DNA of 36,022 nucleotides from IMG/VR virus record IMGVR_UViG_3300033067_001054, positions 1 to 36,022 of that record; one strand, written 5' to 3'. Below are positions 1-36,022 of the stretch, piece by piece. Under the pieces are notes generated by a model. The model did not search any database. It was given only the letters and a program-made list of their open reading frames with translations, and was not told where the DNA came from. Position 1 is the first letter of the stretch. Every line of letters begins with the position of its first letter. The position numbers and the translations under genes are program-made. The DNA is from a virus (Duplodnaviria > Caudoviricetes).

Positions 1-67
1 CCCACGCAGAGATTTTTTGCCCATTGGGTAGTTTGCACCCGCAAACTGACTGCAAACCAAGGCTGCA

Positions 68-607
68 ATGACCAAGCAAAACAAGGCGATAGACTGGGAA
101 GGCGTCGAGCGCGACTTCCGGGCGGGCGTGATGAGCATCCGCGAGATCGCCAAGTGGTATGGCATCAGCGACACGGCGATCCACAAGAAGGCGAAGGCCG
201 AAGGGTGGGAGCGGAAACAGCAGCCGCCGCACATCGACCGCAAGGCGCTGATCGGCGAGATCGTCTCGATCAAAGCTGACGCGACGCCGGAGCAATTGAC
301 CGATCGGGCGCGCGGCATGGCGGCGCGTCTGCTCGACGAACTGGACACGGTGTCGGCCAATGTCGGCCAGCTCGAGGAAATGATCGACGCCGAGGAGTCG
401 GACCCGCGGCGCCGCGGCGCGCTGATGAAGGCGATCTCGCTGGGCGAGCGGGCCAAGACGCTGAAGGACATTTCGCTGACGATGAAGACCTTGACCGAGA
501 CGGCCGAGCCGCAGGGCAAGAAGGAACAGCGCCAGCAGAACGCCGACAAGGCGGCAAGCGCCGGACGCTACAGTGTGCCGGCGGCGCCTGGCGCGCGGAT
601 GAACTGA
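68..607 (+). CDS. terS: Terminase small subunit
   Basis: N-terminal HTH ([36 protein letters not shown]); stop overlaps the terL start. Confidence 0.8.
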
Positions 608-2310
608 TGCAGTGGTCGACGTCCTGCGTCGATTGGGAACAGCGGATAATCGAGCGGCGGTCCCTGATCCCGTTCGATCCCTTGTTCCCCGACGAGGCAG
701 CGGCGGCGCTCGAGGTGTTCAAGTCGCTGCGCATCGTCGATGCACCCGGCTCGCCGACGTTCGGCGAAGCCTGCGAGCAATGGGTGTTCGATTTCGTCGC
801 GGCCATCTTCGGCGCATACGACGCCGCGGCCGGCAAGCAGATGATCCGCGAGTTCTTTCTGCTCATCAGCAAGAAGAACGCCAAGTCGACGATCGCGGCG
901 GGCATCATGCTCACGGCGCTGATCCGCAACTGGCGCCTCGAGGAAGAGCTGCTCATCCTGGCGCCGACGATCGAGGTCGCCAAGAACAGCTACGGCCCGT
1001 CGGCGGCAATGGTGCGCGCCGACCCGGATCTTGACGCGGCGCAGAACGGGTTTCTGCATGTGCAGGACCATCTGAAGAGCATCAAGCACCTCAAGACCAA
1101 GGCGGTGCTCAAGGTCGTGGCGGCGGATACCGACACGGTGTCGGGCAAGAAGTCCGGCAAGGTGCTGATCGACGAGCTGTGGGTGTTCGGCAAGCGCGCC
1201 AATGCGGACGCGATGCTGCGCGAAGCCACCGGCGGCCTGGTGTCACGGCCCGAGGGTTTCGTGATCGACCTGTCGACGCAGAGCGACGAAGCGCCGGCCG
1301 GAGTATTCAAGGCGAAACTGGACTACTGCCGCGACGTGCGGGACGGCAAGATCATCGACCCCAAGACGCTGGCGGTGATCTACGAGTTCACGCCTGCCCA
1401 GATCGAGGCGCAGGCTTACCTTGACCCGGCGTTGTTCTATGTGACCAACCCTAACCTCGGGCGGTCGGTCAGTGCTGAGTGGATTGAGGACGAGCTGCGC
1501 AAGGTCGCCAACGACGACGCGGCGCGCCTCACGTTCCTGTCGAAGCATCTCAACGTCGAGATCGGGCTGTCGCTGCGCAACAACGCATGGGCCGGCGCGC
1601 GATACTGGGAAGCGGCAGCTGACGACACGATTGCGGATTTCCAGGCATTCCTCGACCGCTGCGAAGTGGTGGTGGCCGGCGGCGACGGCGGCGGGCTCGA
1701 CGACTTGTTCGGCGGAGCCTTCTGCGGCCGGGAAAAGACGACGCGCGACTGGCTCCTGTGGGGGCATGCGTGGTGCCAGCCGGATGTTCTAGAGCGGCGC
1801 AAGGACATCGCGCCGCGGCTCATGGATTTCGTGAAGGCCGGCGAGCTGACGATCTGCGATCGGCCGACGCAGGACATCGAGGAGTTCGCCGACCTGGTCG
1901 AGATGGTGCGGGACGCCGGGCTTCTGCCGGATGAGAACGCCGTGGGGCTCGACCCGATGGGTGTGGCGGCGCTGGTCGACGAACTCGCTTTACGTGAAAT
2001 CGGCGACAAGCAGGTGGTCGGTGTCGGCCAGGGCTTCCGCCTCAACGGCGCCGTGCTCGGTGCCGAGCGCAAGCTGAAGGATGGAACGCTCTGGCACGCT
2101 GGGCAAGGCATCATGGCCTGGTGCGTTGGCAACGCCAAGGTCGAGATGCGCGGCAACGCCGCGATGATCACCAAGCAGACCGCCGGGCGCGCCAAGATCG
2201 ACCTTCTCATGGCCGCGCTCGACGCCTTCTTTCTGATGAGCCGAAACCCTGAGGCTTCACTTGGCCGCGCCCTTGGGCAGGCCATCGTTCAACGCGGCGG
2301 CTTCGCCTAG
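607..2310 (+). CDS. terL: Terminase large subunit
   Basis: Walker A-like ISKKNAKST, Walker B VLIDELW, nuclease motifs [10 protein letters not shown] and KIDLLMA; 567 aa. Confidence 0.95.
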
Positions 2311-2318
2311 GAGCATTC

Positions 2319-3593
2319 ATGGCCTTTTGGGACCGACTGTTCCGCCGCGGCAAGAAAAGCGCGGGCGGGATCGACCGCTTTTTCGCGCAGCTGCTGGAAT
2401 CGTCGAAGTCGACGGCCGGCGTGACCGTGACGCCGGACAATGCGCTTGAGCTTGCGGCGGTCTGGGCGTGCGTGCGCGTGAAGCAGGAGGACATCGGCAA
2501 GCTGCCGTGTCACCTGTATCAGAAGCAGAAGGATGGCTCGCGGGAGAGGGCGACCAAGCACCCGCTCTACGAGCTTGTCTTGTCGCGGCCCAACCGGCTG
2601 CAGACGGCGTTCGACTTCAAGGCGTTCATGCAGGGACAGCTTGACCTGCGCGGCAATGCGCTGGCGATCAAGGAACTTGACGGACGCGGCCAGGTTGTGA
2701 ACCTGTGGCCGGTGCCGTGGTCGGCAGTGGTCGTCAAGACGACGCAGGACAACCGACAGGCGTTCTACGAGATCACTTTCCCGAGCGGCCGGCGCGAGAC
2801 GTTCCCGGCTGACGGGGTCGTGCATCTGCGCGGTCTGTCGATTGATGGCGTGGTGGGGTTGTCCCCGATCTCATACCATCGCGAGACCATCGGGCTGGGC
2901 AAGGCGGCCGAAACCTACGGCGCCGCGTTCTTTGGCAACAACGCCAAGCCGGGCGGCATGCTGACGGTCAAGCAGACCATCGGCCCCGAGGCTGCGGCAA
3001 AGCTGCGCGCCGACTGGGAAGATCGGTTCCAGGGCCCCGAGAATGCCCACAAGCTGGTCATCCTCGACGGCGAAATGGATTGGAAGCAGATCGGCATGGA
3101 CAACGCCGATGCGCAGTTCGTCGAGACGCGCAAGCTCACCAATCAGGACATCTATCGCATCTACCGCATGCCGCCGCACAAGGTCGGCGACCTCGAGCGC
3201 GCGACGTTCTCCAACATCGAACAGCAGTCGCTCGAATACGTGACCGACTGCCTTCTGTCGGACATGGTGCGCTGGGAACAGACGCTCAAGCGCGATCTGC
3301 TGACAGACACCGAGCGCGCTGCCGGCTACTTCTTCGAGTTCATGCCCGACGCTCTTCTGCGCGGCGACATGAAATCCCGCTACGAGGCGTATGCGATCGC
3401 GCGAAACTGGGGCGTGTTGAGCGTCAACGAAATTCGCGACCGCGAAAACCTCAACCGCATCACCAATGGGGACATCTACCTGCAGCCCCTCAACATGATC
3501 GAAGCCGGGAGCCCGACGCCCAGCGCAACCGGAGCCAAGGCGCTGCTCGCGCTTGCTCGCGAACTCGTCGCCCGAGAGGACGTCCAGCCATGA
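2319..3593 (+). CDS. HK97-family portal protein
   Basis: AVWACV, HPLYELV..RPN, GLSPI, FFGNNAKPGG, ATFSNIEQQ and NEIRDRENL motifs. Confidence 0.96.
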   Translation: MAFWDRLFRRGKKSAGGIDRFFAQLLESSKSTAGVTVTPDNALELAAVWACVRVKQEDIGKLPCHLYQKQKDGSRERATKHPLYELVLSRPNRLQTAFDFKAFMQGQLDLRGNALAIKELDGRGQVVNLWPVPWSAVVVKTTQDNRQAFYEITFPSGRRETFPADGVVHLRGLSIDGVVGLSPISYHRETIGLGKAAETYGAAFFGNNAKPGGMLTVKQTIGPEAAAKLRADWEDRFQGPENAHKLVILDGEMDWKQIGMDNADAQFVETRKLTNQDIYRIYRMPPHKVGDLERATFSNIEQQSLEYVTDCLLSDMVRWEQTLKRDLLTDTERAAGYFFEFMPDALLRGDMKSRYEAYAIARNWGVLSVNEIRDRENLNRITNGDIYLQPLNMIEAGSPTPSATGAKALLALARELVAREDVQP

Positions 3594-4399
3594 CCAAGAC
3601 CTTCCACACGATCGAAGCCTTCCGTGCCTCGCTGAAGGACGGCACGCCCGCTGCCGGCGAGTTGCTCGCGTCATTCGACACCGAGGTCAAGGCCGGCGAG
3701 GGCGACAGCCGGTCGCTGACGTTCACCATCTCCACAGGCGCCGTCGATCGCATGGGCGACACCGTCGACCCGTCCGGCTGGCAGCTCGAAAACTACCGCA
3801 AGAATCCCGTTGTGCTTTGGGCGCACGACTCGACATCGTTGCCCGTGGCCAAGGCGCCGAAGATCTGGACCGAGAAACTCTCGCTCAAGGCCGAAGCCGA
3901 GTTCACGCCGCGCGGCATGGCGCGGTTCAACGATACCGTGTTCGACATGTATAAGGGCGGGTTTCTCAGCGCGACTTCCGTCAGCTTTGCGCCGCTGAAA
4001 TATGCCTTCGTCGATGACCCGGCCCGCAAGTACGGCATCGACTTCATGGAACAGGACCTGCTCGAGTTCTCCGCGGTCCCCGTGCCGGCCAATCCCCAGG
4101 CGCTGATCGAAAGCCGCTCGGCCGGACTCGACGTCGACCTGATTCTTGACTGGGCCGAGGGCGCGCTGAGCAAGGCCGGCGCCAGCGAGCGCATCAAGAA
4201 GCTGGCGGACAGCGTGCTTGGCGCCGACGGGCAGGCGGAACGCGACCTCGACTGGGCGCGCCAGATCGCCGCCAAGGCCGGGATGGGCATCTATTCACAG
4301 GAGCGGATCGACGCCGTCGAGCGCGCCGCTACCGCGCAGCGCATCGCCAGGAAGCGCCGCGAGATCGAAGTTTTGCGCATGGGCGGCAAGGTCGCCTGA
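3590..4399 (+). CDS. HK97-family prohead protease
   Basis: DRMGD, NPVVLWAHD, SVSF and LLEFSAVPVPANPQAL; ATG at 3590 overlaps the portal stop (ORF-track start 3080 is too long). Confidence 0.93.
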   Translation: MTKTFHTIEAFRASLKDGTPAAGELLASFDTEVKAGEGDSRSLTFTISTGAVDRMGDTVDPSGWQLENYRKNPVVLWAHDSTSLPVAKAPKIWTEKLSLKAEAEFTPRGMARFNDTVFDMYKGGFLSATSVSFAPLKYAFVDDPARKYGIDFMEQDLLEFSAVPVPANPQALIESRSAGLDVDLILDWAEGALSKAGASERIKKLADSVLGADGQAERDLDWARQIAAKAGMGIYSQERIDAVERAATAQRIARKRREIEVLRMGGKVA

Positions 4400-4473
4400 G
4401 CGTTTCCCCGGCTCTGCCGGGAGGCCGGGGCCCCGCATAGGGCGGGCCCCATTGTTGCGAAAGCAACCCCACA

Positions 4474-5772
4474 ATGAAGACCCTTCAGGAACTTATGCAG
4501 CTGCGCGCTGCAAAGGTCGATGCGTTGTCGACGCTGATCGACAACGAGACCGAATACGAGGCCACCAAGGCCGCGATCGCCGATATGGACAAGCAGATCG
4601 AGCGCAAGAAGGAAGCCGACCGCCTGGCCGCTGAATCGGCTCAGACCGTGTCCACGACCGAACCGGCCAAGAAGACCACGGTCGCCGCCACCGCTCGCCC
4701 GGTCGGCACCACCAAGCACATCGTCGGCCAGGATGCGCCCGAGCGCGCCTACAAGATGGGCCAGTTCTTCCTTGCCAGCATGATGGGCAACGAGAAGGCC
4801 GCGGCCTGGTGCAAGGACAACGGCGTGTCGATCCAGAAGGCGCTTTCCGAAGGCGTGAACAGCGCCGGTGGCGTGTTCGTGCCGGAAGAGATGGGCAACG
4901 AGATCATCGTGCTGCGCAACAGCTACGGTCTCGCCCGCCAGCTAGTGAACGTCATGCCGATGGGCCGTGACCGTCTGGTCATCCCCAAGCTGGTCTCCGG
5001 CCTCACTATGTACTTCACGGGTGAAGGCGTGGCGGCAACGCAGTCGCAGCCGGTGTGGACCAATGTCGGCCTGACCGCCAAGAAGGCGTCGGTGCTGACC
5101 CTGTGGTCAAGCGAACTCGACGAGGACGCCGTGATCAATATCGGCGACACGCTGACCTCGGAAATCGCCTACGCCTACGCCAAGGGCGAAGACGACTGCC
5201 TGTTCCAGGGTGACGGCACGTCGACCTATGGCGGCATGACCGGCCTGCGCAAGATCTTCAACGATGGCGTCGGCACTCTCGCCGGCTCCGTTGACGCGGC
5301 GACCGGCCACGACACGATGGCCGAGATCGACGCGACCGACCTTGCCGCCGTGCAGGGCAAGCTGCCGCAGTACGTCTATGACCGCGGCCGGCCGGCGTGG
5401 TTCTGCTCGCAGACCATGTGGGGGAACGTCTTCGAGCGTCTCATCGGCGCCTCGGGCGGCGTGACCAAGGACCAGGCGTCGGGCCGCACGATCCGCGAGT
5501 ACAACGGCTATCCGGTGTACATCACGGCGTCGATGCTCGCCCCGGCGACCACCACCACGGACGCGTCGGACGTGGCCATGATCCTGTTCGGCGATCTCAA
5601 CATGTCGGTCACGATGGGCGACCGTCGCGGCATGACGATCTCCCGCTCGACCGAATACAAGTTCGCGGAAGACCAGATCGCGATCAAGGGCACCGAGCGC
5701 TTCGACATCAACTGCCACAATACCGGCGACACGTCGACCGCCGGTTCCATCGTGGCCCTGATGGGCGAGTAA
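4474..5772 (+). CDS. Major capsid protein (HK97 fold)
   Basis: N-terminal coiled-coil delta-like domain, GGVFVPEE, FTGEG, ILFGD and ERFD; follows the protease. Confidence 0.95.
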   Translation: MKTLQELMQLRAAKVDALSTLIDNETEYEATKAAIADMDKQIERKKEADRLAAESAQTVSTTEPAKKTTVAATARPVGTTKHIVGQDAPERAYKMGQFFLASMMGNEKAAAWCKDNGVSIQKALSEGVNSAGGVFVPEEMGNEIIVLRNSYGLARQLVNVMPMGRDRLVIPKLVSGLTMYFTGEGVAATQSQPVWTNVGLTAKKASVLTLWSSELDEDAVINIGDTLTSEIAYAYAKGEDDCLFQGDGTSTYGGMTGLRKIFNDGVGTLAGSVDAATGHDTMAEIDATDLAAVQGKLPQYVYDRGRPAWFCSQTMWGNVFERLIGASGGVTKDQASGRTIREYNGYPVYITASMLAPATTTTDASDVAMILFGDLNMSVTMGDRRGMTISRSTEYKFAEDQIAIKGTERFDINCHNTGDTSTAGSIVALMGE

Positions 5773-5788
5773 TCGCAGCACAGCTTCG

Positions 5789-5814
5789 GCGGCGCTGCGG
5801 CGCCGCTTCCCCTT
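5789..5814 (+). terminator. GC hairpin after the capsid gene, possible weak terminator or attenuator
   Basis: GCGGCGC-TGCG-GCGCCGC followed by a pyrimidine run (ttcccctt) rather than a clean U-tract. Confidence 0.4.
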
Positions 5815-5841
5815 CATCCCTGACCATCAAGGAGGACCATC

Positions 5842-6282
5842 ATGGTTCCCGGTCCCAAGGCTGTGATTGCGATCACGCCGATCTCGAAAACCAATGGCGC
5901 GACTGCCACTGGCGAATACATCGACACCAAGGGCTTTGACTATGCGCTGATCTCGGTCATCGCCAGTACGGCCGACGTGGTGTCCAATACCCTGTCCGTG
6001 CTCAAGATCGAGGAAGGCGACACCACGTCGTCCTTCGCGACCTTTTCGGGTGCGGTGCAGAACACCGACTTCACGGTCGCGACCAATGCCTACACCTCGA
6101 CCGCCAACGGCCAGAACGTCTGGACGTTCGGCGTCGATACCCGCGCCCGCAAGCGCTATCTGCGCGTCTCGGCGTCGCCGCAGACCACGATGGTGATCGG
6201 CGGCGTGGCGATGCTGCACCGTGCGGAATCGCTGCCGGTGACGGCCTCTCAGGCTGGTTCGCTCAACCTGATCCTCGTCTGA
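5842..6282 (+). CDS. Putative capsid decoration/cement protein
   Basis: Beta-rich 146 aa directly after the capsid gene, IDTKGFD...KRYLRVS pattern, strong RBS aaggagg. Confidence 0.6.
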   Translation: MVPGPKAVIAITPISKTNGATATGEYIDTKGFDYALISVIASTADVVSNTLSVLKIEEGDTTSSFATFSGAVQNTDFTVATNAYTSTANGQNVWTFGVDTRARKRYLRVSASPQTTMVIGGVAMLHRAESLPVTASQAGSLNLILV

Positions 6283-6324
6283 CGAATCCCGGCCGACCAC
6301 CGGGACAGGATGTCAGTGCTGACA

Positions 6325-6360
6325 GCGGGGGAGGGTGTCGGCCCTCCCCCGCACTTCCTT
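6325..6360 (+). terminator. 11-bp stem-loop, probable attenuator or terminator
   Basis: GCGGGGGAGGG-TGTCGG-CCCTCCCCCGC followed by acttcctt. Confidence 0.55.
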
Positions 6361-6378
6361 CCGACAAAGGACAATCCG

Positions 6379-7548
6379 ATGACCGACCTGATCTGCCTCG
6401 ACCTCGGGGCCGAGACCGTTTCGCCGCCCGGCTTTGTGCCGATGGGCCACGACCACGGCAGTGAAATCTATCCGCTGGCCTATCCCGACGACAGCGTCGA
6501 CGTGATCCGCGCCAGCCATGTGCTGGAGCATTTTCCTCACGGCGAAGTGCCGAACGTCGTCAAAGAATGGGCGCGGGCGTTGAAACCTGGCGGCGTGCTC
6601 AAGATCGCCGTCCCGAATTTCGAGTACATCGCCAAGGCCTATGTCGAGGGGCAGGAGCTGCCGCTCGAAGGCTACACGATGGGCGGCCAGACGGACGCCG
6701 ACGACTTCCATAAGTCGCTGTTCGACGCCAATACGCTGGTCGACCTGTTCCGCGGGGCCGGGCTGACGGACATCGGCCCCTGGGACAGCGACTGCGACGA
6801 CTGCTCGCGCCTGCCGGTGTCGCTCAACCTGCGGGCCGTGAAGCCGGTCGCGATTGAGGCCGGTTCGTTCAAGATCGCGGCGGTCATGTCCATGCCGCGG
6901 CTCGGGTTTACCGACAATTTCATGAGCGCCCAGCAAGCGCTCAACAGGATGGGGATCGAGGTCAACACGTTCACTGGGGCCTTCTGGGGGCAGTGCCTGG
7001 AACGCGGCCTCGAGGACATGATCGCCAAGGGCTACGACTACATCCTGACGATCGACTACGACACCGTGTTCACGGCGCAGAACGTCTCGACGCTGATCCG
7101 GTTGATGATCCTCCACCCCGAGGCGGATGCGATCGCCCCGCTGCAGTCGGCGCGCGGCTGGTCGTCGCCGCTGATGACGATCAAGTTGCCCGATGGCATG
7201 GACCCGAACGCGGTCCCGCGGAACTTCTTCGACGGCGACCTGACACAATTGAAGACCGGGCACTTCGGACTGACGCTGTTGCGCGTCTCGGCGCTCAAGG
7301 ATCTGCCCAAGCCGTGGTTCTGGTCGAAGCCGGCGCCCGACGGCAGCTGGGCGGATGGTCGGGTCGACGATGACATTTACTTTTGGCGCCAGTGGGAAGC
7401 CGCCGGCAAAACGCTGTTCAACGCCAACCGCGTGGTCGTCGGGCATCTCGAGCTGATGATCAAGTGGCCGGGCCGCGACCTCAACACGCATCACCAGCGC
7501 GCCGCCGAGTTCTGGCGCGAAGGACCGACGAAAGGAATCTGGCGATGA
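6379..7548 (+). CDS. Class I SAM methyltransferase fused to a GT-A/GT2-like glycosyltransferase
   Basis: N-terminal LDLGA, DSVDVIRASHVLEH and LKPGGVLKIAVP; C-terminal TIDYD (DxD), HFGLTLL, PKPWF, DDDIYFW and VGH; ATG 6379 has RBS aaagga. Confidence 0.8.
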   Translation: MTDLICLDLGAETVSPPGFVPMGHDHGSEIYPLAYPDDSVDVIRASHVLEHFPHGEVPNVVKEWARALKPGGVLKIAVPNFEYIAKAYVEGQELPLEGYTMGGQTDADDFHKSLFDANTLVDLFRGAGLTDIGPWDSDCDDCSRLPVSLNLRAVKPVAIEAGSFKIAAVMSMPRLGFTDNFMSAQQALNRMGIEVNTFTGAFWGQCLERGLEDMIAKGYDYILTIDYDTVFTAQNVSTLIRLMILHPEADAIAPLQSARGWSSPLMTIKLPDGMDPNAVPRNFFDGDLTQLKTGHFGLTLLRVSALKDLPKPWFWSKPAPDGSWADGRVDDDIYFWRQWEAAGKTLFNANRVVVGHLELMIKWPGRDLNTHHQRAAEFWREGPTKGIWR

Positions 7549-7733
7549 GAGTGGAAGTCCTGCAGGCCCGCGCGCCGCTCGGCCACAAGCGGGTTGGCGA
7601 CATCATCGAAAACATGCCGCCTGGGCTGGCAAGCGATCTCATCCGCCGCGGCATCGTGCGCGACACTGGCAAGTCCATCGAGGCGCCGGTCAATCGCATG
7701 CTGACGACACAGGTTCGCAAAGGACGGCGCTAA
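7545..7733 (+). CDS. Small head-associated hypothetical protein
   Basis: 62 aa MRVEVLQ...GDIIENMPPGLASDLIRRG, coupled by ATGA to the upstream gene. Confidence 0.7.
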   Translation: MRVEVLQARAPLGHKRVGDIIENMPPGLASDLIRRGIVRDTGKSIEAPVNRMLTTQVRKGRR

Positions 7734-8324
7734 GTGCTCACCCCCATCCGCACCGTTGCACCGACGGAATTGCCGGTATCGCGCGCAGAGGCCAAGGCGC
7801 AGCTGCAGATCGACTCCGGCAATACCGACTGGGACACGTTGATTGACGGCTATCTCAATGCCGCGACCGCGTATCTCGACGGCTGGACCGGCATTCTCGG
7901 TCGGTGCCTCGTGACGCAGACGTGGGAAGCGCGCTTCGAGTGCTTCGATGAAGACTTCGATCTGCCGTTCCCCGACGTATCGTCGGTCGTGGTCAAGTAT
8001 TACGACACGGCCAACACGCTGCAGACTTACAGCTCAAGCTATTACCAGCTGATCCAGGAGGACGGCGGGTCGGAGGTGAACATCTATCCGACCTCGCCGC
8101 TGCCAGGCATCACGCTCCAGCGCGAGGACGCGGTGGTGATCACGATGGTGGCCGGATATGGCGCCGCTTCTGCGGTGCCTTCGGCCATCAAGCAGGCGAT
8201 CCTGATGATGGTGGCGCACTGGTTCACCAACCGCGAGACGGTCGCGGTCGGCGAAACGGCCGTCGACATGCCGTTCGCGGCCAAGGCGCTGCTCGCTCCC
8301 TATCGTCGCCTTGGGGTCATGTGA
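7734..8324 (+). CDS. Head-tail connector (adaptor, gp6-like)
   Basis: PVSRAEAKAQL, GRCLVTQTW, AGYG...VPSAIKQAILMMVAHWFTNRE and LLAPYR. Confidence 0.92.
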   Translation: MLTPIRTVAPTELPVSRAEAKAQLQIDSGNTDWDTLIDGYLNAATAYLDGWTGILGRCLVTQTWEARFECFDEDFDLPFPDVSSVVVKYYDTANTLQTYSSSYYQLIQEDGGSEVNIYPTSPLPGITLQREDAVVITMVAGYGAASAVPSAIKQAILMMVAHWFTNRETVAVGETAVDMPFAAKALLAPYRRLGVM

Positions 8325-8653
8325 TGGACTTCAAAGCTGGCAAGCTCGACCAGCGCGTGACGCTGCAGCGCGGCACGACGTCGACGAACGGCTACGGCGA
8401 GGAAATCCCGTCGTGGGCCGACCTCGACACCGTCTGGGCGAGCTGGCGGCGCGCATCGGCGCGGGAAACGCTGGCGGCGGCGGAACTGAGCGCCGTGGTT
8501 TCGGATGTGTTCGAGGTGCGGCGGTCGTCATCGATCAGCGACCTTGGGCCGAAGGATCGCATCGTGTGGGACGGGCGGACCTACGACATCGTCGATGTCA
8601 CGCCGCTGGCCCGGTATGGGCTACGCATCGGCGCCGTGGCGCGGGGCGAGTAA
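8324..8653 (+). CDS. Head closure/stopper protein (SPP1 gp16-like)
   Basis: AGKLDQRVTLQ, TVWA and DRIVWDGRTYDI. Confidence 0.9.
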   Translation: MDFKAGKLDQRVTLQRGTTSTNGYGEEIPSWADLDTVWASWRRASARETLAAAELSAVVSDVFEVRRSSSISDLGPKDRIVWDGRTYDIVDVTPLARYGLRIGAVARGE

Positions 8654-9208
8654 ATGGTCGCGGCGGTGACTGTGAAGGTCGAGGGCCTTGCGGAACTCGA
8701 CGCGGCCTTCGGCGAAATGAGGAAGGCGACGGCGCGCAACGTGATGCGCCGAGCGCTGATCGCGGCGGCGCAGCCGATGGTCGACATGGCCTCGCGGTTG
8801 GCGCCGGACGATCCCAAGACGGGGCCGCCGGACCTGCATTCGACGATCATCGCGTCAAGCCGGGTGCGGAACACCATCGGCAATGCCGAGTTCTCGGCGG
8901 TGCTCAGCGGCGGCGGATCGCGGGCAGAGGCACGGGCCGCGTTGATCGATGCGCGCCGGGCAGCGGGCGAGGGCAGCTTCGCCGAGGCCTATGTCGGGCC
9001 GAAGGCGGGCAGCAAGCGTAACGCCATCAAGGCGGTCGTGCAGGAATTCGGGTCGGTGAAGCAGGCGGCCCAGCCCTATATGCGGCCCGCGTGGGAAGCG
9101 ACGAAGGGCGCCGTCCTCGACGGGATCAAGGGCTCGCTCCGAACCGAGATCGACAAGGCGGCAAAGCGGGCAGCGGCACGAGCGCTGCGACTAGCGGCGA
9201 AGGGCTGA
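8654..9208 (+). CDS. HK97 gp10-like neck protein
   Basis: VKVEGLAEL, QEFGS and AQPYMRPAWE. Confidence 0.88.
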   Translation: MVAAVTVKVEGLAELDAAFGEMRKATARNVMRRALIAAAQPMVDMASRLAPDDPKTGPPDLHSTIIASSRVRNTIGNAEFSAVLSGGGSRAEARAALIDARRAAGEGSFAEAYVGPKAGSKRNAIKAVVQEFGSVKQAAQPYMRPAWEATKGAVLDGIKGSLRTEIDKAAKRAAARALRLAAKG

Positions 9209-9210
9209 CG

Positions 9211-9612
9211 ATGGAAACCGATCTGCGCACGCTGATCCTGTCGGCCTCGGCAGTGACAGCCCTCGTCGGCCAGCATGTGACATGGGGCGCGCGACCGCAG
9301 GCGGTGACGCAGCCGGACATCGTGCTCGTCAACGTGTCGCAGACGACCGATTATCACCTGCAGGGCGAGAGCGGGCTCGATAGCTCGCTGATCCAGATGG
9401 ACATCCGCTCATCGGACTCGATGGCAAACGCGATGGCGATCCGCGACGCGGTGCGCGCGGTGCTCTCGGGCTACAAGGGCGTCGTCGGCACAACGACATT
9501 CTACGGGATTTTCCTCCGCCAGGTTCGGCAACGGGTCGAGCAGGCCGAAGGCGGGGGCATGGCGTACCTGATCCAGATGGATTGGGACATTCAGAGCCGC
9601 GACGCGGACTAG
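9211..9612 (+). CDS. Tail terminator/completion protein (DUF3168-like)
   Basis: METDLRTLIL...RPQ, IQMDI and AVRAVLSGYKG; position before the tail tube gene. Confidence 0.82.
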   Translation: METDLRTLILSASAVTALVGQHVTWGARPQAVTQPDIVLVNVSQTTDYHLQGESGLDSSLIQMDIRSSDSMANAMAIRDAVRAVLSGYKGVVGTTTFYGIFLRQVRQRVEQAEGGGMAYLIQMDWDIQSRDAD

Positions 9613-9639
9613 TCCAGCAACTCAACACAGGAGGCCGCG

Positions 9640-10050
9640 ATGGCGGACCTTACGATCACCGCGGCCAGCGTGGTGAAAGGCGCGGGTGCGCGCATCGACC
9701 GCAACGGATATGCCGGCGAGACGATCACCGCCGGGATGCCGGTCTACAAGGCATCGACCGGCTTCTGGATGAAGGCCGACTCCAACTCAGCCACGGCGCT
9801 GGCCCGAACCGCGATCGGCATCGCCCTCAATGGCGCGTCGCAATACCAGCCCATCGACGTGCAGACCGAAGGCGAGATCACCATCGGCGCGACGCTGACG
9901 GCGAACACGACCTATTACCTCTCGGACACCGCGGGCGGCATCTGCCCGCTCGCCGACGTCGGCAGCGGCGAATACACCGAGATCATCGGCGTGGCAAAGA
10001 GCACCACGGTCATGCTGCTCGTCCTCAAGGCGACCGGCGTCGCCAACTAA
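9640..10050 (+). CDS. Putative virion decoration/cement-like protein
   Basis: AGETITAGMPVY, AIGIALN and YYLSDTAGGI; strong RBS caggagg. Confidence 0.6.
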   Translation: MADLTITAASVVKGAGARIDRNGYAGETITAGMPVYKASTGFWMKADSNSATALARTAIGIALNGASQYQPIDVQTEGEITIGATLTANTTYYLSDTAGGICPLADVGSGEYTEIIGVAKSTTVMLLVLKATGVAN

Positions 10051-10072
10051 CCCCTGAGACAGGAGACGGAAC

Positions 10073-10495
10073 ATGGCCTCGGCAGCACGCATCGGCTACA
10101 ACACCATCCTCAAGAAAGGCGACGGCGGATCGCCTGAGGCCTTCACGGACTATGGCTGGGAGATCACCAGCCTCGACGGCATTGGCTTCTCCCGCGAAGC
10201 GATCGACGCCACGCATCTGCAGTCGGCATCCGGCTATCGCGAGTTCGTCGCCGGGCTCAAAACGATGAGCCCGATCAGCGTCGAGATCCAGTGGGTCGCC
10301 TCGAACACGGGCGCGCTGCAGACGCTGATCGAGGCCACGTCGCCGCTCGGCAACTGGCAGGCGCTGTTCCCCGACAACTCGACGGTCACGTTCTCCGCGC
10401 TGATCACCAGCTTCAAGTTGGGGGCGGTCACCCCGGATGGCAAGCTGACCGCGACGGTGGAACTCACCCCGTCCGGCGCGCCGACCTGGGCGTAA
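10073..10495 (+). CDS. Major tail tube protein
   Basis: REAIDATHLQS..GYREFVAGL, FPD and SGAPTW; 140 aa. Confidence 0.9.
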   Translation: MASAARIGYNTILKKGDGGSPEAFTDYGWEITSLDGIGFSREAIDATHLQSASGYREFVAGLKTMSPISVEIQWVASNTGALQTLIEATSPLGNWQALFPDNSTVTFSALITSFKLGAVTPDGKLTATVELTPSGAPTWA

Positions 10496-10498
10496 CGC

Positions 10499-10855
10499 AT
10501 GGGCGCGAACAAGGAACGGGGCGAGGTCGCCGTCCAGATCGGCAAGCAGAGCTTCACGCTGTGCTTTTCGACCAATGCGATTGCGGAGATCGAGCAGGTC
10601 GGCGACGCCAGCATCATGGTCCTTATGGCGCAGTACGTCACCGAGGGCAGGGCTTCAACCACGCGGCTGATGCTCTGGGGCGCGCTGCGCAAGTTCCATC
10701 CCGAGATCAGCCTGCTCGATGCCGGCGACATGCTGGACGATTGCACGCACGAGGACGGAAAGTCGGTCGGGGAGGCGATCGGGGAAGCGATCCGATTTCG
10801 CCTGGCCGCCCTCGGATACATCAAAGACGACGGGGAAGCCGCCCTCGACGGCTGA
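10499..10855 (+). CDS. Tail assembly chaperone (G-like)
   Basis: MGANKERGEV, LCFSTNAIAEIE and WGALRKFHPE; lies between tail tube and tape measure. Confidence 0.85.
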   Translation: MGANKERGEVAVQIGKQSFTLCFSTNAIAEIEQVGDASIMVLMAQYVTEGRASTTRLMLWGALRKFHPEISLLDAGDMLDDCTHEDGKSVGEAIGEAIRFRLAALGYIKDDGEAALDG

Positions 10856-11132
10856 CGCGCTCGTCGAGTTCATCGCTGCCGGGTTCTCTGAAGACCTGTT
10901 CTGGTCGCTGACGCCTCGTCAGGTCTGGCGGCATATGCTGGCGGCCCGGAAGCGGGACGCACGGGCGCACAATGAACTGATGACGGCGCACTATCTCGGC
11001 GCGCTGTTGCCGCACATGAAGAACCGTCCGCCGCTCAAGAAGCTGCTGGTCGATCCCGAACAGGGACCGCGCCAGAAGCAGGACTGGCGCGCGATCAAGG
11101 CCGCGTTTCAGGTGGCGCTTTCGGGAGACTGA
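10833..11132 (+). CDS. Tail assembly chaperone extension (T-like), probably made by frameshift
   Basis: FWSLTP motif typical of this chaperone segment, in the +1 frame relative to G; no ATG/GTG/TTG between the G stop and the motif. Confidence 0.65.
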   Translation, partial: GKPPSTADALVEFIAAGFSEDLFWSLTPRQVWRHMLAARKRDARAHNELMTAHYLGALLPHMKNRPPLKKLLVDPEQGPRQKQDWRAIKAAFQVALSGD

Positions 11133-11135
11133 CGG

Positions 11136-12827
11136 ATGGCAGGCGGATCGCTGATCGGCTCTCTGCGCGTCGCGCTCGGGCTGGATTCGGCCCAGTTCAC
11201 GACGGGGCTGGCGAAGGCCAAGGGCGAGATCGGCGGCTTCTCCAATGCGGCGAAGATCGGCTTTGCGGCTGTGGGCGCCGCTGCGATTGCGGCGGGCGCG
11301 GCGCTCGGTGTCGCGGTCAAGCGCTCGCTCGATCATGCGGACGCGCTGGGCAAGGCGGCGCAGAAGGCCGGCGTCTCGGTCGAGGCGCTGAGCCGGCTGG
11401 AATATGCCGCACGCCTGTCCGACGTCTCGATGGAAGGCCTCACCGGCTCGCTGACCAAGCTTGGCAAGGCGATGGTGGATGCCACCGTCGACAAGGGCGG
11501 GCAGGCGTCCATCGCCTTCAGGGCGCTCGGCATCGATGTGCGCGACGCCTCTGGCAACATCCGCGACACGAATGCGGTGTTCCTCGACATCGCCGACCGG
11601 TTCGGGCGGATGCAGGACGGCGCGACCAAGTCGACGCTGGCCATGCAACTGTTCGGCAAGAGCGGCGCCGAGCTGATCCCGCTGCTCAACAGCGGACGCG
11701 ACGGGCTCAAGGGCATGGCCGACGAGTCCGACCGGGTGGGCTTCACGCTCAAGACCTCCACGGGGGCGGCTGCGGAGGCCGTCAACGACAGTTTCACGCG
11801 GCTGGGGCTCGCCTTCGAGGGAGTCAGCAATCGCGTCACAGAGGCGGCTCTGCCGTCGCTTAAGAACCTCACCGACATCCTCAGTTCCTCGACGTTCCTT
11901 GACGCTGCCGCTGTGATCGGCGGGACGCTGGTGCACGCGGTGGCGCTGCTCGCCGAGGCGTTCAAGAACGCGGCTGAGGAAGCCCGTGTCATGGGCAACA
12001 TCCTCAAGAATATCCCGGTGCTCGGGCTCAATACCGGCATCAATATCGGCGGGCTGCAGATCGGTCCCGGCGAGACCAAGCCGACCGGCGGAGCATTCAA
12101 AGGCGGATGGGGCTCGGACGGCTTTGCGCCGCCACCCGCTCAAGTCACGGTTCACGGCGGGAGCACGTCTTCTACTCCGTTCGTTCCCGGCGATATTGCC
12201 GCGCTCGGCGATGCGGCCAAGTCGGCAAACCAGTTCATCGATCCGTTCCAGGCGCGAATGCAGGAACTCGCGCCGGTCCTCGACGATCTGCACAATCCCA
12301 TGTCGACCATGAAGGACGACCTGACCGACCTTGAAACCATGTTCAAGTCGGGCCGCATCACGGCAGAGGTCTACGGGCAGGCGGTGCAGCGGACCTATGC
12401 CAATGTCGCGGCATCGGCGCTCGATATGGCCTCGGGCATCACGGGCGCGCTCGCTTCGATGTTCAAGGACAACAAGGCGTTTGCGGTCGCGAATGCCGTC
12501 GTGCAAACGCTCAGCGGCGTCGCCAATGCCATCGGCAGCGGCCCGCCGCCGTGGAACTTCATCAATGCCGGCATCGCGGCGGCGAGCGGCGCGGCGAACG
12601 TCGCCAACATCCTCTCGACCTCCGAGACCTCGACCAGCGTGCCGGGAACATCAGCGGCGACGGCCTCGAGCACGGCAGCGGCAGCAGCGCCACGGCAGGC
12701 GGTCAACATCAGCCTGCAGGGCGGCCAGTTCTTCTCGCGCGGGCAGGTCGAGCAACTGCTCGACAGCATGGCCGAAGCGATGGGCGACGGCGCTGGCGGG
12801 CGCCTCATCAACGTCATCACGGGCTGA
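11136..12827 (+). CDS. Tape measure protein
   Basis: IGSLRVALGLDSAQF, Ala/Gly-rich helical sequence, LFGKSGAELIPLLN; 563 aa. Confidence 0.93.
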   Translation: MAGGSLIGSLRVALGLDSAQFTTGLAKAKGEIGGFSNAAKIGFAAVGAAAIAAGAALGVAVKRSLDHADALGKAAQKAGVSVEALSRLEYAARLSDVSMEGLTGSLTKLGKAMVDATVDKGGQASIAFRALGIDVRDASGNIRDTNAVFLDIADRFGRMQDGATKSTLAMQLFGKSGAELIPLLNSGRDGLKGMADESDRVGFTLKTSTGAAAEAVNDSFTRLGLAFEGVSNRVTEAALPSLKNLTDILSSSTFLDAAAVIGGTLVHAVALLAEAFKNAAEEARVMGNILKNIPVLGLNTGINIGGLQIGPGETKPTGGAFKGGWGSDGFAPPPAQVTVHGGSTSSTPFVPGDIAALGDAAKSANQFIDPFQARMQELAPVLDDLHNPMSTMKDDLTDLETMFKSGRITAEVYGQAVQRTYANVAASALDMASGITGALASMFKDNKAFAVANAVVQTLSGVANAIGSGPPPWNFINAGIAAASGAANVANILSTSETSTSVPGTSAATASSTAAAAAPRQAVNISLQGGQFFSRGQVEQLLDSMAEAMGDGAGGRLINVITG

Positions 12828-12830
12828 ACC

Positions 12831-13640
12831 ATGATCGTTATTGCCGATGCCCTTGCCCTGACGCTGATCGGGACGACCGAAGCCGACTATCCGGTGATCG
12901 GATGGGACAATCTCGTCACCTCGAGCAGCATTGCGGCGACCGCAGAGGACGCCGACTATCCGGCGCGCAACCTCGCCAACCCAGCCACCAACCAGCTTTG
13001 GAAAGGGACAGGCACCGGCACGCAATATTTGACGGTGACGATGGGTGCGGGCGTGCCTGTGTCCTTCGTCGGGATCGCGCGGCACAATTTCGGAACCATC
13101 GGCGCGACGATCACCATTCAGTACGACCCAGGGACCGGCAGCTGGGCCACGCTCGCGGGCCCGCAGATCCCCGGCGATGATCGCCCGCTGCTGTTCATCA
13201 GCGATGAGACGGTCGCGACCGGCGTGCGGGTGAAGATCGAGAACGCGACGGCCATTCCGCAGGCGGCGGTGCTGTCGGTGGGGCTGGCGCTGAGGATGCA
13301 GCGCGGCGTGCAGGCGGGCGTGATGCCATTTCCGCATGGCCGGTCGCGGGAGTTCGTCAACGGCGCAGCGCAGAACGGCGATTATCTCGGCGACATCCAG
13401 ATCCGCGAACGGCTCAACGGCTCGATGCTGTTCAAGGCGCTCGACGCCGATTGGTATCGGCAGAACGTGCAGGACTTCGTCGACGTGGCAAGGACGCCGT
13501 TCTTCGTGGCGTGGATGCCCGCATCCTATCCGACCGAGTGTGCCTATGCCTGGTGCACGGAAGACCCGCAGCCGGGCTTTGCCTATGGCGTGCCGGACTA
13601 TCTCGACCTGACGCTGAAGATGGAAGGGCTGGCGCTGTGA
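12831..13640 (+). CDS. Distal tail/tail tip protein
   Basis: Follows the tape measure gene; YPARNLANPAT, IARHNF and PFFVAWMP. Confidence 0.7.
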   Translation: MIVIADALALTLIGTTEADYPVIGWDNLVTSSSIAATAEDADYPARNLANPATNQLWKGTGTGTQYLTVTMGAGVPVSFVGIARHNFGTIGATITIQYDPGTGSWATLAGPQIPGDDRPLLFISDETVATGVRVKIENATAIPQAAVLSVGLALRMQRGVQAGVMPFPHGRSREFVNGAAQNGDYLGDIQIRERLNGSMLFKALDADWYRQNVQDFVDVARTPFFVAWMPASYPTECAYAWCTEDPQPGFAYGVPDYLDLTLKMEGLAL

Positions 13641-13891
13641 GCATCTTCCATGACGGCTGCACCGCAGGTCCGCTCTCGGGCTGGCTCAACGGCATGATCG
13701 CCGGGTGCTGCGATGCGCACGATCTTGCGCTCGATCACTCGACGGACTGGCAGACGTTCGTCGACGCCAACTGGCAGCTCTACCAGTGCGTGGCGCATGT
13801 CTCGCCCGCTCTCGCTGCCGGCGTATTCTTGGCGGTCGCCGGGCCAATCGGTTGGGTGCTCTACAAGTTCGGGCCGAAGGCTAAGCAGTGA
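13637..13891 (+). CDS. Small phospholipase A2-like protein
   Basis: 84 aa, DGCT...CCDAHD...ANWQLYQC with a hydrophobic C-terminus; GTGA-coupled at both ends. Confidence 0.6.
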   Translation: MSIFHDGCTAGPLSGWLNGMIAGCCDAHDLALDHSTDWQTFVDANWQLYQCVAHVSPALAAGVFLAVAGPIGWVLYKFGPKAKQ

Positions 13892-16437
13892 CCCGTCAGG
13901 CTATCCGCTACGTCGAGATCGATGTCCCGGTCTGCGCTAACACATATGGCGTCGCGCCGTGCACGGCCTCGGTGCCGACCACGGGCGCGGACAAATGCTA
14001 TAATTGTGTCTCGACGTGCCAGTCATCTGCCAACTATTCCGACACGAGCGAGACCGTCCGTTTCGCCGAGGCGACCGGGTTCAACCCCGACGACATCGAG
14101 GCGCATCCGATCATTGAGTCGGTGAGCTTCACGCCGGGCCGCATCTCGCTCGGGCAGGATCTCGGGCAGCGCTCGTCGGTGTCGGTGACGTTCCGCGACT
14201 ACCGGCATTCGGATGCGGGGCCGGGGCTCGATCCTTACCACGCCAGCCGGTCCTATGATCCCTACGCTCAGGGCACGTTCTGGGGCCGCTGGAAGGCCCG
14301 CCAGCCCTACATCAAGGGCAGCGAGCTTCGGCTGCTCACCGGCTTTGTCGGCGATGCTCTGGCCGACATGGAAACCCGCACCTTCATCGTCGAGTCCTTC
14401 AACGGACCGGGAATGGATGGGCGCTACACCATCACGGCGAAAGACCCGCTGAAGTTGCTCGACGGCGACCAGGCGCAGGCCCCTGCGCTCTCGGCCGGCT
14501 ATCTCTCTGGCTCGCTGACGACATCAACGACGAGCGCCACGCTCCTTCCGGTGGGCATCGGCAATTCGGAATATCCGGCCTCGGGCTATGCGGCCATCGG
14601 CGGCAAGGAGATCGTGAGCTTCACCCGCTCGGGCGACGTGCTGACGATCACCCGCGCCCAGTACAACACGACGGCAATCGCGCATTCGGCGAATGATCGT
14701 GTGCAGGTATGCGCGGTGTGGACGGCGCAAGACCCTGCCGACATCATCGACGATCTGACGACGACCTATGGGTCGGTGCCATCGGGCTACATTCCGATTG
14801 CCGACTGGCAGGCCGAGACCGACGCCTATCTCGGGCAGGTCTACACCGGCATCGTCGCCGAGCCGACCAGCGTCAAGACCCTGATCGGCGAATTAGCATT
14901 GCAGGCCGGCCTCGCCATCTGGTGGGACGATCTCACCGCTCAAATCCGCCTGCAGGTGCTGCGCGCCATCTCGACCGATGCCGAGCTCTTCGACGATGCC
15001 TCGGACAAGCTCGGCGGCACGCTGCAGATCACCGAGCAGCCCGATCAGCGGGTGTCGCAGGTGTGGACCTACTTCGCCCAGCGCAACCCGCTGGACGGGC
15101 AGGAGGACGGCAACAATTATCGCTCGGTCGACGTGCTCGTCGATGGGCCAGCCGAGATCAACTACGGCACCCCGGCGCTGCAGAAGATCTATAGCCGGTG
15201 GATTCCGGTCGGCGGACGCGCGGTCGCGACCAAGCTCAACGCGCTGCAGCTGGGGCGCTTCGTTGCCGCGCCGCGCAAGTTCAATTTCGACGTGTTCCGG
15301 CGCGACGGGCGCGACCCGGTGCGGCTCGGCGGCGGCTACCAGATCAAGGCCTATCCATTGCAGGAGGCCGATGGCACGGCAGAGACAGTGCCGGTGCAGG
15401 TGACGCGGCTGATCCCGGAGAAAGATCGCTGGTCGGTCGAGGCCGAGGAAGTCCAGTTCACCAACTATTCGGGTTCGATCACCAACAAGACGGTGATCTA
15501 CGACGCCGACGTCAATGCCCGGAACGGCTACGACGATTGCTACAATCTGTACGGCGCGCCGGCGCACGGCGACACCGTCAACTTCATCATCAATGCCGGC
15601 GTCAAGCTGGGCTCGACCGGCACGTCGGTCGCGTCATTCAATCTCGGATCGTCCTGGCCGACGATCACCCGCTCGGGCAACCGGACGGCTAGCTCGCCGA
15701 TCATCACGGGGCTATCGAGCACCACCGAATTCCGCGCCGGGCAGTTCATCACCGGCGCCGGCATTCCGGCGCAGACCAAAATCCAGAGCGTCGATAGCGG
15801 ATCGCAGATCACGCTCGATAAGAACGCGACGAGCGGCGCGGCGACATCGACCTCGCTGACGATCTACACCGTCATCATCAACATCACGCTGAACGGCACG
15901 GTGGACGGTGCCGGCGGTAAGGGCGGACAGGGCCGGTCGGAGTCGAGCGGCTATATCTCGCCCACGGTCGGCGAGGCGGGCGGAACGGCGATCTATGCCC
16001 GCTACTTCGCAAACCTGATTTTTGGCGCTCTTGCGAAGCTCCGCGGCGGCGGTGGTGGCGGCGGTGGATCGGCAACCGGCGACGGCTCCGATCTCGTCGG
16101 CGGCGGCGGTGGTGGCGGTGCAGGCGTTCCGCCCGGTGCAGGTGGCCCATCAGGCACGGGCACACAGACCGCAGAGGCGGGCAGCGCAGGCACGGCAGAG
16201 ACCGGCGGGATTGGTGGGCGCAGCTGGACCAAGGACGTGCCCTGGGCCTTTGCCGGACTCGACGGCGCGCATCGCGGCGGCACGGGCGGCAACATCGGGG
16301 TCGCCGGATCGAAGGGCGCCAATCAGGCCAGCCACACGGGCGCCAGCGGCGGCGCGGTCGGCAGCGCCATCGATGGCGTCAGCTACATCAAGAGCAGCGG
16401 CACACCGGCCAGCCTTCTCGGCGGACAGGTCAACTAA
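13888..16437 (+). CDS. Tail hub/central tail protein with Gly-rich C-terminal domain
   Basis: 849 aa, N-terminal Cys cluster (CANTYGVAPC, KCYNCVSTC) and C-terminal GGGGGGG repeats. Confidence 0.8.
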   Translation: MTRQAIRYVEIDVPVCANTYGVAPCTASVPTTGADKCYNCVSTCQSSANYSDTSETVRFAEATGFNPDDIEAHPIIESVSFTPGRISLGQDLGQRSSVSVTFRDYRHSDAGPGLDPYHASRSYDPYAQGTFWGRWKARQPYIKGSELRLLTGFVGDALADMETRTFIVESFNGPGMDGRYTITAKDPLKLLDGDQAQAPALSAGYLSGSLTTSTTSATLLPVGIGNSEYPASGYAAIGGKEIVSFTRSGDVLTITRAQYNTTAIAHSANDRVQVCAVWTAQDPADIIDDLTTTYGSVPSGYIPIADWQAETDAYLGQVYTGIVAEPTSVKTLIGELALQAGLAIWWDDLTAQIRLQVLRAISTDAELFDDASDKLGGTLQITEQPDQRVSQVWTYFAQRNPLDGQEDGNNYRSVDVLVDGPAEINYGTPALQKIYSRWIPVGGRAVATKLNALQLGRFVAAPRKFNFDVFRRDGRDPVRLGGGYQIKAYPLQEADGTAETVPVQVTRLIPEKDRWSVEAEEVQFTNYSGSITNKTVIYDADVNARNGYDDCYNLYGAPAHGDTVNFIINAGVKLGSTGTSVASFNLGSSWPTITRSGNRTASSPIITGLSSTTEFRAGQFITGAGIPAQTKIQSVDSGSQITLDKNATSGAATSTSLTIYTVIINITLNGTVDGAGGKGGQGRSESSGYISPTVGEAGGTAIYARYFANLIFGALAKLRGGGGGGGGSATGDGSDLVGGGGGGGAGVPPGAGGPSGTGTQTAEAGSAGTAETGGIGGRSWTKDVPWAFAGLDGAHRGGTGGNIGVAGSKGANQASHTGASGGAVGSAIDGVSYIKSSGTPASLLGGQVN

Positions 16438-16449
16438 AGGACATCGCGA

Positions 16450-17832
16450 ATGGCAACCTATGGCCGCTGGAACCGCACCATCCAAGATGGGGCGGGAAAC
16501 GTGCTCAATGCAAAGGTGTGGGTCTACCGCGAGAGCGATGGGCTGCCCGCGACCATCTATGATGATCGTGCGGGGGCGACGCCGAAAGCAAACCCATTTA
16601 CCCTGAGTAGTTCGGACCAGGGACTGGCGTTCTTCCACGCCGCCGGCGGGGCCTACAAGGTCGTCGCGACCTATGGCAGCTATACGCAGACCTGGCGCTA
16701 CGAGCCGGTCGGCACCGGCGCCGAGTTCGACTTGACGAGCTTCCCGGCCGTGACTCCTGCAGCCAGTTCCACACCGGCCAGCCTTGTGTTGCCAGAGGCG
16801 ACCTCAAACGGGACTGACACGGTCACGATTTCGGCTCCTGCGTCGTTGTCGGCAAACCGTGCTTTCAGCCTACCTGATGCAGATGTCACCTTCGGCGCAA
16901 CCGGACTATCCTTGCTCGCGGCGGCGTCCGTCACTGCTGCGCTTGCCATTCTGTTCCCCGGCGCTGGCGGGACTATCACGACGGACTCGCTACTGATCAC
17001 CAGTTCATCGACTGGCTCGGCGGGCCACAGCCTGCCCACCCTTGCGCTCCGCAGCAATGACCAGGTCACGCGCGACGGTGCTGGGGGCTTCATCCGATTC
17101 CAGGGCTACAACAGCTCGAACGTGTTGCGGGATGCCCTGCAACTGAATGGTGGCCTCATTGATGCGACAGCGGGATCGGAGCAGGGCGACCTCGACATCA
17201 ACATCTATCGGAACGGGGCCAACAAAGTCCTCGCGATCCGCGGAGACTGGTCGGCCTTTGCTCCGGGCGATGCCAATATGTGGGGGCTGGGGAAGACCGG
17301 CAATGAATGGTCGGGGATCTATGCCTATTCGGCGCTTATTGGCGCGGCGGCCGCTACGCCGTCGACCACGATGCTGCAGGTACTTGCTGCCGGGAACGCG
17401 TCACTTGGTTTCAGCGTCTATAACAATTCGACGGGTGCCGCTGCCCTTGCGCAGTTCGACATCAAGACTGGGACGGCCAACACCTCGATCAACTTCAACG
17501 TGCAGAACAACTCAGGCGCGCCGCTGGCGCAGCTGAAGATGGGTTCGGCGGTTGCCAACTTCTACTTCGACACCGAGGTCTTTCACTTCCGCAACGCAGC
17601 TGGCGGCACCGAGTACCTGCAGCTCGATAGCACAGCACTCAACATCAAGACCGGCGTTCTCAAGATGGCGGGAACGCAGATCGCCACTACTCGCCGCACT
17701 GGCTGGACCGTCGCCACCGGCACGCCCTCTCGGGCGACGTTTGCAACGGGCAGCGTCACCCTCGCAACCCTGGCCGGCGTCGTGATGGCGCTCGAACAAG
17801 ACCTCATTACTCATGGCCTCATCGGCACATAA
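16450..17832 (+). CDS. Tail fiber/receptor-binding protein
   Basis: N-terminal anchor (IQDGAGNV...ANPFT), Ser/Thr/Ala beta-rich body, C-terminal TGW...ALEQDLITHGLI. Confidence 0.8.
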   Translation: MATYGRWNRTIQDGAGNVLNAKVWVYRESDGLPATIYDDRAGATPKANPFTLSSSDQGLAFFHAAGGAYKVVATYGSYTQTWRYEPVGTGAEFDLTSFPAVTPAASSTPASLVLPEATSNGTDTVTISAPASLSANRAFSLPDADVTFGATGLSLLAAASVTAALAILFPGAGGTITTDSLLITSSSTGSAGHSLPTLALRSNDQVTRDGAGGFIRFQGYNSSNVLRDALQLNGGLIDATAGSEQGDLDINIYRNGANKVLAIRGDWSAFAPGDANMWGLGKTGNEWSGIYAYSALIGAAAATPSTTMLQVLAAGNASLGFSVYNNSTGAAALAQFDIKTGTANTSINFNVQNNSGAPLAQLKMGSAVANFYFDTEVFHFRNAAGGTEYLQLDSTALNIKTGVLKMAGTQIATTRRTGWTVATGTPSRATFATGSVTLATLAGVVMALEQDLITHGLIGT

Positions 17833-17847
17833 GGAAAGGACCGACTG

Positions 17848-18132
17848 TTGAAGACCATTGCACTCCCTGCCGCCACCGAGCACCAGCCGCGCGCCATCAT
17901 CAAGATGGTGGCCGAAACGCCGTCCCGCGATGGCGGGCAGCCCGTTCCCATCACCATTGGCGAGATGCGGCAGCGCATTCGCATCCTCGACGCGCTCGAC
18001 GAATCCGGCGACACGCTCACGCTTGAGGATGCCGACTACGACCGGCTTGTTGCGCTGTTTGACCTGTTCCCGTTCGGCATGGCGCATCGCGATATCCTCG
18101 CGCTGGCAGATGCTATTGCCGGAGCGAAATAG
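17848..18132 (+). CDS. Small hypothetical protein (possible fiber chaperone)
   Basis: 94 aa after the fiber gene, RBS aaggaaagga. Confidence 0.6.
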   Translation: MKTIALPAATEHQPRAIIKMVAETPSRDGGQPVPITIGEMRQRIRILDALDESGDTLTLEDADYDRLVALFDLFPFGMAHRDILALADAIAGAK

Positions 18133-18169
18133 AGGCGCGTTCCGACCGGGGCTTTGAAAGGAAAGCATC

Positions 18170-18694
18170 ATGATTGAACCCAGCTGGCTCACCCGAGCCC
18201 GGCACTTCATCGGCATGGCCGAATTGCCGGGCGTCAAGAACTCGCCCGAACTGATGGCCGTGCTCGATTGGGCCGACGGCAAGCAGGACGGCAAGACGCT
18301 CGGCGCGCAGAATGACGATGAGGCCTACTGCGCCAAGGGCGTCTGCGCCGTGCTCGAGCTCGAGCAGATCCGCTCGACCCGCTCGCCGGCCGCACGATCA
18401 TTCCAGAAGTGGGGGCAGACGCTCGCCGGCCCCGCGCTCGGCGCCGTTGTCGTCTTCTGGCGCAAGAGTGTCGATGGCCCGTTTGGGCATGTCGGCTTCG
18501 TCGCCGGCCGGGACAGCAGCGGCAATGTGATGTGCCTCGGCTTCAACCAGTCCGACAGCATCAACATTCGAGCCTTCCCGATGGCCCGCGTGCTTTCGTT
18601 CCGCTGGCCGCCCGGCCTCGCCAAGCCGAAGACCGGCTTCGCCACGCTGCCGCTGCTCAAGAGCGACGGCACGGTCTCGACCAACGAGGCCTGA
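18170..18694 (+). CDS. Endolysin, TIGR02594/NlpC-P60-like
   Basis: EPSWL...E..G, DEAYCA, ARSF..WG, GAVVVFWR, GHVGFV and LGFNQSD. Confidence 0.88.
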   Translation: MIEPSWLTRARHFIGMAELPGVKNSPELMAVLDWADGKQDGKTLGAQNDDEAYCAKGVCAVLELEQIRSTRSPAARSFQKWGQTLAGPALGAVVVFWRKSVDGPFGHVGFVAGRDSSGNVMCLGFNQSDSINIRAFPMARVLSFRWPPGLAKPKTGFATLPLLKSDGTVSTNEA

Positions 18695-18742
18695 TTTCCC
18701 GCGCCCGGCGGTTCCGGGCAACACACCAAGGAGACTACTAGG

Positions 18743-19015
18743 ATGTCCTGGTCGTACCAGAAGGCAGGCCGCGCCTCGAAGCTGGCCGAGATCGTCAAGC
18801 AGCAGGTGATCGCCACTCAGGGGTGCCCGAAAGGCAGCGCTGAAGAGGCCGCCAAGAACCAGCTCGGCGAAGTCCTCGAAACGCTCTGCAAGAGCTTTGC
18901 CGAGGATCGCGTTGTCAAGATCAGCGCCAGTGGCTCGGCATGGACCGAAGGCGACAAAGCGCGCTCGCAGCACCTCAAAGTCGAGTTTGAAACGCTCGGC
19001 GACTTCGTCGAGTAA
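18743..19015 (+). CDS. Hypothetical protein
   Basis: 90 aa, RBS aaggag. Confidence 0.75.
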   Translation: MSWSYQKAGRASKLAEIVKQQVIATQGCPKGSAEEAAKNQLGEVLETLCKSFAEDRVVKISASGSAWTEGDKARSQHLKVEFETLGDFVE

Positions 19016-19215
19016 TGAGCGACGTTCTCGACGCCCTCGAATCGGCGGCCGAGGCAGGTGACGAACGCATCACGCGCGACTCCGTATCGGGGCCGCGCGT
19101 GAGCAGCAACCGGCGCACCGCCGCCGTCAAGAACATCATCCTTCGCTTCCTCGAGAACTGTCCCGAGGACCTCACCGTGAACGAAGTCAGGCAAGAGCTC
19201 GAACGCTCCGACTGA
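19015..19215 (+). CDS. Hypothetical protein
   Basis: 66 aa, TAATG-coupled to the upstream gene. Confidence 0.7.
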   Translation: MSDVLDALESAAEAGDERITRDSVSGPRVSSNRRTAAVKNIILRFLENCPEDLTVNEVRQELERSD

Positions 19216-19258
19216 CGCGCGCCGGGCGCATTCCCGGCTCAATCGAAAGGACATCCTC

Positions 19259-19465
19259 ATGGATGAAGTCAAAGGCCTCCTGGCCTCCAAAGGCGTTTGG
19301 GGCGGCGTGATCGCCTTCCTCGGCGCGCTCGCCGCGATCTTCCATATCGACTTCGGCGCCGCCGATCAGGCCGCGACCCTCGATGCCGTCTGGCAGATCG
19401 TGAGCGCTGCCGGTGCGCTGCTCGCCATCTGGGGCCGCATCACCGCCAAGAAGCGCATCGGATGA
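19259..19465 (+). CDS. Putative holin
   Basis: 68 aa, two hydrophobic helices, SKGVWGG...IWGRITAKKRIG basic tail. Confidence 0.7.
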   Translation: MDEVKGLLASKGVWGGVIAFLGALAAIFHIDFGAADQAATLDAVWQIVSAAGALLAIWGRITAKKRIG

Positions 19466-19635
19466 AGATCGGCACGATCCTCGCCATCCTGCAGGCGCTT
19501 GCGGATCTCGTGCGGTACATCGCCGGGATTCGCAAGCAGCAGGCGGTCGACACCGTCGAGACCGAACGCGGCAAGGCGGCAGCGGCCGACGACGCCGAAC
19601 TCAAGCGAGAGGTCGACAAATGGACCGCGCCCTGA
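19462..19635 (+). CDS. Putative i-spanin (Rz-like)
   Basis: N-terminal hydrophobic stretch then a helical charged region; overlaps the lipoprotein gene. Confidence 0.6.
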   Translation: MKIGTILAILQALADLVRYIAGIRKQQAVDTVETERGKAAAADDAELKREVDKWTAP

Positions 19636-19838
19636 TCGTCGCGGCCCTCTGCCTCGCGCTCGCCGGCTGCGCGCGGATGCCATCGATCGACTGGACGCTG
19701 GGCCAGCATCTGCCCTGCAACGCCGGGCCGATTGTCCTCGACAAGGCGGACCAACTCAGCCGGCACACCGCCGAGCAGATCGTCGCGCTGAATGAGGCGG
19801 GCGCGCGGCTCTGCGACTGGAAGCCGCCAGCGAAATAG
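19620..19838 (+). CDS. Putative o-spanin lipoprotein (Rz1-like)
   Basis: Signal peptide with lipobox LAGC, additional Cys residues, C-terminal LCDWKPP. Confidence 0.75.
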   Translation: MDRALIVAALCLALAGCARMPSIDWTLGQHLPCNAGPIVLDKADQLSRHTAEQIVALNEAGARLCDWKPPAK

Positions 19839-19908
19839 TAACGGCCGGACGCTGCCCGGCCCTTTCCACCCGCGTCGATTGCAACTCACGGGCTTGGGGC
19901 TCTGTTTT

Positions 19909-20211
19909 ATGGATAAGAACGATCTCTCGTTCTGGGCAGCGATGCTCGGTGCCGCAATTCTCCGCGTCGCAACTTCGCCGGTCCATTCGTTCTGGCGCGC
20001 GCTGCTCATGCTGGGGACGTCCATCTTCATTGCATGGCTGCTCACCGACGCCGTCATCGACTGGCTTCACCTCAACGCCGCGGTCTACCGCACGCCGATG
20101 GCCGGCCTGATCGCGCTCACCGCCGACGGGCTCGTCCGCGCCGTCATGCGCGCCGCCAAAGACCCGCTCGGAACATTCCTCGCCGTCACCGGCCGCAAGA
20201 AAGAGGACTGA
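19909..20211 (+). CDS. Membrane protein (second holin/antiholin-like)
   Basis: 100 aa with about three hydrophobic segments. Confidence 0.6.
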   Translation: MDKNDLSFWAAMLGAAILRVATSPVHSFWRALLMLGTSIFIAWLLTDAVIDWLHLNAAVYRTPMAGLIALTADGLVRAVMRAAKDPLGTFLAVTGRKKED

Positions 20212-20216
20212 TCACC

Positions 20217-20396
20217 ATGCAGCGTCACAATCAGGTCTGGGGGATGCTCATCATTCTCGGGTGGGTGGCCGTCATCTGCGCCGCAGAGTGGGAGCGGCAA
20301 CACGGCTTCGATTGGCGCGAGGCATGGTCCGCCGCCAAGCTCGAGGCCATCCGTTGGCCTGGCGGGCATTCCTCGCCCTCGTGGCCGGGGCGATAA
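20217..20396 (+). CDS. Small membrane protein
   Basis: RBS gagga, one hydrophobic segment; 59 aa. Confidence 0.45.
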   Translation: MQRHNQVWGMLIILGWVAVICAAEWERQHGFDWREAWSAAKLEAIRWPGGHSSPSWPGR

Positions 20397-20479
20397 TCAT
20401 CGCGGGCGCGCTCGCCTTCATGCTGCCGCGTCCTCCGGTAGAGCAAACTTCCCTTTCCATGTCCGCCACGCTTCCGTGA
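20324..20479 (+). CDS. Small membrane protein
   Basis: MVRRQ...AFLALVAGAIIIAGALAFML; overlaps both neighbours. Confidence 0.35.
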   Translation: MVRRQARGHPLAWRAFLALVAGAIIIAGALAFMLPRPPVEQTSLSMSATLP

Positions 20480-20945
20480 CGGCGCCCGTGCCGGGGAACA
20501 TATCGTCCAGTTCGTCATCTGGTCGGGCGGCGACCATTTCAAAAGCCCAATGGCATACCGCCTCGGGTTTCGCGCCGGTCAGCCCGCGCCGAAGCGTGAT
20601 TGAGCACTCGATCCAGTCGCGCATGACAAGGCGCTTGCTGACGACCGGCTTGCGAGCGGGCTTTACAATCACCGACTCCCATGCATAGGCGACCGGGACG
20701 TTGCGCTTGAAGGCGGCAAAGCCTTTGGTCCAATACATCCACCGAGCGCCGGGGACCGCTGCCACCAGAGGCGCCAGCGTGGCCATGCTCAGCGGGGTCG
20801 CAGCTGCGTGCAGCACCCATCCGTCATAGTCGCGCTCCAGACGTTCAATGAGGGCTGCATGGTCTACTTCCCCGGCATAGTCGGGGTGATCCTTGTAAAG
20901 ATGCGCACATCCAATGTACGGCGGGTCTGCGTATCCGATCCTCAC
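20418..20945 (-). CDS. Compact amino-DNA methyltransferase-like protein
   Basis: YADPPY (motif IV) at the N-terminus, GAKP and DDMFPGTG (motif I) at the C-terminus. Confidence 0.75.
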   Translation of the reverse strand: MRIGYADPPYIGCAHLYKDHPDYAGEVDHAALIERLERDYDGWVLHAAATPLSMATLAPLVAAVPGARWMYWTKGFAAFKRNVPVAYAWESVIVKPARKPVVSKRLVMRDWIECSITLRRGLTGAKPEAVCHWAFEMVAARPDDELDDMFPGTGAVTEAWRTWKGKFALPEDAAA

Positions 20946-21032
20946 TCCCCCATCTCCTTCCCCGCCTTGCCGAGGGCGATCAGCGGCCAGTCACTCGTCA
21001 TAGCTATGCTCCGTAGTATGAATGCGGGACGG

Positions 21033-21260
21033 TTACGGATGCACCCACTTGATCGCCAGCCTACCCGCCCAATAGACAGGCCAGAGTGCCCCGCTGACGA
21101 CCGCCCCGACTGGGCGATCAGTAGTCTCGAAACAGTCGTGCTGCTTTCCATTGTCGACGTAGCAGCGATTGTTCGGCGGAGTGGTGTTATAGTACCATCC
21201 GAAGGTCGCGAACCCGGCAATGACGTACGCGGCGAACACGTGGCTAAACGGCAACTTCAT
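21033..21260 (-). CDS. Small membrane protein
   Basis: 75 aa, two hydrophobic segments, ATGA-coupled. Confidence 0.65.
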   Translation of the reverse strand: MKLPFSHVFAAYVIAGFATFGWYYNTTPPNNRCYVDNGKQHDCFETTDRPVGAVVSGALWPVYWAGRLAIKWVHP

Positions 21261-21724
21261 TCAAATTCTCCTGTCTGGTTATGTGCGAGCTTGCGACCCA
21301 TCGGGCGCTTAGGCCACTGGGTCTTGCGGTTGAGGATCGGTGCGCGGTCGGCCTTCGGCTTGCGAGGCTTCACGGCGCGCTCTGTGAAGAGCTTTGCCGG
21401 GTCTTCAGTGACGAACAGCAGCCCGATCTCACGGCGCCGCTCTAGGGTCTCCTGAAGCCCGCGCAGGGCATAGAACAGCCAATCGGCTTCCGAGATGAGT
21501 TCGCCACCAGGCATTGGCGCGCGGCGGTCCATGACATCGTGGCAGCGCAGGCAACCGTCAGCCACCGACAGGTCGCTGGCCTTGATGCCGCGACCCGCAT
21601 GGTGGTCCTTCAGATGGCACGGCACGACCGTCTCGCGCTCATCGCGGCAGACGCCGCTAATGCGAAAGGTGCACGGTGCGCCGCGCGATCCGGCAAGGTA
21701 TCTCTGAGAGCGGAGGGCGGTCAT
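21257..21724 (-). CDS. DUF1364/YbcO-like Zn-binding nuclease-domain protein
   Basis: RGAPCTFRISGVC, ETVVPCH, GIKASD and GCLRCHD. Confidence 0.85.
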   Translation of the reverse strand: MTALRSQRYLAGSRGAPCTFRISGVCRDERETVVPCHLKDHHAGRGIKASDLSVADGCLRCHDVMDRRAPMPGGELISEADWLFYALRGLQETLERRREIGLLFVTEDPAKLFTERAVKPRKPKADRAPILNRKTQWPKRPMGRKLAHNQTGEFE

Positions 21725-22230
21725 GCCGCGTTCCGCAGTTCGGTCGGGTCGGCGCCGATCAGATCCCCGACCCAGCGCAGCACGGCCTCCTTGCTCGCTT
21801 GAAACTTCGCCTTGTCCATCGATCGATGATCCTGGCTCATCGCGTGCCAAACGGTGACGATCGACCCCGTGACCTCGACAATCTGATAGGTGTCATAGGG
21901 GCGGATCACCGCGGCGAGCCGTTCGGCCTCTGCCGCCGATTTCGCGACGTGCTGGACCTTGGTCGCGTAGCCGGCGCGGATCAGCGCGACCTTGCGAAGG
22001 TGCTCAGGGCTTGGATAGACCGATGCGAGCCCGTCCGGCAGGCTTTCCCACGCTGCCTTGATGCATGCGAAGTAGTGGGCGTGCGTCTGCTGCGAGCGGA
22101 CGTGCAACTCGTCCAGCGTGTAGGTTTCGCCGACCACGAACCGCTTGTCGGCTTCGCGCGCCCAATAGCGGGTGGCGGGGCGCATGGCCTCGCCGTCCCA
22201 CTGATACCGGAGAGGGAAAGCATCGGCCAT
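21721..22230 (-). CDS. NinB/DUF1367-like recombination-associated protein
   Basis: RSQQTHAHYFA, EHLRKVALIRAGY and MDKAKFQ. Confidence 0.7.
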   Translation of the reverse strand: MADAFPLRYQWDGEAMRPATRYWAREADKRFVVGETYTLDELHVRSQQTHAHYFACIKAAWESLPDGLASVYPSPEHLRKVALIRAGYATKVQHVAKSAAEAERLAAVIRPYDTYQIVEVTGSIVTVWHAMSQDHRSMDKAKFQASKEAVLRWVGDLIGADPTELRNAA

Positions 22231-22409
22231 CAGCCGGCCCTCATCATCGGCGTAAAGTCCTTGAGGCATTCGCCGTAGGTGTCCTGCAGGCGCTCGCGCT
22301 GTGCGCCCTTGGCGTGGTCGCAGAGTGACCACCAGACGGCGACGAGCTCGTCCTTGCTCTCGGCCTTGCGCATCGCGGCGTGGGCTTCTGTCTCTTCGGA
22401 ATCGGTCAT
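22230..22409 (-). CDS. Hypothetical protein
   Basis: 59 aa [10 protein letters not shown]...MMRAG read by hand; fills the gap with overlaps at both ends. Confidence 0.65.
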
Positions 22410-23314
22410 GCTGCTTCGTCCCGTTCCATGCGGTCAAACTGGTCGGTCGGATCGACGGGGCCGCCCATGTCGCCGGGGAAGCTGTCATCATCTTGCGTCA
22501 ACGCCAATTCGCGCTGATCGCGTTCGGCCTTGAGCGCGCTCTGGAGGTTCGAGGGCAGCGCACGGGCGGCGTCGAGGACGTTGCCCTGCGACCAGAACTT
22601 GTCGAATGCAGCCTTATCGGCCAGCCTCTTGTTGGCGGCAGACAGCCGGTCAAACATCGCCTGATGATCGACGTTCGCGGGCGCAGGCTGGGTCTGAGAC
22701 TGCGGTGCCGGTTCGCTCGGCTCGTTCGATGTCTGCGCCATTTCGTCGGACGTGTAGAGCCCCGACAACTCCTGCGGGAATGCCTTGCGCAGCGCCAGCG
22801 CCTCAGCGCACTTGGCGACCATGACATCGCCCATCGTTCCCCACATGCGGGTGAGGCTGCCGTCCTTGGTGCGTCCGGCATAGCTGTTGAAGCGGGCTAC
22901 GCCGAAACACGGTTCCGAAAAGTCTGCACGGAGAACGCCGACCTTGGCGGCGACAGGCGGTTCGCTCGACAGCCAGGCATCCGTCCACTGGCCATCGGCG
23001 CCGCACCAGAACGGGCCGACCTGACCGGCATATTTGCCGCTCCGCTCAGCGATCAGACGGAAGCCGTCAATGCTTGTCTGCACCGCCATGACCTCGCGCT
23101 TCTGCACGCCGTCCCAGCGCTTGATCGCGTAAATCTGACGCGCAAACGGGTCGAGGCCGGTGCGCTTGCACTGGTGGAGGAAGAGCTGCAATTCATCGTC
23201 GGTCGCGCCCTTGGCAATGGTGCGCTTGATGAGGTCGATCTGCTCGACATTGAAAGTGGTGACAGGGGCAAGGGCCGTGGCCCGAGCGTCGTTGAGTGCA
23301 ACAGCGTTTGCCAT
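22406..23314 (-). CDS. bet: Phage recombination protein Bet (RecT family single-strand annealing protein)
   Basis: [41 protein letters not shown] and [22 protein letters not shown]. Confidence 0.95.
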
Positions 23315-24015
23315 CACAGAGCCTTCTTTTCTTCGTGGATAATGAAGCCGGGGATCTCACGCTTACCGGCGCGCACATCGTCGGCGGCGAGTTGCTGGAC
23401 CATCGCGGCGAACTCATCGCGCTTCGCGGCCCAATAGTGCTTGATTGCGGCGTTGAGGTCGGTCAGTTCGGCGCGGTACGTGGTGCGCAGCCCGAGCCCA
23501 GTGGTGGCGCGCTTCTCCTGCCGCTTGGCAAAGTCGGCGGCGTCCTTGGCCAGCGCCAGCTTCTCTTCGGCCTCTTCGCGGGCCTCAAGGTTGCCGGCAG
23601 ACGCGCGCATGGCCTCTTCGGCTTCGCGGCGCAGACGTTCCTCTTCCTCGCGGGCCTTGCGTGCGGCCTCTTCCTTGATGCGGGCCTGTTCAGCCTTGAA
23701 CGCGGCGCGCGGCCCATTCAGCGCCTCGCGCGCCAGCACCAGCTTGCCCTTCTTGGGCTGGATCAGCGGATTGTATCGATCCTGGATGGCCTGCACCTGC
23801 TCATCGAGCGGGGCCTTTTCCTCGACGCGCAAGGCATCGAGGCGCTTGACGACATCCGCAATGGCCTTGTCGAGCTTGTCGAGAGCATCGCACTGTTCCT
23901 GCGACTGGATCGGTTCGCCATCGGCCCAGTTCTTGGCCTCGGCATAGAGGTCTTCAGCTTCGAGGCTCAATTCCTCGAAAGGCGTGATGTTGCGAAGCGG
24001 CTGAACGGCGTTCAT
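23314..24015 (-). CDS. Coiled-coil protein upstream of bet
   Basis: 233 aa, long E/K/R/A coiled coil, C-terminal IPGF. Confidence 0.8.
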
Positions 24016-24033
24016 TTCTTCGGTCCTGTGTTG

Positions 24034-24074
24034 ACGTTGTTAGCCGCGATCAGTGCCGCAATCAGAGCGGCGAT
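24034..24074. repeat. 41-bp direct repeat, copy 1
   Basis: acgttgttagccgcgatcagtgccgcaatcagagcggcgat, identical to 24674-24714. Confidence 0.95.
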
Positions 24075-24086
24075 TGTCGTCGGGGG

Positions 24087-24449
24087 TCATGGCTCATCAC
24101 CTTCAGGCGGTGGAGCAAAATGCAGAAGTCCATTGTTGATTTGCTCTTTTTCGCCGTCCGTAAGGCCAACGCCGTTCCACGCCGCAGAACCCCGAACCAT
24201 GTCGAGCGCTGAACGAAGTTGCTCAACCAGCTCCCAACCTTCATTTGCAAAGGATAGGAGCGCTTGCTCGCGCCCTTGGTTCCAGCCCGACTTCTCGTAT
24301 TCGCGCATGTTCCACAGGTCAAAATCCTCTGCGGAAAGCGTGAAATTGCTCAGAACGCAATCTGTGTGCGGGTCGTGCTCGGCATATGCCCCGAAGCGGA
24401 CCATATCGGCGTTGCAGAACGGGCACTGTTTGAGAAAGTCGTCGCTCAT
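24087..24449 (-). CDS. Hypothetical protein with Lar-like CPFC Zn motif
   Basis: MSDDFLKQCPFC...H...C. Confidence 0.7.
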   Translation of the reverse strand: MSDDFLKQCPFCNADMVRFGAYAEHDPHTDCVLSNFTLSAEDFDLWNMREYEKSGWNQGREQALLSFANEGWELVEQLRSALDMVRGSAAWNGVGLTDGEKEQINNGLLHFAPPPEGDEP

Positions 24450-24655
24450 GGGACAACCGCGATGAGAAGGCTGGTCGGAAACTCGCCGCGCTTCCACATG
24501 TCCTTGCTGCCATCGATCATCTTGAGTACAACCGTCCCAAGGCTTTCGATGTTCGGTGACACGCCGTCGAGGTCGATTTCCGCGCCGCTGTTCAGGTTGA
24601 TCGTGAGGTCGAAAGAGACGGTGCGCTCTTTCACTTTCGCAACTCGTTTCGTCAC
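24446..24655 (-). CDS. Hypothetical protein
   Basis: 69 aa, start and stop overlap both neighbours. Confidence 0.65.
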   Translation of the reverse strand: MTKRVAKVKERTVSFDLTINLNSGAEIDLDGVSPNIESLGTVVLKMIDGSKDMWKRGEFPTSLLIAVVP

Positions 24656-24747
24656 TTCTTCGCTCCTGTCTGTACGTTGTTAGCCGCGATCAGTGCCGCA
24701 ATCAGAGCGGCGATCTGGATGGATTTGCGGGGCTCGTCTGGTTTCAC
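24652..24747 (-). CDS. 31-aa peptide MKPDEPRKSIQIAALIAALIAANNVQTGAKK
   Basis: GTGA-coupled at both ends; contains repeat copy 2. Confidence 0.5.
   Translation of the reverse strand: MKPDEPRKSIQIAALIAALIAANNVQTGAKK
24674..24714. repeat. 41-bp direct repeat, copy 2
   Basis: Identical to 24034-24074; offset 640 bp. Confidence 0.95.
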
Positions 24748-24863
24748 ATCGCCACCTTGATGATGAGCAGCGCGACGGCAACAAGGCCAAGGCCAAGCGA
24801 GCACCAGAAGTCGGCAGCGTGTTCGCCCGCAGGGGTGTTGAGGAAGAGGATGAAGCGGGTCAT
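24744..24863 (-). CDS. Small membrane peptide
   Basis: 39 aa MTRFILF...VALLIIKVAM, coupled at both ends. Confidence 0.55.
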   Translation of the reverse strand: MTRFILFLNTPAGEHAADFWCSLGLGLVAVALLIIKVAM

Positions 24864-25285
24864 ATCGCCAACCCGTGCAAAGTGCGGTCGAGTTTGAACA
24901 GCGCCAGATCGGCCTCCGCACCAAGCCGCCGCAGAACTTCCGCAGCACGTGCCGCCTGTGCAGACCGCAGCCACCAGCGAACGCCGGGGCGATTGCCCTG
25001 CAGCTGGTTCTCACGGGCGACGAGAAGGGCATTGATCCGCGACCGGCGAGCGGCACGGGCAGAACCATGTTCGCGCACCCACTGGCGGGCGCCATCCATG
25101 CCGGGCAGGGGCTCAAGCGCCAGCGCGTTCAATTCGGCCGTCAGCCACACAATGCGGCTATCGGCTGCGATCCGTGCAGACAGCGACCGCGAAACGGCGC
25201 CGGCAGACATGATCTGCGCAACGGCCTCTGCGATGACGCTCTCGGCAGGGCGGGCAATCGGGGATGCAAGGGCGGCGGTGGGCAT
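24860..25285 (-). CDS. First gene of the leftward early operon, hypothetical
   Basis: ATG 25285 preceded by gggaga; 141 aa. Confidence 0.65.
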   Translation of the reverse strand: MPTAALASPIARPAESVIAEAVAQIMSAGAVSRSLSARIAADSRIVWLTAELNALALEPLPGMDGARQWVREHGSARAARRSRINALLVARENQLQGNRPGVRWWLRSAQAARAAEVLRRLGAEADLALFKLDRTLHGLAI

Positions 25286-25313
25286 CAGAGGTCTCCCGGT
25301 TCGATGGGGAGAT

Positions 25314-25362
25314 GAAAGCATATCTTTCATATGCACGCAAGCGAAAAGAAAGACGCGCTTTC
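25314..25362. promoter_or_regulatory. OL-like repressor operators (two sites)
   Basis: GAAAG-CATAT-CTTTC (25314-25328) and GAAAG-ACGCG-CTTTC (25348-25362). Confidence 0.75.
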
Positions 25363-25405
25363 CGATTGTTGAAAGCGACGCCGTTATGCGGTTGGAATCA
25401 GCGGT

Positions 25406-26089
25406 TTAGGAAACGCGCCCGCCTAGGACGATGAAGTGAACCGAGACCACGCGAGAGTGCGGAAAGCGCAGCTCTTTGGGTGGATTGAACTGCTCTAGGA
25501 CCAGCTCGGCATCGGTGTGGCGCACGAAACGCTTGATATAGGCGTAGGGGATGCCGTCTTCTTCGCCGTTGGAAATCTGGGCAACCACAAAGTCGCCGCG
25601 ACGAGGGCGCTTGAGGGGGTCAACAAATACTGTTTCGCCGTCGAAGTAGCGCGGCTCCATGCTCTCGCCGGCACAAGTCACAGCATACGCACCACGCGCA
25701 ACACTCAAACCAGGCGGCGCTAGAATTTGATCTAGCTTATTGCCGTTCAAAGGAAATTCCCCATCTTCTCCACCGACCGCATGGCCGTAGAGGGGGATAT
25801 ACTCGCCGCCATGCGCTATTTTGTCACGGACAATTGCGTTGGGTATTTCTACGACATTCGACGCAACTGGGGTTTCCATCGCGCCGCGCCCGGTCGCCAG
25901 CCACTCGAACGCGACCCCGAAAGCTTCAGCGATCTGGCGCATATTTTCGGCTTTGACGCCGCCGCCCAGTTCCCAGTTTCCCACAGCCCCGCGCGTGACC
26001 GCGAGCTTCTTGGCAAAGGCAACCTGGCTCAGCCCCGCCCTCTCGCGGACCGAGCGGACACGGGCTGCAATCTCGTCGTCTGTCGCCAT
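25406..26089 (-). CDS. cI: CI-like repressor (XRE HTH plus S24 peptidase)
   Basis: GLSQVAFAKKLAVTRGAVGNWE, EWLATG, GESMEP and YIKR; start at 26089 or 26134. Confidence 0.95.
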   Translation of the reverse strand: MATDDEIAARVRSVRERAGLSQVAFAKKLAVTRGAVGNWELGGGVKAENMRQIAEAFGVAFEWLATGRGAMETPVASNVVEIPNAIVRDKIAHGGEYIPLYGHAVGGEDGEFPLNGNKLDQILAPPGLSVARGAYAVTCAGESMEPRYFDGETVFVDPLKRPRRGDFVVAQISNGEEDGIPYAYIKRFVRHTDAELVLEQFNPPKELRFPHSRVVSVHFIVLGGRVS

Positions 26090-26125
26090 TCCCGCAAGAT
26101 AGTCAGCGGGGCTGTCATTAGCGTC

Positions 26126-26163
26126 GAAAGACATGCTTGCATCGTTCGGAAAGATATGCTTTC
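26126..26163. promoter_or_regulatory. OR-like repressor operators (two sites)
   Basis: GAAAG-ACATG-CTTGC (26126-26140) and GAAAG-ATATG-CTTTC (26149-26163, exact reverse complement of 25314-25328). Confidence 0.8.
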
Positions 26164-26172
26164 AATAGGGGC

Positions 26173-26388
26173 ATGACCAAAGCAGAAGCAGCACTCGATC
26201 TCGTCAAGGCCAAGCTCGGCGGCAACGCTGGCGTGGCGTCGAAGCTTGGCGCGATCACGCCGCAGGCCGTTTCGCAGTGGAAGCTGGTGCCGGTGCGCCG
26301 CGTCCTCGAATTGGAGCGGCTGAGCGGTGTGAGCCGCCACGATCTTCGCCCCGACATTTTCGGCCCCGCGCCGAAGGCGGTCGCATGA
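26173..26388 (+). CDS. cro: Cro-like/YdaS-family repressor
   Basis: ITPQAVSQW..VP..RV..LE..SGVSRHDLRPDIFG; divergent from cI. Confidence 0.93.
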   Translation: MTKAEAALDLVKAKLGGNAGVASKLGAITPQAVSQWKLVPVRRVLELERLSGVSRHDLRPDIFGPAPKAVA

Positions 26389-27275
26389 GCCCGTACCCGT
26401 CCAACTCCGACAGCGTAGCGCAGGACCAGATCAAGGCGTTCGTCGAGCGCATCCTCCGCATGCGTGAAGAAGCCAAGGCGATCAATGACGACATCCGCGA
26501 AATCTACGCAGAGGCGAAACAGACCGGCTTCGACAAGACCGTCCTCGGCAAGCTGGTCCTTTACGTCGAGAAGCGCCAGACGGACGCTGCGGCGGTAGCC
26601 GAGAGCGAATCGCTGTTCGACCTTTACCTCGCGGCTTGGGAAGGCCGTGAAGAGCCCTCGCGTGTGCATGCGCGTGAGGGGCAGGAGTGGCAGCCTCCTG
26701 CAATGGCCTCGATCGGCGACCAGAAGGACGCATTCCGAGAAGGGCGACCGATAAGCCAAGACCGCCGGTTCGAGCATGCGAGTGTCTATTTCATCGCGTT
26801 CCCTGAAACCGGCCGCATCAAGGTTGGCGTTTCGAACGATGGTGAATGGTTCCGCGACGGTCCCGAGGTCCGCGCGGCAATCGCTACGCACGTGCATGAG
26901 AAATCCCATCCCGTAGCGAACGTCGGGGAGGGGGCGAGCGGCGCGGATGCTGCCGCCTCTGACGATCCGGCTAGTAGGGAAGCCGATGATGCTGATCGCC
27001 AGCAGCTCGCGGCTTCCGGCTTTACTGGCGGCGCGGCAGTCGCCTCGCAAAAGACGCTTCCGGACGCTGATGGGCCGGAGCGTGAGGCGACTGCCGCAAA
27101 TTTCCAGGCGGACCCGGATAAGTCGGCAGAGGTCGAGACTTCTGCCGCTCCGGTCGCGCCGGGCAAGCGCCGCTGGAACTTCACCGATAAGGCTCATCCC
27201 GACTGCCTCAATCCCGAGCAGTGCGGCGGGTTCTCCAATCACGGGCTCTGCGAGCGCTGCAAGGCCGCAGCCTAA
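26385..27275 (+). CDS. GapR/DUF2312-domain protein with extended C-terminus
   Basis: VAQDQIKAFVERILRMREE...DIREIYAEAK..GFDK; a GIY-YIG-like remnant, a low-complexity linker and a Cys-rich tip follow. Confidence 0.85.
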   Translation: MSPYPSNSDSVAQDQIKAFVERILRMREEAKAINDDIREIYAEAKQTGFDKTVLGKLVLYVEKRQTDAAAVAESESLFDLYLAAWEGREEPSRVHAREGQEWQPPAMASIGDQKDAFREGRPISQDRRFEHASVYFIAFPETGRIKVGVSNDGEWFRDGPEVRAAIATHVHEKSHPVANVGEGASGADAAASDDPASREADDADRQQLAASGFTGGAAVASQKTLPDADGPEREATAANFQADPDKSAEVETSAAPVAPGKRRWNFTDKAHPDCLNPEQCGGFSNHGLCERCKAAA

Positions 27276-27290
27276 CCACAAGGATAGAAC

Positions 27291-27575
27291 ATGACTCGTC
27301 ACCGTAAGGGACTGAAACCACTTTCGCAGACGGGCTTGCACCGCGCTCCGAAAAACCCTCGACAGCGCCAGTTTGCCGAAGGCGGCGCCAAGACGAAGGG
27401 CACTGTCCTTGAGGCGTTCAACCAGCGGCAAGACGATCGCCAGCTTCACCCAACGAAGGGCTTCCGCGAACTCAGCGTGAAGCGTGGCCGCGCGCAATTG
27501 CTCATCTCCGAAATCATGCAGGGCTTTGGCCGGCCGCTTCACCTGCAGCGTCGTTTCTTGGTGGAGGGCTACTAA
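27291..27575 (+). CDS. Basic hypothetical protein
   Basis: 94 aa, RBS aagga, LHPTKGFR. Confidence 0.7.
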   Translation: MTRHRKGLKPLSQTGLHRAPKNPRQRQFAEGGAKTKGTVLEAFNQRQDDRQLHPTKGFRELSVKRGRAQLLISEIMQGFGRPLHLQRRFLVEGY

Positions 27576-28106
27576 TGGGGCGCCATGCCCATAGGACTGA
27601 CCAGAACCGGAGCGGGGGCACGCTCTTGGGGGCCAATGGCTCTGATCAGTCCCATAGCCGTGGCTATGGCAGGTCGACCCGCGAGGGTCGGGCTGAGCTC
27701 TTGACGAACCCGAACACTCGGCCGGGTCGAGCTCCAACTCGATCCGGTCATTTCGGGGACGTCGAGCCCCGGCTTTACAGTTTCGGGGGCCCTCCCAGCC
27801 GGACGGCGGGCCGGCGTAGTCGCATCGTGACCTGGGCTCTGCCTCAAACCGGACCCCGAGCGCGTCCCCTCGACGCGGGATATTTCCGGCAAGGTCTCGT
27901 GCCCGCCATTTCCTTTCGACGCGGATGGGGTTGCAGCCCCGCCCGCCTCGCTGAGTACCGCGCTCGCCTCGCTGCCGGTTTGCGGCCCGAGCAAGTCGAC
28001 GCGCTGCTGTCTGATCCGGTCGATCACCACCTTTGCCGGGATACCGATCTGCCGGAATGCCATGTGAAACGCCCTTCTTGTGTGTCCGTCCGTAGCGTCA
28101 CGGAAG

Positions 28107-28511
28107 ATGGAGCACCCCGAATTGCAGAACAGAAAATCCCCTTTGCCCAAGGATCAAAAAGTGTCTGACGCGTCAGCAGTTGTCGATGATGCGGCCCGTT
28201 GGTCGGGCGCGCTGTGGAACAAGGAATACGTCGGGATTGGCGATACTCAGGAAGCGGCCATGTATCGCGCCTCAGCCCGTCATGGGATCGATCCCGGCGT
28301 CTTCTTGTCGCTGCGCTATCGCAGGCCAAAAGACCTGCTCGCGAGCGTCTATTTCAAGCTGAAAGCCGCCTACGAAAACGAATGTGAGCGCCAGGAGGCG
28401 CGCCTGCGGCATGAACTGGAACTGGTTAAGGCGCTTCCCCGGACGGAGGCTCGTCAGCGCTTGGTTGACGAGACGGAAGCTGCGCTCGGAACTCAAGAGG
28501 GCTCGCAATGA
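28107..28511 (+). CDS. Putative CII-like regulator (start uncertain)
   Basis: GDTQEAAMYRASARHGI....LSLRYRRPKD HTH-like segment; position after cro. Confidence 0.65.
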   Translation: MEHPELQNRKSPLPKDQKVSDASAVVDDAARWSGALWNKEYVGIGDTQEAAMYRASARHGIDPGVFLSLRYRRPKDLLASVYFKLKAAYENECERQEARLRHELELVKALPRTEARQRLVDETEAALGTQEGSQ

Positions 28512-28636
28512 ACCTCGCGATCGTCATCATCGGTAGCCTGCTCGCAGTGCTTGCCATCGCCGCGATCTTCAAGCGCGCCCGTCGGATCGAGACCTCCACC
28601 GAGCCTGATCTTGAGGACGGGGAGGACTATTCGTGA
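28508..28636 (+). CDS. 42-aa membrane peptide
   Basis: MNLAIVIIGSLLAVLAIAAIFKR; coupled at both ends. Confidence 0.6.
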   Translation: MNLAIVIIGSLLAVLAIAAIFKRARRIETSTEPDLEDGEDYS

Positions 28637-29274
28637 TTGCCGCGCTCTACGTCAAAACTGGCGGGTCGTATTTTGGCCTCGGCGGCGTTGATCCGTGGGA
28701 CGAGGCGAGGGACGCACGCGCCTATGCCGGGCCTCATCCGGTTGTCGCGCACCCGCCATGCCAGCGCTGGGGAAAGCTCTGGGCCGGCCAGCCGCTCTGG
28801 ATCAAGCGCACCGGCCAACGGAAGGTCAAGGGCGACGACGGCGGGTGCTTTGCCGCTGCTCTCGATGCTGTGCGTACTTTTGGCGGCGTGCTGGAACATC
28901 CGGAGGGCAGCCATGCCTGGGCGCATTTTGGCCTCAACAAGCCGCCGCGGACAGGTGGGTGGGTGCCTGCTGACTTTTTCGGCGGCTGGACGTGCTGCGT
29001 TGAACAGGGGCGCTACGGACACTACGCCCGCAAGCCGACATGGCTTCTCGCCTATCGCGTCGATTTGCGCGAACTGCGCTGGGGTAAATCTGAAGCGCGC
29101 CTGGACCCGGCTGTTGTCGCTCGCATGGGGCTTAAGCGCGCCAAGCGCCTCGGTGAGCTTGGTGCTCGCGGTGGCGGCAAGGACAGTGCCCCGCGTATTG
29201 GAACGCCGACCGAGTTCCGCGACCTGCTGATCTCGATAGCGTCAACTGCAAACCCGATGAGGGCCGCAGCATGA
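28633..29274 (+). CDS. Cytosine-C5 methyltransferase-like protein (degenerate motif I)
   Basis: VVAHPPC (motif IV), VLEHP (motif VI-like) and QGRYGHYARKPTWL (motif VIII-like). Confidence 0.65.
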   Translation: MIAALYVKTGGSYFGLGGVDPWDEARDARAYAGPHPVVAHPPCQRWGKLWAGQPLWIKRTGQRKVKGDDGGCFAAALDAVRTFGGVLEHPEGSHAWAHFGLNKPPRTGGWVPADFFGGWTCCVEQGRYGHYARKPTWLLAYRVDLRELRWGKSEARLDPAVVARMGLKRAKRLGELGARGGGKDSAPRIGTPTEFRDLLISIASTANPMRAAA

Positions 29275-29435
29275 GCGCACAAACCCGCGACCGCGAGATC
29301 GTCGACCTCGAGCACAAGCGCCAGGCCACCACGGCCCAGCTTCTGCGCGAGCTGCGCAACCGCGGCAAGCGGCTGCCCCGCTCAACGGAGCGCGTCCTTA
29401 GCGCGATGGTCAGGCCGGGGAGGGCGGGGGCGTGA
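29271..29435 (+). CDS. Hypothetical protein
   Basis: 54 aa, coupled at both ends. Confidence 0.6.
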   Translation: MSAQTRDREIVDLEHKRQATTAQLLRELRNRGKRLPRSTERVLSAMVRPGRAGA

Positions 29436-30304
29436 CTGTCGATCGTCCAGTTCTTCGCTGGCATGGTGGGAAATGGATGCTTGGGCCCTGGATCATCGAA
29501 CATTTCCCGTCGCATCGCGTCTACGTGGAGCCATTCGGAGGCGCCGCCAGCGTGCTGATGCGCAAAGAGCGCTGCTACGCGGAAGTCTACAACGACCTGG
29601 ACGACGACGTCGTGAACCTCTTCCGGGTGTTGCGCGACGACGTGTTGCGCGACCGCCTAGTGATTGCACTTCGCCTCACGCCGTTCGCAAGGACCGAGTT
29701 CAATGACGCGTACGAAGCGGCAGGCGAACCGGTTGAGCGCGCCAGGCGGCTTGTCGTGCGTTCGTTTATGGGCTTCGGTTCGAATGGGCACAACATCAAG
29801 GCCAAGACCGGCTTCCGCAGCAACTGCAAGCGCACCGGCACCTCGCCGGCACGCGACTGGACCAACTACGCTGACGGGATAGCGCCCGTCGGGCAGCGTC
29901 TCGCCGGGGTCGTCATCGAAAACAAAGACGCTGTTGATCTGATGGCGCAGCACGACGGCGTCGACACGCTGTTCTATGTCGACCCGCCTTACATGGTCGA
30001 CACTCGCTCGCTCAAGAATCCGTACGATATCAAATATCGCGGAGGCATGTACGCCCACGAAATGGACGACGCCGATCACGACCGACTTCTGTCTGCCTTG
30101 GTCGGGCTGAGAGGCATGGTTGTGCTCTCGGGCTACCCTCATTCGCTTTACGATGAGCGGCTCGCTGACTGGCGACGGGTAGAGAAGGAAGCTTTGGCCG
30201 ACGGAGCGCGTCCTCGCATCGAGGTGCTTTGGATCAATCCTGCCTGCGCTGCTCGGCTGGATGCTGAGCAGGCACAATTGTCACTGCTGGATGGTGTCGC
30301 ATGA
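29432..30304 (+). CDS. DNA adenine methyltransferase (Dam/D12 class)
   Basis: LRWHGGKW, YVEPFGGAASV, EVYNDL, FYVDPPY and EVLWIN. Confidence 0.93.
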   Translation: MTVDRPVLRWHGGKWMLGPWIIEHFPSHRVYVEPFGGAASVLMRKERCYAEVYNDLDDDVVNLFRVLRDDVLRDRLVIALRLTPFARTEFNDAYEAAGEPVERARRLVVRSFMGFGSNGHNIKAKTGFRSNCKRTGTSPARDWTNYADGIAPVGQRLAGVVIENKDAVDLMAQHDGVDTLFYVDPPYMVDTRSLKNPYDIKYRGGMYAHEMDDADHDRLLSALVGLRGMVVLSGYPHSLYDERLADWRRVEKEALADGARPRIEVLWINPACAARLDAEQAQLSLLDGVA

Positions 30305-30888
30305 CGGTTGTTGCATCGAACTACGCCCGCAAGGAAAACGATCTCTACCAGACGGAGCCTTGGGCGACGGAGGCGCTGTTGCGTCATTTCCCCGTCGGCA
30401 TGTCCTCGCTCGTCTGGGAACCTGCGGCGGGAAATCACCTCATCGTCGACGTGCTTCGCGAGCACGGCGCGGTCGTCCGCGCCACCGACATTGCGACCTA
30501 CGATCGGCCGCACGATTGCCTGTTCAACTTCCTTGTCGAGGAGCCGCATTTCGGCGGCTGGGACGACCCAACCCATCTTATCACCAACCCGCCATATGGG
30601 AAGGGAAACAGAGACGCGGTCAGGTTCGCGGAGAACGCGCTGAAAGCTTGTTCTGGCGTCGTTGCGCTGCTCCTCACGGCCAAGTTCGACTTCGGAAAGA
30701 CTCGCCGGCACCTGTTCCGCGACAACCCACGCTTCTGCGCCAAGATCGCGCTCGTTGATCGTATCCAGTGGTTTCCCGGCGACACGTCAGGGACCGAAGA
30801 TCACGCTTGGTACGTCTGGGACACCGCCGAGCGTGTCGAAAGCCAGTACGGCAAGCCGATCATGTTGTGGGAGGGCAAGGTCGCATGA
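30301..30888 (+). CDS. Small N6-adenine DNA methyltransferase
   Basis: DLYQTEPW, VWEPAAG, ATDI, ITNPPY and AWYVWD. Confidence 0.85.
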   Translation: MTVVASNYARKENDLYQTEPWATEALLRHFPVGMSSLVWEPAAGNHLIVDVLREHGAVVRATDIATYDRPHDCLFNFLVEEPHFGGWDDPTHLITNPPYGKGNRDAVRFAENALKACSGVVALLLTAKFDFGKTRRHLFRDNPRFCAKIALVDRIQWFPGDTSGTEDHAWYVWDTAERVESQYGKPIMLWEGKVA

Positions 30889-31070
30889 CGCTCTCCTGGG
30901 GCACGCCAACCGACGGCATCGGCACGCGCACCACGGCGCATTTGAACTTCACGCGGACGATGGCAGAGGATCGCTACTTCCTCAGCGCTCAGGCGCTCGC
31001 TGGCCTCCGGCGCCGCGCAGATCGCCCCGAGCATCATTTCCCGGCATTCGCGACCAAGGCGACCCGATGA
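30885..31070 (+). CDS. Hypothetical protein
   Basis: 61 aa, ATGA-coupled at both ends. Confidence 0.55.
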   Translation: MTLSWGTPTDGIGTRTTAHLNFTRTMAEDRYFLSAQALAGLRRRADRPEHHFPAFATKATR

Positions 31071-31219
31071 AAGACACGACCTTCACCCTCTCCGAAATCA
31101 CCGATGCGATGGGCAAGGCATGGGCCAAGCTTTCGCTCAAAGACCGCGCAACTGCCGATCGTGAGTTGCGGATCTACACCGATCACGTCGTCGACATCCT
31201 CAAGAGTAAGGGCAAATGA
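31067..31219 (+). CDS. Hypothetical protein
   Basis: 50 aa MKDTTFTLSE..., ATGA-coupled. Confidence 0.55.
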   Translation: MKDTTFTLSEITDAMGKAWAKLSLKDRATADRELRIYTDHVVDILKSKGK

Positions 31220-31274
31220 ACCTCGCAACGCTCGCCGGCCAGCCATACCAACTTCCGATGTTTGAGGAAGCCGC

Positions 31275-31646
31275 ATGATCGATCCCAACCACATCGGCGC
31301 ATTCGACGGCATGTCCGATCCCAAGCCAAAGCGCGGGGGTCGTCGCTCAAAGCAGAAAGGCGACCGCATGGAACGCGAGGTCGTCAACCGCTTCCTCGCC
31401 GCTGGCGTGAGCTCTGAGAGGGTGCCCTTGTCGGGCGCTGCCGGTGGTTCCTACACAGGCGACCTTACCGTCGTCGTCAACAACCAGGATTGGCTTGGCG
31501 AGTGCAAGGCGAGGGCTGACGGCTTTCGCCAGCAATACGACTGGCTAGAAGGCAACCGGCTCCTGTTCCTCAAGGCAGATCGCAGGGCAACGCTTGTCTG
31601 CATGACGCTTGAGGACTTCATCACCATCATACGAGGTCGCAAATGA
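31275..31646 (+). CDS. Holliday junction resolvase-like PD-(D/E)xK nuclease
   Basis: SKQKGDRMERE, RVPLSGA, GDL, ECK and ADR. Confidence 0.85.
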   Translation: MIDPNHIGAFDGMSDPKPKRGGRRSKQKGDRMEREVVNRFLAAGVSSERVPLSGAAGGSYTGDLTVVVNNQDWLGECKARADGFRQQYDWLEGNRLLFLKADRRATLVCMTLEDFITIIRGRK

Positions 31647-32434
31647 CCTTCCGCAAAGAGGTTCTGGCCGAGGGGGTGGAAGTCTATTGCGGGGACTGTT
31701 TGGAGGTGCTCGCGCACTTGGCAGATGAGTCCGTGGACATGGTATGGACCGATCCCCCCTACGGCCATTCAAACCACGACGGGGACTGGAATGCCCGACT
31801 GAATGCCCACCGGGGCATTGAAGGTCAGCCGATTGCCAATGACGACGGCGACGGCATGCGGCGTGTTGTGGACGGGATGTTGACACAAGCGTCCCGGCTT
31901 TTGAAGGCTGACTGCTGCTGCTGCTGCTGCTGCTGCGGCGGCGGCGGCGGCCCCCGACCTACGTTTGCGTGGGTCGCTGAGCGCATGGATCGCGGTGGGC
32001 TGACCTTCTTCCATAGCGTGATTTGGGACAAGGCAAACCCTGGCCTCGGCTGGCGATACCGGCGACAGCACGAGATGGTAATGATTGCGCACCGTCAAGG
32101 CGGGAAACTTCTTTGGGCGGACCAGAAGCGTGCAGTTCCAAACATATTTACGCTGATGCCACCACGCGAGAGACAGCATCCGAACGAGAAGCCTCTTGGC
32201 CTGATGCGCCACTTTATCGAACTCCATTCGATGGAAGGGCAGGTTGTTCTTGACCCCTTTATGGGGAGCGGCAGCACAGGTGTTGCGGCAATTGAGTTGG
32301 GCCGAAAGTTCATCGGTATTGAGTTGGACGAGAAGCACTTTGCGACAGCTTGCGCGAGACTTGAAGGAGCCCTGTCGCGCCCCTCCATGTTCATCGATCC
32401 CCCCAAGCCCATAAAGCAGGAAGCGTTTCTATGA
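31643..32434 (+). CDS. Beta-class N4C/N6A DNA methyltransferase, array member 1
   Basis: GDCLEVL, WTDPPY, HPNEKP, VLDPFMGSGSTG and FIGIE. Confidence 0.93.
   Translation: MTFRKEVLAEGVEVYCGDCLEVLAHLADESVDMVWTDPPYGHSNHDGDWNARLNAHRGIEGQPIANDDGDGMRRVVDGMLTQASRLLKADCCCCCCCCGGGGGPRPTFAWVAERMDRGGLTFFHSVIWDKANPGLGWRYRRQHEMVMIAHRQGGKLLWADQKRAVPNIFTLMPPRERQHPNEKPLGLMRHFIELHSMEGQVVLDPFMGSGSTGVAAIELGRKFIGIELDEKHFATACARLEGALSRPSMFIDPPKPIKQEAFL
31913..31951 (+). repeat. (TGC)8(GGC)5 microsatellite encoding Cys8-Gly5
   Basis: Read directly from the sequence. Confidence 0.95.
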
Positions 32435-32438
32435 CCTC

Positions 32439-32456
32439 AATCACCATCATCGGAGG
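32439..32456 (+). repeat. 18-bp junction core AATCACCATCATCGGAGG
   Basis: Exact copies at 34256-34273 and 34983-35000; variant atcaccatcatacgagg at 31620-31636. Confidence 0.95.
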
Positions 32457-32462
32457 CAAGCG

Positions 32463-33143
32463 TTGACCTTCCGCAAAGAGGTTCTAGCCGAGGGGGTGGA
32501 GTGTATCCTTGGTGATTGCCTTGAGGTTCTGCCGACGCTTGGCCGGTTTGATGCGGTGGTGACTGATCCGCCTTATGGGATTGGGTTCAAGTATGCCACG
32601 CATGACGATGACCCAACAGCATGGTTTGCTTTGATGGACCGCGTTGTGCCGTTGTGCAAGGCCGCTGCGCCATTTGTTATCATGCCGAGCTGCGCCGTTA
32701 AACGGCTGCCGTGGTGGTATCAGAACCACGGACCCGAATGGATCGTTGCGTGGCACAAGGGTTCGCCCGGCCATATGTCAACGATCGGCTTCAACGACTG
32801 GGAACCGCATGTCGTGTGGGGTCGCCCGACAGTTCCGATGCATGATTACTTTTCGACGCAATGCGGGTTTGACGATAACGGGCACCCGTGCCCAAAGCCC
32901 ATCGAATATTCGATGTGGCTGGTATCTCGAGCCGCCAAACGCGCGCAGTCCATCCTCGATCCTTTCTGCGGAAGCGGCACCACTGGCGTTGCTGCTGTAA
33001 AGCTAGGACGGCGCTTCACGGGCATCGAGATTGATCCCGGCTATTTCGACATTGCCTGCCGTCGCATCGAAGCCGCGCTCAAGCAGCCAGACATGTTCAT
33101 CGACCCTCCCAAGCCCGCAAAGCAGGAGGCGCTGTCGCTATGA
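32463..33143 (+). CDS. Beta-class DNA methyltransferase, array member 2
   Basis: TTG start; VTDPPY, HPCPKP and ILDPFCGSGTTG. Confidence 0.93.
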   Translation: MTFRKEVLAEGVECILGDCLEVLPTLGRFDAVVTDPPYGIGFKYATHDDDPTAWFALMDRVVPLCKAAAPFVIMPSCAVKRLPWWYQNHGPEWIVAWHKGSPGHMSTIGFNDWEPHVVWGRPTVPMHDYFSTQCGFDDNGHPCPKPIEYSMWLVSRAAKRAQSILDPFCGSGTTGVAAVKLGRRFTGIEIDPGYFDIACRRIEAALKQPDMFIDPPKPAKQEALSL

Positions 33144-33177
33144 CCTACGCAACACCAGAGATGAAGGCGAGGGGACA

Positions 33178-33861
33178 GTGACCTACGTTCGCAAAGAGGA
33201 ACTGGCCGAGGGCGTGGTGCTGTACCAGGGCGACTGCCTTGAGGTGCTGCCGACGCTGGGGCGGTTCGATGCTGTGGTGACCGACCCGCCTTATGGGATC
33301 AAGGCGTCTTCCAAGAAGTTCATCAATGGAACCAGCAAGACGAAGAAGGACTATTACGCTGACGTCGAGTGGGACACTGCGCCGCCCCCAAAGGCAACGC
33401 TTGACCTTATCAGGGCGCAGAGCGAGGCGCAAATTCTGTGGGGGGGGAACTACTTTGATCTCCCCCCGGCGCGGTGTTTTTTGGTGTGGGACAAAACCAT
33501 CCACGGCAACAGCTACGCGGATTGCGAGATGGCGTGGACGTCGCTGGACAAGGTGGCTCGCATAAAGCCGCTTAACATGGTCGCGGCCAATATGGACGGG
33601 CGCGTGCATCCCACGCAAAAACCCTTGAAGCTCATGGAATGGTGCCTTGATCAGATACCGAATGCGCGCACTATCCTTGACCCTTTTATGGGCAGCGGCA
33701 CCACTGGCGTTGCCGCCGTCAAGCTAGGACGCCGCTTCACTGGGATTGAAATAGACGAGGGTTATTTCGACATTGCCTGCCGCCGCATCGAAGCCGCGCT
33801 CAAGCAACCGGACATGTTCATCGATCCTCCCAAGCCCATGAAGCAGGAGGCGCTGCTGTGA
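33178..33861 (+). CDS. Beta-class DNA methyltransferase, array member 3
   Basis: GTG start at 33178 aligns with the paralog N-termini; VTDPPY, WGGNYF, HPTQKP and ILDPFMGSGTTG. Confidence 0.93.
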   Translation: MTYVRKEELAEGVVLYQGDCLEVLPTLGRFDAVVTDPPYGIKASSKKFINGTSKTKKDYYADVEWDTAPPPKATLDLIRAQSEAQILWGGNYFDLPPARCFLVWDKTIHGNSYADCEMAWTSLDKVARIKPLNMVAANMDGRVHPTQKPLKLMEWCLDQIPNARTILDPFMGSGTTGVAAVKLGRRFTGIEIDEGYFDIACRRIEAALKQPDMFIDPPKPMKQEALL

Positions 33862-34283
33862 CCCGTGAGCGCATGTCAGCCGCAGAATACGTCAACGCTG
33901 CTGGCGGCTTTGCTGGGCTGGAGAAGCCCAAGAGCAAGTACCGCAATGTTCCAACGGTTGTGGACGGTGTGAGATTTTCAAGCCGCGCGGAAGCCAAGCG
34001 CTGGGACGAGCTTCGCATGCTGGAGAAGGCAGGGGAGATTTTTGACCTCAAGCGGCAGGTGTCATTCCCGCTCTACGCGTTCCCCGGCAAGCTGGTTGGT
34101 CGATACGTTGCGGACTTCACTTATCTCGCTGAGGAAATGAACTCGGACAAATATGCGGGCATCCACCGCATTCTGCACGTTGAAGATGTCAAAGGCGTGC
34201 GCACTGACTTGTTCAAGTGGAAGGCCAAGCACTTCGCTGCACAGTACGGGTACGAAATCACCATCATCGGAGGTCGCAAATGA
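33858..34283 (+). CDS. DUF1064-family putative nuclease
   Basis: SKYRN..T.VDG.RF.S..EA.R, RQV.F, YVADFTY and VEDVKG. Confidence 0.9.
   Translation: MTRERMSAAEYVNAAGGFAGLEKPKSKYRNVPTVVDGVRFSSRAEAKRWDELRMLEKAGEIFDLKRQVSFPLYAFPGKLVGRYVADFTYLAEEMNSDKYAGIHRILHVEDVKGVRTDLFKWKAKHFAAQYGYEITIIGGRK
34256..34273 (+). repeat. 18-bp junction core (left of member 4)
   Basis: aatcaccatcatcggagg inside the 3' end of the DUF1064 gene. Confidence 0.95.
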
Positions 34284-34978
34284 CCTTCCGCAAAGAGGTT
34301 CTAGCCGAGGGGGTGGAGTGTATCCTTGGTGATTGCATTGAAGTTTTGCCCGCGCTTGGCCGGTTTGATGCGTGCGTTACCGATCCGCCTTATGGGATTT
34401 TCAAGAACACTGGCGGGGATGGTAAGATGTTCGGCAAAGAAACGATATATTCCATTGATGATAAAGCGGCACAATGGGATTTTAGGCCAGATGATGACCT
34501 GTTGCATTCTCTAGTTCAATTTAAAGAGTATGTCGTTTGGGGAGGGAACTACTTTGCGGATATTCTCGGAGCATCGAAGGGGGTTCTGGTTTGGGATAAA
34601 AAGACCGGAAACAATAGCTATGCTGATTGCGAGCTTGCTTGGACTAATGCCACAGGCACCACTAGAATCATACATCATCAATGGTGCGGAGCCTTCAAGG
34701 ACAGCGAGCGCGGATTGAGGGCAGAACACCCAACTCAAAAGCCCATAGAAATAATGAAATGGAGCATTGGATTCTGCAAAGCTCAAACAATCCTCGACCC
34801 CTTCATGGGTTCCGGCACCACTGGCGTTGCAGCCGTCAAGCTAGGCCGCAAGTTCACCGGCATTGAGATAGACCCCGGCTACTTCGACATTGCCTGCCGC
34901 CGCATCGAAGCCGCTCTCAAGCAGCCAGACATGTTCATCGACCCTCCCAAGCCCATGAAGCAGGAGGCGTTTCTATGA
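34280..34978 (+). CDS. Beta-class DNA methyltransferase, array member 4
   Basis: ATG 34280; VTDPPY, WGGNYF, HPTQKP and ILDPFMGSGTTG; AT-rich centre. Confidence 0.93.
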   Translation: MTFRKEVLAEGVECILGDCIEVLPALGRFDACVTDPPYGIFKNTGGDGKMFGKETIYSIDDKAAQWDFRPDDDLLHSLVQFKEYVVWGGNYFADILGASKGVLVWDKKTGNNSYADCELAWTNATGTTRIIHHQWCGAFKDSERGLRAEHPTQKPIEIMKWSIGFCKAQTILDPFMGSGTTGVAAVKLGRKFTGIEIDPGYFDIACRRIEAALKQPDMFIDPPKPMKQEAFL

Positions 34979-34982
34979 CCTC

Positions 34983-35000
34983 AATCACCATCATCGGAGG
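34983..35000 (+). repeat. 18-bp junction core (right of member 4)
   Basis: aatcaccatcatcggagg. Confidence 0.95.
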
Positions 35001-35010
35001 CAAGCGCTAG

Positions 35011-35577
35011 ATGGAACTCGCGACATATGCCGAACAGGCCAGCCATTACGCTGCGGTACGTGCGCGTCTCATGGGCATAGTGGCGCCCACACAGGTACGC
35101 CACATGATCCCGGCGCCGGAGCCGCTAGAGCCGCCCAAGAAGCGCACGAAAGAGGAAATTCGCCGGGACCGATTGGCTCGTCGCCGCGCTCGCGCTGCTC
35201 AACTCGCAATGTCCAAGTTCAAGCCTGTGTCTGTCTTTCAGGCCAAAGACCTGCCTAAGGTCACGGTCGAGGCTCATTACGCTTGGGAAGGTGGCCCGGA
35301 AGTGCTGCCGATCCCGGTCCCGCGTTGGAAGCAGATCGTCATTGAAGTAGCGGAACGAGAGAAAATCCTCATCGGGGATTTGATGGTCGACAACCGCGAA
35401 AAGCACGTCGTCGCCGCTCGTGGAGAGATTTTCTACAGGATGCGCCACGAGTGCGGGTTGTCCTATCCCGAGATCGGCAAGCGCATGGGCAACCGGGATC
35501 ACTCAACGGTGATTTGGGGCGTCAAGCGGCACGCGCAGACAATTGGGGGAAAGTCACCCCAAGCACAAACTGGTTAA
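35011..35577 (+). CDS. Protein with DnaA C-terminal (domain IV-like) HTH
   Basis: VVAARGEIFY.MR...GLSYPEIGKRMGNRDHSTVIWG. Confidence 0.85.
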   Translation: MELATYAEQASHYAAVRARLMGIVAPTQVRHMIPAPEPLEPPKKRTKEEIRRDRLARRRARAAQLAMSKFKPVSVFQAKDLPKVTVEAHYAWEGGPEVLPIPVPRWKQIVIEVAEREKILIGDLMVDNREKHVVAARGEIFYRMRHECGLSYPEIGKRMGNRDHSTVIWGVKRHAQTIGGKSPQAQTG

Positions 35578-35589
35578 TTATCCATTAAC
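35574..35589. promoter_or_regulatory. CtrA-type binding site
   Basis: TTAA-TTATCCA-TTAAC, an exact TTAA-N7-TTAAC match. Confidence 0.65.
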
Positions 35590-35642
35590 GCCGACCGTTA
35601 CAGTGTGGCTGTAGCGAAGTTCTGACTAGGGGTGATTTGCAC

Positions 35643-36022
35643 ATGAGCGAGCGGCCTTTCATGCAGTTGTACGTCTCCGATTTCATTGGGGACACGCTGT
35701 CGCTCAGCACCGAGCAGATCGGCGCTTACATGCTGTTGCTCATGGCGATGTGGAACGCCAAGGGCAAGCTGCCCGACGACGACGCCAAGCTCGCCAGGAT
35801 CGTCCGCATGTCCCTCAAGAAGTGGAAGGCCATTTCGCCAGAGGTACTGGCTTACTTTGACCGCGAGGCAGGGGATATTTCGCATAATCGTCTGACGTTT
35901 GAGCTTCAAAAAAGCGAGCGTCAAAGTGAATCGAGGAGTGCCGCCGGGGCAAAGGGTGGCGCCGCTAACGCATTGAAAAACAACAAGCCGAACGTAGCAA
36001 ATGCTACAGCAAAGCCAGTAGC
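35643..36022 (+). CDS. YdaU/DUF1376-family replication initiator (truncated by the window end)
   Basis: Hand translation MSERPFMQLYVSDFIGDTLSLSTEQIGAYMLLLMAMW..GKLPDDDAKLARI; open to the end. Confidence 0.9.
   Translation, partial: MSERPFMQLYVSDFIGDTLSLSTEQIGAYMLLLMAMWNAKGKLPDDDAKLARIVRMSLKKWKAISPEVLAYFDREAGDISHNRLTFELQKSERQSESRSAAGAKGGAANALKNNKPNVANATAKPV

Follow-up and report, generated by a model that had tools for sequence, protein, structure and literature searches.

The window analysed here is the whole 36,022-nt stretch of IMG/VR virus record IMGVR_UViG_3300033067_001054. Towards its right end it holds four consecutive methyltransferase genes (M1 to M4), all four of the N6_N4_Mtase family (PF01555), together with two nuclease genes, short stub reading frames and four copies of an 18-bp core.

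29432-30304 (+), methyltransferase of the D12 class
30301-30888 (+), methyltransferase, phrog_799; like the preceding gene, in the same variable region as the array
31216..31278 (+), 20-codon stub ORF
31275..31646 (+), Holliday-junction-resolvase-like nuclease, phrog_244 (PF24608 just under the cut-off), ending FITIIRGRK before the stop
31620..31636 (+), core copy 1, two mismatches over 17 nt, within the resolvase 3' end
31643..32434 (+), methyltransferase M1, PF01555, DPPY before DPFMGSG
32431-32466 (+), 11-codon stub ORF, MTSITIIGGKR and a stop that overlaps the TTG of M2
32439..32456 (+), core copy 2, exact, inside this stub
32463..33143 (+), methyltransferase M2, PF01555
33112..33145 (+), second boundary, a 34-nt methyltransferase tail with its own GGAGG
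33140..33181 (+), stub ORF MTYATPEMKARGQ and a stop, between M2 and M3, without a core
33178..33861 (+), methyltransferase M3, PF01555, GTG start at 33178, with a core on neither side
33858..34283 (+), DUF1064 nuclease, PF06356, phrog_190, ending EITIIGGRK before the stop
34256..34273 (+), core copy 3, exact, formed by the DUF1064 3' end and a GGAGG that precedes the M4 start by 6 nt
34280..34978 (+), methyltransferase M4, PF01555, middle G+C 0.46
34975-35010 (+), 11-codon stub ORF, MTSITIIGGKR and a stop (TAG 35008-35010) flush with the ATG at 35011
34983..35000 (+), core copy 4, exact, inside this stub
35011..35577 (+), DnaA C-terminal helix-turn-helix (HTH) protein, PF08299, the conserved right flank

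The core and other shared boundaries

The four core matches in the window compare with a chance expectation of 0.00, and 0 of 100 shuffles gave four; copy 1 has three mismatches if it is counted over 18 nt from 31619. The original prediction placed M4 between exact core copies and M1 between a copy with two mismatches and an exact one, and these positions are confirmed, as are the core spacings of 820 and 727 bp and an exact 40-nt repeat (32423-32462 and 34967-35006) that spans methyltransferase tail, stub and core. Its claim that the core carries a GGAGG holds for the exact copies, but copy 1, before M1, has GAGG only. M2 and M3 are not individually bracketed, since the cores at 32439 and 34256 enclose an 1817-bp unit composed of M2, M3 and DUF1064. 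We take the motif order of M1 to be the beta order.

The core corresponds to the shared 3' end of the nuclease slot, whether resolvase or DUF1064, plus GGAGG. It is one of several shared boundaries; others are the 34-nt tail and the stub at 31216. The tail is found exactly in an unrelated D12-class methyltransferase in contig L080, and the first nine residues of the stub match the N-terminus of the DnaA_C HTH gene in a relative (L003), where that gene directly follows a 50-aa ORF. The array also has five exact repeats of 32-56 nt, all longer than the core, and M2 and M4 do not differ over the 56 nt that follow the start base. Only three other IMG/VR contigs contain the core. A further six metagenome and four genome matches to the core pattern were set aside as chance, their flanks being unrelated; blastn aligned none of the six metagenome loci to the window, while the four genome loci were judged by flanks alone. 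A search with the methyltransferase start pattern gave 0 matches.

Variation at the nuclease slot and exchange within the methyltransferases

The resolvase and the DUF1064 nuclease can be aligned at their ends only and are unrelated otherwise; the resolvases P0143 and P0002 start with the N-terminal 23 and 15 residues, respectively, of DUF1064. Comparison of C-termini from 25 of 35 resolvase loci and 22 of 24 DUF1064 loci reveals all four combinations of nuclease and ending: resolvases ending in RK (P0143, P0152) or KR (P0003), and DUF1064 proteins with RK (six of 11 cluster members) or KR (five). To yield the full set of combinations, either a crossover must have fallen within the core or endings must have changed in parallel. 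In more distant resolvases the C-terminus reads FIAIIGGKV or FIELVRGKR, so the core looks like a native gene end. The ends that excision was predicted to leave do exist in public proteins, FITIIGGKR in a resolvase (P0003) and EITIIGGKR in the five KR-ending DUF1064 proteins. We rejected these five as empty sites because KR also occurs before a methyltransferase (L034, M2) and is thus no proof of one.

Gene content at the cores differs among relatives, as had been claimed: contigs L001 and L002 and sequencing run X4 carry other methyltransferases there. An empty DUF1064-to-HTH site is likely in one run, X17, judging from contig geometry, where a depth of 12.7x gives way, precisely where the core ends, to branches of 4.7x and 8.05x. 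Related phages appear to have other methyltransferases at this junction or, likely, none. Run X1 fits an empty site, but its depths are unbalanced (17x into 14.5x). A loose end at 34983 in X16, equal to the DUF1064 end, was rejected as ambiguous because X16 also has an L002-type branch. Runs with small word shares were left out. Contig L002, which is independent, has the same two-core anatomy with a 32-nt repeat and an 883-bp unit of two genes; its HTH gene is 100% identical at the protein level, and flanks are nearly identical between alleles. The order in L045 is methyltransferase, nuclease, HTH gene. Among cultured phages, 25 records matched at methyltransferase motifs only, the 20 listed covering at most 7% of the query.

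Four different sequences lie upstream of the core, all meeting it at one ATCACC position, and P0004 breaks at its left edge. Joins fall at differing points: at an ITI microhomology in L034, within the core in L043, after the core in L002, and differently again in P0045. Shared lengths at joins run from about 10 to 32 nt, and breaks in P0040, P0152 and P0007 lie off the core. In L034 and L043 methyltransferase modules are joined at core-like sequence in virion-gene regions; we do not use them to prove spread into other phages, because each comes from one contig, lies close to the end of that contig, includes a truncated gene and may be chimeric.

Within the methyltransferases, ends and middles differ in their closest relatives. 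M2 and M4 are 92% identical at the N-end, 27% in the middle and 92% at the C-end, and the M4 middle is 86-95% identical to those of 14 listed cluster mates whose N-ends are 10-63% identical. The conserved ends encode the motifs, the middles are incongruent, and exchange takes in the entire stretch from DPPY to DPF. Most of the allele diversity arises by exchange of methyltransferase middles inside genes. Diversity was counted on the 114 of 120 matches with a parsable middle, since a strict methyltransferase-frame regular expression caught six of the 120.

Recombination genes and comparison with known systems

The window encodes a candidate recombination system on the opposite strand.

21721..22491 (-), NinB/Orf-like recombination mediator, phrog_319 (E 2e-5), start uncertain
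22406..23317 (-), RecT-family single-strand annealing protein, PF03837, candidate recombinase
23314..24015 (-), exonuclease, phrog_10477, likely partner of RecT

Integrase searches of the window gave 0 matches to PF00589 at E<=1 and none to PF00239; because the record is about 52% complete, the predicted "integrase-free" character of the array cannot be claimed. An attC site is an imperfect palindrome that folds into a single-strand hairpin and has paired R boxes. Here the linker lies inside coding sequence without a significant fold, the eight junction strands show no advantage in folding over shuffled versions (z -0.47 to +1.58), and RYYYAAC occurs nowhere up to 150 nt from the four cores. 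No circle junctions were found by exact pattern scans or in the assembled contigs of X15, X4, X1 and X17, which drop rare variants; in these same four runs contigs cross the left core unbroken.

The integron-like array of single-gene cassettes originally envisaged does not fit these observations. The units hold one, three, one and, in L002, two genes; the core, itself the end of a gene, is one of several boundaries, without attC structure and with varying joins; most methyltransferase diversity comes from exchange inside genes; and no circle junction was seen. We also rejected the core as an att site: it is the nuclease gene end plus GGAGG, and no fixed crossover point was found.

The original prediction did not recognise the system as a described one, but the general mechanism is in print (PMC3029335, PMC2839356). 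The locus is alike in kind to the boundary or linker exchange at gene 68 of mycobacteriophage Island3 (PMC3029335): short gene-boundary sequence is common to unrelated alternative genes (the resolvase and DUF1064 ends, the 34-nt tail), and relatives differ between boundaries and include recombinant single copies. By comparison, the repeat here is 18 bp (32 in L002) and carries GGAGG, its second copy lies in an 11-codon stub and not at the end of the inserted gene, and what is carried is an array of four members of a hypervariable enzyme family. The PeSL cassettes of T4-type phages RB49 and phi1 offer a second likeness, a repeated expression signal in a variable region with gene gain and loss. 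In the PeSLs these repeated signals are the recombination sites, no integrase was identified, and the authors liken PeSLs to integrons; PeSLs are promoter and terminator elements of lytic phage for which mini-circles were shown (PMC2839356), whereas the present linker is a coding end with a ribosome-binding-site (RBS) motif, without stem-loop, in a temperate phage, with no circle seen.

In Type III mod genes the target recognition domain is moved through recombination in stretches that code for conserved motifs (PMC3467074), and the methyltransferase ends and middles here likewise have different closest relatives; in contrast to mod, these are orphan phage methyltransferases with no restriction partner identified. 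Rad52-like phage recombinases exchange small fragments at short homologies (PMC3945230), and this temperate phage similarly has a RecT-family protein, an exonuclease and an Orf; the difference is that the core is shorter than the cited 23-27 bp and the role of RecT here is putative. As in integrons, including phage-borne ones (PMC9892861), promoter-less genes stand in tandem with a short repeat between them and varying content, but the window lacks an integron integrase, attC hairpin or box pair, there is no fixed crossover, and units can be multi-gene. A literature search, largely outside subscription journals, returned no paper on this locus or on methyltransferase arrays with this linker.

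Origin of the array

We propose, with a probability of roughly 60%, that the core is one of several linkers for homology-guided gene swap, gain and loss among related temperate phages, probably mediated by RecT, the exonuclease and Orf. Swapping by short homology at shared linkers, a known route of phage mosaicism, is a likelier account than a new integron-like machine. Judged from sequence comparison, the locus would combine linker (boundary-sequence) shuffling with domain exchange, likely by the phage RecT. Hypothetically, a nuclease gene downstream of a methyltransferase shrank to an 11-codon stub, keeping its GGAGG for the next gene. If phages that differ in gene order then recombined within their methyltransferase ends, a core could have come to lie on both sides, and unequal crossovers at the cores and longer repeats would have given the four-gene array and the filled and empty alleles.

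The 18-bp core is below the minimum homology of 23-27 bp cited for Red-beta (PMC3945230), and alone it should therefore serve only poorly as a substrate. Long flanking homology could spread filled and empty alleles without it. It may accordingly be a passive relic, duplicated in one or two old accidents and kept only as an RBS motif that is rarely a crossover point, while ordinary recombination in the long flanks (DUF1064, the HTH gene, methyltransferase ends) spread the filled and empty alleles and the middles. The longer exact repeats nearby, the near-identity of flanks between alleles, the lack of circle junctions and the breaks away from the core are all in its favor, but we consider it rather unlikely given the four nuclease-by-ending combinations, the four upstream sequences joined at one position and the break at the core's left edge in P0004. 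At the opposite extreme, the core would be an evolved, active entry site of population-wide methyltransferase shuffling, with gene-end linkers carried by stubs, RecT excising methyltransferase circles and delivering them with their RBS motif into any gene end that matches over a few bases, including the virion regions of other phage types (L034 and L043), and middles reshuffled from at least 50 types. We regard this as quite improbable; if true, the locus would generate anti-restriction methylation patterns much as an integron might, but free of a recombinase.

It is very unlikely that a dedicated integrase, from the missing part of the genome or the host, moves methyltransferase circles at the core as an att-like site. 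The exact direct repeats around M4, the one likely precise empty site (X17), the modules in virion-gene regions and the incompleteness of the record would suit such a system, but against it stand the absence of hairpins, box pairs and both integrase families from the window, the differing join points, the units of one to three genes, the unbracketed M2 and M3, and the quality of L034 and L043, single contigs whose joins truncate a gene. Misassembly, in which methyltransferase alleles of co-occurring phages were strung together via shared ends, is hardly credible. The five exact repeats of at least 32 nt make the order ambiguous at k=31, none of the contigs listed spans the array, for none of the exact M1, M2 and M4 proteins is a source recorded other than the present contig, and populations in X16, X17 and X1 are mixed. 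However, no repeat exceeds 56 nt, L002 independently shows the two-core anatomy, and in X15, possibly the source run, the four middles have depths of 35.3, 38.4, 42.3 and 46.8x, matching flanks at 43.4-46.1x. Alternative alleles would total about 46x, while the observed sum is 163x, so the array is probably not an allele collapse.

If linker swapping is the correct reading, the process is tied to one function, phage DNA methylation, predicted to be diversified both through the number of genes and through the middle of the enzyme. Methylation presumably protects against host restriction here, and selection for it would likely maintain the diversity. Two questions become directly testable: does a RecT system work on a gene-end linker of 18 bp, and do four stacked methyltransferases give broader escape from host restriction? 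The locus is a compact case with population evidence, in which two unrelated nucleases share both ends, all four recombinant types occur across a linker of 18 bp, and one sample contains filled alleles along with likely empty ones.

Layout and copy number of the methyltransferase array

The window covers an entire virus record, linear and 36,022 bases long, with an estimated completeness of 52%. Its genes for terminase, CI-like repressor, RecT, exonuclease and NinB/Orf-like protein make a temperate phage likely; GapR and DUF1376 genes, and names on a few matches, point to an alphaproteobacterial host. Its rightward early region carries six DNA methyltransferase (MTase) genes, one D12-class, one phrog_799 and four PF01555 (M1-M4), and contains the array, in this order:

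31275..31646 (+), resolvase
31643..32434 (+), M1, followed by a stub
32463..33143 (+), M2, followed by a second stub
33178..33861 (+), M3
33858..34283 (+), DUF1064 nuclease
34280..34978 (+), M4, followed by a stub
35011..35577 (+), DnaA_C HTH gene

The 18-bp repeats (cores) named in the original prediction are present: exact copies start at 32439, 34256 and 34983, the copy from 31620 has 2 mismatches over 17 nt, and 0/100 shuffles reached four matches. Both right-hand cores sit within an 11-codon stub ORF, MTSITIIGGKR*. Neither M2 nor M3 is individually bracketed by cores. The five exact repeats within the array (56, 40, 39, 33 and 32 nt) are all longer than the core, and a 34-nt M2 tail, including its own GGAGG, is exactly common to a D12-class MTase in the related contig L080. 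As judged from these sequences, the core is one boundary among several. In L080, a D12-class MTase contains a 36-nt unit in four tandem copies (1900-2070; RKLPHLS.. repeats).

Eight listed pieces from sequencing run X15, which may be the source of the record, are identical to the window. Depths there are 35.3, 38.4, 42.3 and 46.8x over the four MTase middles and 43.4-46.1x over the flanks. Alternative alleles would have to split one flank's depth, so each of the four MTases probably occurs about once per genome, and it is very improbable that alleles of co-occurring phages were strung together by misassembly. No contig among those listed spans the whole array, so the gene order given above is that of the assembled record.

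Variation at the core and in the nuclease slot

The locus varies among relatives while gene ends are held in common. As predicted, gene content differs at the cores, where contigs L001 and L002 and run X4 carry other MTases. L001 has DUF1064 (94%) and the window's left junction, followed by a different MTase start. In L002, a 54% DUF1064 ending EITIIGGKR* precedes a small HTH gene, another MTase, a window-type stub and an HTH protein identical to the window's; these genes lie within a 32-bp direct repeat with copies 883 bp apart. Unbroken X4 contigs cross both junctions, the M4 middle is without cover, and a different MTase start is visible at a loose contig end. Besides the window, only 3 IMG/VR contigs bear the core.

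In run X17, a contig (34144-34273, 12.7x) stops exactly at the core end, where it continues in two ways: a piece at 4.7x leads into the MTase (34244-34299), and a contig of 2069 nt at 8.05x matches from 34983 on, with 12 unmatched letters before its core. We infer a likely empty DUF1064-to-HTH site in this run from the 30-letter overlap general to these contigs (12 + 18) and the depth sum (4.7 + 8.05 = 12.75). The equal depth (754-852x) of X17 pieces covering an M1-like gene, a small HTH gene and DUF1064 suggests one abundant phage in which the M1-like gene, coreless on both sides, follows the small HTH gene and precedes DUF1064. In contig L003, an HTH gene directly follows a 50-aa ORF with no nuclease or MTase in between, and a leftover stub of an L003-type HTH gene start lies at window 31216. 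L001 carries a Mom-family gene (3827-4606; PF25680, E 1.7e-66) between a small HTH gene and DUF1064; the region thus serves another kind of DNA-modification gene as well.

The resolvase and DUF1064 align at their ends only, and the resolvases P0143 and P0002 (related public proteins) begin as DUF1064 does over 23 and 15 identical residues, so the two are alternative genes for one slot whose boundaries are conserved. Resolvases end in RK (P0143, P0152), RGRK (P0001, P0002) or KR (P0003), window-type DUF1064 in RK (6/11) or KR (5/11), and L002-type DUF1064 in RK (3/6), RKW (1/6) or KR (2/6). All four nuclease-by-ending combinations occur, which requires a crossover inside the core or parallel change. 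Given the distant resolvase endings FIAIIGGKV (P0144, P0145) and FIELVRGKR (L045), the core looks like a native gene end in which the next gene's GGAGG is included. The order MTase, resolvase, HTH in L045 suggests that the stub may be a collapsed nuclease gene. A KR ending was rejected as proof of an empty site, as KR also occurs upstream of an MTase at M2 and in contig L034.

P0040 (4 contigs; 349 aa) reads as a fusion of a resolvase N-end and DUF1064, then two short blocks, then the HTH gene; the blocks come from the two sides of the DUF1064-to-HTH junction, with their order exchanged, and one break lies at the core's right edge. Other nuclease and MTase variants in related contigs are likewise fused or truncated: P0152 (5 contigs), P0004, P0007 and P0428. 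The region also rearranges away from the core.

Exchange within genes and the probable route of shuffling

Identities over N-end, middle and C-end are 92/27/92% for M2 vs M4 and 82/20/93% for M2 vs M3. Compared with the other 14 members listed for its cluster (15 of 16 listed), M4 is 86-95% identical in the middle, 10-63% in the N-end and 59-72% in the C-end. Of the best 120 among 4744 matches to the N-end of M2, 114 had a parsable middle; at 60%, these middles form 50 clusters. Exchange inside MTase genes is therefore the source of most diversity.

We propose, with a probability of about 0.6, that RecT, Exo and Orf, guided by homology, would exchange sequence at linkers and at the conserved ends of MTase genes when co-infection or a prophage encounter brings phages together. 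The variation and the common ends are observed; the stub's origin, the role of RecT, the order of events and selection against host restriction are what we infer here. The chief weakness of this proposal is that the 18-bp core is shorter than the 23-27 bp cited for Red-beta (PMC3945230). For this reason the possibility that the core is a passive relic, with exchange passing through the longer flanks, keeps some weight, although we consider it unlikely. A bolder reading, also unlikely, is that the core has evolved into an actively used entry site of population-wide MTase shuffling.

The original prediction was right about repeats and allele variation, but its integron-like array of single-gene cassettes was not borne out. 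The folds of eight junction strands are no better than those of shuffled sequence, and none of the cores has an attC box pair nearby. The window gave no match to tyrosine or serine recombinase families, but as the record is only ~52% complete, such a gene may lie in the missing part. Join points also vary between loci. In L034, a truncated 79-aa ORF is joined where its homolog P0383 has ITIN, likely through microhomology at ITI(N); in contig L043, the join lies within the core and a 178-aa protein (25 contigs) is cut to 161 aa (1 contig). Each is a single contig and may be a chimera. Assembled contigs, which lose rare forms, run unbroken through 34256, where a circle junction would break them, in X15, X4, X1 and X17. 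A site-specific system using the core as an att-like site is improbable, given the differing joins, shuffle-like folding and lack of attC boxes.

Near its contig end, L034 (5546-5927) has core and MTase start joined to the truncated small ORF; a P22-like portal gene and a GDSL hydrolase gene lie upstream of this ORF. In L043 (3181-4039), a small HTH gene and an MTase match L002 at 99% over 859 nt; this segment is joined to the end of a gene, which it truncates, in what looks like a virion-gene region of another phage type.

The locus would operate like mycobacteriophage Island3 gene 68, an extra gene between duplicated coding 3' ends ascribed to boundary-sequence recombination (PMC3029335), like PeSL cassettes, genes shuffled between repeated expression signals with mini-circles and an integrase not identified (PMC2839356), and like TRD movement (PMC3467074), which would account for the middle swaps. 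It differs from phage integrons, described there as requiring intI and attC (PMC9892861), in failing the attC tests. Literature searches turned up no account of this linker or of this MTase array. Shuffling at boundary sequences in general is already known, and the variant of linker-mediated shuffling would be new. The locus probably represents linker-mediated modular shuffling acting on a hypervariable methyltransferase family, for which the population evidence is good.

Elsewhere in the window, the head-gene cluster encodes a SAM-dependent methyltransferase with a fused domain that weakly resembles a glycosyltransferase (6310-7548), and a 24-nt inverted repeat (27388-27411 / 29178-29201) is 88% complementary with a spacing of 1766 nt. 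M1 contains a triplet repeat tract (31912-31953) coding eight Cys then five Gly; the tract is in frame, so a change in its length would not switch M1 off.
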